Shown one piece after another: positions 1 to 64,000 of a stretch of DNA of 64,000 bases. Position 1 is the stretch's first letter. Every line of letters starts with the position of its first letter. The notes under the pieces are model-generated. The model made no database searches. It saw only the letters and a program-made list of their open reading frames with translations, and had not been told where the DNA came from. Origin of the DNA: Acidobacteriota bacterium (GTDB lineage: Bacteria > Acidobacteriota > UBA890 > WLXD01); assembly GCA_963666055.2 (NCBI GenBank), contig CAXWPH010000011.1, forward strand, positions 128,001 through 192,000, given 5' to 3'. The translations under genes were made by a program, and so were the position numbers.

Positions 1-452
1 GAAGTAAGTAGCAAGTAGAGGGATTCCGGCGTGGTGACGAGGATATGCGGCGGGGTCCTGAGCATGCGCTGCCGCTCGGACGACGGCGTATCGCCGCTAC
101 GTACGGCGGTGCGGATCTCGGCGCTCGACAGGCCGCGCGCCAGCAACTCGCAGGTGATCCCCTCGAGCGGCACCCTGAGGTTCTTGCGCACATCGTTGGA
201 CAGCGCCTTCAGCGGCGATACGTAGACCACTTGAGTGGCATCGTCGAGACTTCCATCGAGGCCTTGCCGCACCAAATCGTCGATCGCGGCGAGAAACGCG
301 GCCAGCGTCTTTCCCGACCCGGTCGGGGCTGCGATGAGGGTATGGCGGCCTGACCGAATCGCTGGCCAGCCCCGCACCTGCGGCTCGGTAGGGGTGTCGA
401 AGGTGCGCTGAAACCAGGCGCCGACGGCGGGGTGAAAGTTCTGCAGCGGCAT
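1..452 (-). CDS. lhr: Lhr-family DEAD/DEAH-box helicase, N-terminal part (runs off window)
   Basis: Manual translation from ATG at 452: [32 protein letters not shown]...APTGSGKT...[11 protein letters not shown]...ILVTTPESL (Q motif, Walker A, motifs Ia/Ib). Absent from the ORF track because there is no stop in the window. Confidence 0.9.
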
Positions 453-608
453 GAGCGAAGTATATGCTTTGGGCCGCCGTGCCCCGCTGGCGGCGCGCCG
501 GGCAATACGGCCGGACCGCGGCAGATTGCGGCCGTGCGCCATTGGCGCCGTTGGCTACGACCGGGACGCGCGACGACTACACGCGATTCACTCGTTTGGG
601 AGCCGACC

Positions 609-2246
609 ATGCGCGGTCTGATGATGGACTATCAGCTAACGCTACCGATTCTCCTCGACCGCGCCGAGAGCCTCTATGCGCGTCGCGAAATCGTCTCGCG
701 CAGGCCGGACAAGTCAATCCACCGCTACACCGTCGGCGACTTCGCGCACCGGGCGCGACAACTCGCCGTGGCACTCCGGGAGCTTGGCATCGGCAAGGGC
801 GACCGCGTCGGCACCCTGGCGTGGAATCACTACCAACACTTGGAGGCATATCTCGGGGTGCCGGCAATGGGTGCTGTCCTCCACACGTTGAACCTCCGGC
901 TACACCCGGACGACCTCACCTACATCATCAACCACGCCGACGACCGGCTGATTCTCGCTGACGCCACCCTACTACCACTGCTCGAGAAGGTAATAGACCG
1001 GATCGATGTGGAGCGCATCGTGGTGATGTCACAGCTACCCGAAGGGGCCGCCGCCCCCCAGCTACCGGACGGCATGCTCGACTACGAGGCGCTGATCGCC
1101 GAGGCGAACCCGGACGACTACCGCGTCGCCGACCTGGACGAGAACGACGCGGCGGCCATGTGCTACACGTCAGGCACCACGGGGTTACCGAAGGGGGTGG
1201 TGTATTCCCATCGGTCGATGATCCTGCATGCCATGGCGCTGGGCCTGGCCGACATGTTCGGCATCAACGAGCGCAGCGTCATGCTGCCTGTGGTTCCGAT
1301 GTTCCACGTCAACGCCTGGGGCACGCCGTACGTCTGCTTGATGCTCGGCGCCAAGCAAGTGTTCCCGGGCCCTCATCTCGATCCGGAGAGCCTGTGCGAG
1401 CTGTTCGCCAGCGAGCAGGTAACCATCACTGCCGGTGTCCCGACGATCTGGATGGGGATCCTCGAACATCTCGACGCCGAGCCCGATCGTTATGACCTCA
1501 GTGCTCTGGATCTGATGATCGTGGGCGGCGCCGCCGCTCCGCCTGCCATGATCCAGGCGCTCGAAGAGCGCCACGACCTACAGGTGGTACACGCCTGGGG
1601 CATGACCGAGACATCTCCCCTGGGAACGATCTGTAAGATCGGGCCCGCCAACGATCAACTCGACCCCGATGAGCGCCTGGCGCTGCGCGCCAAGCAGGGA
1701 CGCATGTCCCCGCTGGTTGAGCTGCGCGCTCGTGGCGACGACAGACTGGTGCCCTGGGACGGGGCCACCATGGGAGAGCTCGAGATCCGCGGCCCGTGGG
1801 TCGCCAGCGCCTACTACGAAAGCGATCAGGGCAGCGAAAGCTTTACCGATGACGGTTGGTTTCGGACCGGGGACATCGTGAGCATCGATGAGCAAGGCTA
1901 CGTGCGCATCGAGGACCGATCGAAGGACCTCATCAAGTCGGGCGGCGAGTGGATCAGCTCGATCGCGCTCGAGAACGCCCTCATGGGCCACCCGAGCATC
2001 GCCGAGGCGGCGGTGATCCCAGTGGCACACCCGAAGTGGAGCGAGCGTCCGCTGGCGGTGGTGGTGCTGGTAGACGGACAGACGATGTCGCTCGAACAGA
2101 TGCGCGACTACCTACGCCCGCACTTCGCCAGCTGGTGGCTTCCGGACGCAATAGAGATCACCGACACCATTCCGCGAACCTCCACCGGCAAGTTCAAGAA
2201 GTTGATCTTGCGCGAGACCTACAAAGACTACGTGTTCGACTCATGA
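609..2246 (+). CDS. Long/medium-chain fatty acid--CoA ligase (AMP-binding, DmdB/LcfB-like)
   Basis: [47 protein letters not shown]; start [10 protein letters not shown]. Confidence 0.92.
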
Positions 2247-3178
2247 GACCGATCGCCCCGGGGACGCATCTGATCGACTTGCGCTTTCGCGACAACCCCG
2301 AGTACCTCGGCTGCTACGTCATCGAGACCAGCGACGGCGTCGCGCTGGTGGATCCTGGCCCCACCTCGACGCTGGCGGCCCTCGAAGAGGGTCTGCGGCT
2401 CGGAGGCCTGTCGATCGACAATGTCAGCACGATTCTCCTCACCCACATCCACCTGGACCATGCCGGAGCCACCGGCACGCTGGTAGCTCGCAACCCGTCG
2501 ATCCGCGTTTACGTGCATCGCCGTGGGGCCCGACACATGATCGACCCGACGCGGCTACTGGCCAGCGCCGAGCGCGTCTACGGAGACATGATGGACGAGC
2601 TATGGGGCGAGTTCGTGGGAGTCGCAGAAGCCAATGTCGAATCGCTCGACGGTGGCGAGATCATCGACATCGGCGCTCGGAAGATCGTCGTAGAGCACAC
2701 GCCAGGCCACGCCAAGCATCACGTCGGCTACTTCGACCCGAGCACGGGCCTGGCCTATGTTGGCGACACGCTCGGCATCCGTATCGACAACCGTCCCTAC
2801 GTCATGCCGGCCACGCCCCCTGCGGACGTCGACCTTGCTGGATGGGAGGAATCCACGGCCAAGATCCGCGCCTGGAATCCTACTCTCCTGTGCCTCACCC
2901 ATTTCGGTCCCGCCCGCCCGGTGGCGCCGCACATTGACGAGCACGCGCGGCGGCTGGCCGACTGGGCGGCGATCGTGCGCGCCGATCTGCAGAGCGACAC
3001 CGATGACGACGAGGGGCACGTGGAACGTTTTCGTCGGCGCGTACGAAATGATCTCGAGGCGGCCCTGGCGGGCGACGTCGATGTGTATCTGAACGAAGGC
3101 GGGGCCGGCGACTCGTGGAGAGGGCTGGCGCGCTACTTCCGCAAGCTGGCAGAGGAGACACCAGGAGCCACAGGGTGA
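2243..3178 (+). CDS. MBL-fold metallo-hydrolase
   Basis: THIHLDHAG, HTPGHAKHH, GD, THFG; ATGA overlap with the ligase stop. Confidence 0.9.
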   Translation: MRPIAPGTHLIDLRFRDNPEYLGCYVIETSDGVALVDPGPTSTLAALEEGLRLGGLSIDNVSTILLTHIHLDHAGATGTLVARNPSIRVYVHRRGARHMIDPTRLLASAERVYGDMMDELWGEFVGVAEANVESLDGGEIIDIGARKIVVEHTPGHAKHHVGYFDPSTGLAYVGDTLGIRIDNRPYVMPATPPADVDLAGWEESTAKIRAWNPTLLCLTHFGPARPVAPHIDEHARRLADWAAIVRADLQSDTDDDEGHVERFRRRVRNDLEAALAGDVDVYLNEGGAGDSWRGLARYFRKLAEETPGATG

Positions 3179-4455
3179 TCGCCCCTGAGACCCCGGTAAA
3201 CGACCGCGACCGGCTGCAAGCGCTCTGGGCGCTGGAGATCCTCGACACGCCGGCCGAAGAGCGCTACGACCGCATTGTCAGGATTGCCGGCCTGACACTG
3301 GAGACACCCATCGTGTACCTCTCGTTCGTCGACGAGAACCGTCAGTGGCTGAAGGCGAACGTCGGCATGCCGCTTCGCGAAACCGACCGCAAGATCTCCT
3401 TCTGCGGCCATACCATCCTGGAAGATCGACCGCTGGTGATTCCCGACACCGCCCAGGATCCGCGGTTCCACGACAACCCGATGGTTACGGGCGACCCGTT
3501 TATCCGCTTCTACGCCGGCGTACCGTTGCGTAGCGTCGATGGACACAAGGTAGGCACGCTTTGTGTCGCCGACAACAAGCCGCGGAGCATGACCGACGCG
3601 TCGCTCGAGTTATTGGCGGAGTTCGCGGCGCTCGTAGAGCGTGAGCTGCAGCTAGTCGACGTGATCGACGCACAGCAACGTCTGCTCGAGATCCAGACGG
3701 CCTTGGCCGAGACTCGAAAGCACATGGCGGAGGAGCTCGCCAAGGCCGCCGGCTATGTGCGTGGACTACTGCCGAAGCCGCTAGAGAATCCCATCGGGAT
3801 CGACTGGCGACACCTCCCGTCGGCGCAGCTCGGCGGCGACATCTTCGACTACTTCCCGCTCGACGCCAGCCGCACGGCTATCTATCTGCTCGACGTGGCC
3901 GGGCACGGCGTCGGATCGGCGCTGCTGTCGGTCTCGCTGATGAACGTGGTGCGGTCTCGATCACTGCCCGGAGTGGACTTCTCGAAACCCGACGAGGTGC
4001 TGGCCGGATTGAACCGCGAGTTTCGCATGGCGGAACACGACAACAAGTTCTTCACCATGTGGTACGGCGTGTACGAGGAGGGAACGCGAAGCCTCACGCA
4101 TGCAAACGGCGGCCACCCGCCGCCGGTGTTGATCTACGATCGAGTCGACGGTCGCAACACATCGAAGCTCGAGGGCTCCGGCCTTATTGTGGGGGCGCTA
4201 CCGGAGGCGAGTTACGAGGCCTGCGTGCTGTCGATCCAGGAACCCTGCGCCCTGTACGTGTTCAGCGACGGCGTTTACGAGATCTTCCCACCCGGCGATG
4301 AAGACGCCGAGCACATGCTCGGCTACGACGGCTTCGCCGAGATCCTCACATCAGCGGACGGCGATCTCGATGCCGTCATCGAGCGGCTGCGCGAGTACGC
4401 CGGCGGCACATTCGACGACGACGTGTCGCTAATGCGACTGCGACTGGGCTCGTAA
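3175..4455 (+). CDS. GAF-domain PP2C/SpoIIE (RsbU-like) phosphatase
   Basis: GAF (ILDTPAEERYDRI, IRFYAGVPL) plus SpoIIE motifs GGDIFD, DVAGHGVGSAL, NGGHPP, SDG, DDVS. Confidence 0.9.
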   Translation: MIAPETPVNDRDRLQALWALEILDTPAEERYDRIVRIAGLTLETPIVYLSFVDENRQWLKANVGMPLRETDRKISFCGHTILEDRPLVIPDTAQDPRFHDNPMVTGDPFIRFYAGVPLRSVDGHKVGTLCVADNKPRSMTDASLELLAEFAALVERELQLVDVIDAQQRLLEIQTALAETRKHMAEELAKAAGYVRGLLPKPLENPIGIDWRHLPSAQLGGDIFDYFPLDASRTAIYLLDVAGHGVGSALLSVSLMNVVRSRSLPGVDFSKPDEVLAGLNREFRMAEHDNKFFTMWYGVYEEGTRSLTHANGGHPPPVLIYDRVDGRNTSKLEGSGLIVGALPEASYEACVLSIQEPCALYVFSDGVYEIFPPGDEDAEHMLGYDGFAEILTSADGDLDAVIERLREYAGGTFDDDVSLMRLRLGS

Positions 4456-4499
4456 GGCCCTGTCGCCCGGCCCGCCACACTTTCACCACGGCCTGCTAG
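4452..4499 (-). mobile_element. Isolated left end of the CTAG/TA MITE family
   Basis: Reverse complement CTAGCAGGCCGTGGTGAAAGTGTGGCGGGCCGGGCGACAGGG matches the left end of the elements at 36602 and 40461. Confidence 0.8.
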
Positions 4500-5968
4500 G
4501 TGACGCCCACCGTCAGCTTGCGGATCGGGATCGCGAACATGAAGAACAGCGCGCCCGTAGCGATCACGATCATCGCTACCGTGCTGAACAACTCCGCCAC
4601 CGGTAGCGTATCGATGTAGCCAGCGGCGAGGCCGGCGATCAGGTTGCCCAGTGCTGCGCCCATGAACCAGAGGCCCATCATCTGGCCCTGCAGCCGTTGC
4701 GGCGAGAGCTTCGTGGTGGCACTCAGCCCTACTGGGCTCAGGCACAGCTCGCCAACCGTGTGAAAGAAGTAGGTAACCACCAACCACATCGGGCTTACTT
4801 TACCCGCAACTGCGAACTGCGCCCCCCAGGCCAGCACCAGAAAGCCCACGCCCAGCAGCACGAGGCCGAGGCCGAACTTGATCGGTATCGAAGGGTTGCG
4901 TGAGCCCAGACGCACCCATAGCGCACCGACTACCGGTGCCAGCAGGATGATGAACGTCGGGTTGATGTTCTGCAGCATCGAAGCGGGTATCTCCCAACCG
5001 AAGATCACTCGGTCGGTGAAGTCGCGCGCGAACAGGTTGAGCGACGAGCCAGCCTGCTCGAATCCCGACCAGAACATCGCCGCGCCGACAAACAGAATGA
5101 AGATGGCGAAGACGCGCTTGCGCTCGGTGACGCCGCGGCACACGAACCCGATCACCCCGGCGAAGTAGGCAATCGACACCGCTGTGATGAGGACCCCGGT
5201 AACCTGCGCGAACCCCACCAAGGTAAGCGCTATCAGACCGCCGGCGCTCAACAGGAAGATGGCCACGGTCAGCGCCGCTACCAGGCCCAACCCGGTCAAG
5301 AACTGTCGCACCGAGGCGGCATGCACCTCCTGCGGTCGCGCCGCTTCCGGTAACTCACCGCAGCCCAACAGGTGTTGCTTGCCAGCGACGTACTGAATGA
5401 TCCCGAAAGTCATACCGATGCCGGCAGCCCCGAACCCCAGGTGCCAGTTATAACCCTCGCCCAGGAAAGAGCAGATCGTCGGTCCCAGAACCGCGCCGAT
5501 GTTGATTCCCATATAGAAGACCGAGAATCCCGCGTCGCGCCGGGCTCCACCTTCGGGATACAGGTCGCCGACGATCGCCGACACGTTGGGCTTCAGCAGG
5601 CCGGTGCCGACGACGATCAAGCAGAGCCCGAGATAGAAGGTAGAGGTCGACGGAATCGCCATCGAAAAGTGGCCGAGCGCGATGATGATGCCGCCGTACA
5701 ATACTGCTACTCGCTGACCGATCAGCCGGTCGGCGATCCAGCCGCCAGGAAGCGCCAGCGCATACACACCGAACACATACAGCCCGTAGATCGCCGCCGC
5801 CGTCGGCGTATCGAGCCCAAAGCCGCCTCGAACACTGTCGGTTAAATACAGGATCAGCAGCCCCCGCATGCCGTAGAAGCTGAACCGCTCCCACATCTCG
5901 GTGAAGAAGAGTGTGGACAGTCCTCGGGGATGCCCGAAAAACGTCGCTCCGGCAGCTTCAGAGCTCAA
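4496..5968 (-). CDS. POT/PTR-family proton-dependent oligopeptide MFS transporter
   Basis: FFGHPRGL, TEMWERFSFYGMR (ExxERF), GTGLLKPN, FYMGINIG, GELCLSP. Exact start codon uncertain. Confidence 0.93.
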   Translation of the reverse strand: MSSEAAGATFFGHPRGLSTLFFTEMWERFSFYGMRGLLILYLTDSVRGGFGLDTPTAAAIYGLYVFGVYALALPGGWIADRLIGQRVAVLYGGIIIALGHFSMAIPSTSTFYLGLCLIVVGTGLLKPNVSAIVGDLYPEGGARRDAGFSVFYMGINIGAVLGPTICSFLGEGYNWHLGFGAAGIGMTFGIIQYVAGKQHLLGCGELPEAARPQEVHAASVRQFLTGLGLVAALTVAIFLLSAGGLIALTLVGFAQVTGVLITAVSIAYFAGVIGFVCRGVTERKRVFAIFILFVGAAMFWSGFEQAGSSLNLFARDFTDRVIFGWEIPASMLQNINPTFIILLAPVVGALWVRLGSRNPSIPIKFGLGLVLLGVGFLVLAWGAQFAVAGKVSPMWLVVTYFFHTVGELCLSPVGLSATTKLSPQRLQGQMMGLWFMGAALGNLIAGLAAGYIDTLPVAELFSTVAMIVIATGALFFMFAIPIRKLTVGVT

Positions 5969-6096
5969 ACTGACCTCCGATCGTCATCCCAGACATGAGT
6001 GTCCAAACGCAACCCGCCACCGGCGGCGGCCGACTCCATCACGAACAACCCGATCGGCCCGAGAGCCTATCACCCCAGCTTCACGGCGTGCCTGAA

Positions 6097-7150
6097 TCAA
6101 TCGCGGCCGCTAGGAAGATCGGTGCTGCTTCGCCGCTCCCGCATGGTCTTCTCGATGTCGATTCCGGTCGCGGTCTTGAGCTGCTCCAGCATAGCCACGG
6201 CACTGCCTGTGAGGTTGTTGACGAAGCTCGGGATCCCCTTGCCGTCGCCGCTGTCGACTATCGTCAACTTGTCGATCGTTAGGTTGTCGGCGATCACCCG
6301 GGTGACCTTGTCGAGTAGCTCCGGCAGCAGCTGGATCAGGAACAGATCGTGGGTCTCCCCGTCCTGCCACTGCTCCCGCATCAACTCGACTGCTCCGGCT
6401 GTGGCCCGCCCGTCTTCCAGAATCCTCGCCGCGTGCCCCTCGGCCTCGAGCATGAGCGCCTGCTGTCGCGCCCGGGCGGGCACGACGGTGTCGGCCTCCT
6501 CTCGCTTGGCACTGACCTCGGCACGCGTGCCCTGGAGCTCGACCTCCTGCTGGGCTCTGGCGATGATCCCAGCGAGCTCGGCGTACTGCTCTGCCCGGTT
6601 CGACTCGGCTTTGAGCTCGGCGCGCCGGACGGCGAGGACGTTCGCCGACTCCACAACCGCAAGCTCGGCCTCGATCTCGGCCTGCCGGCCGACACGCCCC
6701 TGCTGTGCAGCGACGCTGCGAGCTTCCGCCTCGGCCTGCGCTTCAGCAATCTTCGCATCTCGATCGACCTCCGCGACCTTCTTGCGACCGATGGCCTCGA
6801 GGTAACCCTGCTCGTCGTAGACGCTCTCGATCTGAAAAATATCGAGAACGATGCCGAGCTGACTCAGATCTGCCCGAGCCCGCTCGGTTACCTGTTCGGC
6901 AAGCTGCAGCCGCTGGGCGTTGGCTTCTTCCGGGCTGACCGTCGCGAGTACGCCGCGGAGGGCGCCCTCGAGGGTCTGCTGGGCCGTCCGCGCTACCGCA
7001 TCGAAGCCTTTGCCCAGGAAACGTTCCACTGCGGCCTCGAGCCCTTCCTCCTCGCGACCTGCGAGCTTGATGTTGGCGTGGGCCTCGATACTGACCGGAA
7101 TCATGCCGGCGCACATCGCCTTTGCCAAGCGCAGCTGGACCGGATGGCTG
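6097..7150 (-). pseudogene. Flotillin/SPFH-domain protein lacking its N-terminus
   Basis: ANIK, AVERFLG, TLEGALRGVLAT, GYLEAIGRK and an AEA-rich coiled coil. The TM/N-terminal segment is replaced by unrelated sequence. Confidence 0.75.
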
Positions 7151-7151
7151 G

Positions 7152-7346
7152 TCAGCGAAAGCCACCGTATGTGAGGTACATCAGGTCGGGGTCGCTCGGG
7201 TCGTACGTCACCCAGGTCGCCCACGCCTTGCTGGGCCGTCGCCGGGGCCAGAAGGTGCCGGCCTCAGCCACAAGCGCGTCCTCGGTGATGTGAACGAAGC
7301 CCTTCTCCGTCGCCACCGCGACGCGACGCGAATCGGATGGCGCCAC
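7152..7346 (-). pseudogene. Internal fragment of a beta-propeller (BNR-repeat-like) protein
   Basis: VAVATEKGFVH...WVTYDPSDPDLMYLTYGGF resembles a propeller blade; flanked by a MITE and the flotillin fragment. Confidence 0.4.
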
Positions 7347-7369
7347 CGCGATTGCGCTGGCCCTGCCGC

Positions 7370-7500
7370 GGTACTGTCAAGTTAAGCTGATTCTTGCCCG
7401 CTTAGGCGCCTCGCCCAGACCGCAAACGCCCGAATACCAGGGGTTTCCTGTCCTACGGGTCACGCGTTTCTTGCCGATTTCGAGTTAACTTGACAGTACC
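7370..7500. mobile_element. 131-bp MITE with IS6-type terminal inverted repeats
   Basis: Perfect 16-bp TIR GGTACTGTCAAGTTAA / TTAACTTGACAGTACC, similar to the TIR of the IS6 remnant at 24311. Confidence 0.8.
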
Positions 7501-7503
7501 ACG

Positions 7504-9729
7504 TCAAGGCGTAGCGATGGCAACAATGTGTTCCTGCATGCGGAAGATCATCATGCCGTGGGCAATCGCCGGGGTTGCCATGATCGGCTCACCCATCTGA
7601 TTGACGGCCAGCCGTTCGAACTCCGGACCGGCCTTGACGACGATCACTTCGCCGTCCTCGTTCGCGAAGTAGATCTTGCCGTCAGCGGCGACCGGCGACG
7701 CGGAGTAGTTGCGGCCCCGGGTGATCCGCGATTGATAGATTCGCTCTCCCGTCTCCGCCTGGTACGCGGCGAGGATGCCACCGGAGCGAAGGACATACAG
7801 GAGGTCTCCATAGACGATTGGCGTCGGGATGACGGCGCCCCCGCGCCGCTTGCTCCAGGCGACTGAATCGTTGGAGATCTCGTTGTCCGCCAGCGTGATA
7901 TCGCCGCTCGCCCCGGGACGGATGGCGTAGATGGGCTCTACCGTGCCGTAGCCACTCGTCACGAAGATCAGACCGTTTCCGGCAATCGGCGTGGGCGTCG
8001 GAAAGTCGCCGTGTAACCCCAGCCTCCAGAGCTCCTGCCCGGTTTCGGGATCGTAGCCGCGCGCGTACCTGATCGCCGCGGTGACCAGCTCGACGCGTGT
8101 GGCGCCCTCATAGACGAAGGGCGTAGGCCAGGACGGGTACTCATCACGTTCGGTGCGCCAGACCTCCTCGCCCGTCGAGACGTCGAGCGCCAAGAGATAC
8201 GCCTCGTCGATCCCGTCCGCCTGCAGGACGACCAGGTTCTTGTAGATGATCGGCGAGCTCGCCGTGTTCCACTCGTATCCCGGATCAAAATAGCGACCCG
8301 ATGGGAGCGCTCCGAGGTCCTTGGACCACAGCAGGTTGCCGTCGACGTCATAGCAGTAGACCCCTTCGGACCCGAACCACGCCACGACGTGCGTGCCATC
8401 CGTGGCCGGCGTCTGATTGGCATGTGATGCCATGACGTGGCGCGCCGTTCGCGGCACCGCCTCGCGAGCCACCCGCTCCCAGAGAACCTCACCACTGTCC
8501 CGGTCGAGCGCCACCACGCGCCAGGAATACGTTACGTCTTCCTTGACGTAGGCCAGGACCCCCGAACGCACGACCTCCGAGAAATCGCGGAAGGTCGCCG
8601 CGACGCCCTCGCTAGGGACGGCGGTGGTGACGAAGATTCGATCGCCCCACACGATGGGGCTCGAATGGCCGAGTCCGGGAATCGGCGTTTTCCAGGCAAC
8701 GTTGACCCCCTGCTCCACGTCCCACTCGGTCGGCGGGTTGGTGCCATCGGCGACGCCCGAACCGCCTGGACCACGAAACGAGGACCACTCCCGGGCGCCA
8801 TACACCGGCGCCGCGGCATGCGGGCTACTCTTGGCGCGGTCGCCAATCGGCGCGGTTCTCTGCCGTTCCGTGACCGGAGCAGTCCAGAGGAAGACCTCGG
8901 AGCTGTTTCCTTCCGATACAACCAGCTCGGATGGCGGTAAGGTCGTTCCCCGCAGCTCGGCGACCGCCGTTCGGTCAAGCGACCGCAGGATGGTCAGAGT
9001 GGCAGGCACGAGCATCAAATCGCCACGATCGGCGCGTTCGAGGATGAGCTCGCCGGCCTCGACGCCCCGCCGGAGCGTCACCGTCGCTCCGCTCTGAGCC
9101 CGATAGACACCCTCGAGTTGCTCCAATCTCTCTGCTGTATTGAAACGATCCACCGCTGTCGGCTCTTCCGCACCCTCCGCGATGAGGAACGCGGCGAGCT
9201 CGGCGTGCTGTCCCTGCTGCGCTGCGCCGAGTGCGGCGTTCAGATACGACGGGTGCGCGCCGCCTCGCGCGACGATCGTTCGCACCGCGTCGAAGTAGCC
9301 CCCCCAGATGAGCTGAACGAGCGCCTCGCCTTCGGTGCCACCCCCGTGGTCGAGCAGCAACCTGACGATCTCCGCCCTGGCCTCGGGCGCCGCGACGTCG
9401 GTGTTGGAGCCGGCGGCCAGCTGAAGCGGGGTCTTGCCCCATGGCGATCGGCCTCGTGACGTCGGGTTCGAGTCCGGATGGGCACCGTTCTCGAGCAGCA
9501 GCCGCACGAGGTCGTCTCGACCCCAATCTGCGGCGCTGTAGAGCGCAGTAACACCGAAGCCATTGTCAGCGTTGATGTTCGCGCCCCGATCAAGGAGAAC
9601 CTCGACTTTGGCCAGGTCACCCGCCGCCGCCGCCGCCACGAGCTGCTTGTCTAGATCCGCAGCTTGCGGCGCCGCCTGCGCACAGAGCAGCGGAAACACC
9701 AGCGCAAACAACCACCACCGGTATCGCAT
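7504..9729 (-). CDS. Exported ankyrin-repeat + PQQ-like beta-propeller protein
   Basis: Signal peptide MRYRWWLFALVF; ankyrin repeats (GANINADNGFGVTALYSAA, GKTPLQLAA); WSSFRGPGGSG, WKTPIPGLGHSSPIVWGDRIF, SASPVAADGKIY. Confidence 0.85.
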   Translation of the reverse strand: MRYRWWLFALVFPLLCAQAAPQAADLDKQLVAAAAAGDLAKVEVLLDRGANINADNGFGVTALYSAADWGRDDLVRLLLENGAHPDSNPTSRGRSPWGKTPLQLAAGSNTDVAAPEARAEIVRLLLDHGGGTEGEALVQLIWGGYFDAVRTIVARGGAHPSYLNAALGAAQQGQHAELAAFLIAEGAEEPTAVDRFNTAERLEQLEGVYRAQSGATVTLRRGVEAGELILERADRGDLMLVPATLTILRSLDRTAVAELRGTTLPPSELVVSEGNSSEVFLWTAPVTERQRTAPIGDRAKSSPHAAAPVYGAREWSSFRGPGGSGVADGTNPPTEWDVEQGVNVAWKTPIPGLGHSSPIVWGDRIFVTTAVPSEGVAATFRDFSEVVRSGVLAYVKEDVTYSWRVVALDRDSGEVLWERVAREAVPRTARHVMASHANQTPATDGTHVVAWFGSEGVYCYDVDGNLLWSKDLGALPSGRYFDPGYEWNTASSPIIYKNLVVLQADGIDEAYLLALDVSTGEEVWRTERDEYPSWPTPFVYEGATRVELVTAAIRYARGYDPETGQELWRLGLHGDFPTPTPIAGNGLIFVTSGYGTVEPIYAIRPGASGDITLADNEISNDSVAWSKRRGGAVIPTPIVYGDLLYVLRSGGILAAYQAETGERIYQSRITRGRNYSASPVAADGKIYFANEDGEVIVVKAGPEFERLAVNQMGEPIMATPAIAHGMMIFRMQEHIVAIATP

Positions 9730-9745
9730 TGTGCAAGCGGACCGA

Positions 9746-10198
9746 TTAGCGCCCACCAACGGCGTGGTATTCGATCCACAACTCCGCGATCTTGCCGTTC
9801 TCTATCCGTAAGAGATCGAGGCCTACGAAAACGGATGTGTCTCCCTCGGCCGAGACGGCGGTCATCTTCCAGCGAAACGCCACCAGGTTTCCCTCTGCCA
9901 TGGAGTTGGCGTGGTCAAACGTCATGCCACCGGGGAAGAACTCGGCGTCGCTGACGGCGATCTCCCTCGCGCCTTCAGGGCCGACGAACTCACGGGGCCC
10001 GTTGTGGATCTTGGCATCTGCGGCGAACAGTTCCTCGACTAGGTCCAGGTTCTGTCCCTGGATGACCTCCTTGTGGAACCGGTCGGCGAGCACCTTGTTG
10101 CGCTCCAGGGCCGAGTGGCCCTGGGCGGCGGCAGTCGCTGCCTGCATCGCGACGCCGAGCAACACCAAGGACACGACGAGAAAGAACGCTCTCTTCAT
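9746..10198 (-). CDS. Exported SnoaL-like/ester cyclase (NTF2 fold)
   Basis: Signal peptide; ERNKVLADRF, AEGNLVAFRW, LLRIENGKIAELW. Confidence 0.8.
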   Translation of the reverse strand: MKRAFFLVVSLVLLGVAMQAATAAAQGHSALERNKVLADRFHKEVIQGQNLDLVEELFAADAKIHNGPREFVGPEGAREIAVSDAEFFPGGMTFDHANSMAEGNLVAFRWKMTAVSAEGDTSVFVGLDLLRIENGKIAELWIEYHAVGGR

Positions 10199-10260
10199 TG
10201 CCTCTACCCTCCTCGAACGTCGACGCGGCGGCCGGGCCTCGTCATGGATGTAAGTGCGTG

Positions 10261-10728
10261 TCATTGCTTATCCAAGTGCAGCTCTTGGTGGATGCTGCCA
10301 TCGCCCTCGTACCAGACGATTCGCATCGTCATCCCGTCTTCTGACACCTGACGCATGATCATGCTGTTCATCTTACCGTTGGCGTTCTGCCCGATCCGCA
10401 GCTCGGATCGCTCGTCCATCCGCACCATCATCACCTTCCCGCGACCCGGCTCGCCGGTCTCGGGATTCCGTGTGGCATGCCACTTCCCATCGTTGTAGGG
10501 CGCCGTGTACTCGCTCCGATACCGTGTGCCATCGGCGAAGGTGATGTCGTTGGTGGCGTGCTCGATGTTGTTGGAGACTTCGAGAACCACCAGCTCCGCC
10601 TCTGGCAGCCCTTCGCCGCTAGACTTCGCCAGATCGACTTTCCAGGTGCCGTTGAGAGGATCTTCCTGGGCGTGGGCGGTTCCGACGAACGCGAAACACA
10701 ACACCAGGCTTACTACCAATCTTTTCAT
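10261..10728 (-). CDS. Exported hypothetical protein (lipocalin-like beta fold)
   Basis: Signal peptide AHA|QEDPLNGTWKVDLAKS, RQVSEDGMTM; co-oriented in an operon. Confidence 0.7.
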   Translation of the reverse strand: MKRLVVSLVLCFAFVGTAHAQEDPLNGTWKVDLAKSSGEGLPEAELVVLEVSNNIEHATNDITFADGTRYRSEYTAPYNDGKWHATRNPETGEPGRGKVMMVRMDERSELRIGQNANGKMNSMIMRQVSEDGMTMRIVWYEGDGSIHQELHLDKQ

Positions 10729-10735
10729 AGTGCCC

Positions 10736-11428
10736 TCACCGGTTGTTCCAGGCGTCGATCACGTCCGTGTGTGTCACGACCCTGGCGTGATCGTTGATAT
10801 ACAGCATCGCGTCTGCAAGCCGAGCGGGTTCGGTCGGTCGGATCGCGTCCTCGACGGCCACCGTGGCGTAGCCGAGGATCTCGGCGGTCGACAGGGTCGG
10901 CACGATGCCGACCTCGGCACCGACCCCGACGATAACGATCGTCGTAATCTCGTTCCAGCGCAGCAGCTCGTCCAGTGGCGTGGCGATGAACGCGTCGGAC
11001 CGGTATTTCCGCAGGATCCAGTCGAACGGAGCGGGCGCGATCTCCGGCGGGTTCTCCCAACCCCAGGTCCCTTCGTGCATCTGGTTGGTCGCCACCGGCG
11101 CAGCCGGGTCGATGTCCCGGGGTGGCCCGTAGTTAGAATAATCCGGATAGGTAGTCCATCGGACATACGCTACCCGCACGCCATTCTCCCTCGCGGCGGC
11201 GATCAGCTTCACCATCGGATCCATGATGCCGGTGATGTCGATCCGCTCACCCCGCTCCTCGAACCAGCCGCCTTCGGATACGAACGCGTTGAGCACCTCG
11301 TGGACGAGGAGGACCGTGTGCCCAGGCGCGACGACCTGCGAAAGCGGCGTGGGCGTACCTTGCGCCGAGAGCGTCCCTCCTGGAATCCACAGGAGGCCGA
11401 CCAAAGCGACGCCGACCGAGCTTGCCAT
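10736..11428 (-). CDS. Isochorismatase-family hydrolase with signal peptide
   Basis: TVLLVHEVLNAF, KYRSDAFIATPLDELLR, IVGVGAEVGI, VAVEDA. Confidence 0.8.
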   Translation of the reverse strand: MASSVGVALVGLLWIPGGTLSAQGTPTPLSQVVAPGHTVLLVHEVLNAFVSEGGWFEERGERIDITGIMDPMVKLIAAARENGVRVAYVRWTTYPDYSNYGPPRDIDPAAPVATNQMHEGTWGWENPPEIAPAPFDWILRKYRSDAFIATPLDELLRWNEITTIVIVGVGAEVGIVPTLSTAEILGYATVAVEDAIRPTEPARLADAMLYINDHARVVTHTDVIDAWNNR

Positions 11429-11893
11429 CGATAACCGGAATGCCTGGCTATATCTCACGGCGCGTACTCCACTAGATGCGCCGGTGTCGGTGCCAGAACT
11501 TGCCGGTGAAGCTGACCGCACCATGCGCGGGCGTTCCGAGAAAGTGGAACGGCAGTTAAGACCGACGCGCGCGCCCCAGTCAACCCTTCCGACCTACGGC
11601 TCCTCCGGCCGCTGCAAGTCGCTCTGCTCAAGCTTGTACACCTCGTCGACGATCCGCGCGTTAGCGCGTGTCGACGCCTCGAGCATCTCCGCCCTGGTCG
11701 CTGCGAGTGCCGGAGGTGGCTGGCCACCAACCCAGTTGCCATCAGGATGCCGCGATGCCGCCGAAGACGATCGGGTGGCGCGACTGCACCTCGTATTCAG
11801 CTATGCATTCGTGGTCCTCGAGACACTCGTCCACTACAATCCGCCAACGAGAGCACCGATGCCCGCGGAAACGAAACTGAGCATGCTGCCGTC

Positions 11894-14113
11894 ATGAGCA
11901 GTTCATCTGACGTTCATGTGGATCCCCGGATCACGCGGCGAGGGTTCCTGCAAGCGGCGGGGTTGACGTTCGGATTTGTCGTCGGTCTGCCTCCTCGGGA
12001 TGGCGCCGCTTCGTCCTCGACAGCGGGTGAGACGCTGGCGCCCAACATCTGGGTCAACATCGCGCCGGATGGAATCATCACTATCGTCAACCCGTCGGTC
12101 GAGATGGGCCAGGGAACGATGACGGCGCTGCCGATCATCCTCGCCGAGGAGCTCGATGCGGACTGGAGCGACGTGCGGATCGAGTTGTCGCCCTCCGACG
12201 ACAAGCTCTACGGAAACCCTGGATACGCGGGTATTCTCCGCACCGGAGCAAGCGCCACGCTCGCGGGCTACTACGACACGTTGCGGTTGCATGGAGCGCA
12301 GGCACGTCGGGTGCTTCTCGACAGCGCTGCGGCCAGATGGGGTGTGCCGGTGGAGGAACTTGCCACCGAGCCCAGCGTTGTCGTTCATAGGAGGAGCGGC
12401 CGTGAATTGACCTACGGCGAGGTGGCCGGGTTCACGACCATGCCCGCTCGCCCACCGGACATCGAACCGGGCGATCTCAAGGATCCTGCCGAGTTCCGGC
12501 TCATCGGCCATGATCTTCCACGGGCCGACATCCCGGAGAAGGTGGACGGATCGGCGCAGTACAGCATGGATGTGCGATTGCCGGGGATGGTCTACGCGAC
12601 GGTGCTGCGCCCGCCGGTCAGAGGGGCTCTGCCGGAACAGGTCTCGGAGGGCGAAGCGCGCAAGATACCCGGTGTCCTGGATATCGTCAGGCTCCCCTAC
12701 GGGGTCGGTGTGGTCAGCGAGACCGTCGAAGGGGCGCTGGCCGCCCAGGGCGAGATCGAGGTGGAGTGGCAACAGGTGGCGGGCTCGGCCTTCGACAGCG
12801 ACGCAGAGCTCGCGGCCCAAGCTAACCGGGCCCGCGAGATGAGCCGCGATGGTGCCAGCCGACAGGACCGAGAGGTGGGGACCGCCCTCGCTGCTGCGTC
12901 CCACCGTTACCTATCCGAATACAGTACCGAGTTCGTCTATCAAGCCCAGATGGAACCGTTGAACGCGGTGGCTTGGGTCAAGGAGGATGGCCAACGAGCC
13001 GAGATCTGGGCCGGATCACAAACGCCGACTTACTTGCTTCGCGTTGCCGCCAAGACGCTGGAGATCCCCATCGAGAACATCACGCTCCACAGAATGTATC
13101 TCGGTGGCGGCTTCGGTCGCAGATCCGACATGAGGCACGAATATGTCGTCGACGCCCTGCTCCTCTCTCGCGCGGCAGGCAAGCCGGTCAAACTCATCTG
13201 GAGTCGCGAAGATGATGTTCGCTACGGGCACTTCAAGCCCAGCAGCGCACACTATCTGCAGGCGGGTGTCGACGACCAGGATCGGGTGACGGCCTGGGAA
13301 CACCGAAGCGTAACGGACAATGTCCAGGCACAAGCCGATCCATACCTCAGGGAGCGGTGGTCGCAGCTCAGCCAGGAGACCTTGGATGCACTGACCTTCA
13401 ACCGCGGTCGAGGCTTGGGCCGCTATGAATTCGGACAACGACGACGACAAACCGACTACCGAGCCCTACCGGTGCGGATCGGCTGGATGCGAGGCATCAG
13501 CACGCTGCTCAACGAATTTGCCGCAGAGTCGTTTATCGACGAGATCACGGCCGACCGGGGTCTGGATCCAATGGAGTTTCGCCTCGCACACTTGAGCGAG
13601 CCGCTGGCTCGGAGCGTGCTGGACACCGTCGCCGAGATGGCAGATTGGACGCATCCGGAAGACCGAGCGCTCGGGGTCTCCTACGTGTCCTCTTTCGGAT
13701 GCCTGATGGCAACCGTCGCGAAGGTATCGGTCGATCGCGACAGCGGATGGATCCATGTACCTGACATCTGGGTCGCCATCGATATCGGTATCCCGGTGCA
13801 GCCACTCAACGTCGTTGGCCAGGTAGAGAGCTGTGTGGTGTATGCGCTCAGCAACGCCTTGACGGAGAGGATTTCTTTCAAGGACGGGCGTGTGCAGCAG
13901 TCCAACTTCCACGACTACCCGGTGATCACCATGGCGGATACGCCACAGATCCACGTCACGGTGGTTCGCTCGGAGCGACCGCCGACCGGGGTAGGAGACC
14001 GCGCTGGCCTCGGGGTAGCACCCGCAGTGGCAAACGGTTTTGCCCGCCTGACGGGTCGAAGACTGCGACACATGCCCATGACTCCCGAAAACGTCTTGCA
14101 GGCGTTGGCGTAG
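11894..14113 (+). CDS. Molybdopterin-binding subunit, isoquinoline 1-oxidoreductase beta (IorB)-like, Tat-exported
   Basis: TRRGFL twin-arginine motif, EMGQG, AEELDADW, QMEPLNA, GGGFGRR, QQSNFHDY. Confidence 0.9.
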   Translation: MSSSSDVHVDPRITRRGFLQAAGLTFGFVVGLPPRDGAASSSTAGETLAPNIWVNIAPDGIITIVNPSVEMGQGTMTALPIILAEELDADWSDVRIELSPSDDKLYGNPGYAGILRTGASATLAGYYDTLRLHGAQARRVLLDSAAARWGVPVEELATEPSVVVHRRSGRELTYGEVAGFTTMPARPPDIEPGDLKDPAEFRLIGHDLPRADIPEKVDGSAQYSMDVRLPGMVYATVLRPPVRGALPEQVSEGEARKIPGVLDIVRLPYGVGVVSETVEGALAAQGEIEVEWQQVAGSAFDSDAELAAQANRAREMSRDGASRQDREVGTALAAASHRYLSEYSTEFVYQAQMEPLNAVAWVKEDGQRAEIWAGSQTPTYLLRVAAKTLEIPIENITLHRMYLGGGFGRRSDMRHEYVVDALLLSRAAGKPVKLIWSREDDVRYGHFKPSSAHYLQAGVDDQDRVTAWEHRSVTDNVQAQADPYLRERWSQLSQETLDALTFNRGRGLGRYEFGQRRRQTDYRALPVRIGWMRGISTLLNEFAAESFIDEITADRGLDPMEFRLAHLSEPLARSVLDTVAEMADWTHPEDRALGVSYVSSFGCLMATVAKVSVDRDSGWIHVPDIWVAIDIGIPVQPLNVVGQVESCVVYALSNALTERISFKDGRVQQSNFHDYPVITMADTPQIHVTVVRSERPPTGVGDRAGLGVAPAVANGFARLTGRRLRHMPMTPENVLQALA

Positions 14114-14139
14114 CGGGCGGAAATCACCCGGAGGTTTCG

Positions 14140-14598
14140 ATGCGGTTCACTCTCATGGTCAATGGCAACGAGAAAACCGTTGAGGCTGAACCCAACACCC
14201 CCCTTCTCTGGGTGCTACGTGAACACATCGGGTTGACCGGCACGAAGTTTGGCTGCGGGATCGGCATGTGCATGGCCTGCACGGTTCACCTCAACGGCGA
14301 ACGAGCTCTAAGCTGCCAGACGCGGATCAGCGATGCAGCGGACCAGGAGATCACAACGATCGAGGGCCTCGCGGCCACTCAGCATGCTCTCCTGGGGGCA
14401 TGGGTCGAGGAGCAAGTGCCCCAGTGCGGCTACTGTCAGCCGGGGATGATCATGAACGCAGCTGATTTGTTGGCGAAGAATGACAACCCCAGCCGCGAAG
14501 ATATCGTTACCCACATGAGAAACATCTGCCGCTGTGGAACCTACCCGCGGGTGATCCGCGCCATCGAGCGAGTGGCCACCGAGCTCCATCGTCAGTAG
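14140..14598 (+). CDS. (2Fe-2S)-binding subunit, IorA-like
   Basis: GTKFGCGIGMCMACTVH, QCGYCQPG, CRCGTY. Confidence 0.93.
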   Translation: MRFTLMVNGNEKTVEAEPNTPLLWVLREHIGLTGTKFGCGIGMCMACTVHLNGERALSCQTRISDAADQEITTIEGLAATQHALLGAWVEEQVPQCGYCQPGMIMNAADLLAKNDNPSREDIVTHMRNICRCGTYPRVIRAIERVATELHRQ

Positions 14599-14820
14599 GC
14601 GACGTCCATCGAGTTCTTCGACGAAGTGGATCGTTACGATATTCGGATGGCCCGGTTGGACCGATTCGACATCGTGATCGAGGCGATCCTGCAGAACGCA
14701 GCCGGGTTTCGTGTGCACTGCTCGAATTCGGCGCACCAGCGAAATCGGGCGGCGGCGACACGCGACGCCGCCGTCGACCCCTTTCCTCGACCTTCTACCC
14801 ACGGAGCCCACAGGAAGCGG
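14575..14820 (-). pseudogene. Eroded Ser/Thr kinase fragment
   Basis: HPNIVTIHFVEELDGRRLLTMEL (kinase subdomains IV-V) with no intact flanking ORF. Confidence 0.5.
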
Positions 14821-14868
14821 CATCCCTTGTTCGCATCAGCGTGGCAGCGATAGTGTCTCCGCCATCAA

Positions 14869-16596
14869 ATGCTCCTGCGCACGACTGAACGGATCCACAT
14901 GATCGACGGGCAGCGCTTCCGGATGCTGATCGCAGCCCTGCCAATCCTGTGCCTGGCGTGGGACTCCGGGGCCCAGTCATCGATTCCTCCGGCGGATCTC
15001 GTTATTCGCGGCGGCACGGTGATCACCGTCGATCCGCAGGACCAGATCGCGTCCGCGGTGGCTGTGGTCGGCGACACGATCGTCGCAGTAGGTAACGAGC
15101 AGGAGATCAGCGCGCGCATCGGTCCCTCGACCCTGGTGATCGACCTGAAGGGTCGAGCGCTGTTGCCCGGGTTCATCGACACCCACTCGCACATCGAAGG
15201 ACTTGCGAGGTCCGAGTACCTGCGCATCCCTGTGCAGGTGCCCCCCCTGGAGAACACCGTGGCGATTATCGCGAAGCTTCAGGAACGGCAGGCCACGCTG
15301 CTGCCTGGCGCGTGGCTGATCGGACAGGGTACCTACTTACAGCCGATGCCCTCGAGGGAGGATCTCGACGAGGCGTTTCCCGACAACCCGGTCGATATTC
15401 GCTGGAGCGGCCACGACCACATCATCAACCACACGGCCGCGATTACGCTGGGACTGACGAAGGACACGCCGGATCCCGGAGGCAGAGGCCGCTTCGAGCG
15501 GCTCCCGGATGGTGAGGTCTACATCTGCCGTGACGTGGACGTCGGGCTGCCGACTCAGGAGTTCGCCTCCGGGCAGACGAAGGAGGCGGTGCGAGGGGTA
15601 CTCGAAGATTTCTACCTGCGGAATGGCGTCACCACCGTTCACGACATGTCGCCCTCGCCCGCCCTCCGCGCGTATCAAGAGCTGCGCGCGGAGGGCCGGC
15701 TCCCGACCCGACTCGTGGTGTCGTTCTCGGCGGCGCCGGGCGATCCGAAGTTTATTGTGCCCTCGGGATTGCACACCGGTTTCGGGGACGACTGGATTCG
15801 GATCGGCGGCGTCAAGATCATGCTGGACGGTGTCTGGGGAACGACAGCCTACACATACGAGCCGCACGAGAAGTACTCGGCCGCGGAAGGCTGGGCGCCC
15901 AACAATTACGGCGGAGCGGCCTTGTCGCAGGCGGAGCTGGACGCGCGCATCCTGGCGGCACACGAGGCCGGCTCCCAAGTGTACGTGCACGCCCTTGGCG
16001 ATCGTGCACAGGATATGGTGCTCGACGCGTTCGAAAGGGCGCAGCAGGCTCACTTCCGGCCCGATGCCCGCCTTCGCATCGAGCACTTCGGGCACGCCTT
16101 CGTGCAGGATCCGGAGCGCACGGCAGACCGGCTGGCCCGGATGAAACGCTTGGGTGTGGTTCCCGCGTGCCATGTCGCGATGATGTGGCGTGTGACCGAC
16201 ACCGTGCTCATGGAGAAGGATGTCAAGTTCTTCCCGATGAAGACGATCATCGACGCCGGCTTCCACCCGCCGGGCGGTGCCGACACGTTGGGGACACAGA
16301 ACTTCGCCACCAACCCGCTCTTCACGATAGGCCGGGCGGTGAACCGCGATAGTAAGCACGGGATCACCGTGCACCCGGAGGAGGCGATCTCGGTGGTGGA
16401 CGCAATCCGCATGTTCACGAGCTGGGCTGCCGAGGGCACGCTCATCGAGAAGAGCCGCGGCACGATCGAAGTCGGCAAGCTAGCGGATTTCGTGATCCTT
16501 TCGGGCGACCCGCTCCGCGTGGACCCGAAGACGATCGAGAGCCTCGAAGCCGACATGACGATCCTCGGCGGCTCCGTAGCGTACACACGGCGGTAG
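14869..16596 (+). CDS. Exported amidohydrolase-3 (YtcJ-like)
   Basis: PGFIDTHSH, GVKIMLDG, VHALGDRA, RIEH, GTIEVGKLADFVIL. Start may be 14899 or 14923. Confidence 0.88.
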   Translation: MLLRTTERIHMIDGQRFRMLIAALPILCLAWDSGAQSSIPPADLVIRGGTVITVDPQDQIASAVAVVGDTIVAVGNEQEISARIGPSTLVIDLKGRALLPGFIDTHSHIEGLARSEYLRIPVQVPPLENTVAIIAKLQERQATLLPGAWLIGQGTYLQPMPSREDLDEAFPDNPVDIRWSGHDHIINHTAAITLGLTKDTPDPGGRGRFERLPDGEVYICRDVDVGLPTQEFASGQTKEAVRGVLEDFYLRNGVTTVHDMSPSPALRAYQELRAEGRLPTRLVVSFSAAPGDPKFIVPSGLHTGFGDDWIRIGGVKIMLDGVWGTTAYTYEPHEKYSAAEGWAPNNYGGAALSQAELDARILAAHEAGSQVYVHALGDRAQDMVLDAFERAQQAHFRPDARLRIEHFGHAFVQDPERTADRLARMKRLGVVPACHVAMMWRVTDTVLMEKDVKFFPMKTIIDAGFHPPGGADTLGTQNFATNPLFTIGRAVNRDSKHGITVHPEEAISVVDAIRMFTSWAAEGTLIEKSRGTIEVGKLADFVILSGDPLRVDPKTIESLEADMTILGGSVAYTRR

Positions 16597-16884
16597 CGAA
16601 CATCCGACACGCCGACGCGTAGAGTCGGACCCTGCACGCCGATGGGACAGACGGAGGGAATTCTACCGGGCGCTGAGAAACCATGAGTACCGTTGATAAC
16701 TTCAAAGTCTATCGATTGGAGAGTGGTTGGTCGCCGTCGTTGCACCTTCTCTTGGCTCTCCGATCGTAGACGGAGTTCACCTGATCGCTAGCGAAGACGC
16801 CGCCTGATCGAATCCCGCAATCCACAAAGATTCGCAAACAACTCGGCTCTCACGGACTTTGCCCCTATCAGTCAGAGGAGACGG

Positions 16885-17940
16885 ATGATGAAGGTTCTTC
16901 GCGGTTTAGGGATGCTGGTGGGTCTCGTCGTCTTGGGCGCAGCTGTAGACCAACCGATGGGCCACGCCCAGACCACCATCAAGGTCATGGTGCCAACCGG
17001 CGTCAAGGAGGAACTGGCGGATCTGGAAGCCCGGTTGCCTAACCTCGAGCTCATCGAGGCGGAAGCGGAGCGTATCCTCGAGGCAGTGCCCGAGTGCGAT
17101 GCGATCATCGGTCTGGTCTACGGCCAGGACGCCCGGGAGATCCTTCGTCGTGGCAAAAAACTACGCTGGGTTCACAGCACTAGCGCCGGTGTGGAAAACA
17201 TTGTGCACCTGCCGGAGATGCAAAACAGCGACATCGTCTTGACCAACGCCAAGATCATCCAAGGCCCGGAGATCGCCGATCATGTGTTCGCCCTTCTGTT
17301 GACCCACACACGCAACCTGAAGCAATTCAACCAGGCAATGAGCGACGGCTGGATGCAGGACCTCGACAATCCCCGCCTGCCGATCATCGAACTGCGAGGC
17401 AAAACGATGCTGATCATCGGTTTGGGCGGCGTCGGCACCCAGGTGGCACAGCGCGCCGCGGCCTTCGGTATGCGTGTGCTTGCGGTCGATCCCAAGGACA
17501 TCCCGTTGCGACGCGACGTGGAATACGTCGGCAAACCGGATGAGTTAAACGATCTGCTCCCAGAAGCCGACGTCGTCGTGAGCTCCGTTCCTCACACACC
17601 AGAGTCGGAGGGGATGATTGGCAAGGAGCAGTTCGATCTAATGAAGGATGGCGTCTATTTCATCAATGTCTCGCGAGGCAAGATCGTCCAGACCGACGCG
17701 CTGGTCGCAGCGCTGCAGTCAGGCAAGGTTCGCGCTGCCGGTCTGGATGTCACCGACCCGGAGCCGCTGCCCAACGAGCATCCTCTCTGGGAGATGGGCA
17801 ACGTGATCATCACGCCGCATATCGCGTTCAGATCGGATCAGTCATGGGGACGGCAAGTGAAGTTGATGCAGGCCAACATCGAACGTTTTGTCACCGGGCA
17901 GCCACTGTTGCATGTGGTCAACCAGGCTGCCGGTTTCTAA
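16885..17940 (+). CDS. D-2-hydroxyacid dehydrogenase (NAD-binding) with N-terminal signal-like peptide
   Basis: GLGGVG, NVSRG, LDVTDPEPL, TPHIA; RBS AGAGGAG. Confidence 0.9.
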   Translation: MMKVLRGLGMLVGLVVLGAAVDQPMGHAQTTIKVMVPTGVKEELADLEARLPNLELIEAEAERILEAVPECDAIIGLVYGQDAREILRRGKKLRWVHSTSAGVENIVHLPEMQNSDIVLTNAKIIQGPEIADHVFALLLTHTRNLKQFNQAMSDGWMQDLDNPRLPIIELRGKTMLIIGLGGVGTQVAQRAAAFGMRVLAVDPKDIPLRRDVEYVGKPDELNDLLPEADVVVSSVPHTPESEGMIGKEQFDLMKDGVYFINVSRGKIVQTDALVAALQSGKVRAAGLDVTDPEPLPNEHPLWEMGNVIITPHIAFRSDQSWGRQVKLMQANIERFVTGQPLLHVVNQAAGF

Positions 17941-18170
17941 ACGCAGGCCCGCGCTTCCCGCCGCTGCGGTCCGCTTCGCCGGCCTCAACAACCCCTTGTC
18001 AGCACCGAGTTACTGAGATAAGACGTGCTACTAACCGTGGGGTCAGGTCAATGTCTTGGGTTCACTGCTCGGTCTGGCGGTGCCGACCCTTTCGGTCGGC
18101 CGTCCGAACTTGTCCGCGATTCGCGGCGCATCGGAGGCGCAAGAAAGAACCTCAAGTGTTTCGAGCGGTA

Positions 18171-18430
18171 CTACGGTCGTTCGGATGCCTCGCCGCTCAG
18201 TTGCGGATTGCGGGGAAAGAGCTGCGCCCCACGCTCGCGGACCTCGGCGGCCTTGTCCTCCTCTCCCGCTCGCCGGTAGAGCTGCGCGAGCTCGACGTAG
18301 GCGCGCGCGTGCTTGCGCTCCTGCGTCATCGTCTGCTGGTCCGCGATCAAGGTCTCGAGGACACCGATCGCGTGCTTCCACCGGTCGGTCTCGGGCTGAG
18401 ACCCGGCGAGCGCCATGGCGCTGCCAAAGC
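18171..18430 (-). pseudogene. C-terminal TPR-like fragment
   Basis: AYVELAQLYRRAGEEDKAAEVRERGAQLFPRNPQL is TPR-like; no credible start. Confidence 0.4.
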
Positions 18431-18890
18431 GCGCATCCCAGCTGTCGGGGTTGCTGTTCGAGTACGGCGAAGACGAATCGGACGCGCCCGAAGACGAAAC
18501 GGAACGCTGAGCAGTAGTAGGCTGAAGCGGCTCGTGCCGACGGACCCGTAGCGCGCTCGACGTTGCACCACTCTTGGCACCACATTCAATGCAACTTCGT
18601 CGTACGGGAGTGCACTCTGTTCGACGACTTATTTTCAACAACTGACAGGAATCCCGGTTACGTGTCCGAGTGCGGCAGCCGAGCTTTCGCCGGGACAACG
18701 CGCCCGCGAAACCAGGGCGACGTCACGGCGGTTCAGTGCCCAGAGTGCGCCGTCGTCAAGCTGGATTCCCCTCGAAAGCGACCTGGTCTCGTTGGTCTCG
18801 TGAGTGCAGCCTGGAGGCTCGGACGCGCGCCAAGCGTTGATTCCAACGCTTGATCGAAGATAATTGGTCCGATTCCCCTCGGAGGAACGT

Positions 18891-19736
18891 ATGTATACTC
18901 GCCGCCCCGTGGCCGCCCTCCTCGTGACAGCCGCACTCCTGGCGGGTGGCTCGGTCGCCATTGCGCAGCTTCCGATGAGCTCGCGTCCGCGGTCCGGAGC
19001 CGGTGTCACCCCGGTCTTCGAAGGCTGGTACACGAACCCGGACGGCACACTGATGCTGTCGTTCGGCTACTTCAACCGCAACACTGAAGAAACCCTCGAG
19101 GTTCCGCTCGGCGAGGACAATCGTTTCGGGGGCGGCGAGCCGGATCGGGGCCAGCCGACGGTGTTTCTGCCCGGTCGACAGTGGGGCGTGTTCGGCTTTC
19201 GCGTCGCGCCGGACATGGGCGACGGCAAGGTGTACTGGACCCTCAATACCCGAGGCGTATCCCACTCCGTCCCGGGACACCTGGACCGCGGCTATTACCT
19301 CGACGCCCTCGTGGGTGAAGCCGGGACTGGCAACACTCCGCCCGTACTGCGTTTTGCTCCCGAGGGCCCGCCGAGCCAGGGACCCGGTGGCAACTTCGGC
19401 CCATCGCTGACCGCGCGCGTCGGCGCGCCGGTGTCCTTGAGTATCCGGGCCAACGACGACTGGCGCTTCGAGCCCTATTGGCACCGGGGTCGCGATCCAG
19501 ATAATCTGACCTTGACATGGCAGAAGTACCGGGGACCCGGGAACGTCTCCTTCGACAGTGCTACGGTGCAGATCGCCCGCGGCTCGGACGACGTGGCAAC
19601 GACCGCCGCGACCTTCGACGAACCCGGTGAGTACATGGTCCGTGTGCTGGCCAACGACGTCTCGGGAACGTATCCGGCCGGCGCCGCACAGTGCTGCTGG
19701 ACGAACGCCTATGTACGCGTCACCGTCTCACCTTGA
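18891..19736 (+). CDS. Exported hypothetical protein with Ig-like C-terminus, partner of the downstream cytochrome/monooxygenase
   Basis: RBS GGAGG; signal peptide; PVFEGWYTNPDGT, FGYFNRN, TWQKYRGPGNVSF, CCWTN. Confidence 0.8.
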   Translation: MYTRRPVAALLVTAALLAGGSVAIAQLPMSSRPRSGAGVTPVFEGWYTNPDGTLMLSFGYFNRNTEETLEVPLGEDNRFGGGEPDRGQPTVFLPGRQWGVFGFRVAPDMGDGKVYWTLNTRGVSHSVPGHLDRGYYLDALVGEAGTGNTPPVLRFAPEGPPSQGPGGNFGPSLTARVGAPVSLSIRANDDWRFEPYWHRGRDPDNLTLTWQKYRGPGNVSFDSATVQIARGSDDVATTAATFDEPGEYMVRVLANDVSGTYPAGAAQCCWTNAYVRVTVSP

Positions 19737-19746
19737 GGAAGCTCCC

Positions 19747-21114
19747 ATGAAGAACAACCACCGTGCCCTTGCGGTCGCGCGATACAGCGCGCTCCTCCTC
19801 GCAGCCCCAGCAGCGGTTCTCGTGGCGAGCAACCTGGCGTTTGCCGCCGGCCCGGCCGGCGATGACGACCCGGTCACCTTCACCAAGGACGTAGCGCCGA
19901 TCCTGCAGGTGAAGTGTCAGGACTGCCACCAGCCGGATTCCATCGCTCCGATGTCGCTGATGACGTACGACGAGGTGTATCCGTACGTGGCGATGATCCG
20001 GAAAGAGGTCTCTGACCGGCGGATGCCGCCGTGGCACATCGACAAAACAAGGGGCATCCAGCACTTCAAGAACGACCGTTCGCTGACCGACGACGAGCTG
20101 GCCACCATGCTTCGGTGGATCGATGACGGCGCACCGATGGGCGACCCGGCCGACATGCCGCCGCCGCGCGAGTTCCTCGACCCGACCCGCTGGCACCTGG
20201 CGGAGCAGTTCGGCGAGCCCGACCTGATCCTACGCACCACGCCCTACACCGTGGCCGAGCTGGGGCAGGACAAGTGGTGGCGCCCGGTCGTGGAGACCGG
20301 GGTCACCGAGCCGCGGTGGGTCCGGGCTATCGAGGTCAAGCCTTCCTATCCAGGTGGCCGCCAGGCCGTGCACCATGTCATGGCCTACCTGATCCAGGAG
20401 GAAACGGAATACGCGGGTCTGCCGAGGAACTTGTCAGGCAGGCAGCGCCGCGCCGGAACGTTCATGGAACACGCGATCGGCAAGGTGGGCGAGGTGTTCC
20501 CGGAGGACACCGGCAAGCTCCTGCTGCCCGGTTCCGCGATCCAGTTCGAAGTCCACTACTACGCCTATGGCGACCCGGTTACCGACGACGTGGTGGAGAT
20601 GGGTATCTACTTCTACCCCCGTGGACACCGGCCGAAGCACCGCACCATGCTGCGCATGATCGGCGAGGGCTCGAGTGAGGGACGCCTGGAGATTCCACCC
20701 GGCACGGTCAGCATGATCCAGCACGAGATGGTTCTTCCGGTGCCGGCGCGTCTCCTGAACTTCCAGCCGCACATGCACATGCGAGGCAAGGCGCAATCGC
20801 TCGAGGCCATCTATCCGGACGGCAGACGTGAGCTGCTCGCCCACGTGGACAACTTCCAATGGAACTGGCAGGTCAACTACATCTTCGAAGACGATGTCGC
20901 GCCCCTACTGCCGGCCGGAACGACCCTCATGGTCACAAGCTGGCACGACAATACCGCCGACAACCCGCATAACCCGGACCCTGAGAACTGGGTGGGCTAT
21001 GGCGATCGCACCGTCGACGAGATGGCGCACGTGTGGATCGACCTCACCTTCATGGAGGAGGAGGCCTTCGACGAGGCGGTAGCCCGGCGAGAGGCCGCGG
21101 GTGCGGGGGAGTAG
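19747..21114 (+). CDS. Exported c-type cytochrome fused to a Cu type II ascorbate-dependent monooxygenase-like domain
   Basis: TFTKDVAPIL, CQDCH heme motif, MPPW, VHH, PHMHMRGK, DEMAH. Confidence 0.82.
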   Translation: MKNNHRALAVARYSALLLAAPAAVLVASNLAFAAGPAGDDDPVTFTKDVAPILQVKCQDCHQPDSIAPMSLMTYDEVYPYVAMIRKEVSDRRMPPWHIDKTRGIQHFKNDRSLTDDELATMLRWIDDGAPMGDPADMPPPREFLDPTRWHLAEQFGEPDLILRTTPYTVAELGQDKWWRPVVETGVTEPRWVRAIEVKPSYPGGRQAVHHVMAYLIQEETEYAGLPRNLSGRQRRAGTFMEHAIGKVGEVFPEDTGKLLLPGSAIQFEVHYYAYGDPVTDDVVEMGIYFYPRGHRPKHRTMLRMIGEGSSEGRLEIPPGTVSMIQHEMVLPVPARLLNFQPHMHMRGKAQSLEAIYPDGRRELLAHVDNFQWNWQVNYIFEDDVAPLLPAGTTLMVTSWHDNTADNPHNPDPENWVGYGDRTVDEMAHVWIDLTFMEEEAFDEAVARREAAGAGE

Positions 21115-21235
21115 AGCGACCGCTCTCTTCGGCTTGATCGCCTGAACCCGATCCTGTCGCGCTGCGAGGTGCACCGCGGGAGGTCTGTCTCGCCGGCGGG
21201 AAATCCGTTCACCGCCAGCATGGCGGAAGGCTAGC

Positions 21236-22002
21236 TCACGTTGCTGACATCAGCTCCGTCACGGCCCGGTGAGCCTCACCGATGGCGGTCTCGGTCATGG
21301 CCCATGCGCCGGCGTCGGAGTTGGCGATCGCGATGCGGCCGAAAGGTTGGCGAGCGACGAGCCACGACGACCGCTCGGGCGGCACGTCGTCGAGCCTCCA
21401 CGCGACCTCACCGGTCTCCGAATCCTGACCGAAGGCATAACCATGCGGCCAGCGGTTGACGGTGATCGCCGCGATGTCGCGCGCCGGGTCGAAGCCCCCG
21501 GCGGACAGCATGCGGCCGAGCTGATCCCTGATCTTGCGCTCGAACGTCTCGAACGTCGTCGCCAACAGACCCCGGCGGGCCGCTCGCCACTGCTCCGGCG
21601 CCGGCCGCCCTCGGGCCTCGGGCACCAGGGGAACGCGGAACATGCGCATCACGGCGGGCTCGTCGGGCGTGCTCGCGTGTCGGTAGCCCCCAATGCTGAT
21701 CGGCGGCGTCAGATTGACGTTGTCGAAGTAACTGCCGGGAGAGCGCACGGCGTGCGTACCGAGCTTGGCAAAGGCGGTCCAGTTGCGGAGCAGGACATTG
21801 GTGTAGACCAGGGGCGCCTTCAGTGCGTTCGATAGTGCCTGCCTTTGCGACTCCGGCAGCTCCTCACAGATGAAAGGGATCACGGCGTTGTAGCAGGCGA
21901 GCACACAACGACCGGCGCGGGCTCGCCGAGCACGGCCGTGCCGGACGTAGGTGACCTCGACCTCGTCGGCGGACTGCGGATCGCCACGGTGGCCAACCCG
22001 CG
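21236..22002 (-). pseudogene. 3' fragment of a spermidine dehydrogenase (SpdH)-like flavoprotein
   Basis: CVLACYN, KAPLVYTNV, GGFDPARDIAAITVNRWPHGYA, GRIAIANSDA. The 5' part is replaced by lower-GC DNA. Confidence 0.8.
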
Positions 22003-22292
22003 AGGTCTTCTTGATCTCCAGGCGCCCGAGTCTTCTCGACTCACTTCGGAAGAGCATTCTTGAAGAACTTGAGTCAGAAGAACACGACAAGGTCACCCTT
22101 CTGTCCCCTGAAGAGTTGTGGACTCGTCTAGAACAGGCGTCGGAGTCAGAAACCCCGGAGACTACGGTTGCTGGCTATACCGTTTCTGTCGAACGGCATG
22201 CTACAAAACCTGAAGAGTGGCGAGCTCGAAGCAGAGCTATCGCTGGGGTTATTGCCAACAGTCTCAAGAAACTAAGGAAGGGATCGGAATAG
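22003..22292 (+). pseudogene. C-terminal fragment of a mobile-element gene immediately upstream of the integrase
   Basis: Open frame ending ETTVAGYTVSV...AIAGVIANSLKKLRKGSE*, abutting the integrase start; lower GC; no start codon after the junction. Confidence 0.5.
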
Positions 22293-22293
22293 C

Positions 22294-24027
22294 GTGGACG
22301 AAGGACAGGGCCAATCTTCCGTCGATGTTGACTGGCAGGAATCTCCGGAAAGCAAATCCCAAAAGGTTGTTGGGATTTGGGTTCGGGTCTCGACGGAAAC
22401 TCAGGTTGAGAGCGAGAGCCCCGAGCATCACGAGTACCGGGCCAGGATGTATGCCGAGGCTAAGGGCTGGACGGTAGCTCGCGTCTACAACCTCTACGCC
22501 GTTTCGGGCAAGGCCGTCATGGACCGTCCTGAGACGGAAGAAATGCTCCGGGATGTTCGTGACGGCGTCATCACTGGACTGATCTTCTCGAAGCTCGCTC
22601 GCCTGGCTCGGAACACTCAGGAGCTTCTAGAGTTCAGCAAGCTATTCCAATCCTACGAAGCTGACCTCATCTCCCTCCAAGAATCGATCGATACATCCAC
22701 TCCTGCAGGGCGTTTCTTCTTCACCATCGTTGCTGGCATGGCCCAATGGGAGAGAGAGGAAATCTCGGACCGGATTTCGGCTTCCGTTCCGATCAGAGCG
22801 AAGCTCGGCAAACCTCTTGGAGGCACTGGCACTTTTGGTTATCGATGGAATGAGGGCAAGTTAGAACCTCATCCTGATGAGGCTCCAGTACGCAGGCGAA
22901 TCTACGAACTGTTCGCCAAAGAAAAACGCTTGAAGGCAGTCGCCAGGATCTTGAACGATGCCGGACATCGCACGAAGAGAGGTGCCAAGTTCACGGATAC
23001 GACCATCCGCAGACTCATAGAAGACCCGACAGCCAAAGGTCTTCGTCGAGCTAACTACACTCGGAGCATGGGTGAGGGAAAGGGTTGGGAGTTGAAGCCC
23101 GAAAAAGACTGGGTGTTGATTCCCGTCGAGCCAATCGTCTCGGAAGAACTTTGGGACGAGTGCAACCATTTCCTGGCTGAGCGCGCTCGTGGACGAAAGC
23201 CGGCCAAGAAGAGGAAGCATCTCTTCTCCGGCTTTGTCTGGTGCAAGTGTGGCCAGAGGATGTACGTGCCCTCGAACACACCGAAATATGTATGCCGTGG
23301 ATGTCGCAACAAAATCACCGTCCGAGATTTGGAGGCGGTCTTTGTTCACGAACTCAAGAGCCTATTTCTTTCTGAAGAGCAAGTCGCTACTTACCTCGAC
23401 CAAGGAAATCAAGCTCAGGGTAAGAAAGAAGAGCTTCTTCAAGCTTTGAATCGAGAGCACACCAGGCTCAACAAGGAGTCCGACAAGCTCTACCAGCTCT
23501 ACCAAGGTGACCAGCTCAGCCCTGAGGGATTTGGCAAGCGTCACCGACCTCTAGAGGAGAGGCTTGAACAACTCGACATGGAGATTCCAAGACTCCAGGG
23601 GGAAATCGATTTCCTCCGGATCAGCAACCTATCGAGTGTCGAGATTATTGCTGGTGCTAGGGAGCTCTATAGCCGTTGGGAAGACCAATCTGAGGAAAAC
23701 AAACGAACCGTTGTCGAGAACATCGTTAGGCGAATCACCATCGGAAAGAAGGATGTCAAATTCGCTCTCGAATACATGCCGCCCATTCCTCCGGCACCCC
23801 TCCCTAAAACGGTGGTAAATAGGCAACAAACCCATGTCCTTGTGGCCGAGGCCCCGGCGACGATGCTTGCACCTGCGGCGAGCTCGAGATCGCCCGCTAC
23901 CGGCGCCGCGTCTCCGGTGCCCTGCTCGACCGTATCGATATCTTCGTCGCCGTCGAACGCACCTGCCTGCGCGAGCTCGTCCACGCTGACTCCGGGGAGC
24001 CGACTGCCGAGGTACGCAAGCGCGTGA
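22294..24027 (+). CDS. Large serine recombinase (integrase); frame reads through the att junction at about 23830
   Basis: WVRVST catalytic Ser, SGK, KLARLARN, recombinase domain, Zn ribbon CKCG...CRGC, coiled coil; lower GC than the flanks. Confidence 0.93.
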   Translation: MDEGQGQSSVDVDWQESPESKSQKVVGIWVRVSTETQVESESPEHHEYRARMYAEAKGWTVARVYNLYAVSGKAVMDRPETEEMLRDVRDGVITGLIFSKLARLARNTQELLEFSKLFQSYEADLISLQESIDTSTPAGRFFFTIVAGMAQWEREEISDRISASVPIRAKLGKPLGGTGTFGYRWNEGKLEPHPDEAPVRRRIYELFAKEKRLKAVARILNDAGHRTKRGAKFTDTTIRRLIEDPTAKGLRRANYTRSMGEGKGWELKPEKDWVLIPVEPIVSEELWDECNHFLAERARGRKPAKKRKHLFSGFVWCKCGQRMYVPSNTPKYVCRGCRNKITVRDLEAVFVHELKSLFLSEEQVATYLDQGNQAQGKKEELLQALNREHTRLNKESDKLYQLYQGDQLSPEGFGKRHRPLEERLEQLDMEIPRLQGEIDFLRISNLSSVEIIAGARELYSRWEDQSEENKRTVVENIVRRITIGKKDVKFALEYMPPIPPAPLPKTVVNRQQTHVLVAEAPATMLAPAASSRSPATGAASPVPCSTVSISSSPSNAPACASSSTLTPGSRLPRYASA

Positions 24028-24299
24028 TCGCCGCCCGCCAGCTGCAGCGCCAGCGCAATCGCCACTTCGACGCCGTCCCCACGGGGCTCAACGCGGCGCT
24101 GCCGGCACGCCGTCTCGACATCGTCTGCGGCCTCGGACCGTCGCTCCTCACTAAGGTTCGGCGATTCGCCGACGACCTACGTCTGAGTGCCCGCGCCTGG
24201 CATCGTATGTTGAGGGTGGCGAGAACGATCGCTGATCTCGACGGAGCGACCCGGGTGCAGGAGCAGCATGCGCTGGAGGCGCTCCATTACCGTCCCTAG
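23823..24299 (+). pseudogene. comM: 3' half of comM (YifB/Mg-chelatase-like ATPase) interrupted by the integrated element
   Basis: ATNPCPCG...CTC...RYRRRVSGALLDRIDI...LSARAWHRMLRVARTIADL...EALHYR. Confidence 0.88.
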
Positions 24300-24310
24300 G
24301 CGACGAGCGG

Positions 24311-24773
24311 GGCACTGTCAACTTAACCGCCCGAGCCTTCCGCCCGCTGAGTCCTGACATCCAGAGAGATAGCTTCTCAGGAAGCGGTGGCTCCCTGCCA
24401 GGCCATCATGGATCGGGCGCGCAACAGCCGGTAGTTTGCGGCTCGCAAGCGGTGCCGTCCCAGTCGAAAGAGGTTGAGGACCACTCCGTGCACGGCCAAG
24501 GAACGTTGAGCCTGCCCTGCTGACTTGAACCGCCGCATCTGCCGTTCCCGCTGGCGAGTTGGCTGATACGCGACCTCTGCTCGGTTGTTCGCAAGTAACC
24601 TCGACCCCGCGCTCGGCCAGCAGATCCTCGAGGTCTCGGAGGCTCAAGCCAAACCGATGATAGAGCCAGACGGCGTGGCTGATGATCTCGATCGGGAAAC
24701 GGTGTCTGCGATAGCGGCTCGCGGCGTTGGTCATAGCCGCACCTGCCAGCACCTTCGTTAAGTTGACAATGCC
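24311..24773 (-). mobile_element. Internally deleted IS6-family element
   Basis: TIRs GGCACTGTCAACTTAA / GGCATTGTCAACTTAA; transposase remnants YRRHRFPIEIISHAVWLYHRFGLSLRD and RRFKSAGQAQR. Confidence 0.9.
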
Positions 24774-24783
24774 ACTCCGGGAG

Positions 24784-25203
24784 CTATATCCAGCCGAGTT
24801 CCTTCATCGCCCACGGGGCATTCCATATCTTGGTCATGCGCTCGACTTTGTCGCTCTCGTTCATGGTTAGTACGTAGACATAGTGCGTGTTCGTTTCTTT
24901 GTTGGTCGGAGGGACCGGACCACCTTCGCCAGTATGCGTGGCGTGAAACGTCGCAAAGAAAACGGCGCTTCTCGTCGCGTCGTCATAAGAAGAGGTGTGT
25001 AGGTCGTAGGTCGCGCCGGGAACCGTCACGTTGCCGAAGCCAGCCATCCACTCGCAGTAGGCCTCGACCGTGTGTAGGTCGACCAGAGGCTCACTCTGCG
25101 CGGTGAAAGTCGCACCGTCAGCGACATACTCCTTACAAGCCTCCCATCCCGCTGCTGCGTCACAAGCCTCGAAGAACTTCCTGGCGTTGTCGAAAGCGCC
25201 CAT
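24784..25203 (-). CDS. SnoaL-like polyketide cyclase/NTF2-fold protein
   Basis: ARKFFEAC, THTGEGGPVPPT, MTKIWNAPWAMKELGW; RBS GAGGAG. Confidence 0.82.
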   Translation of the reverse strand: MGAFDNARKFFEACDAAAGWEACKEYVADGATFTAQSEPLVDLHTVEAYCEWMAGFGNVTVPGATYDLHTSSYDDATRSAVFFATFHATHTGEGGPVPPTNKETNTHYVYVLTMNESDKVERMTKIWNAPWAMKELGWI

Positions 25204-25284
25204 CCTCTCCTCCTCTAGATATTCGTCGCCGGTGCAGGTACCAAAGCAGGATAGCTGAAACCTGACAGTACCGTCGTGGGTGTC

Positions 25285-27897
25285 CTAACGATCGCCCCAG
25301 GAGCAGGTGGCGCTTACGGGGAACAGTGCATCGAGCATCGAGCCGACGGGCGGAAGGTCGGCGCTCATAAGCGCCGGGTCGAGCCACGAAGGTGCCGGTT
25401 GTCCGATCGGCGCGCCGGGTGGCGTGGTTTGCTGACGAGCGCGGGAGTAGGCTGCGGCCGGGCGCGTCAGAAACCGGTCCATGTCGCGCTTCAGCAGAGC
25501 GAAATGCGCCTGGCTGGGTCCCATCATCCCATCGGTTCGTCCGATCCGCGTCGCGAAGCGCATGCTCATCGCGGCCAGCCGGGAGGTGGCGATCGCCCGC
25601 ACCTGGGGCATGGGCGCGTTGGCTGCTAGCGACATCACCTGTTCGACGACGGCGCGCTGAACGGCGCGAATGATCTCCTGCTCGTAGCCGTCGTCGCTGT
25701 CCATACTGAACACCGCCTGGAAGCTGCGATCGAGGACGTCGTCGAGGCCCGGCAGCGAGCTGTCGAGGGCGTGCTGCTCGACCATCCGCGCGGCGCGAGC
25801 CGCGTCGAAGATATTTGCCGCCACGTGCTGAGCGGCCACCACGGCCGGTGTAATCGCGTCGAACGTCATCCCGGTGTAGCGCGGAAACAGCTCGCGGTGG
25901 CGCTCGTATCCCGGCGGCCTCAACGGCAGCTGTGCCAGGAGCGAGCGCGGGAGGGCCAGCTCAGAGGGCTGCAGCGTTGCCAGCAGGGCTTCGAGTGCCG
26001 CCATCTGTTCGCTGCCCGGCACCGCCCCGTTGGCGTCGCCGTGGCCGTCACCGCGCAGCGCGTAGTGGGAGTTCGTGCCGCCGATGGCGGAGGCGGCCGC
26101 TTCGACCTGATAGCGATGATGCAGGTACAGCGGCACCAGTGCTTCCTCGATCGTCGCCAGCGGCGCGCCGAGCTTGATGGCGTTGTCTCCGAAGCGATCG
26201 AGCGCGTGCCGGCGAACCGCCATCATCCGGTTGAGCTCGGCGGCCGGATCATCGCCGTTGGCCCACAGGTGCACGCGCGGCTGCGTCGACAAGTCCTGGT
26301 AGTCCATGTAGATGAGGTCGCGCTCCCAGGCCTCGTCAAGGATGGCGCGGAGCTCCTCTGCCTCGTCGGCCCCAGGCGGGAAATCCTGGTAAGCGTACGT
26401 TACGGCGACCTTGTCCCAGTCGCCGATCTTGTCGTCGTAGACGGCCGAATAGTCGAGCTCGCCCTCGTCGGTGAGCTCGATCAGCGGATGCGGGTAATCC
26501 ATCACCGAGATGCGCCCGAGGCTGCTGGTGTAGTGGTTGTGGTTGAAGCCGAGCGTGTGGCCAACCTCGTGCGCCGACAGCTGCCGCAACCGTGCCAGCG
26601 CCCATTCAGCCAACTCCGGAGGGGTCTCGGTGCCGTTCTCGTAGGGCGACAGCAGGCCCTCTGCGATCAGGTAGTCCTGGCGTACGCGCAGCGACCCGAG
26701 CGTTACCCGACCCTTGATGATCTCGCCGGTGCGCGGGTCGCTGACCGATCCCCCGTAGCTCCAGCCGCGCGTCGAGCGATGCACCCACTGAATGATGTTG
26801 TAGCGCACGTCCATGTTGTCGGCGCCCTCGGGCAGCATCTCCACTTGGAAGGCATTGCGATAGCCGGCCGCCTCGTACGCTTGGTTCCACCAGCGTGCTC
26901 CATCCAGCAGCGCTGAGCGGATGGGCTCGGGGGTGCCCCGGTCCAGGTAGTAGACGATGGGCTCGACGGCGTCCGAGATCGCGGCGCTGGGGTCGACCTT
27001 CTGCAGCCGGTGACGGTTGACGAGCCGCTTGGTCAACGCCGTACCGAGCGGCACCGCGTAGTCCTCGTACGTCGGACCGTAGGAGCTGGCGCGCGTGTCG
27101 AAGGCGCGTGCCTCGTAACCGCCGTCGGGCAATTCCACGAACTGGTGATGCGTGCGGACGGTGACCGCCTCGATGCTCGGGGTCACCGCCGATAGCGAGC
27201 CTCGCCCGAAGCCACCGCCCGGCCCGCCTTGCGTCCCACCGCCACCGCCCTGAGTGGTGAATGTGAGGGTGGCGTTCATGATGACGTTCTTCGGGAAAGC
27301 CTTGGTGTGTTCCCTCGAGATGGCGCTGCGCGAGCTGTCGAGCTGATACTGGGCCGGCTGCAGGCTGACCGCCACACGGTGGGTGTCGCGCAACAGAAAC
27401 TCGGTCATGTCGACCAACGCGCGGCCGTCGGTCTCGGCGGCGACCGTGAAGCCCCACAGCACCGACTGTGCGAATGCTTCCTCGACCGCCACGCGCTCAT
27501 CGGCGTTGTCGCTGTCGGCCCGGTATCTCAGGTTGGGCTGCAGCATCAAGATCTTGGGGCCGACGCGCTCGAACCTGACGAGATTACTGCCGCCGCCCTG
27601 TCCTCGATCGAGTCCGATGTCGTTGGAGCCCAGCCCCGCCGCCAGCCCGCGGACGTAGAGGACGTCCTGGTCGAACCTGGCGATCTCCATGTAGAGCGTG
27701 CCCGCGGCGGCATCCCAATAGAGTGGGAAGAGGCCGTCGAGCTTCTCCATCGCGGCGACCGTCTCCTCGATCGAGGGCGGCGAGTCGGAAGCGGCGGGGC
27801 CGCCAGGCTCCTGGGCGATGGCGGGCGCCGGGGCGATCAGGAGCACGGCAAGTAGCGAAGTAGTGCGGCGGGCGCCCAGCCATCGACATTCGATCAA
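25285..27897 (-). CDS. Exported zinc-dependent metalloprotease (DUF5117/DUF4953-type metzincin)
   Basis: GLGSNDIGLDRG, DPRTGEIIKG, HEVGHTLGFNH, SVMDY Met-turn. Start approximate. Confidence 0.88.
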   Translation of the reverse strand: MIECRWLGARRTTSLLAVLLIAPAPAIAQEPGGPAASDSPPSIEETVAAMEKLDGLFPLYWDAAAGTLYMEIARFDQDVLYVRGLAAGLGSNDIGLDRGQGGGSNLVRFERVGPKILMLQPNLRYRADSDNADERVAVEEAFAQSVLWGFTVAAETDGRALVDMTEFLLRDTHRVAVSLQPAQYQLDSSRSAISREHTKAFPKNVIMNATLTFTTQGGGGGTQGGPGGGFGRGSLSAVTPSIEAVTVRTHHQFVELPDGGYEARAFDTRASSYGPTYEDYAVPLGTALTKRLVNRHRLQKVDPSAAISDAVEPIVYYLDRGTPEPIRSALLDGARWWNQAYEAAGYRNAFQVEMLPEGADNMDVRYNIIQWVHRSTRGWSYGGSVSDPRTGEIIKGRVTLGSLRVRQDYLIAEGLLSPYENGTETPPELAEWALARLRQLSAHEVGHTLGFNHNHYTSSLGRISVMDYPHPLIELTDEGELDYSAVYDDKIGDWDKVAVTYAYQDFPPGADEAEELRAILDEAWERDLIYMDYQDLSTQPRVHLWANGDDPAAELNRMMAVRRHALDRFGDNAIKLGAPLATIEEALVPLYLHHRYQVEAAASAIGGTNSHYALRGDGHGDANGAVPGSEQMAALEALLATLQPSELALPRSLLAQLPLRPPGYERHRELFPRYTGMTFDAITPAVVAAQHVAANIFDAARAARMVEQHALDSSLPGLDDVLDRSFQAVFSMDSDDGYEQEIIRAVQRAVVEQVMSLAANAPMPQVRAIATSRLAAMSMRFATRIGRTDGMMGPSQAHFALLKRDMDRFLTRPAAAYSRARQQTTPPGAPIGQPAPSWLDPALMSADLPPVGSMLDALFPVSATCSWGDR

Positions 27898-28236
27898 GGT
27901 GAACCTCCGGCGAAACGGGTCCCGAGGACACTGGCTCCGGCCGGCGGGGCCGGGCAAGGGCACTCGGGGAGGGATGTCGGTGAGCGAAAGTCGCCACTTT
28001 GCCAAGGTTGGCACCAATAACCAAGCCGGGGTCGCGGCTGCCACGGAGGGCACCATGATGATGACGGCAGACCGGTCTCGACTTGAAGCTCTTTGGCGGC
28101 GATTCGGCTCGCTGGGAAACGACGGTGAGGTAGACCGATCGATATTCTCTTATACGCTCCCGGTACCGCCCGTGAGCGGTGCCGGACGAACGTTCAAGAC
28201 CGGACACATGTATCAAATCACTCGAGAGGGAACGGC

Positions 28237-28995
28237 ATGGATTTCACCAACAAGCGGGTTCTGGTTACCGGCGGCAGCCGGGGTATCGGCTTTGCTATTG
28301 CGAAGGCCTTTGTCGACGCCGGCGGGCGAGTGGCTGTCAACGGCAGAACGAAGCAATCCGTGAGCGCCGCCATCGAGAAACTGGGCAATGGTGAGCGCCT
28401 GGTCGCAGCGCCCGGCGATATTGGAACCGTTCCCGGCTGCGAGTCAGCGGTAAAGACTGCGCACGACGCCTTCGGTGGCCTCGACATTCTGGTGAACAGC
28501 GCCGGCGTAGGTTCTGGTAGACCCATTGAGGATAGCGACGAGGCGATGTGGGACGCTCACGTCGACGTAAACCTGAAGGGCACATTCTTCTGCTGCCGTG
28601 CGGCATTATCCGAATTGCGGAAATCCACCGGCAATATCGTCAACATCGCCTCGGATGCCGGCCTGATGGGGGTGCCAGGAATCGTCGTGTACTGCGCCTC
28701 GAAGGCCGGGGTGGTCAACATGACCCGCGCCATGGCGTTGGAAATCGCGCCAGAGGTACGCGTCAATTGCGTATGCCCGGGTTATGTCGATACCGACATG
28801 ATCCGCCGCAACCATATCGACAAGGCTGAAGACCCATCCGCTGCAGAGCAGAGGATGATCGACTATGCGCCGATGAAGCGCATCGCAACGCCAGCCGAGA
28901 TCAGCCAGGCAGTTCTCTATCTGGCTTCATCCGAGGCGCGTTTCGTCACCGGCGCCGCGTTACCGATCGATGGTGGCGCGACTGCTGGCCATTGA
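28237..28995 (+). CDS. Short-chain dehydrogenase/reductase (SDR)
   Basis: TGGSRGIG, NSAG, YCASK, VNCVCPG. Confidence 0.93.
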   Translation: MDFTNKRVLVTGGSRGIGFAIAKAFVDAGGRVAVNGRTKQSVSAAIEKLGNGERLVAAPGDIGTVPGCESAVKTAHDAFGGLDILVNSAGVGSGRPIEDSDEAMWDAHVDVNLKGTFFCCRAALSELRKSTGNIVNIASDAGLMGVPGIVVYCASKAGVVNMTRAMALEIAPEVRVNCVCPGYVDTDMIRRNHIDKAEDPSAAEQRMIDYAPMKRIATPAEISQAVLYLASSEARFVTGAALPIDGGATAGH

Positions 28996-29029
28996 GTTTG
29001 CGTCTAATCTGTCCTGTGCCTACGGAAAT

Positions 29030-29220
29030 GGCTCAGTCCTGGGTTCGAGCGGCTCGGTGGCCTCATCGACCCGCGGCAGGTAGATCTTGAACGTCGCGCC
29101 GTGCCCCGGCTCGCTATGGACGCCGATGGAGCCGTCGCTCTCTTTGACGATCCCGTCGCGACCCGTATCGCTCACCACCAGCATCACATAGCGGCCCGGT
29201 ACGATGCTCCTGTTCCCGAT
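29030..29220 (-). pseudogene. Histidine kinase HATPase remnant with internal deletion
   Basis: [13 protein letters not shown] joined directly to [29 protein letters not shown]; G1-F-G2 boxes missing. Confidence 0.7.
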
Positions 29221-29429
29221 TGAGACAAGCCAGCTTCGCTTGTCCTGAATCGGCCGGCAGATTAGCCTCCAACTGCGCAGCAGCCGAGGTTATTGGCAGG
29301 GAGAAGAACTGTTTCGGTTGCTGAGAATTCATCGAGCGCGGAGTTTCATGTCCTCAGACGATCGAGGACAAGTGCCTCTACTGCTCTGCGGAGCTGGCCA
29401 GGCTCCACGGCCTCTCCGTCGAAGAGTAC

Positions 29430-30827
29430 ATGCGGCGGGTGACGTCGCTGGAAGCCGATCTGGAGTTCGTCCATCCCGACGACCGTGAGCGCTACCGTCG
29501 TTTTTGGAACTTCCTTCCCCTGAACCGGGAATCTCAAGCGGTCATCGAGTACCGGTTGCTTCCGGTGAACGGGCCCATGCTCCACGTGCGCGAAGTGGAG
29601 GTGGCGATCCCGGCGGAAGACGGCTCATACGGCCGCGCCGTGGGTTTCACCCAAGATATCACCGACCGAGTGTTGGCCGAGAAGGCGCTCGCCCGGGCGC
29701 ACGAAGAGCTGGAGCGGAGGGTCGCCGAGCGCACCGCCGAGCTGCGCAAGCGCGAGTGGCAGCTCAAGCAGTCTCACGAGATCGCGCAGCTCGGATATTG
29801 GTTCTGGGACCCGGTCACGGATGTGCTGACGGTCTCGCCAGAGCTCATGAAGATCCTGCAGCTGCCCGCCGGCGAGGACCTGTTGTTCCCGTACTCCGAC
29901 TTCGTAGCGAAGTTCGTCCACCCGGACGATCGGGAGATCGTCATGAAGCTCGACACCCTCTCACGGGAAAAAAGGCGCTTCGAAACCGAGTACCGCCTCG
30001 TGCGCCAGGACGGGGAGGCGCGCTGGGTTCGCGAAGTCGGCGAGGTCGTGTTTGACGACGCGGGGGAGCCCCTCGGAGAAACGGGGATCGTTCAGGACGT
30101 CACAGAGCAGCGTCAGGACGAAGTGCGACTCCGCCAGATCCAGAAGATGGAGGCAGTGGGCCAGCTAACCGGAGGCGTGGCCCATGATTTCAACAACCTC
30201 CTGACGGTCATACTCGGCAACCTGGAGCTTGGGATCGACGCGACCCGACACGGCCAAGACGCCGACGGGTTCCTGACCGCCGCGCTGAAGGCAACGGTGC
30301 GCAGCGCCGATCTCACCAAACAACTCCTGGCCTTCTCCGGCAATCAGACGTCAGCAGTCCGCGTCGGCAACGTCAATGAGGTCATCCGCGGAATGACCAG
30401 TCTGCTGCATCGTATCCTCGGAGAAGAGTTCGTGCTCGAGACGTCTTTCTGGCCCGCCGAGTGTGCGTCCGAGTTCGATCCTGCGCAGCTCGAGAGCGCC
30501 ATCATCAACCTCGCCATCAACTCACGCGATGCCATGGCGAAGGGCGGCACGCTGAGGATCGAAACTACACTCGCAGAGTGGCGAGGGCTCGCCGGAAATG
30601 GCGAGAGCGAGAGGATGGTGCGTATTTCCGTCGTCGATTCTGGGGTCGGCATGGAGCCCGAGGTGAGGGAGCGCTCGTTCGAGCCTTTCTACACGACGAA
30701 GGAGGATGGCAAGGGTACTGGCCTCGGTCTCAGCATGGTCTACGGTTTCGCGAGGCGGTGCGGTGGCGAGCTCGAGATCGAAAGCGAACCGGGCCGGGGA
30801 ACGACCGTGCACATCCTTTTGCCGTGA
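29430..30827 (+). CDS. PAS-PAS sensor histidine kinase, probably truncated at both ends (no receiver domain)
   Basis: VHPDDR PAS3 repeats, GGVAHDFNNLL, NLAINSRDAM, EPFYTTK, GTGLGLSMVYG. Ends abruptly at HILLP. Confidence 0.8.
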   Translation: MRRVTSLEADLEFVHPDDRERYRRFWNFLPLNRESQAVIEYRLLPVNGPMLHVREVEVAIPAEDGSYGRAVGFTQDITDRVLAEKALARAHEELERRVAERTAELRKREWQLKQSHEIAQLGYWFWDPVTDVLTVSPELMKILQLPAGEDLLFPYSDFVAKFVHPDDREIVMKLDTLSREKRRFETEYRLVRQDGEARWVREVGEVVFDDAGEPLGETGIVQDVTEQRQDEVRLRQIQKMEAVGQLTGGVAHDFNNLLTVILGNLELGIDATRHGQDADGFLTAALKATVRSADLTKQLLAFSGNQTSAVRVGNVNEVIRGMTSLLHRILGEEFVLETSFWPAECASEFDPAQLESAIINLAINSRDAMAKGGTLRIETTLAEWRGLAGNGESERMVRISVVDSGVGMEPEVRERSFEPFYTTKEDGKGTGLGLSMVYGFARRCGGELEIESEPGRGTTVHILLP

Positions 30828-31392
30828 CGCCAATTGCAAACATGAAGGCCACCATGAACGGAAGGGAGTGGCGCGCCGCAGGTTCGATCCCATCCACTAT
30901 CGCGACAAGTACCCGGAACAGCCACCCCACACGAACCGCAACGACGGCCGCGACGATCGATGCATACATTGCCCAGAAGTACGGGCTGGTAAGCGCCATC
31001 TCCCCCAGCGAACGAAGCGTCTGAGTTATCGCCGCGATGAGCGATGGGCTGTTGTGTGGAAGAACCGGAAGCCGCAGAACCACGGCCATGAAGAGGATCG
31101 CCCAGACGCATGCCAGGAGCTTACGTACAGCGAACCAGCGGATCACGTAGAAGCCGAACTCGCCCATCCCGCCCTTCAACATCCGCGCGAGAGCAGGGGC
31201 AAGAATGATGAAGATCACGAACGGTGCAACGAACCCGTAGCCGTCGATCAGGCGGTTGACGGCCCCGTCAACAAAGCCACCGATCGTCGGAAAGTACTTG
31301 GCGCTGAAAATGCCGCTGACAAACGCGCCTACCACGAACGCAACGATGTACTTCTCATACCAGTTGATGAATGCAGCGTATGACATTCGCAT
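30825..31392 (-). pseudogene. N-terminal half of a DAACS-like (dicarboxylate/amino acid:cation symporter) transporter, paralog of 32774-35025
   Basis: DGAVNRLIDGYGFVAPFVIFIILAPAL and KLLACVWA align with DGVNRAVSGLVGAYEVVAPVVVFLVVAPAL and WLLACVWG. Cut at the kinase junction. Confidence 0.7.
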
Positions 31393-32025
31393 GTGCTGGA
31401 GTTACCCTCTTGTTTGACGACTAACGGCTTGGGAGTGGGGCACTCGACGTAGTGCCAGGTGGGAACTCGTGGGAGACGCGGAACGGTTTGCGAATGACAG
31501 TGCGGACCGCGGAACGAAGGGCATGATCACGTCAGTTTCCACCGGTTGTCGAAACAGCTGCCAACTCCGCCGCGTACCAAGGCCGAGCGATCCGCATCGG
31601 CCGCACTTTTCGACCAGCTCGCACGGTGTCCTCGAACGTGGATCAGCTCCAGACGGGGACAGTTACCCGGACCTCTGAGCCCGAGGCCAAAGAGCGACCG
31701 TTCCGCGCCGTCCCCCCCCTAACTCGTCGAAGACTGGCGGTGCCGTCCTCATCACGGGTTATTGCAAGATCGAGGCCAACACGCGACAGACACCCAGCTA
31801 TTGGCGAAACCGCGGTCAGGCCGACGGGAATCGAATGCCTATAAGGAGGCGCCGTTGCCCCAGGTAGAGTCCGCGGCCGCGGTCGATCATCTGGATTCAA
31901 GCTCTGCGCTGAGCGCCTCGTCGAGCTGGTTGCGCTGAGGCCGGCGCTCGGACCAAGTCAAGGAACTATCGCCCGAGCTCCGATGCTATGGCCACATCGT
32001 TGGCATCTTCCCCAATCGGTTCGCC

Positions 32026-32413
32026 CTAGCAGGCCGTGGTGAAAGTGTGGTGGGTCTGGTTACGGCGAGTTGGGGCCAGATGCAAGGCGGCCTGACACGG
32101 GCGATGCCCTAGCAGGCCGTGGTGGAAGTGTGGCGGGCCTGGTTGCGGCGAGTTGGGGCCAGATGCAAGGCGGCCTGACACGGGCGATGCCCTAGCAGGC
32201 CGTGGTGGAAGTGTGGCGGGCCTGGTTGCGGCGAGTTGGGGCCAGATGCAAGGCGGCCTGACACGGGCGATGCCCTAGCAGGCCGTGGTGGAAGTGTGGC
32301 GGGCCTGGTTGCGGCGAGTTGGGGCCAGATGCAAGGCGGCCTGACACGGGCGATGCCCTAGCAGGCCGTGGTGGAAGTGTGGCGGGCCTGGTTGCGGCGA
32401 GTTGGGGCCAGAT
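32026..32413. repeat. Tandem array of 83-bp MITE right-end units (4 full + 1 partial)
   Basis: CTAG at 32026, 32109, 32192, 32275 and 32358; unit CTAGCAGGCCGTGGTG(G/A)AAGTGTGG...GACACGGGCGATGCC. Confidence 0.92.
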
Positions 32414-32603
32414 CGTGACGAAGGTCCTGAAGAACAAGGAAGCGATGGAGGAGTACGTCGAGGAGGTGGCAGACGCTTTGGAAGACGCCATGGACGATGA
32501 TCCGAAGGCGCGAAACATGTTTCTTTCCGCCGCCATGTCCGACAGCTCGTTCAGGGACCGCGTCGCCGATGCCCTGGTGCAGGAGATGATCGACGACGAG
32601 TAG
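32414..32603 (+). pseudogene. Small acidic helical protein, N-terminus cut by the repeat array
   Basis: VTKVLKNKEAMEEYVEEVADALEDAMDDDPKAR...IDDE*; resembles 35925-36335. Confidence 0.6.
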
Positions 32604-32773
32604 GAGTCACGGGCGCCAGCAGAGAGCTCAACTGTCAGGGTGGATGCGATCGGCGACTGCCAGCGCGGGTGGTGTGACCCGCGCTGGCAAGGGTGCGCCG
32701 GTCGCCTCATGGACGTCAACGGCCAAAACAGACGCGTGGCTAACTCGAAAGTGGACGCGAACAGGGTAAGCAG

Positions 32774-35025
32774 ATGAGCTCCGGCTCCCGCGACAAGACC
32801 CCTGATGCGCCCGCTCTCGGACGGCAGCAGTCGTCGTGGTCAGGCACAGCAGGATCCTCCTTGGATGGCCTGTTTGCCGGCGTTCGGTGGCTGCGGGGTA
32901 GTGTCGACAAATATCCACTGTCGCCAATGTGGTCGGCCTCGCGCTCGGAATGTACCTCGGAAGCGTTTCAGTGCGCTTCGCTGACGGCGTCAACCGCGCA
33001 GTATCGGGCTTGGTGGGCGCGTATGAAGTAGTTGCTCCGGTCGTCGTCTTCCTGGTAGTGGCTCCAGCCCTGGGACAACTCGTCGCGAATCGGGACGGCC
33101 GTCCATTCATCGGCCGAGCAATGATCTGGCTCGCGTTCAACTGGCTCCTGGCCTGCGTGTGGGGGGCCGCGTTCACCGCGCTGGTATTCGGAATGCCGCT
33201 TCTGCCCCGCGGGACTACGGGGCCGTGGGAAGCGGCGACGACATCCCTGAGTGCTCTCTTCTACACGCTCGTCTACAGCAAGCTGTTCTTGGCTCTGTAC
33301 GCCGGAATCGGCTTGGCGCTCCTGGCTCGGCGAAGGCGTCACCTGCTGTCCGCTGTGGAGCGGTGCACCGCCGGCCTAGAGGTTGCCGGTGGGTACTTCG
33401 CAACCGTGGTCCCCCTGCTCATGCTTGCCGTAGGAGGGTATGTCGTCTCCCTCCCTCGAACGCTGCTCGGTGAGTTGAACTTGTCGAATCGCACCGCGCA
33501 ATTGCAGCCGGTCTCGCTCGTAGGCGCCGAGATCGATGTACGAACACCCGAGGGCATGTTGTTCTTCTACCTTGTCATCGCGCTGCTGACCGGTGCGGCG
33601 ACGATCATCTGGCATCTGAGCCTGCTGGCCCGCACCAAGCGTGTTTACCCCGCGTTCTCCCTTCGGCACTACTTCCGTCGTTACTGGCTAAAGCTCAATC
33701 CCCTTCTCTTTACGACTTGCTCAGAGAGTCTTGCCGCACCGCTGAACCTCTTCCTTGCGCGAACCCATTTCCCAGAGGTGCCGGCCGCAGTACGGCGGTT
33801 CTCCATCGCGGCAGGCGCCAGCATCGACCAGAACGGCACCCGCATCACCGCCTTTCTCGTCGCCGGCGCGGTCGCCGCCTTGTTGGGACTCCCGCTGTCT
33901 CTCATCGAGTTGCTGGCGGCGATTCCGCTGGTGATGCTCATTGGCTTGGCGATTCCTGGAATCCCCGGCGAGCTCGTGTTGTTCGCCGGCCCGCTTTCTA
34001 CTTTGTTCGGTGTCGACGCTACCATCGTGCCGGTCTTCATAGCCCTGTACGCCGGTCTGCAGTTCGGTTTCCCGGACTCCTTTCGCACCTGCGTGAACTC
34101 GTCAGATCGCCTGCCGGTAATGATGCTCGTTACCAAGCTCCTCGGAGCGCAACGACCAACACACGACGAGGTACTCGTAGCCGCAGCCGGTGAGTCAATG
34201 CAGCCTGTTGCCGCTCCTGCCGTGAGATCTCTTCCAGAGTTGCACCCGAGACCGCGCCGGCTTGTCGCCAGGCCGCGACTTCGCGACCGAGAGGTCAGGT
34301 GGATCTTCAAGCGAGCCGAGCCGCTCGCCCTCCTCCACGTGGTGTTGAATTCGTCCGCTGGCGACCGCTTCGGTCGTCGCCTTCTCGAGTGTCTGGAAGA
34401 TCCTGTTGCGATGGACGCGGTGAATCGCCTCGCAGAGGACAATGGCGTGAGCGACGCTGGACGGTATGTCTCGGCGAAGCTACGACACGGGTTAGTCCGG
34501 ACAGTGAGCGCTGGCGCCGGCAACGCCACGGCCTTGGTCCGCACCCAATTGGGGGACCGAGCGTTAAACGCACTCATCGCGCTCGAGCGGCGAATCGGCG
34601 CTGCAGCAGTCGCCACGATCTCCCAAGCCGACCTCGGGACCAACTGCTTACGGCTGTTCCTGCGCCTCTACACCGGCAACGGCAAGACGGCATCGACCGT
34701 GGCCGGGCGTGCCACGACCGCCTACTCCTGGGAGCGCGTGTCCGAGTTGACGATGTTTCTGCCACGCGGCATCGAGGCCCTTGCGGCCATCGAGATGCTC
34801 GCCAACGCGGGTCTGCTGATTTACGACGACGCGAAGCAAATGCTGATGCTTCCTTCCGTGAGGGCTCGTGCCTTCTACCAGTACCTGATCGCCCTCGGTC
34901 TCCTGATGAAGCACCACGGTCAGGAGAACTCGCCGCAACAACATCGGCGTAAGAGACGCCTTGCGACGGACGGCCAGGCGTGGACAGACAGCGCGAGCGT
35001 GCAAAAGGAGACCGTGCCGAGTTAA
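32774..35025 (+). CDS. Divergent DAACS-family transporter fused to a C-terminal soluble domain; probable 1-bp frameshift near 32920
   Basis: TCSESLAAP (HP1-like), GASIDQNGT (NMDGT-like), IPGIPG (HP2-like), DSFRTCVN (TM8-like), then about 280 aa of soluble domain. The upstream 85-aa ORF (…DKYPL) joins it with +1 nt. Confidence 0.75.
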
Positions 35026-35056
35026 CACACCGTGAAAGAAGGCCGCTGCAACATCC

Positions 35057-35860
35057 ATGACAATGCGTAGACTTTTCCATCGGCTCGTGGTCGCTTTGGC
35101 GATCACCCTGACGTTCGGATCGGCGGTGGCGTCAGCCCAGGACGACAAGGTGAGCGCGGGGCGCCCCGGCGAGACGGAGGCTACCGACGTGATCTCCCCG
35201 GGGCAGGTCCAAATCGAAATGGGATTCAGTTTCGGTCGTGACACGGACGGCAGCAATGTCAGCAAGACGAGCGCGTTCCCGTCTACACTCGTTCGCTTGG
35301 GGCTAATCGATCGCCTCGAGCTGAACCTAAGCAGCGATGGTCTGCTCATTGAGAGCATCAGCGGCACATCTGGACGCCATCGTGATGCCGGCACTGGCGA
35401 TCCCGTGGTCGGCTTCAGGTACCACGTCGCAGACGGGAGTGGGTTGCTGCCGTCAGCCGCGGTAGTGGTATCTACTTCCCTCCCCGCGGCTGGAGAGCCC
35501 TTCGGCAACAGCCACAGCGACTTCAATGTAGCCTTCGCGGCCAGTCATTCCCTGGGCAGCGATGCCGCCTTCGACTGGACAATGTCGTACTTAGGCCCGA
35601 TCGGGAAGGCGGACGACGCTACCTCTCAACTTAGTTACGCGGCCGCACTGGGACTCGACATCACTACGAGACTCGGGACGTTCGTGGAGGTCTTCGGCGA
35701 CGTACCGAGCGCCGGGGGCTCGGACGGCAGCACCTCTGTCGGCGGCGGCTTCATCCGTTACATCGGACGTCACATGAGTGTAGATCTCTCGATCGCCGTC
35801 GGTCTCTCCGGAGCCTCTGAAGACTTGCGCTTTGGCTTCGGTTTGGTGGCGCATCTCTAG
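35057..35860 (+). CDS. Outer-membrane beta-barrel 'transporter' (MetA-pathway of phenol degradation-like)
   Basis: Signal peptide; RPGETEATDVISPGQVQIEMG, LVRLGL, GTGD; amphipathic strands ending FGFGLVAHL. Confidence 0.78.
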   Translation: MTMRRLFHRLVVALAITLTFGSAVASAQDDKVSAGRPGETEATDVISPGQVQIEMGFSFGRDTDGSNVSKTSAFPSTLVRLGLIDRLELNLSSDGLLIESISGTSGRHRDAGTGDPVVGFRYHVADGSGLLPSAAVVVSTSLPAAGEPFGNSHSDFNVAFAASHSLGSDAAFDWTMSYLGPIGKADDATSQLSYAAALGLDITTRLGTFVEVFGDVPSAGGSDGSTSVGGGFIRYIGRHMSVDLSIAVGLSGASEDLRFGFGLVAHL

Positions 35861-35924
35861 CCGAGATGACGACACCTCCAAGGGGACTCGACGTCGATCA
35901 AGCCAAACGCGAGAAGGAGAACAA

Positions 35925-36335
35925 ATGAAGATCACCGCTAGCGAAGCCTTGGCGCTGTACAGTGACAAGCGCTTCATCGGGTCACTGAAGGATGCGTTCT
36001 TGGCAAACAAGAAAGCTCGGGACAAGTTCACCAAGCATGTGGCCAGGAAATTGGCGAGCACCATGGAAGCACCTGGCGGTCGAACGCGGATCGTGCAACA
36101 ACTGCTGGCACACGACGCGATTCTGGGGGGCGCCAAGAACATGGTCGGGCGCCGCGGGCGTTTGGAGGCGGAGAATGACGCGACCACCGCCGGCCGGAAG
36201 GGAGCATCCGATTCCAGCGCGCCGGGGGCCGTCTCTGACACGGTTGGGCGGCGTGTGAAAAAGACCAATAAGAAGACGGGCGGGAAGAAGGCGCGGGCGA
36301 AGAAGCAGACGAAAAAGAAGCGTCGCCGCTCGTAG
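35925..36335 (+). CDS. Small basic protein with Lys/Arg-rich tail
   Basis: RBS GAAGGAG; MKITASEALALYSDKRF...KKTNKKTGGKKARAKKQTKKKRRRS. Confidence 0.72.
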   Translation: MKITASEALALYSDKRFIGSLKDAFLANKKARDKFTKHVARKLASTMEAPGGRTRIVQQLLAHDAILGGAKNMVGRRGRLEAENDATTAGRKGASDSSAPGAVSDTVGRRVKKTNKKTGGKKARAKKQTKKKRRRS

Positions 36336-36601
36336 GATCACGGCCAAGAGCGTTTAACAGCTACGTGTGCTTGCGCGTAGGTTGTTCGACGTCGCCGGCT
36401 GGAGCCGTTCAACCCCGTGCCGAACGACACGGCCACGGGAACTCGTCGCGCTCATGCAGAATTTCTGCCTTCTCCGAGCGCCTCTCCTGATCTTGCCCGG
36501 ATCTTCGCTTCGAGTCCTCCAGATTCCAGGGAGGAGGTGACGGATTCCACCGTTGCCAGCTTGACAATGCTGCTCAGTAGATAGAAAAGCTGTAGCGTCC
36601 A

Positions 36602-36878
36602 TAGCAGGCCGTGGTGAAAGTGTGGTGGGTCGGGCGACAGGGTCTTGCGAAGTGGAGGCAAGGAGAGAGGAGGAGGCGATGGTTACCTATCGTTGACGAG
36701 GAACGACGCAGCTTACGCGCGCAACCCCCTGTCGCCCGAAGGGTTACGTCGATTTGGGGCCATTTGCGGTGTTGGCCTTCCTCGACGATGGCCGGGGCAT
36801 CGCCTGTGTCAGGCCGCCTTCCATCTGGCCCCAACTCGCCGCAACCAGACCCACCACACTTTCACCACGGCCTGCTAG
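36602..36878 (+). mobile_element. Complete MITE (about 272 bp) with TIRs and TA/TAG flanks
   Basis: TIR GCAGGCCGTGGTGAAAGTGTGGTGGGTC at both ends; near-identical to 40461-40729. Confidence 0.9.
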
Positions 36879-36899
36879 GCTCACTATCGACTCTTCGCC

Positions 36900-38278
36900 C
36901 TCACGGAGGGAACTACTTGGCGGCTCAGCAGCTACCTGTGGAGAAGGCGACGACGACGGCACGCAGATCGGCGCCTCTCTATCCAGACTTCGACGTATTC
37001 CTCGCGTTGATCCTACCTTGTTGGCTCATCGTCGCCGCTTTGAGTGTCATCGTCTTCGTTGGACGAGGCCATCCTGCTAGCGAGGTTTTCTGGGCAGGCC
37101 CGGCGATCATGTGTCTCCACCTGGCCATCGGCCTGCTTGTAGCAGTGTTGCTGCGGGCTGGAATCGGAAGTAGCGAAGCCGCAATTCGTAGACCGAGCTT
37201 CGCGTCTCTGGCCCGCTACCTTCCCTTCTTTCTCGGAGGCATGATCGGTACGCTCACGGCAAACGCTGTGCGCTCGTCCCTTTTTCCAGAGTTTCTTCCC
37301 GGGTCGAGACCGCTCACCTCTACCGCGTTCTCGAGCGTGGCCGCAGTTGCGTGGGTTGTTGTGGCGATCGTTGCTCACCGCCTTACCGAGTTACGGTACC
37401 GGCGTCAAGCGTACCGACGACTCGTTCGGGCCCACACAACTGAACTCCAAGACCAGCTCAGCCTCCGCCAGGAGGCCCAGCAAGAGCGCGCTCGGCTGAA
37501 ACAGCAGTTGGTCCGCTCCCAGACCATGGAGGCGATCGGGCGGCTGGCGGCCAGCGTAGCCCACGACTTCAATAACCTGTTGACCACCATCAGAATAAGT
37601 GGTGATCAGCTGCTGGGAGGCCTCGATCGCGTCGACCCGCTCCGCCGGGACGCGGAGTACATTAGCCAAGCCGCCCAGCGCGCTGGTTCGCTCGTCCGGC
37701 GGTTGCAGACATTCAGCCGCCCGCAACCGCTTCAACCAACGGTGCTGGACATCAACAGTGTGATCAACGGGACAAAGAGCATGCTGCAGCGTTTGATACG
37801 CGAGGACATCGAGCTGTGCATCGTTCTTCAACCGCGCATCGGACGGGTAAAAGCAGACGTGGGCCAGCTTGAGCAAACAATCTTGAGTCTCGCGATCAAT
37901 GCCCACGACGCTATGTCGCTGGGTGGCCGGCTCACCATCGAGACAGCCAACGTCGAACTGGGTGAAGAGGATTGCTACGGTCAGCTTGATGCCAATGCAG
38001 GTCCCCACGTACGGTTGACGGTGCACAGCACAGGCTCGGGCATGGATGCCGAGACTCAGAGTCATTTGTTGGAGCCTTTCTTCACCACCAGGGAGGGTGG
38101 CCAGGCATCGGGCCTGGGTATATCCACCGTCTACAGCACGGTCAGACAGTGCGGTGGTCACGTCGAGGTCAACGGCAAGATGGGCCGGGGAACGACGGTC
38201 TCGATCTATCTGCCACGGATCGAGGAAGCGGTGCCGTCCCGGTCGGAAGAGGTTGAGGACCACTCCCTGCGCGGCTAG
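36900..38278 (+). CDS. Membrane-bound sensor histidine kinase
   Basis: Four TM segments, AHDFNNLL, EPFFTT, GLGISTVY. The ORF-track N-terminus is MITE-derived and the true start is uncertain. The stop TAG lies in the MITE CTAG. Confidence 0.8.
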
Positions 38279-38472
38279 CAGGCCGTGGTGAAAGTGTGGT
38301 GGGTCTGGTTACGGCGAGTTGGGGCCAGATGCAAGGCGGCCTGACACTGGCGCTGCCCTAGCCATCGTCGAGGAAGACCAACGCTGCAGATGGCCCCAAA
38401 TCGCCGTAACCCTCCGGGCAACAGGGGGTTGCGCGCGTATGCTGCGTCGTTCCTCGTCAACGATGGGGTGAG
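38275..38472 (-). mobile_element. Truncated MITE copy in reverse orientation
   Basis: Reverse complement of the right ~200 bp of the 36602 and 40461 elements. Confidence 0.85.
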
Positions 38473-38812
38473 CCGGCAACGCTGACTTGACCCTGCCCAT
38501 CTGGCCCTCCCGCTGTCGGGCCGGCTTGTGCGAGACTTCTGCTCGGTTGTTCGCCTACGGTACTCGCTTTCGGAGACATTTCAGAGATAGGCAGCCCACC
38601 ACCGTTGAGCTACAACCATGTATTCGGTTGGGTAGATGACGGCACAGCCACGCTACGAGTTCCGAGTAACATGATCGGGAACGATGCCCAACGACCCTCC
38701 AGTGCCAGCCATGATGCGACTGACGCCCGAATCGCCGCGTACCGACCCGCAGGGCGGCAGCTCCCTGGTCGGCGATAGCGATTGCCGACACAACTTCTGC
38801 CGCCATTTCGGT

Positions 38813-40435
38813 ATGGGGGGGAGGAAGGAGAGCCAGCTCAAAGCGCGGCTGGCGTATGCGCTGCAAAACCGGCTGCGGGCGTTCGGCACTCTCATCGTGT
38901 TGGTGGCGGGGTTCGGGCTAACGCGCCACATCTTTTTCCCCGCGGACTTCTCGCTGCTCCCGCCGCTTTTCGTGTGGCTTACGGTCGCGGCGGCCACCGC
39001 CTACCTCTATAGGCGGCAAGAAGCGCCGCTCGGCCCGCTGCGCCTCATCGAGGGGTGGTTCTTTGCCGGCACCGTGATGGCGATGGCATTCCAGAGCTAC
39101 CACCTCATCCTCGAGGGAGCACGGTTGCCGATCGCCGAGGAAGCAGCCGCCATGACGATGCTCCACTGGTTCCGGCTCTGCCTGCACATGGCGCTCATCA
39201 TCGCGGCCTACGCCATGTTCATGCCGGCGAGCTGGAAGCGAACGCTGGCACATACGCTGCCGATGGCGGTGTGGCCCTTCGCCTTCGGCTGGTGGATGAT
39301 CGGCGCACATGCGGAGGTGGCGGCGGCCGCGGCGCAGCAGGCCGACTTCGAGAAGGTCTCGGCCGCGGCGCTCGCCATGGCCACGGCATTGAGTATCGCC
39401 GTCTTCGGCACCTACATCATCGACTCGTTGCGGCAGGCAGACTACGAGCGCGGCTTCGCGAGCCAGTACCACCTGGAGAAGAAGCTCGGCAAGGGCGGCA
39501 TGGGCGAGGTATGGCTGGCGCGCCACAACCTGTTGACGCGGCCGGCGGCCATCAAGGTGATCCGGCCCGAGATGCTGCGCGACAGCGGAGGCCCGTCGGG
39601 ATCGACCGCGATCACCCTGGCGATGAAGCGCTTCGAGCGGGAGGCGCAGGCTACCGCCACATTAACCTCGCCGAACACGATCGAGCTCTACGACTTCGGC
39701 ACCACGGAAGATGGTTCGTTCTACTACGTCATGGAGTATCTCGATGGGCTCGATCTTGACACGCTGGTCGAGAACCACGGGCCGGTCTCGATCGCCCGGG
39801 CCGTCTACCTACTCACCCAGGCCTGCGATTCCCTCGCCGACGCCCACGAGCACGGGCTGATCCACCGCGACGTGAAGCCAGCGAACATCTTCGCCACCCG
39901 CAAGGGAATCAACTACGACTTCGTGAAAGTGCTCGACTTCGGGCTGGTAAAGGACGTCGACACTTCCGAGAACGGGCGGACCCAGCTCACCGGAGAGGGT
40001 ATGGCCTCGGGCACTCCCGCCTATATGCCTCCCGAGATCGCGCTGGGCAAGAAGGATGTCGATCGCCGCGCCGACATCTATGCCCTGGGCGCGGTGGGCT
40101 ACTGGCTCGCCACAGGCCAGCTTGTCTTCGACTCCCGGTTGCCCATGGAGATGGTGGTCGACCACGTCAAGACCGAGCCGAAGGCCCCCTCATCCCGCAC
40201 CGAGCTAGCGATCCCGCAGCAGTTCGACGAGGTCATCCTGCGGACGCTCGCCAAGGATCCGGAAGGGCGCTTTCAAAGTATGCGCCAGTTTGCAGACGCC
40301 TTGCGCGATATCCCGACCGAGGGAACCTGGGACAACCGGCAGGCCGAGGGCTGGTGGAAGCTGCACGGTAACGGCTCCGGCGGCAACGGTGCCGCGGTCG
40401 GCGAAGCCGTCGACGCGAGCGCAACCGCCCATTAG
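38813..40435 (+). CDS. Membrane-anchored Hanks-type Ser/Thr protein kinase
   Basis: About 6 N-terminal TMs; LGKGGMGEV, AAIK, HRDVKPAN, DFGL, GTPAYMPPE, DIYALG. Start uncertain. Confidence 0.9.
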   Translation: MGGRKESQLKARLAYALQNRLRAFGTLIVLVAGFGLTRHIFFPADFSLLPPLFVWLTVAAATAYLYRRQEAPLGPLRLIEGWFFAGTVMAMAFQSYHLILEGARLPIAEEAAAMTMLHWFRLCLHMALIIAAYAMFMPASWKRTLAHTLPMAVWPFAFGWWMIGAHAEVAAAAAQQADFEKVSAAALAMATALSIAVFGTYIIDSLRQADYERGFASQYHLEKKLGKGGMGEVWLARHNLLTRPAAIKVIRPEMLRDSGGPSGSTAITLAMKRFEREAQATATLTSPNTIELYDFGTTEDGSFYYVMEYLDGLDLDTLVENHGPVSIARAVYLLTQACDSLADAHEHGLIHRDVKPANIFATRKGINYDFVKVLDFGLVKDVDTSENGRTQLTGEGMASGTPAYMPPEIALGKKDVDRRADIYALGAVGYWLATGQLVFDSRLPMEMVVDHVKTEPKAPSSRTELAIPQQFDEVILRTLAKDPEGRFQSMRQFADALRDIPTEGTWDNRQAEGWWKLHGNGSGGNGAAVGEAVDASATAH

Positions 40436-40460
40436 GCGGCAGCGCACCCTCACGAGTGTC

Positions 40461-40729
40461 CTAGCAGGCCGTGGTGAAAGTGTGGTGGGTCTGGCGACAG
40501 GGTCTTGCGAAGTGGAGGCAAGGAGAGAGGAGGAGGCGATGGTTACCCCATCGTTGACGAGGAACGACGCAGGATACGCGCGCAACCCCCTGTCGCCCGA
40601 AGGGTTACGGCGAGTTGCAGCGTTGGCCTTCCTCGACGATGGCTAGGGCATCGCCCGTGTCAGGCCGCCTTCCATCTGGCCCCAACTCGCCGTAACCAGA
40701 CCCACCACACTTTCACCACGGCCTGCTAG
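40461..40729 (+). mobile_element. Complete MITE with 30-bp TIRs flanked by CTAG
   Basis: CTAG-CAGGCCGTGGTGAAAGTGTGGTGGGTCTGG ... CCAGACCCACCACACTTTCACCACGGCCTG-CTAG. Confidence 0.92.
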
Positions 40730-40951
40730 CCCGGGCAAATCCTGAGGTTCATGAGATCGCACTCGAACAACTTCTTTCGATATCCCTGTTGTTTGCAAGC
40801 GGAGGGCGCGCCATGAGAATTAGGTTCCGCTAAACTACGGTTCAGTCGTGCCTAATTTCGTGTCACGGTGGCCGCTCGGGAGAGATCCTCGAGCGCGACG
40901 ACGACTTCTTCGTCGGCGTCGGAAACTGCATCCGCTGGTAGCGAGGAAGTG

Positions 40952-42877
40952 ATGGACTCCTGGGCCCCCGCCGCAGCTTCGGCGACGAGAAGTCGCCGCC
41001 TGCCCTTGCTGGCAACAGTCGTTCTCGGAGCACTCTTTCTGCTCCCGCTGACCGGACGATCCCACATCATCCGCGAGGAACCCTGGCACCCGGTACCAGC
41101 GGCGTATCTGCGCAGCATGTTCTACCTGAAGCTACAGCCGGTGAACTGGACGCTAGTCGCTGCGGAGTTCGAGGGCGTGCGTGAGAGCGGTTGGCAGCTC
41201 GACTCGGTCTACGACGGCATCGCGCTGGCCACAGAGCTCGAGGGCACCGACCACACGGCAACGATCCGCGCCGCCATCGCGGCCACCGATGCAGAGTCGT
41301 TTTCGGCTTCGGCCACGCGAGCGGTGTCGCAACTCGTGCGGTTACATCTGCGGCGCGCGCTGGCCAATCTCGACGCGCCAGGGGCAGCCCTCGAGGAGGT
41401 GCATCAGGCCAGCCGGATGTTCCGTGCATTCGACCGATTCGTGCGTGCCACCGACTCGCAGGGCGCTCGAGAACTGGGCCGTGCGTGGCTCGAGCTGACC
41501 ACGACGGTGGGCACAGCCGGAATCGGGAATCGCGGCGTGAAGCCGGTCGACAGGGAGCGTTTCGCCAGCGCCGCCGAGACCGTGGAGGCTTACCTCACCG
41601 CCAACTACGAGCGCGACGGCGGGCCGAGCATGACCCACTTCAACCCGGTTCCGGCGATCGGTCGCAACTCGACAGCCGGGGTGGCGCCCTGGTTGCCGCC
41701 GGCCACCGACCTCAACGACCAGGATCCTCTGCCCCGCCTGGTGCTGAACTTCGAGGAGCGCGGCGTCGACGAGAAAGATCTGTTCCTGGTGACCTACGGG
41801 GACATGCTCTTCGATTCGCCGCAGATCTTCGGCGAGCCGGCGCTCAGCCTCGGTCTCTCGTGCTCGCGTTGCCATAACCGTAGCGACATCAACCAACGGT
41901 TCTTCATCCCGGGAATCAGCACGCGTCCCGGCAACGTCGACGTCGACGGACACTACTTCAACCCGCGCTTCAACGATCGCCGCGCCGACGCGCTCGACAT
42001 CCCGAGCTTGCGCGGCCTCCGGTTCACGGCGCCCTATGGCCGCGACGGCCGTTTCGCAAGCCTGCGTAACTTCACCCGGAACGTCGTGGTCAACGAGTTC
42101 GCCGGCGAGGAGCCCTCGCCGTTGATGCTCGATGCTCTGGTCGCCTACATGTTCGAGTTCGATTGGCTGCCGGCGCCCTACCTGCAGCCTGACGGCCGGC
42201 TCAACGACGCCGCTTCCGACTCCGCCCGGCGCGGCGAGGTACTGTTCAATCGCCCGTTCGACGGCATGGGCGGACGCGCTTGCAGTACCTGTCATGTGCC
42301 GAGCAACAACTTCCTCGACGGCCAGCGACACGACATCGGTAGCGGCGAACGGTCGAGCCCGGGCGCTCGGGACACGTTCTTCGACACGCCGACGTTGATC
42401 GGCGTGTTGCACACTGCGCCGTACTTTCACGACGGGTCGGTGGTAACTCTCGCCGAAGTTGTCGATTGGCTCGATGATCAGTTCGACCTCGGCCTCGACG
42501 ACAACCAGCACTCCGACTTGACGATCTACCTCGAGACGGTGGGCGAAGGCACAGACCCGTACGAGGTGTTCGACGAGGACAACACGCTGTTCCAGCTGTT
42601 CTGGGGTGAGCTGTCGACGTTTGCCTCGACCCTGTCGACGCTCATTCCTGCGCGCGACGCCGAGCACGCCGACCTCATGCTGCGCACAGTCGCCGCCGAC
42701 TTGAGACTCGACGCCTCGGCGCTCGAGAATCTGGCACAGGCACCCAAGGTCTTCGAGCTCGCCGACCAGCTCGACGATATCCGTGCGTCAATCGACGCCG
42801 ACGATTGGCGCCGGGCGGCGCAGCTGTGGATCGAATACCAGGCGCTCGAAGCCGCTTACGGACCCGATTTCCGCTGA
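40952..42877 (+). CDS. Exported di-heme cytochrome c peroxidase/MauG-like protein with extra helical N- and C-terminal domains
   Basis: Signal peptide; CSRCH and CSTCH; PSLRGLRFTAPYGRDG, TPTLIGVLHTAPYFHDG. Confidence 0.82.
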   Translation: MDSWAPAAASATRSRRLPLLATVVLGALFLLPLTGRSHIIREEPWHPVPAAYLRSMFYLKLQPVNWTLVAAEFEGVRESGWQLDSVYDGIALATELEGTDHTATIRAAIAATDAESFSASATRAVSQLVRLHLRRALANLDAPGAALEEVHQASRMFRAFDRFVRATDSQGARELGRAWLELTTTVGTAGIGNRGVKPVDRERFASAAETVEAYLTANYERDGGPSMTHFNPVPAIGRNSTAGVAPWLPPATDLNDQDPLPRLVLNFEERGVDEKDLFLVTYGDMLFDSPQIFGEPALSLGLSCSRCHNRSDINQRFFIPGISTRPGNVDVDGHYFNPRFNDRRADALDIPSLRGLRFTAPYGRDGRFASLRNFTRNVVVNEFAGEEPSPLMLDALVAYMFEFDWLPAPYLQPDGRLNDAASDSARRGEVLFNRPFDGMGGRACSTCHVPSNNFLDGQRHDIGSGERSSPGARDTFFDTPTLIGVLHTAPYFHDGSVVTLAEVVDWLDDQFDLGLDDNQHSDLTIYLETVGEGTDPYEVFDEDNTLFQLFWGELSTFASTLSTLIPARDAEHADLMLRTVAADLRLDASALENLAQAPKVFELADQLDDIRASIDADDWRRAAQLWIEYQALEAAYGPDFR

Positions 42878-42905
42878 CCTCGGCCGACACGGCGAGGAGG
42901 ACGAT

Positions 42906-43793
42906 ATGAACCGACGATTCCGGAAAGCCACGGCGATCCTAGCGACCTCACTGGCGTTGTGCGCGGTGCAACCGGCCGGCCAGGCCGCGGCGATACCTCA
43001 GGACAAGCTGACGTTGGCGTTCATTCCACAGGAAAACCCCGAGAAGCTGCTCGACGATATCTCGGTCATTCGCGACTATCTGTCCGAGGAAATGGGAATG
43101 GCGGTCGACGGTTTTGTAACGCTCGACCACGCTGCCGCGGTCGAGGCGCTGCGCAACGGTACCGCCGATATCTCGTTCATGGGTGCCTTGCCCTACGTCC
43201 TGGCGCACCACCACGTCGACGCTCAAGTAGTGCTCGCCGAAATCTATCGCGGCAGCCCGATGTATCGGGCGCGCCTGTTCGTGCGGCGCGACAGCGGCAT
43301 CACTAAACTCGCCGACCTGCGTGGCAAGAGCATTGCCTTCGCCGATCCGATCTCGGAGTCCGGCTATCTGTACCCGCTCGATCTGTTTGCAGACGCTGGC
43401 TTCTTGACGCCTGGCGATGACCCGCAAACATTCTTCAGCTCGGTCTACTTCGCGGGCGGCTACCAGCAGGCCATCCAGGCAGTAGCGAACGGTTACGTAG
43501 ACGCTGCCGGCGCCAGCCAATACGCCGAGCTGCTGCTGACGCCCAAGCAGTTGCTGGAGGTAACTTCGATCGCCGAATCGGATCTGATCCCCTCGCACGC
43601 CGTGATCGCGCGGGGCGATCTCGACCCGATCGTCGTAGCGGCGTTCAAGCGAGCCATGCTGAAGCTCAACGACGACGATTACCGGCACCTGCTGCAGTAC
43701 GTGTACGGCCCCGACGGCTACGTTGAGGTCGACCATGCCGCCTTCGCGGGCGTGGAGGCCCTGGCGCGAGAGTATGGCTATCTGCAGAACTAG
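42906..43793 (+). CDS. Phosphate/phosphite/phosphonate ABC transporter substrate-binding protein (PhnD-like)
   Basis: RBS GAGGAGG; AAVEALRNG, LADLRGKSIAFADPISESGYLYP, AVANGYVDAA, IPSH. Confidence 0.85.
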   Translation: MNRRFRKATAILATSLALCAVQPAGQAAAIPQDKLTLAFIPQENPEKLLDDISVIRDYLSEEMGMAVDGFVTLDHAAAVEALRNGTADISFMGALPYVLAHHHVDAQVVLAEIYRGSPMYRARLFVRRDSGITKLADLRGKSIAFADPISESGYLYPLDLFADAGFLTPGDDPQTFFSSVYFAGGYQQAIQAVANGYVDAAGASQYAELLLTPKQLLEVTSIAESDLIPSHAVIARGDLDPIVVAAFKRAMLKLNDDDYRHLLQYVYGPDGYVEVDHAAFAGVEALAREYGYLQN

Positions 43794-43872
43794 CGTCCTG
43801 TGGTGGCAATCTCGGTGTTGCGATTCGTCGACGATGGGCGAGGCATCGAGCCGTTCCTGAAGGGAGCAATCC

Positions 43873-44664
43873 GTGTCTGAGCCGGTACTCCGCCTGCGCG
43901 ACCTACGCGTTCGCTACGGCTCCAGGCCGCCGGTCCTCGACGTCGGCGCGCTGGAGGTCGCCGCCGGGGAGATCGTTTGTGTCATCGGGTCCAGCGGCGC
44001 CGGCAAGACGACGCTTCTGCGACTGGCCAACGGCTACGTGCGCGCCGAGAGCGGTGAACTCGAGGTCCTCGGTACACCGACTCGCTTCGGGCCCGACAGC
44101 GGCACCGATCGGCGCGACCGGATGCTGCGGCAGCGCGTAGGCTTCGTATTCCAGAGTTTCAACGTTATCGAACGCGCCAGCGTGTTCGACAACGTCCTCT
44201 GGGGTTCGCTCGGCCGCCAACATGGCCTCGGCGCGCTGCTCGGCCGCTTTCCCGAAAGCGACCGACGCCTGGCCATGGAGGCGATTGCCGAGGTCGATCT
44301 GTTGGCGCAGACCACACAGCGTGTGGATACCTTGAGCGGCGGCCAGCAGCAGCGGGTCGGTGTGGCGCGCGTCATCATGCAGCAGCCGGAACTGGTGCTC
44401 GCCGACGAGCCGGTGTCGAGCCTCGATCCGGTGCTCGCCGAGGAGATCGTCGAGTTGCTCGTCGGGGTCGCCCGGCGACACGGCAAGACGTTGATCATGA
44501 GCCTGCACCTGCCAGCGCTGGCGCAGCGTTTCGCCGATCGCGTGGTCGGGCTGCGAGCCGGCGGGGTGGTCTGGGACGGTGCCGCGGTGGCTCTGGACGA
44601 CACCGCCATCGCCTCGATCTACGGATCTGAATCGCCACCGCCGGCGCCGGAGGTCGGACAATGA
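43873..44664 (+). CDS. PhnC-like ABC ATPase
   Basis: GSSGAGKT, LSGGQQQRV, LADEPVSSLDP, SLH. Confidence 0.9.
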   Translation: MSEPVLRLRDLRVRYGSRPPVLDVGALEVAAGEIVCVIGSSGAGKTTLLRLANGYVRAESGELEVLGTPTRFGPDSGTDRRDRMLRQRVGFVFQSFNVIERASVFDNVLWGSLGRQHGLGALLGRFPESDRRLAMEAIAEVDLLAQTTQRVDTLSGGQQQRVGVARVIMQQPELVLADEPVSSLDPVLAEEIVELLVGVARRHGKTLIMSLHLPALAQRFADRVVGLRAGGVVWDGAAVALDDTAIASIYGSESPPPAPEVGQ

Positions 44665-45473
44665 GGTCTGATGCCCACACGGCCAGCCCCGCTGCCCCTG
44701 CGCCACCCGAACAGAGTCTGGGCACGACGCTGCGTCGCTCCACCGGGATGATTGCTCTGGCTGTGGTGGTCGCTTGGGCGTGGCACGGTACCGGCTTCGA
44801 GCTCAGCCGCCTGGGCGGCAGCCTCGCGCCACTGATCGAGTTCTTAGACCGCATGACCCCACCGGATCTGTCGGCACTCGAAGTGGCGATGAGATCGACG
44901 GCCGAGACGCTCCAGATCGCCGTGCTCGGGACGTTCTTGGCCGTCGTCCTGTCGATACCGCCGGCGTTGTTGGCGGCGGCGAACCTAACGGCGGCGTGGA
45001 TCCACCAGCCGGTGCGCTGGCTTCTGGCGCTGCTGCGCGGTATTCCACTGCTGTTGCTGGCACTGATGTTCGTTGCTGCGCTTGGCTTGGGACCCGTACC
45101 CGGCGTGCTCGCCGTGGCCGTGCATTCGGTCGGCATGCTGGCCAAGTTCTACGCCGACGCCTTCGAGAGCGCCCGGCCGGGCCCCATCGAAGCGCTCGAC
45201 TCCGCCGGCGCCAACTGGCTCCAGCGCGTACGCTACGGTGTGCTGACGCAGGTAGCGCCCGATCTGGCTCGCGACACGCTGTTCCGCTTCGAGCTGAACC
45301 TACGCGAGTCGCTGGTCTTAGGCCTCGTCGGTGCGGGCGGTATCGGCTTCTACATTCAGCTCTACATCCGTTCCTTCCGCTACACGAGGGTGGCCACCCT
45401 GACGCTGGTGATCCTGGTGATCGTCGTGCTGGTAGAACAGGGCAGCGTCGCGATTCGTCGCCGGCTCAGCTGA
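44661..45473 (+). CDS. PhnE-like ABC permease
   Basis: ETLQIA, GMLAKFYADAFE, RFELNLRES.VLGLVGAGGIG. Confidence 0.9.
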   Translation: MRSDAHTASPAAPAPPEQSLGTTLRRSTGMIALAVVVAWAWHGTGFELSRLGGSLAPLIEFLDRMTPPDLSALEVAMRSTAETLQIAVLGTFLAVVLSIPPALLAAANLTAAWIHQPVRWLLALLRGIPLLLLALMFVAALGLGPVPGVLAVAVHSVGMLAKFYADAFESARPGPIEALDSAGANWLQRVRYGVLTQVAPDLARDTLFRFELNLRESLVLGLVGAGGIGFYIQLYIRSFRYTRVATLTLVILVIVVLVEQGSVAIRRRLS

Positions 45474-45489
45474 GACGCGGTTGTCTCCC

Positions 45490-45801
45490 CTACCCCGCCC
45501 GGCGCTCGGCGATCAGGCTGGCGGCGAAGCCGTCGTAGTCGGCAGCGCGACGCTGCAGCATGTCGCGCAGATGCTCCAACGCCTTCTCCTTGCTCGATAG
45601 CCCGTACATGTAGATCTTGAGCGGGCCGATCAAGCCGAGGTAGTAGTGGTTGGTGGCGTCGTACTCGGCGGCGCAGGCGCTCGGATCGATGGCGACTGCG
45701 AGCAGATCGTCGAAGGTGTCGGCGAACTGCGCCAGCAGCGGTTCCCGATGTAGGTCTGTCGGAATCTCAGGGAAGCGAGTGACGAGGTCTTGGACGGTCA
45801 T
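45490..45801 (-). CDS. Small hypothetical protein
   Basis: Coding-like ORF MTVQDLVTRFPEIP...PSAC...NHYYLGLIGP; product unknown. Confidence 0.6.
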   Translation of the reverse strand: MTVQDLVTRFPEIPTDLHREPLLAQFADTFDDLLAVAIDPSACAAEYDATNHYYLGLIGPLKIYMYGLSSKEKALEHLRDMLQRRAADYDGFAASLIAERRAG

Positions 45802-45914
45802 CGGGCTTGGGTCCGGGAGTTGATCTGCGGCGGCGATCGACAACGCAGTAGTCCAACACTCTATACGCTGCGCCGCCATCAGCCCTCCCGTCGCTGCGAA
45901 GAATCACCAGTGCG

Positions 45915-46265
45915 GCTACGGCTTTTTCTCCAGAACCCGGAGAGTATAGGGTGAGGATTGCCGCGCCGGACGATCCTCGATCCAGTCGAGCACTTCGGCG
46001 CGAAAGCGCACCGGTTCGTCGACGGAATCGAACCGGTCGATATCCTTCACCTGCGAAGACCTGGTTAGAGCCGACCCAACGGATCCGATCCGAGGACCTC
46101 CTCGACGCCAGCGACATCTCCCAGCGCGGAAATCGCCTGCTGTGTCGTCTGCCGGTTGCAGGGCAGGAACAGCATCACTTCAACCGCATGAACTTCGGCG
46201 GCCGCCGCACGGGCGACGCCCAGCGCCACGAAAGCCATTAGCACGACCTTCGTCCAGGGTTTCAT
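45915..46265 (-). pseudogene. Exported HMA-like (ferredoxin-fold) protein, frameshifted or internally deleted near 46070
   Basis: RBS AAGGAGG; signal peptide; EVMLFLPCNRQT...ALGDVAGVEEV, then TAA. A shifted frame gives a plausible C-terminus ...PVRFRAEVLDWI...YTLRVLEKKP*. Confidence 0.5.
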
Positions 46266-46420
46266 GATGGCCTCCTTGTCGCTGCAGGTTGGATGTCTGA
46301 GAGCCTCGCTTTCTTCGCCGGGCGCGGAGGAATCCGTCACCGACGCCACAGCCCGATGAAACGAGCCTGGCGTGCTGAGCGGCTGAGCAAGTCGAAACGC
46401 CCGAGCGGCGACGACTTGCG

Positions 46421-47434
46421 TCAGGAACCTCTGGCGAAACGCTGCACCCGCGAGGCGGCGAAATCGGCCACGTAGAGGCGGCCTTCGGAATCGACGTCGA
46501 TGTCGGCGGGCGAGTAGATGCGCCGCGTGCTCCGGTACCAACGCTCGGCGGCACGGGACACGAGAAAGACCTGTCCGGACGGGTCTAGGCCCTGGACTCG
46601 AAAGTTGGCGCTATCGGCGACGAACAGATTGCCCTCCGCGTCGGTGGCGAGGCCTACGGGGACTTCCCACTCGCCGGCCTCCGCGCCCTTGCGTCCCCAA
46701 CCCTCGCGGAGGGTGCGGTCGGACTCGAACACGAGGATCTCGTAGGCGTGGGTATTACTGACATAGAGCGTGTCGTCCGGCCCGACGGCAGCGTCGCTGG
46801 GGAAGACGAACAGGTCGTGGGGATCGCCCGGTGTGGCCATCATCGACATCTTCGTCTCCTCCATCCCGCGGACCGGCGGGCGGTTCTGAGCGTAGCGGCG
46901 CGCGGAGTCACCGCCGTCGATAAAGCGTATGAAGTTGCCTTCGGAGTCGAGCTCCTGGACACGCTGGCCCATGAACTCCACGACGATGACATTGCCCGTC
47001 GGCGTGACCGCCACGCCGCTGGGAGCCTGGAACTGACCGGCACCCGTTCCGCGCCCTCCCCATACCTCGAGCAGCTTGCCATCGCGGTCGAGCAGCAGCA
47101 GCCGATCGCCGGTGTAGTCGGTCACCAAGATCGTCCCGTCGAGCCGTTCCGCCAAGCCGACCGGCCGCGTTCCCTCGGGCAACGCCCATTGGTCGATCGG
47201 CGTGCCGTCGGCGTCGTAAACGACGATCCGCGAGGCACCGTCGGCGACCATTACCCGCCCAGACATGCTGACAGCAATGCCCATGGGATGATCGAGGGAG
47301 CTGCCCTCGGGGCCAGCTTCTGTCCACTCGGCCTCGAGCTCGAGCGTGCCGACGAGCACCTGACCGAGCGTGCCGACCGCGCCGGTCAGAACCCCGGCGA
47401 CGATCACCAAGCGCACCCAGCGCCAGCGCCTCAT
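46421..47434 (-). CDS. Exported NHL-repeat six-bladed beta-propeller protein
   Basis: Signal peptide; HPMGIAV, GQFQAPSGVAV, FVFPSDAAV, PVGLATD, VADSANFRVQ; ATGA overlap with the upstream gene. Confidence 0.88.
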   Translation of the reverse strand: MRRWRWVRLVIVAGVLTGAVGTLGQVLVGTLELEAEWTEAGPEGSSLDHPMGIAVSMSGRVMVADGASRIVVYDADGTPIDQWALPEGTRPVGLAERLDGTILVTDYTGDRLLLLDRDGKLLEVWGGRGTGAGQFQAPSGVAVTPTGNVIVVEFMGQRVQELDSEGNFIRFIDGGDSARRYAQNRPPVRGMEETKMSMMATPGDPHDLFVFPSDAAVGPDDTLYVSNTHAYEILVFESDRTLREGWGRKGAEAGEWEVPVGLATDAEGNLFVADSANFRVQGLDPSGQVFLVSRAAERWYRSTRRIYSPADIDVDSEGRLYVADFAASRVQRFARGS

Positions 47435-47988
47435 TCGTCGCTGACGCTCCCTTGTACCTGCACGGTGACAGGGGCCTTATCATCGGCTCGAGTGGCTCGA
47501 CCGTAGAGCGTCATCGACCCGGGCGGTGCAACCCTGAACGCGGCGAGAGCCTCCCTGCCTCGCTCGTCGCCGGCGACGAGCAGAAACCGCTGCCCACTGC
47601 TCTCGCTCACTAACCAGGCTGCCGTCTCGTTCGTGGCAATCGCCGGCAGGTCATTGGTGTCGGCGATTCCCCGCAGCCAAACCGTCACCCCAGTCGGCGT
47701 GAAATCGACCTTGGACACACCCGCTTCGAGCGCGGCGGGATCGAACATCGCGTCGGGCGTGAACGTCACGGTGATCAACCCTCGCTCCAGATCTTCCTTC
47801 GTGTCGGCAACGCCTTCCAGGCGTTGTAGGGATCGATTGATCCCGTAGGCTCAGAGCCCTCACGTCATCCCGTCGACACCGACCTCCGCCTTGATGACCT
47901 GGGCGGTAACGGGCGCGGCGACGAGCATCGCGAAGAACAGCCCGACGCCGACGGTGATCAAACGCCGACTTTCGGTTTGGTGGCTCAT
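47431..47988 (-). CDS. Exported HMA-domain putative selenoprotein, GMT-U-G-L-U (two in-frame TGA)
   Basis: RBS AGGAGG and ATG at 47988; signal peptide; ...EVGVDGMT TGA(47862-47860) GL TGA(47853-47851) AYGINRSLQRLEGVADTKEDLERGLITVTF. The frame stays open to 47431 (185 aa). The TGAs sit exactly at both Cys positions of GMTCxxC. Confidence 0.82.
47808..47844 (-). other. Candidate bacterial SECIS hairpins
   Basis: mRNA GGGAUC-AAUC-GAUCCC (loop ~22 nt after the first UGA) and CAACGCCU-GGA-AGGCGUUG (8-bp stem, G-containing loop ~33 nt after the second UGA). Confidence 0.55.
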
Positions 47989-48020
47989 GTCGACCCTCCT
48001 CGAGTCGAGGCGTCCATCTT

Positions 48021-48962
48021 TCACGGGACGATGATGTAGCGTAGGCCGAATAGCACGTTGATACTCGGCGCCAGCTGCGTGCCGTTGAGGTAACGAACCG
48101 CGGGGAGCTGCACACCGGCCTCGACGACGAAGTTGGGCCGCAGCAGGTACTGGATTCCGGGGGAAAGATACAGGAGGTTTCCGCCTGAACTGTCGACTTC
48201 CTGGTCGCCGGCGCGCGAGTGTCCCTGCCAACGGCCGTTGAGCTCCAGTAGCAAGAAGACGTCGCGGGAGCGCAATGACGAGATCCGTGTCTTGACCATA
48301 GCATCGTAGCGGAACCGGTCGCCAAGCTCGAAATCGTTGGCCTCCGTGCTTCGCGAGACGCCGACACTGGCAGTGAAGAACCAGCGGGCGGAAGGGGTCA
48401 CATAGCTTGCGATGAAGTCGGCGGTCGGGTCCCAGGATCCAGTCCCACGTTGGAGCGGCGGCGACAACAACTGCCCGTTCGATGAGTCGCGCGCGTCGCC
48501 GCGACCGGTCGGGGTCTTGACACCGCCCTGAAACGACAGCTGGACTCCTCCTCTGCCGCGATCCCGCTTCAGGAAGCGCCACTTGACCAGCAGGGTCGCA
48601 TCGCCGAAGCCCAGGCCGGCTCCAAGACGCTCTGTGCCCGCCGGGCCGTCGATTCGCATCTCCTTGTCGAGTACCGGGAATACGCCGATCAAGCTGACCT
48701 TGCGGTGCAACCCGTACACCACGGCCATCGATACCACGCTTGCTTTGAACCTACGCCCCAGAGGGTTGGGGACCTGCGCGCTGCCGCTCAGCGTGTCGTT
48801 GGCCTGCAGGAAGCTCGCCACGGTGCGGATGCCGAATCCGGAGATGAACTCCGCTCGCGCCCCCGGCGCGAAGATCTGGGCGCTCGACTCCCCGGGCCAA
48901 CCAAGAGTCAACGCCAGCACCGCGTACAGTGCCGGTCGCGATATGGTCGCTTTGCTGTTCAT
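48021..48962 (-). CDS. Outer-membrane beta-barrel 'transporter' (MetA-pathway-like family)
   Basis: Signal peptide; GFGDATLLVKWRF, GVKTPTG, QRGTGSWD, ELNG, SGGNLLYLSPGIQY, terminal FGLRY. Confidence 0.82.
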   Translation of the reverse strand: MNSKATISRPALYAVLALTLGWPGESSAQIFAPGARAEFISGFGIRTVASFLQANDTLSGSAQVPNPLGRRFKASVVSMAVVYGLHRKVSLIGVFPVLDKEMRIDGPAGTERLGAGLGFGDATLLVKWRFLKRDRGRGGVQLSFQGGVKTPTGRGDARDSSNGQLLSPPLQRGTGSWDPTADFIASYVTPSARWFFTASVGVSRSTEANDFELGDRFRYDAMVKTRISSLRSRDVFLLLELNGRWQGHSRAGDQEVDSSGGNLLYLSPGIQYLLRPNFVVEAGVQLPAVRYLNGTQLAPSINVLFGLRYIIVP

Positions 48963-49110
48963 GCTGCTTCGTCGCTTTCCGCCGCGGCGCGGTCGCCGAA
49001 CGGCCCCTCTCGTCCGATCGCATCCAGAATCGGGCACTCGCCCACGGGCCCCTCTCCCTCGCACTGTCGCGCAATCGCATCAGCGCACACCGCATTTGAC
49101 TCGAGCACCC
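48959..49110 (-). pseudogene. 3' remnant of a MerR-family heavy-metal-responsive regulator
   Basis: Manual translation ...ARQCEGEGPVGECPILDAIG...EAA* gives a C-x8-CPIL metal loop. Its TGA overlaps the barrel ATG (ATGA). The 5' HTH part is absent. Confidence 0.7.
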
Positions 49111-49368
49111 AGATCGCCGGCTAGCTCGACAGTACCGTATTGGCAGATACGTCATGCGGACCGCGAAATTGACGCCGTAGACAAGCCGCGTCCAGGGTCG
49201 CCCGGCTACAGTTGGGCTCGACGAGTTCCACCGCGCCGGAAAACTGCTGCGGACCGTAGACGTATTGCATCATTAGATCATTAACGTAGCCACCGCTGCT
49301 CCGGGGTTGGGCAAGCGTCTCGTCGGTCCAGATCCTTACCCCGGCGGAACCGCGCAGCGGGCGCCTGG

Positions 49369-50253
49369 GTGCGGCAGGCAAGCGCGTTCCACAACCGCGT
49401 CACTGCCGACGGCTCATCGGGCTTCACTGCCGAGGCCGGGCGCTATCATCTGTACGTCTCCTATGCCTGTCCCTGGGCTCACCGGACAATCATCTTCCGC
49501 CGCCTGAAGGGGCTCGAGGAGTGCATCGGCATGACCGTCGTCGACCCGATCCGCGACCAGCGCGGCTGGGCCTTCACCGGCGCGGCAGGCAGTGAGCTGG
49601 ACCGGCTGAACGGCTTCGATTTCCTCAGCGAGGCCTACCTGGCCAGCAACCCCGGCTTCGACGGCAGGGTGACGGTACCCGTGCTCTGGGACCACCAGGA
49701 GCGAATGATCGTCAACAACGAGTCGTCCGAGATCATTCGTCTGCTCAACTCGGAGTTCGACGCCTGGGGCAACGCCGAAGCCGATTACTACCCGGCTGAG
49801 CTACGCGCCAAGATTGACGCGATCACCGAGCTCATCTATCCGAACATCAACGACGGCGTCTACCGTTGCGGCTTCGCCACCTCCCAGGCAGCCTACGACG
49901 ACGCCATCGCCGCGCTCTTCGCGACCCTCGATCAGCTCGAGGAGCGGCTGGCGGGCCACCGCTACCTGGTGGACGACACGATCACCGAGGCAGACTGGCG
50001 CCTGTTCACGACCCTGGTGCGCTTCGATCCGGTCTACGTCACCCACTTCAAGTGCAACGTCCGGCGACTCATCGACTACCCCAACCTCTGGGGCTACACG
50101 CGTGACCTGTATCAGCAGCCCGGGATCGCGGACACGGTGAACCTGGACCACATCCGGCGCCACTACTACGTCACCCACCGCAGCATCAATCCGCACGGGA
50201 TTATTCCGGCGGGCCCGGAGATCAACTACTCGACCCCGCACGGGCGTGCCTGA
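49369..50253 (+). CDS. Glutathionyl-hydroquinone reductase (YqjG/ECM4-like GST)
   Basis: GRYHLYVSYACPWAHR, TVPVLWD, VNNESSEI, GVYRCGFA, RFDPVY.HFKCN. Start uncertain. Confidence 0.92.
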   Translation: MRQASAFHNRVTADGSSGFTAEAGRYHLYVSYACPWAHRTIIFRRLKGLEECIGMTVVDPIRDQRGWAFTGAAGSELDRLNGFDFLSEAYLASNPGFDGRVTVPVLWDHQERMIVNNESSEIIRLLNSEFDAWGNAEADYYPAELRAKIDAITELIYPNINDGVYRCGFATSQAAYDDAIAALFATLDQLEERLAGHRYLVDDTITEADWRLFTTLVRFDPVYVTHFKCNVRRLIDYPNLWGYTRDLYQQPGIADTVNLDHIRRHYYVTHRSINPHGIIPAGPEINYSTPHGRA

Positions 50254-50319
50254 CACGTACCGAGATCCCCTGCAGCGCTAGGAGTACCCGTGCGAAGACG
50301 GTCACGACGGTGGCTTTCG

Positions 50320-50352
50320 TTATGTAATAGTATTATGCGCATATGCGCATTT
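50320..50352 (+). promoter_or_regulatory. AT-rich promoter/probable ARG-box operator upstream of argR
   Basis: TTATGTAATAGTATTATGCGCATATGCGCAT, with palindromic elements in a GC-rich background, 20-50 bp before argR. Confidence 0.5.
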
Positions 50353-50372
50353 TCTTAGGACCGTAATTCTCG

Positions 50373-50846
50373 ATGCCGACCCGTACCAACGCTGCCCACC
50401 GCCGTCTCCTCTTACGTCGGCTGATCGAGCGCCAGGAGATCTCCTCGCAAGAGGATCTCGTTAGTCTTCTGGCGATGCGCGGTCACACCGTCAGCCAGGC
50501 AACGGTGTCGCGCGACCTCTCTGCCATCGGAGCGGTGCGCGAATCGCTCGACGGCGCCAGCACCATCTATCGACTGGTCGCAACCGCGGCCCAAGCTGAC
50601 GAGCTTCACGATCGATTCCGACAGTTCGTGCACGAGATCACTAGCTCCGCCAACATCGTAATCGTCCGCACACCTCCTGGCGGCGCTCACGCCGTTGGTG
50701 TGGCGCTCGACGATACCCGCGATCGCGGCCGCCTGCCTGAGGTGCTCGGAACCGTGGCTGGCGACGACACCCTACTCATCGTGACGCGGTCCGCCAGAGG
50801 CGGCAGCCGGCTCGCACGCAAACTCGAATCAATGTTGGAGGCCTGA
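50373..50846 (+). CDS. argR: Arginine repressor
   Basis: [30 protein letters not shown]. Confidence 0.93.
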
Positions 50847-50847
50847 C

Positions 50848-52053
50848 ATGAAAGTTGTGCTGGCGTACTCGGGAGGGCTCGACACATCGGTCATCCTGCG
50901 GTGGATTCAGGAAAACTATGATGCCGAGGTAATCGCCTACACGGGGGATGTCGGCCAGGGTAGCGACGAGGTCAGCAATGCGCGCCTGGCCGCCAAGCGC
51001 ACAGGCGCGAGCGCCATCGAGATCGACGACCTGCGCGAGGAATTCGTCACCGATTGCATCTTCCCGGCGCTGCGCGCCAACGCGGTCTACGAGTGGTACT
51101 ACCTCATGGGTACGGCGCTGGCGCGGCCGGTACTCGCCCGCGGCCTGGTGCGCGCCGCCGAGAAGCACGGAGCCGAGGCCATCGCGCACGGCGCCACCGG
51201 CAAGGGCAACGACCAGATCCGCTTCGAGATGGCAGCGTACGCGCTCAAGCCAGACATCAAGATTATTGCCCCGTGGCGCGAATGGAGCTTCAAGGGACGC
51301 TCCGACCTAGTTGCCTACGCTCAGGAACACGGGGTCGATCTGTCGGCAGCACCCCGACCTGAGTACTCGATGGACGCCAACCTCATGCACGTCTCCTACG
51401 AAGGTGGCGTGCTCGAGGACCCGTGGGCGCCATCACCGCCGGGCATGTTCCGCATGACTACCGACCCCGAGAATGCACCGGACGAGCCTGAATACGTCGA
51501 AGTCTCCTTCCGCGAGGGCGTGCCCGTCACCATCAACGCCGAGGAGCTGTCGCCAGTAACTCTGGTGGAGCGTGCCAACGAGATCGGTGGACGCCACGGA
51601 GTGGGCCGCGTGGACATGGTTGAAAACCGCTTTCTGGGTATGAAGAGCCGTGGTGTCTACGAAACCCCCGGCATGACGTTGCTCATGCACGCCCATCGCG
51701 CCGTCGAGTCGATTACGCTCGACCGTGAGGTGCAGCACCTGCGCGACGAGCTCGTGCCGCGCTACGCCGAGATGGTGTACAACGGTCTCTGGTTCAGCCC
51801 CGAGCGCGAGGCCTTGCAACAGTTCATGGACTCGGTGCAGGAGCGCGTCACTGGCGACGCGCGTTTGAAGCTGTACAAAGGCGCGGCGACGATCGTGGGG
51901 CGGCGCTCGGCAACCCGTACGCTCTATGACAAGGCCACGGTGACCTTCGAGGCCGACGACGTTTACGACCAGAGCGACGCCACGGGCTTTATCCGGCTAC
52001 GCGCACTACGGCTGCGCACTCTGGGCGCACGTCGTATCTCGGAGGGCGAATGA
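50848..52053 (+). CDS. argG: Argininosuccinate synthase
   Basis: [34 protein letters not shown]. Confidence 0.97.
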
Positions 52054-53432
52054 TGCCCCTACTCCGTGGCCGCTTCGACGCGCAGGTCGACAAGCTCATG
52101 CAGCGCTTTGCGTCGTCGCTGCAGATCGATCTGCAAATGCTCGACGAGGATATTCAGGGGTCGCTGGCGCACGCGCAGATGCTCGGCGAGACCGGCATCA
52201 TCTCGAAACAGGAAGCTGCCGCCCTGTGCGACGGGCTGGCACGAGTGCGCCAAGACCTCGCGGCGGGGGCCTGGGTACCGGGCGACGAGCTCGAAGACGT
52301 GCACATGGCAGTCGAGGCGCGCCTGTCCGAGCTCCTCGGTGACGTCGCGGGCAAACTGCACACGGCTCGGTCGCGCAACGATCAGGTGGCCACCGACCTG
52401 CGCCTATGGCTCAAAACACGTCTGCAACGGCTCGACGGTGCGCTGATCGAGCTGCTGCGCGTGCTCTTGGACCGGGTCGAAAGCGACGGCTCCACGGTTC
52501 TACCCGGATACACCCACCTACAACGAGGGCAGCCGATTCTCTTCGGCCATCATCTGCTGGCGTATACATGGCCGTTGTCACGCGACCTCGGCAGAGTACG
52601 GGACGCATTGCATCGATTCGACGAGTGTCCTCTGGGGGCGTGCGCGATGGCGGGCACTTCGTTCCCTATCGATCGGCATCGCACCGCCGAGCTCCTTGGC
52701 TTCAGGGTGCCGACAGAGAACGCGATGGATTCGGTAGCGGCGCGCGACCACGTTCAGGAGGTCGCCAGCGCCTGTTCGATCCTGTCCTGCAACCTCTCGC
52801 GCATGGCCGAGGAGCTGGTCCTCTGGAGCTCGGCCGAGTTCGCGTTCGTTCGCCTCAGCGATGCCTATTCCACCGGATCGAGCATCATGCCGCAAAAACG
52901 CAACCCTGACGCCGCGGAACTTGTTCGCGGTAAGTCAGCATCGGTGCTCGGCAACTGTGCCGCCCTGCTGGCCCTGCCTCGCTCTCAACCATTCGCGTAC
53001 AACCGCGACTTGCAGCAAGATCGCGAGGCGCTGTTCGCGGCCGTCAAGACGACCATCGACTGTGTACTCGTCATGACGGAGGTGTGGCGAACCCTCTCGA
53101 TCGACTGCGAGCGCTTCGAGGCCGATCTGGTTGGCGACTTCAGTCTGGCAACTGAGGTCGCCGACGAGCTCGCCCGTGGCGGCCTGCCATTCCGTGCCGC
53201 GCATGGAATCACCGCTCGGTTGGTCCGCCGTTGCGAGGACCGAGGCTGCACGCTGGACGGCCTGGCCGCAGAGGAGCTCGAAGCCCTCCATCCAGGGCTC
53301 GGCGGCGTGGTGTCTGGCGTCGGCTCGCCGCGCGACGCGGCGGAACGCCGGCGATCACACGGCGGGTCGTCATCGTCGGAGATTGCCCGGCAGGTCGCCG
53401 TCCTGCGCAAGGTCGTCGCAGCGTCGACCTGA
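52050..53432 (+). CDS. argH: Argininosuccinate lyase
   Basis: [35 protein letters not shown]. Confidence 0.96.
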
Positions 53433-53499
53433 ATCCAGCCGCGGGCCGCGACGTCGAGTTCGGTCGGCTGTCGGGCTTCGTTCGCCCACCAGCGACGCG

Positions 53500-54843
53500 C
53501 TAGCTACAATCTGGTGCGGGCTCGTCACCCGGCTCGGATGGAAGCGCGCAATCGAGCAGCTGCCCTTTCGCTCGGAGCTCGTCGTCTATCCCGTCGCCGG
53601 TGAGGAATATCCGCTCTTGATAGGCGCCAAAGAAGGCGGGATACAGCGGACCCATTGCAGCGAGCTCATCACTCGAGAAACGGACCGCCGGCAGCAAGTA
53701 GCGGGGAGCGGCCGGCCACTCCGGATCAAGGACGAGGCGGTAGCCATCCCAGGACGTCAGGAAGGAGATGAACTCCCGCGCCAGCCGCTGCCGCTCACGC
53801 GGCAGATCGGCGGCCACGGCGAGCCCGTCCACCCACCCCACTGCGGCGGCTCCGCCTGAAGCAGGGGGGAGTGCGCGAACGGCGATCGACTCGGCGCTCA
53901 AGCAAGCGTCGGCAGGTCCGCACTCGGCGGCGATCTCGGTCAGCGCAAAATGAGACATCTCCGAATAACCCACGTAGGCCCGCGCTTCTCGTCGCGCAAA
54001 ACGCCGAGCATAGTACCCTACGCGGCCGTGGTACGCATCGCTTCGACAGGAGCCAGCCGGGCAGGAATCGAGGGTTTCGGCAAGAAGCGACACCGCTCCC
54101 TCGTCGAGCGTCGCGGTGGTGAGATCGCGAAGGATCTCTTCCCTCCCGGCTCCACCGGCGGCGAGCGCCGTGACGTACCACTCGCCCAAAGTAGCGGTGC
54201 TCAGATCTATGAGCAGCCCACCGGTATCGTCGCCCAGGACCTCAAGGAGCGCCTCCCAAGTTGCCGCCTCTCTGATCGCATGATCGTCAGCTTCGTAGTA
54301 GAGGAAGTTGCCGCACACCCAGTGGGGGATCGCCCAGATCGAGCCATCCACGGTACTCGCCGCGAGGGCACCTTTGATGAAGCGATCCGTCACCGAGCCG
54401 AGCGCCGTCAGCTTCCCCGCATCGACCATATCGGCAAGAAGCACGCTATCGATCTCGTATACGTCGGCCTCAGCCGACAACAGCCCACCGCTGTAGTACG
54501 ACCGTGACAGCGGAGTGAGCTCTCCCGAAATCGGGTCGCGAGAGGTCTCGACTAACTCCAGATTCACGCCGGGGTGAGAGGCCTCAAAGGCAGCTTCGAG
54601 CTCCTGAAACAACCCTCGGCTATCCGGCACGTATGGATAGAGAGCGACCCGAAGCGCGGCCGGCTGTTGGCAAGCGGCGGCACCCAGACATCCGAGGACG
54701 GACAGAACGACCGCCACCTGGCGCACAGCCGCTGCAGTTGGTGGTGGGAGGATCACGTATGGCGACAGTTTGTCTGCCAGGCGTTTCCGATCTCCCCCTC
54801 TCTGCCGAGCTAACTCGACGGGACCGGTGGCCAGCGTTGGCAT
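53500..54843 (-). CDS. Thiaminase I (thiamine pyridinylase)-like lipoprotein, SBP fold
   Basis: LRVALYPYVPD, DVYEIDS, AIPHWVCGNFLYY (catalytic Cys position), YVGYSE (catalytic Glu position), PRYLLPA; lipobox-like GAAAC. True start probably near 54727. Confidence 0.75.
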   Translation of the reverse strand: MPTLATGPVELARQRGGDRKRLADKLSPYVILPPPTAAAVRQVAVVLSVLGCLGAAACQQPAALRVALYPYVPDSRGLFQELEAAFEASHPGVNLELVETSRDPISGELTPLSRSYYSGGLLSAEADVYEIDSVLLADMVDAGKLTALGSVTDRFIKGALAASTVDGSIWAIPHWVCGNFLYYEADDHAIREAATWEALLEVLGDDTGGLLIDLSTATLGEWYVTALAAGGAGREEILRDLTTATLDEGAVSLLAETLDSCPAGSCRSDAYHGRVGYYARRFARREARAYVGYSEMSHFALTEIAAECGPADACLSAESIAVRALPPASGGAAAVGWVDGLAVAADLPRERQRLAREFISFLTSWDGYRLVLDPEWPAAPRYLLPAVRFSSDELAAMGPLYPAFFGAYQERIFLTGDGIDDELRAKGQLLDCALPSEPGDEPAPDCS

Positions 54844-54914
54844 CTGGGTAAGCTCTCCGGTAGTGCGATCGTGACTTGCAGGCTAGCGACGGCAGCAATC
54901 AGCCGTCGCGCAGG

Positions 54915-55436
54915 TCAGAAGATATCCGGGCGAGGTTGCGGCGCGGCTCGTTTGCCAGTCGTGTGCTGGTCCTGAATCTTGTCCTGTAGCTTCATCAGGC
55001 CGTCCAGGACCATCTCCGGACGCGGGGGGCATCCCGGTATGTAGACATCCACCGGCATGATGGTGTCGATACCCATGACGGTGGCGTAGTTGTCGTAGAA
55101 GCCGCCGGTGCAGGTGCAGACTCCGAAGGCGACCACCCAATTGGGCTCCGCCATCTGGTCGTGGATGCGCTTCAGCACCGGCGCCAACTTGTGACTGATG
55201 GTGCCAACGACGAAGAGCACATCGGCCTGGCGGGGGGAGAATCGTGGCAGCCCAGCACCGAATCGGTCCACATCGTAATGGGAGCAGGCGGTGGCCATGT
55301 ACTCCATACCGCAACACGCTGTGATGAACGGGTATTGGAAGATCGAGTACTTCCGGGCCCATCCGATGGCTGCGTCGATGCGGCTGGTGAAGAACCCCTG
55401 GTTTTCCGGGCCGAAGTAAGTCGGGTCGTTCTGCAT
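54915..55436 (-). CDS. nuoB: NADH-quinone oxidoreductase subunit B (stand-alone)
   Basis: ACCGMEY, DRFG, SPRQAD, FGVCTCTGG, DVYIPGCPPRPE. Confidence 0.93.
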   Translation of the reverse strand: MQNDPTYFGPENQGFFTSRIDAAIGWARKYSIFQYPFITACCGMEYMATACSHYDVDRFGAGLPRFSPRQADVLFVVGTISHKLAPVLKRIHDQMAEPNWVVAFGVCTCTGGFYDNYATVMGIDTIMPVDVYIPGCPPRPEMVLDGLMKLQDKIQDQHTTGKRAAPQPRPDIF

Positions 55437-55654
55437 GCTTCCAGTCTAAGGTGTCGTCGTCCGGCGCGTAAACATCGCCGAACATCGAGCAAGACCCCCC
55501 CCCTCTCTACCGGGCCCGGGACACGCAGACCGCCCCTCGGCACAAGGAGTTCCTCAGCTCCCGGCGCTGCAGCGCGGCGATCGGGCGGTAGTCCACCCGC
55601 TCCTGCCTTTGCTCGGCCAGCGTCGATGCGGCAGACTGCGCGGCGGAGACGCCC

Positions 55655-57128
55655 ATGACAAACGACCCCGCTGGCAACGAGTTCGATCGTCACCTCACAG
55701 AGCTAATTCTCGATGCCGCCGGTGAGGGCGTATACGGGCTAGATTGCGATGGCCTGACGACCTTCGTGAATCCGGCAGCCGCCCGCATGCTCGGGTATCC
55801 GGCCGAGGAGCTCATCGGCGCGTCGATGCACTTGGTGTTGCACCACAGTCGCGCCGACGGCTCATGCTATCCGTCCGAGGACTGCCCCATATACGCGGCA
55901 TTTCATGATGGCCTCGTACACACGGTCAGCGACGAAGTGTTCTGGCGCCGGGACGACTCGAGCTTCCCCGTCGAGTACACGAGCACACCGATCCGGCGCG
56001 ATGGGGAGCTGTGCGGCGCGGTGGTGGTGTTTCGTGACGTCAGCGAGCGAGTGCAGGCCGAGCGGAACCTACGCACCGCTCTTACCGAAGTCCAGGAGCT
56101 GAGGGATCGCCTTAGCGCCGAGAACGAGTACCTGCAGGAAGAGATTCACACGACGCACAACTTCCGCCAAATCATCGGCGATTCAGCGCCGCTTCGGCGG
56201 GCGCTGCACGCCGTCGAGACGGTCGCGCCCACCGACGCCGCGGTGTTGATTACCGGCGAGACGGGAACCGGTAAGGAGCTGATCGCGCGCGCCATCCACG
56301 ACCTCAGTGGGCGGCGCCACAAGCCGCTGATCAAGGTCAACTGCGCCTCGATCCCGAGGGAGTTGTTCGAGAGCGAGTTCTTCGGTCACGTGCGCGGCGC
56401 CTTTACGGGCGCGGTGCGTGATCGCATGGGACGCTTCGAGCTCGCCGATCGCGGCACGCTGTTCCTCGACGAGGTGGGCGAGATTCCGATCGAGATGCAA
56501 AGCAAGTTGTTGAGGGTGCTGCAGGACGGCAACTTCGAGCGCGTCGGCGAGCCGCGCACCCGAAAGGTCGACGTCCGCGTCATCGCGGCAACCAACCGTG
56601 AGCTCCGGGAAGAGATCGCAGTTGGACGCTTCCGGGAAGATCTCTACTACCGGCTGAACGTCTTCCCGATACCGATCGCGCCTCTGCGTAACCGACGCGG
56701 CGACATCCCGGCACTGGCGTCTCACTTCCTGCAACAGGCCCGCGTACGACTCAACCGGCCTGACGCGCGGCTGACCCGGGCAAGCTTGACGATGCTGCAG
56801 GCCAGCGACTGGCCGGGCAACGTCCGGGAACTGCAGAACGTCATCGAGCGCGCCGTCATTCGCGCCGCTCCCTCTGGCGCCCTGCGCATGGACCTACCAG
56901 AGGGTACGGAGCCCGTCGAGCTTGCTGTGCCGACCGGATCCCAGGCTGACTCGGAGATTCTCCCCGACGCGGAGTTCCGCCGTCGGGAGCGGGCCAACAC
57001 CCGCGCCGCCCTCGAGGCCGCCAAACTGGAAGGTCTACGGAGCCGGAGGCGCGGCCGAGATTCTCGGGATCCGGCCCACCACCCTCGCCTCGCGCATCAA
57101 GAAGCTAGGACTTTCCCGCCTCGAGTGA
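55655..57128 (+). CDS. PAS-domain sigma54-dependent activator (Fis HTH); +1 frameshift near 57024
   Basis: [32 protein letters not shown]. The [32 protein letters not shown] is in the shifted frame. Confidence 0.9.
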
Positions 57129-57162
57129 GGCAGGCGCGCGTGTTCCGAAACGTCACTTCCGT

Positions 57163-57215
57163 CACGAACTTTCGTGGAAACGGGCACGACTCTTCGTGAT
57201 TCACGACATTTCCTG
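57163..57215. promoter_or_regulatory. Three palindromic upstream activator sites CACGA-N4-TCGTG
   Basis: CACGAACTTTCGTG (57163), CACGACTCTTCGTG (57185), CACGACATTTCCTG (57202). Confidence 0.7.
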
Positions 57216-57284
57216 ACCGCAGCGAGGACGCGCACCTCGGTGATAAGTACCGATGAATAAACCATAAATCATGATCGTCTGAGT

Positions 57285-57301
57285 CTGGCACAGAGCCTGC
57301 A
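57285..57301 (+). promoter_or_regulatory. Sigma54 -24/-12 promoter
   Basis: CTGGCACAGAGCCTGCA (GG-N10-GC), preceded by an AT-rich possible IHF tract at 57240-57275. Confidence 0.78.
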
Positions 57302-57381
57302 AACACCGTTCCTTCGACAAGCCGATCCGGACCACACCGGTCGGGGTCACAAAACAGGGGGAGACCCCCCGAGGAGGAACC

Positions 57382-57822
57382 GTGAGGCTCGATATCAAGT
57401 TGACCGTCTTGGCCGGAGTCGTGGGCACGATCGCCTTCGATCTCGCCGGCCTGCTGTTCACCGGCCAGTGGTGGGACATTCCCAACCTGCTCGGGGCCAA
57501 GCTGGGGATCGGTCTGGCCGCCGGCGTGCTCGCCCACTACAGCAACGGCGTGATCCTGGCGGTGATCTTTGCTGCGCTCGCCGACGTCATCCCAGGCCCG
57601 CGTTGGTCGCGTGCCTTCACCTTCATCACCGTGCAGACGGTGTTCGGCGTGTGGCTGTTCATGCTGCCGCTGCTGGACATGGGCATCGCCGGCCTCGGCG
57701 TCAGCGCCATGATCCCGGTGATCACACTGGCCCGCCACTGGGCGTACGCCGGTGCCCTGGAGTTGGTGCTCCGGGCACACCCGGCGAGCCGCGCCCTCAC
57801 CACCGCCTCCATCAACGCCTGA
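57382..57822 (+). CDS. Small 4-TM membrane protein
   Basis: RBS GAGGAGG; hydrophobic segments with His in AHYSNG and RHWAYA. Confidence 0.75.
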   Translation: MRLDIKLTVLAGVVGTIAFDLAGLLFTGQWWDIPNLLGAKLGIGLAAGVLAHYSNGVILAVIFAALADVIPGPRWSRAFTFITVQTVFGVWLFMLPLLDMGIAGLGVSAMIPVITLARHWAYAGALELVLRAHPASRALTTASINA

Positions 57823-57847
57823 GCCCGTGCTCGGGAGAGAGAACGCC

Positions 57848-58600
57848 ATGCGTCGCAATGTTGCCAATACAGCCGCCCTTACTTTGTTCGCCATCTTCAT
57901 CGCCATGCCGGCATCCGGCCAGCTGCCCGATCCCGGCATGCGCATCACGCCGGGGAACACGGCCCTGCTGATCACCGACCCACAGAACGACTTTCTCAGC
58001 CCCGACGGGGTCGCCTGGGGAGTCGTCGGCGAGAGCGTCACTGAGAACGACACTGTCGCCCACATCGAAACACTGTTGAGAACCGCCAAGGAAACCGGCA
58101 TGGGGGTATTCATCTCGCCGCACTACTACTACCCAACCGACCACGGCTGGCACTTCGAGGGAGCGCTCGAAGCGTTGATGCACAAGATCGGCATGTTCGA
58201 CCGGCGGGGCCCGCTTGACGTGACTTCGTTCAGTGGCTCGGGTGCCGACTGGCTGTCTCGCTACAAGCCCTACATCGAGGACGGCCGCACGGTAATCACC
58301 AGTCCGCACAAGGTCTACGGACCCGAAACCAACGACCTTGTCCTGCAGCTGCGCAAGCGAGGCATCGACAAGGTCATCCTCGCCGGCATGTCGGCCAACC
58401 TGTGCACCGAGTCGCACATGCGGGAGCTGATCGAGCAGGGCTTCGAGGTGGCGGTGGTAGGGGACGCGACTGCGGCAGCGAAGGTCGCCGAGGGCGACGG
58501 TTACGCCGCCGCGCTGGTGAACTTCCGCTACATCGCCAACGACCTGATCACCACGGCCGCGGCGGTGACAGCAATCCGCCACGCCCAGTCCACTGAGTAA
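57848..58600 (+). CDS. Isochorismatase-family cysteine hydrolase with signal peptide
   Basis: [27 protein letters not shown] (D-K-C triad). Confidence 0.88.
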
Positions 58601-58605
58601 GGCAC

Positions 58606-59010
58606 ATGCCAACCGCGATCAAGCCTCCGTTCACTGAAGAGACTGCCCGCGCCAAGGTGCAGGCCGCCGAGGATGCGTGGAACAGCTGCGATCCGGAGCG
58701 GGTGGCGCTCGCATACAGCGAACGCTCCGAGTGGCGCAACCGCGATGAGTTCTTCTGCGGTCGCGAGGCAATCCGGGCGTTCCTACGCCGCAAGTGGGAC
58801 AAGGAGCTCGACTACCGCCTCATGAAGGAGCTGTGGGCATATACCGACAACCGCATCTCCGTGCGCTTCGAGTACGAGTGGCACGACGCGGATGGCAACT
58901 GGTACCGCACCCACGGCAACAAGCACTGGGAGTTCGATGTCGACGGGCTGATGTCACGGCGCGACATGAGCGCCAACGACATCCCGATCGACGAGTCCGA
59001 AAGACACTAG
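58606..59010 (+). CDS. DUF1348 (NTF2/SnoaL-like) protein
   Basis: [43 protein letters not shown]. Confidence 0.9.
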
Positions 59011-59073
59011 CCGGGCCAGGAGACGGCCGTCTCCCGGCACGTGCCAACTGCGAACGAACGAGGAGAAAGAACC

Positions 59074-60043
59074 ATGAACCGCTTCAAGCTAACCCTGACT
59101 GCCCTCGCCCTGGTAGCCGTCGCCGGCAGTGCGCTGGCCTACCCGACGGCTGAACGAGTCGACGTCTCGGGCACCGCATATCGCACCGTACAGGTCGACG
59201 GGCTCGACATCTTTTATCGGGAGGCCGGTCCGGCAGACGCCCCCGTTCGTGCTCCTGTTGCACGGCTTCCCCACTTCGTCGCACATGTTTCGCGCCTTGA
59301 TCCCCGAGCTGGCTGAGAGCTATCACGTGATCGCCCCGGATTATCCGGGCTACGGCAACAGCTCGGCTCCCGGCGCGGACGAGTTCGATTACACCTTCGA
59401 CAACCTCGCCAACCTGATCGAGCGGTTCACCGAGCAGATCGGCCTGCCGAGGTATTCGATTTATCTGATGGACTATGGCGCTCCGATCGGCTTTCGCCTG
59501 GCGACGCTTCACCCCGAGCGTGTGCAGGCATTGATCATCCAGAACGGGAACGCCTACGACGAGGGCATCGACAACGTGTTCTGGGAGCCGATCAAGCGGT
59601 ACTGGGCTGCCCCGACGACCGAGAACGGCAACTCGCTACGCGGCCTGCTCACCCTCGAGGCGACCAAGTGGCAGTACACCCACGGCGTGCGCAACGTCGA
59701 GGCGATCAGCCCCGATACCTGGGGCCACGTGCAGCCGCTGCTGGATCGCCGCGGCAATCAGGAGATTCAGCTCGACCTGTTCTACAGCTACGGCTCCAAC
59801 CCGCCTCTGTACCCACAGTGGCAGGAGTACCTGCGCACCTGGCAGCCGCCGACTTTGATCGTGTGGGGCAAGAACGACCAGATCTTTCCAGCCGCCGGAG
59901 CCTATCCGTACCGGCGCGACTTGCCGCAGGCGGAGCTACACCTACTGGACACTGGCCACTTCGCCCTCGAGGAGGACGGCGCCACGATCGCACGGCTGAT
60001 GATTGACTTCCTCGCTCGACACCTGGACCAGGTAGGTGAGTAG
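59074..60043 (+). CDS. Alpha/beta hydrolase with signal peptide; frameshift near 59247
   Basis: IFYREAG | [35 protein letters not shown]. Confidence 0.88.
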
Positions 60044-60201
60044 CGGATCCAACAAGGACTTATGATGAGCACGTTCGGTGAACGCAGGAAGGTACTGTCG
60101 AACAACATGCTCACAACGCCTACGAAGACCCGCATCGAGTCGGTCCGCCGCTGGCGCCAAAAGCATGCGCAGCAGGAGGCGCCGGTTTTCAGCCGGACGG
60201 T

Positions 60202-61644
60202 GTGATGCCACCGCGCCTAGTGGTGATCGGTGCAGGCATCTCGGGTCTAGCGGCCGCCTTTACTGCAGCCCGAGAAGACCCCGGCCTCGCGGTCACCGTG
60301 CTCGAGAAACAGGATGTCGTCGGCGGCCGTACGCTGTCTATCGAGCAGAACGATTGGCTCGTCGAGGCGGGACCGGGAGGCTACCTGGACACCGACCCCG
60401 CGGTCGTAGCTCTGGTGCGCGCGGCCGGCATGGGCGAGGAGCAGATCAGGGCACATGAGGCGGCGGCACGACGCTTTATCTACCGCGGCGGGCGTCTGCA
60501 CGAGGTCGGTCCCAACCTGAGCAAGCCGCTGCGTAGCGGCTTGCTCAGCCCCAGCGGGGTGCTGCGCGCGCTCTGCGAGCCGTTGGTCCGCAGGCCGAGT
60601 AGCGGCAGCCAGGAAAGCGTGTTCGATTTCTGCAGCCGTCGCTTTGGGCACCAGATCGCGGAGCGTGTCGTGCACACGGCGATGCTCGGGATCTTCGCCG
60701 GTGACGCCCGCCGACTCTCGCTCGACGCCTGCTTCCCGGAGCTGCGCCGTCTCGAGATCGAGCACGGCTCGGTTATCCGGGGTGGCATCGTCCGTCGCTT
60801 CCGCCGCCATCGGGAGACCACGACGTCCGAGAGAACGGATGTGCCCAGTCGCAAGCTGAGCTCCTTCCGTGGCGGCCTGCAGCAGTTACCACGGGCGCTC
60901 GCCGCGGATCCGCGCATCGAAGTCCGCACTGGGACCGAGGTAAGCGGCCTGCAGCGGAAACCGGCCGGCGTGAGCGAGTCGCACGACGGCCACAGCGGCT
61001 ACCTGGTGCAGATGCGCCACGGCGAGGCGCTGGCCGCCGACGCGGTGATCGTGGCCACCCCAATCCAGGCCACCGCACGACTGCTCGCCGATCTGGCGCC
61101 GCAGGCGTCACGCTTGCTTGCCGGCGTTCCGGTGCCTCCAGTCGCCGTCGTCGGCCTTGGCTTCGACCTAGCCGCGGTGAGCTGTTTGCCGCCCGGTTTC
61201 GGTGTGCTGGTGGCGAGGGGAGAGGGTATTCGCATGCTGGGCTGCCTGTGGGAATCGCACATCTATCCTGGTCGTGGCCCGAAGACGGGCTTCTTGGTGC
61301 GGGCAATGTTCGGCGGACGCCTCGATCCGGCAATCGGCGAGTTGCACGAGGAGGAACTGACGACGCTGGCGCGGTCGGAGCTACGCTCCACCCTCGGCAT
61401 CGATGCGCCACCGATCTTCAGCCGCGTCTTCCAGTGGCCCCGTGCGATCCCGCAATACGAGATCGGTCACCCGGCGATCAAGGAGGGTGTCGAGCAAGCC
61501 CTGGACTCGCTCCCAGCGCTGTTCCTTGCCGGTGACGCACTGGAAGGGGTTTCGTTCACCAAGACCACGGCTACCGGCATCCGCCAGGGCTCTCTGGCCG
61601 CCCGCTGGCTTCGTCAAGTTGGCCGACGCTCAGCGTCAGGTTGA
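60202..61644 (+). CDS. hemG: Protoporphyrinogen/coproporphyrinogen oxidase (HemY type)
   Basis: GAGISGL, EAGP, GIFAGD, FRGGLQQL, GFGVL, AIPQY. Confidence 0.9.
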   Translation: MMPPRLVVIGAGISGLAAAFTAAREDPGLAVTVLEKQDVVGGRTLSIEQNDWLVEAGPGGYLDTDPAVVALVRAAGMGEEQIRAHEAAARRFIYRGGRLHEVGPNLSKPLRSGLLSPSGVLRALCEPLVRRPSSGSQESVFDFCSRRFGHQIAERVVHTAMLGIFAGDARRLSLDACFPELRRLEIEHGSVIRGGIVRRFRRHRETTTSERTDVPSRKLSSFRGGLQQLPRALAADPRIEVRTGTEVSGLQRKPAGVSESHDGHSGYLVQMRHGEALAADAVIVATPIQATARLLADLAPQASRLLAGVPVPPVAVVGLGFDLAAVSCLPPGFGVLVARGEGIRMLGCLWESHIYPGRGPKTGFLVRAMFGGRLDPAIGELHEEELTTLARSELRSTLGIDAPPIFSRVFQWPRAIPQYEIGHPAIKEGVEQALDSLPALFLAGDALEGVSFTKTTATGIRQGSLAARWLRQVGRRSASG

Positions 61645-61653
61645 CGCGTGCAG

Positions 61654-64000
61654 TTAGCCGCCGCGCAGAACCTCGATGCCATCCAGCCGAGCGGCGCGGC
61701 GCGCCGGGACGATCGTCGACGCCAGGGCTACGAGCCCCAGGCCAAGGACGGCGGCGACAAGAATCATCGGATTGCCGCGATCCATCTCGAAGAGCAACCC
61801 TTCGGCGATCGATGCAGCGGCGAGGGCAACGATCGATCCGGCCACGCCGCCGACTAGCCAGAGCAGAGTGACCCGGCGCAGCACCATCGCCAACACCTTC
61901 CCAGGGGTGGCCCCGAGGGCGATGCGCGTGCTGATCTCGCGCGTCCTGAGCGCCACTGTGTAGGAAACAACGCCGTAGACCCCGACCGCGGCGAGCAGCA
62001 GCGCCACGGCACCGAAAGTGCTCATGAGCAACAGCCCCAAGCGCGGCGATGCGAGCGTCGCATCGACCAACGACGAGAGCGGCCGCACATCGTAAACGGG
62101 GATGCGCGCGTCCACCTCGGCGACGACCGCACCGATCTGCGGCGCCAGCGACAACAGGTCACCGGTGCTGGCCGCGACCAAGATCATCTCCCGCTGGGGA
62201 CTCTGCCAGGCCGAGAAATAGACGTGGCCTGCACCCGGCGTGGCGAGATCGCGGTCGCGCACGTTGCCCACCACCCCGACCACCGTAGCCTCCTGCACGT
62301 CGCCGAGAAATACCCCGAGCTCGATGCGCTCACCCAGCGGCGACCGGCCGGGCCAGGCTCGGCGGGCGACGGCCTCGTCAACGACCACCACGGGCGGGGC
62401 TCCGGGCTCGTCAGTCGCATTGAGCACCCGACCACTGAGCAGCGGAATCCCCATGGTGCGGAAGTAGCCGGGGGAAACCGGGCGCATGTTGCCGCCCAGG
62501 GCGGCGTCGGCAACCGACGGGTCGGGCTCGACGAGATCAAACGACGCCGACCAGACGACACCCGTTAGCGGCAATGCGTAGGTCAACGCCGCCTGTGAAA
62601 CGCTGGGCAAAGCACGCACGCGATCGAAGATGCGGCGATACACCTCGCCGCGCTCCACCCCCCCCGTAACCCTCGACCGGGGTTGCCAGTTTCACCGCCA
62701 GCTTGCCGTCGGCCTCGAAGCCGGTCACCATCGTGGTCAGGCGACGGAAGCTCTCTGCGGTAACGCCGACTCCGAACACCAGCACCACCGCCAGCGCCAC
62801 CTCCATCACCACCAGCCCGGAACGGATGCGAGCGCCGTACGCGCTCCCCCCTGCCCGGCCGGTACTTTCCCGCAGCACCTCGCTCGGCGCTGAAGTCAGC
62901 GCGCTGGCGACCGAGGCCATGCCAAACAACAGCGCCGTGCCCGCACTCACGGCCACGGCAAATAGCACCACCGGCCAGCCTACGGTGAGCTCCCCGAGGG
63001 CGGCGACGTTGGCCGGCGATGACGCGGCGATGGCCCGCGTCACCGCCACAGCACCAGCAACCCCGAGGGCACCGGCGGCGGCGGTCAGCAAGAACGTCTC
63101 GAGCACCACGAGGCGGGCCAGACGCCGGGCACCGGAGCCCAGCGCCCGCCGCAGCGCGAACTCGTGGCGGCGGGACTCGGCGCGCGCCAGCAGCAGGTTC
63201 ATGACGTTCGCGCAGCCGATCAGCAGCACCAGGGTGACCGCCGCCAACAAGACCAGGAGCACCGCGCCAGTATCGCCGACCAGATGTTCTCGCAAGGGGA
63301 TGACGTTCACCCGTTGCCCGACGTTGGCCACTCGATCCGGCGCCTCTTGCTCCAGTTGATCGGTGAGGCCGGCAGCGGCGACAGCCGGCGTGATGCCTTC
63401 GTCGAGCCGGGCGACCGTCTCCAGGAACTCCCAACCGCGTCGCCCCGGTTCATACCACTCCGGGCCCAACGCCAAGGGCACCCATAGCTCGGCGCCGCGG
63501 ATGAGCTCGAATCCCGGCTCGAGGACGCCGACGACCTCGTAGCCGCCACCGTCGAGCACCAGGGTTGTACCAAGCACCCCGGAATCGCCCCCGAACGACT
63601 GGGTCCACATGACGTGAGAGAGAATCACCGCGCCGTCGGCGCCCGGTGCGGCTTCGGCCTCTAGAAAGAGCCGACCCACGGCAGGCGTCGCTCCCGTAAG
63701 CCCAAACAGTCCAACCGAGACCCGGACTCCTTCTACCCGGCGCACCGTACCGCTGTCGTCACTCAGGTGATAACTGCGCCGCTCCCAGACCTCGGTGGCG
63801 TCGACCAGATCGCGCCGGTTCTCGGCATCCTGCCAGGTGAGCGGTGAGATCGGGTTCCTTCCCTCGAGGCTGTTCTCGTAGCCGGTGAATACCTTGACCA
63901 GACGATCGGCGTCCGGATACGGCAGCGGCAGCAGGTAGGCGGCGTGCACCAGGGTGAACATCACCACTGTGGCGCCAACGCCTAGCCCCAGGGTCAGCAG
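61654..64000 (-). CDS. ADOP-type duplicated MacB-like ABC permease (partial); frameshift at C8 run 62658-62665
   Basis: LPYPDADRLV, LLIGCANVMNLLLAR, RSGLVVMEVALA, GVYGVVSY...RTREI..RIALGA, PARRAAR. Confidence 0.9.

Follow-up and report, generated by a model that had tools for sequence, protein, structure and literature searches.

The 64,000-nucleotide stretch of DNA analysed here (the window) belongs to a genome, G000, whose placement in the Acidobacteriota is suggested by its kinship to genome G008. On the minus strand, a reading frame running from an ATG at 47988 to 47431 is interrupted solely by two TGA codons, in the context GTC GAC GGG ATG ACG TGA GGG CTC TGA GCC (motif GMT*GL*AYG). The original prediction had joined this frame, from a strong ribosome-binding site and ATG, into a single gene with TGA at both ligand positions of a heavy-metal-associated (HMA) domain. 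Direct reading of the sequence confirmed the frame and its start, and the readthrough product matched the Pfam HMA model at 38 bits against a cut-off of 24.8. The gene and its surroundings comprise the following features:

45917..46265, minus strand: broken single-Cys gene of similar two-part layout, with a deletion of ~150 nt near 46093; intact in genomes G002 and G006
46421..47434, minus strand: downstream NHL β-propeller gene with a Met-rich insert (Pfam NHL), ATGA-coupled to the UxxU gene
47431..47988, minus strand: UxxU gene (HMA plus C-terminal β-domain), product of 185 aa upon readthrough
47434..47688, minus strand: C-terminal domain, five strands and a helix, OB-fold-like topology (DSSP of the AlphaFold2 model)
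47689..47901, minus strand: HMA domain, about residues 30-100, βαββαβ (Pfam PF00403, AlphaFold2, Foldseek/VIA)
47851..47853, minus strand: UGA2, putative Sec46, aligned with the second Cys of CxxC homologs
47860..47862, minus strand: UGA1, putative Sec43, aligned with the first Cys of CxxC homologs
47902..47988, minus strand: putative Sec-type signal peptide, residues 1-29 (by eye: hydrophobic core, VTA end)
47995..48000, minus strand: ribosome-binding site AGGAGG, 6 nt 5' of the ATG
48021..48962, minus strand: upstream Phenol_MetA_deg (COG4313-type) outer-membrane barrel gene (Pfam PF13557), likely start ATG 48962
48995..49075, minus strand: merR C-terminal remnant, 27 codons, both distal Cys kept (tblastn, 67% to the MerR of locus L027)

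The barrel gene scored 45.1 bits with PF13557 (cut-off 22), and the merR remnant was the only MerR match at E ≤ 1e-3 in G000. The terminal TGA of the UxxU gene (47433-47431) shares bases with the ATG of the next gene and, judging from homologs, is a true stop, since TAG replaces it in 5 of 10 of them. An AlphaFold2 model of the mature protein, built on a 67-row alignment with U entered as C, had a mean pLDDT of 96.4, and Foldseek matched its residues 1-75 to domains of MerP, CopZ, Ccc2 and ATP7B, as did VIA, with Z as high as 12.5 and 72 residues superposed at an rmsd of 1.6, so that a profile score above cut-off, the HMA fold and paired ligand positions in the β1-α1 loop were all found. The model and the Foldseek matches also supported the predicted addition of a C-terminal β domain. 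This 85-aa part yielded weak matches to Pfam DUF5818 and tRNA_anti-codon (2 of 67 members each), no structural match to solved folds (its single-domain model being low-confidence) and ESM Atlas matches that all stayed below 0.9. The signal-peptide segment evolves fast (dN/dS 0.56-0.97).

Decoding of the two in-frame TGA codons

The genome carries the complete selenocysteine (Sec) machinery, with selA, selB and selD exceeding their cut-offs and a tRNA-Sec (selC) scoring 68 bits; its sole tRNAs with a UCA anticodon are tRNA-Sec. The presence of two genuine tRNA-Sec genes was rejected, as the two copies belong to a 3-kb duplication (99.8% identity) at the end of a contig. G000 is also rich in other Sec genes: 12 of 18 scanned candidates, drawn from the single-UGA spacing set described below, matched families such as FdhA, SelW-like, PrdB-like, ArsM and Prx/ResA-like. 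Among 11 UxxU-bearing genomes tested, 10 contained selB, the missing case being a genome 84% complete.

Both in-frame UGAs align with Cys of homologs and are kept as UGA in relatives. The pair was retained in G002 (83% identity), G008 (64%) and G004 (45%), in G166 and one Calditrichaceae genome, and in 15/15 metagenomic loci (41-70% identity, with several near-duplicates among them). Scanning genome contigs for a TGH/TGH pattern gave four matches, three TGA/TGA genes of the family and one off-frame chance match, and found no Cys or mixed codons in the motif G-M-x-x-G-L-x-A-Y-G. We also compared 64 assembled contigs (not raw reads) from four public runs over 47790-47885; at neither TGA was an alternative letter listed, and hence no TGC or TGT, in contrast to the freely varying Leu45 that separates them. 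The differences listed at 47808-47862 fell only in the loop of a hairpin, H1, at two A→G wobble sites, in a linker and at the third bases of Tyr48 and Leu45, and a further contig comparison added the last loop base of a second hairpin, H2, and the first base of Leu45. None of the public runs searched was listed as an RNA data set carrying the gene. Downstream of the SECIS, dN/dS was 0.25 against G002, 0.21 against L027 and 0.10 against L028, and 0.36-0.52 for distant pairs, which are near saturation; by these ratios, selection on the region beyond the TGAs is purifying. None of the four findings that the original prediction had named as contrary to it turned up: the machinery is there, the contigs list no TGC or TGT, homologs keep TGA and the region downstream is constrained. 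The family contains CxxC, UxxC and UxxU forms.

Both UGAs are almost certainly read as Sec, with SelB binding H2. It is very improbable that the gene is instead a pseudogene with nonsense codons, a product of sequencing errors or a case of TGA read as Trp or Cys. Some decay is visible nearby, merR being reduced to a remnant and the next small gene broken in G000, and three database homologs carry WGLW at the TGA positions; against this stand the conservation of both TGAs over two phyla, the low dN/dS, the SECIS, the restriction of UCA anticodons to tRNA-Sec and the use of TGA as a stop in G000. The WGLW proteins themselves probably stem from gene calling under code 4, and they cluster with the Calditrichaceae gene that bears the TGAs.

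Hairpins downstream of the UGA pair

In bacteria the SECIS is part of the coding region, and the usual assumption is one element for each UGA; the consensus model therefore does not explain how UxxU is decoded. Two hairpins follow the UGA pair of the window:

47829..47844, minus strand: hairpin H1, 6 bp, 4-nt loop without G; begins 15 nt past UGA1 and 6 nt past UGA2
47808..47826, minus strand: hairpin H2, a SECIS of bacterial type with a 7-bp stem and the loop UGGAA, whose start lies 40 nt past UGA1 and 31 nt past UGA2

According to the accessible part of PMC13188914, the bacterial consensus has a G[G/U] apical loop 16-37 nt from the UGA, and a subset of elements departs from it. H2 agrees with this consensus in its stem, loop and energy and, at 31 nt, in its spacing for UGA2, but at 40 nt from UGA1 it falls beyond the range. 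Between the UGA pair and H2 lies another conserved hairpin, H1, whose loop is 21 nt from UGA1 and has no G. The two-hairpin fold was more stable than expected (z -3.4 to -3.9), and all 182 of 182 alignment cells paired in H1 and H2, the changes being wobble only; the H2 loop in relatives reads U-G-G-A-N. Over codons 47-60, dS was 0 against G002, L027 and L028, compared with 0.33-2.0 downstream, and the rare codons CGA, CTA and GTT within this segment (5-13% genome usage) were invariant in 13/13 sequences. No two-sided covariation was found in either hairpin within the close clade, and the corresponding Calditrichaceae region was no more stable than shuffles (z -0.4 to -0.5).

We then compared RNA architecture across 56 loci of the family (59 minus the duplicates L096 and L100, and L135, for which the wrong motif had been picked). 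H2 at +40 was present in 26/26 UxxU loci and in none of the UxxC (0/12), CxxC (0/16) or CxxU (0/2) loci, whereas a SECIS near +17 occurred in 10/12 UxxC and 0/26 UxxU loci; neither type was found in the 16 CxxC genes. The closing pair of H2 changes from U-N to A-U in seven of the 26 UxxU loci. H1 was the MFE hairpin in all 26, beginning 5-8 nt past UGA2, with arm sequences unrelated between lineages. In the UxxU loci its mean energy was -8.9 kcal/mol, as against -4.4 for synonymous recodings, while the same region of CxxC genes gave -2.4 against -3.2 kcal/mol. H1 outperformed synonymous recoding at p<0.05 in 16/26 UxxU and 0/16 CxxC loci; these UxxU counts overstate independence because the sequences are related, with six motif lineages represented. 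When the 5' bases were masked as they would be under a ribosome, H1 remained folded at UGA1 and was lost at UGA2, and H2 persisted in both states. Across the single-UGA candidates of G000 (n=20), the SECIS loop lay at 15-24 nt, with one at 29; this set left out 8 of 28 other rows judged to have an implausible protein context (loops at 8, 14, 18, 21, 24, 32, 39 and 41 nt), three of which would have broadened the range.

These data suggest how one element could serve two codons. H2 would lie far enough 3' to remain folded while the ribosome passes both UGAs, with SelB bound to it; the SECIS may have moved downstream because a standard +17 element for UGA1 would be unwound before UGA2 is read. 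With the ribosome at UGA1, a folded H1 would take ~14 nt out of the 40-nt spacer and bring H2 back into working range, and at UGA2 it would melt, leaving H2 at 31 nt, within the published 16-37 nt rule. We give this role of H1, a hairpin that shortens the spacer for UGA1 and melts at UGA2, an even chance. H1 might instead act as a non-canonical SECIS dedicated to UGA1, or stimulate readthrough of UGA2 as a pause element, a reading to which we assign slightly less than even odds. H1 begins just 6 nt after UGA2, which recalls the eukaryotic SREs, described as adjoining UGAs in the portion of PMC5727441 consulted. The loop speaks against such a role, since that of the window has no G, 9/10 UGLU loops lack G in their first two positions, and G[G/U] fits only 5/26 H1 loops, with those Gs mostly the first bases of Glu or Val codons; the loop bases also vary freely in the contigs. 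The family offers matched forms with zero, one and two Sec and a clean switch in RNA architecture between them, so that the decoding question could be tested with simple reporters. The RNA architecture could also aid the engineering of multi-Sec proteins.

Family relationships and genomic neighbourhood

The protein belongs to an unnamed two-domain family. Its database counterparts are unnamed CPFC/CAPC proteins of ~160-190 aa annotated as 'heavy-metal-associated domain-containing protein', which share the signal-HMA-β-domain layout, a GFTP/DFTP hinge and the barrel neighbour; unlike the window protein, these members are Cys forms, the Sec forms being represented solely by C-terminal fragments or by entries with W in place of the TGAs. 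Clusters of this family were found in the ESM Atlas at 0.93-0.95. Among the best 150 matches of a profile search over 1.84 billion representatives were Sec-form C-terminal fragments, the three translations with WGLW and a large number of Cys forms at full length, CPFC in most cases. The Sec forms of the gene family are present in databases only as fragments or mistranslations. Scanning the phylum (401 genomes) gave 59 matches, spread over 50 of these genomes; two TGAs were present in 20 matches, a single TGA in 14 and no TGA in 25. The loci fetched comprised all but eight of the 59, and those eight had no internal stop. In a quick tree built with the motif masked, the eight Acidobacteriota UGLU rows grouped together with an SH-aLRT of 99 and adjoined the Calditrichaceae and WGLW rows (89), and the UPLU, USLU, UALU, UATU and UNFU lineages were scattered over weak forks; the tree is compatible with one as well as with several origins of UxxU, its starred branches forcing at least two changes. 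In the phylum of the Calditrichaceae host (86 genomes), the seed genome alone matched at E ≤ 1e-12, and a Cys-form query had no match on plasmids.

Whether such proteins had already been catalogued was left open by the original prediction. They have been: UxxU HMA selenoproteins are catalogued as NF041115 (PMC13188914, in the part accessible), and the corresponding part of PMC9312934 has a UxxU entry, 'putative mercuric reductase, UxxU'. NF041115 (UxxU_metal_bind) likewise describes an HMA-type domain in which both ligands are Sec, but the window protein reached only 35.5 bits against its cut-off of 95, with C scored for U, no better than CopZ (36.4), and six scanned family members scored 28-45 bits. 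The 74-position model does not cover the 85-aa C-terminal domain, and no protein in 151 genomes of this phylum exceeded its cut-off. By this score, the window protein would work like the NF041115 family without being a member. With MerP (TIGR02052; PDB 1osd, 1afi) and CopZ/Atx1 it shares the βαββαβ fold and a GMxCxxC-type loop, and with MerP also the signal peptide and, in some relatives, mer-type neighbours. It differs from MerP in its score (30.5 bits against a TIGR02052 cut-off of 92.55), in Sec for Cys, in the extra β domain and in its constant partner, an outer-membrane barrel where MerP has MerT; locus L046 even holds a separate CxxC MerP-like gene beside its UGLU gene. The window barrel resembles COG4313 channels (Pput2725, SphA, TcpY) and FapF in its PF13557 match and in the N-terminal segment before its first strand, but the accessible part of PMC4493636 mentions neither a metal role nor a periplasmic HMA partner for these channels. 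In the passages searched, the literature gave nothing on the two-domain family, the barrel-HMA pair or tandem hairpins for UxxU, though the family may already be entered in BSepDB. What is added to the known UxxU HMA selenoproteins is the proposed RNA rule and the predicted barrel partnership.

A PF13557 barrel gene neighbours 50 of 61 family loci (UxxU 28/31, UxxC 9/12, CxxC 11/16, CxxU 2/2) within flanks that are short, mostly 1.5-5 kb. An NHL gene is near 14 and a MerR gene near five of the 31 UxxU loci, two of these MerR genes being remnants. L046 has the order merA C-terminus, MerP-like CxxC protein, barrel, UGLU gene, NHL; L030 has a divergent MerR with three Cys, a putative CopZ-like Fe-S protein, merT and a UxxC HMA protein. 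At L030 and L078 alike, a three-Cys MerR is accompanied by merOP-like promoters and merT; L027 has a three-Cys MerR. In G004 and L030, promoters of the form TTGACT/19-nt/dyad precede the barrel gene and are merOP-like by comparison with the Tn501 consensus; no such match was found in G000, nor any sigma-70 promoter in 45300-49450. The mercury MerR model scored best for 7/7 neighbouring regulators scanned, six of them under its cut-off, with the CueR model nearly tying for the L027 regulator; the MerR of G004 has no helix-5 Cys. MerA exceeded its cut-off in G165 and in none of G000 (96% complete), G002, G004 and G166. Given the MerR, merA and merT context, Hg(II) appears the likeliest metal.

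The barrel partner and possible functions

We folded a Cys-form barrel/HMA pair from genome G020, whose barrel has 31% identity to that of the window, with each chain supplied as an alignment. The predicted complex scored 0.81 against 0.32 for the best of three controls, a level reached by 116/157 solved complexes and 2/215 mismatched pairs. The runs shared at least 94% of contacts, with a partner pLDDT of at least 83. The interface of the modelled pair includes both Cys and the DFT turn and, in the barrel, residues 1-17 and residue 287; mapped onto the proteins of the window, it covers residues 37-53 (including both Sec), 64-70 and 92-99 of the HMA protein and the N-terminal segment, short turns and penultimate residue of the barrel. 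The window barrel is without five interface residues (204-208), and interface columns are conserved no better than the rest (0.44 vs 0.48). The sole solved sequence relatives of the barrel alignment were FapF chains (E 7e-7), which gives no sign that the prediction reproduces a known complex of this kind. Pput2725 has been argued to pass hydrophobic molecules, not ions; its N-terminal 14 residues fill the lumen on the periplasmic side (PMC4493636, accessible part), and by analogy the HMA metal loop is predicted to face the periplasmic face of the barrel. On the strength of the model, the mature protein probably docks loop-first beneath the barrel's N-terminal plug.

Our preferred reading, which we hold on balance, is of an exported two-domain selenoprotein with Sec at both HMA ligand positions, docked at the periplasmic mouth of the barrel and likely capturing a soft metal, most probably Hg(II). 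The metal loop would enter first beneath the plug of the neighbouring barrel, and the selenolate pair would bind a thiophilic metal entering via the barrel and hold it or hand it on, to MerT/MerP where present; this step, too, we consider somewhat more probable than its negation, with Hg(II) capture the likeliest function. A periplasmic UxxU pair may oxidise to a stable diselenide, which counts against metal capture. The original prediction had proposed an exported metallochaperone, and of this, the HMA fold stands, supported by the model, and export is likely in view of the putative signal peptide; the evidence favours barrel docking over a free CopZ- or MerP-like shuttle. A free periplasmic metallochaperone or metal sink, perhaps with Cu(I) or Ag(I) as its main metal, nevertheless keeps a minor share of probability: the fold is equally like CopZ, MerP and ATP7B domains, the NHL partner has a Met-rich insert, G004 has a multicopper oxidase ~3 kb downstream, G002 has a CusB-like gene at a distance of ~8 kb, and the barrel interface is not especially conserved. 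Linkage of the barrel across the CxxC, UxxC and UxxU forms, the score of the predicted complex and the three Cys of most neighbouring MerRs argue against it.

Sec usually stands in place of a redox Cys, and a UxxU selenol/diselenide switch could gate the barrel or reduce an incoming substrate, recycled by a periplasmic TlpA/ResA-like protein. CxxC redoxin genes flank 3/13 scanned UxxU loci, which belong to other UxxU lineages, and a thioredoxin-reductase-like gene flanks one; but the fold is HMA rather than thioredoxin, and the neighbours in the UGLU clade are MerR, MerT, MerP and MerA, not redoxins, which makes a redox role unlikely. Less likely still is a FapF- or autotransporter-like export pore with the HMA protein as plug, chaperone or cargo instead of metal trap: although FapF chains are the barrel's only solved relatives and COG4313 barrels are likened to autotransporter barrels (PMC4493636, accessible part), no amyloid or passenger gene appeared in the neighbourhoods examined, and the neighbouring regulators are of metal-sensing MerR types.

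More broadly, and with considerable doubt, the family might represent a widespread unannotated outer-membrane device for metal capture, a plugged 12-stranded barrel with a periplasmic HMA cap whose ligands are tuned from CxxC through UxxC to UxxU, and in which, thanks to a spacer-folding H1, a single SECIS in the coding region serves both UGAs, three codons from each other. In that case, bacteria would intercept mercury at the outer membrane via selenolate pairs without MerA, the H1 and H2 cassette would amount to a portable rule for multi-Sec recoding, and an orphan barrel family with its HMA partner would gain a testable role in metal capture.

The module would be MerR-controlled in several relatives, with merR lost in G000. 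G002 likewise keeps only a C-terminal remnant of MerR, and its barrel gene is frameshifted. Taken with the merR remnant and the small-gene deletion in G000, this suggests that the copy of the module in the window may be deregulated or eroding, though the UxxU gene itself is under selection.

Mixed selenocysteine/cysteine loops in related genomes

Separate MerP/CopZ-like selenoproteins of the UxxC form, with one TGA-encoded selenocysteine and one cysteine in the HMA loop, were observed adjoining merT and merR at four loci of related genomes (L030, L053, L059 and L078), where the motifs read GMT-U-GG-C and GMT-U-GA-C. The CxxU type was represented by two CGN-TGA forms (L127 and L131), each adjoining a gene for the PF13557 outer-membrane barrel; neither of the two positions tested yielded a detectable SECIS in them.

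Selenoprotein and tRNA genes of the source genome

The selenoproteome of the source genome, G000, was large, with ~20 additional genes carrying TGA and SECIS genome-wide (L139-L158), including FdhA, SelW-like, PrdB-like, ArsM, deiodinase-like, AhpD-like and several Prx/ResA-like genes, together with others that we take to be DUF3179-, DsrE-, OsmC- and rhodanese-like.

C5:40106, minus strand: Prx-like gene with a single UGA (L141), SECIS loop at +29
C6:7932-8029 and C13:66090-66187: two tRNA-Sec genes
C5:65608-65685, minus strand: tRNA-Pyl (CUA), called by ARAGORN

The L141 spacer could contain a weak 4-bp hairpin, of which the minimum-free-energy fold gave no confirmation. Both tRNA-Sec genes sit within a 3-kb duplicate (99.8% identical) at a contig end, the second copy probably being assembly redundancy, and the tRNA-Pyl call looks, by its sequence, like a degenerate tRNA-Arg copy.

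Flanks of the operon and a small single-Cys gene

40868-45473, plus strand: cytochrome c peroxidase-like protein, then phosphonate-type ABC transporter
45917-46265, minus strand: small exported single-Cys (LPCN) gene, also at L077:11495-11992 and L081:874-1455
49369-50253: glutathione transferase gene

The glutathione transferase gene, with none seen at the matching position in the related genome G002, lies upstream of a merR C-terminal remnant (48995-49075, minus strand) that is overlapped by what looks like an extra N-terminal stretch on the barrel ORF. The peroxidase-like/ABC transporter block is convergent with the operon, and its synteny is kept in G002. The LPCN gene, which had no match in NCBIfam, has a two-part layout resembling that of the UxxU protein; its G000 copy is disrupted by deletion of ~150 nt, and it is whole in G002 and G006, there adjoining a merOP-like promoter.
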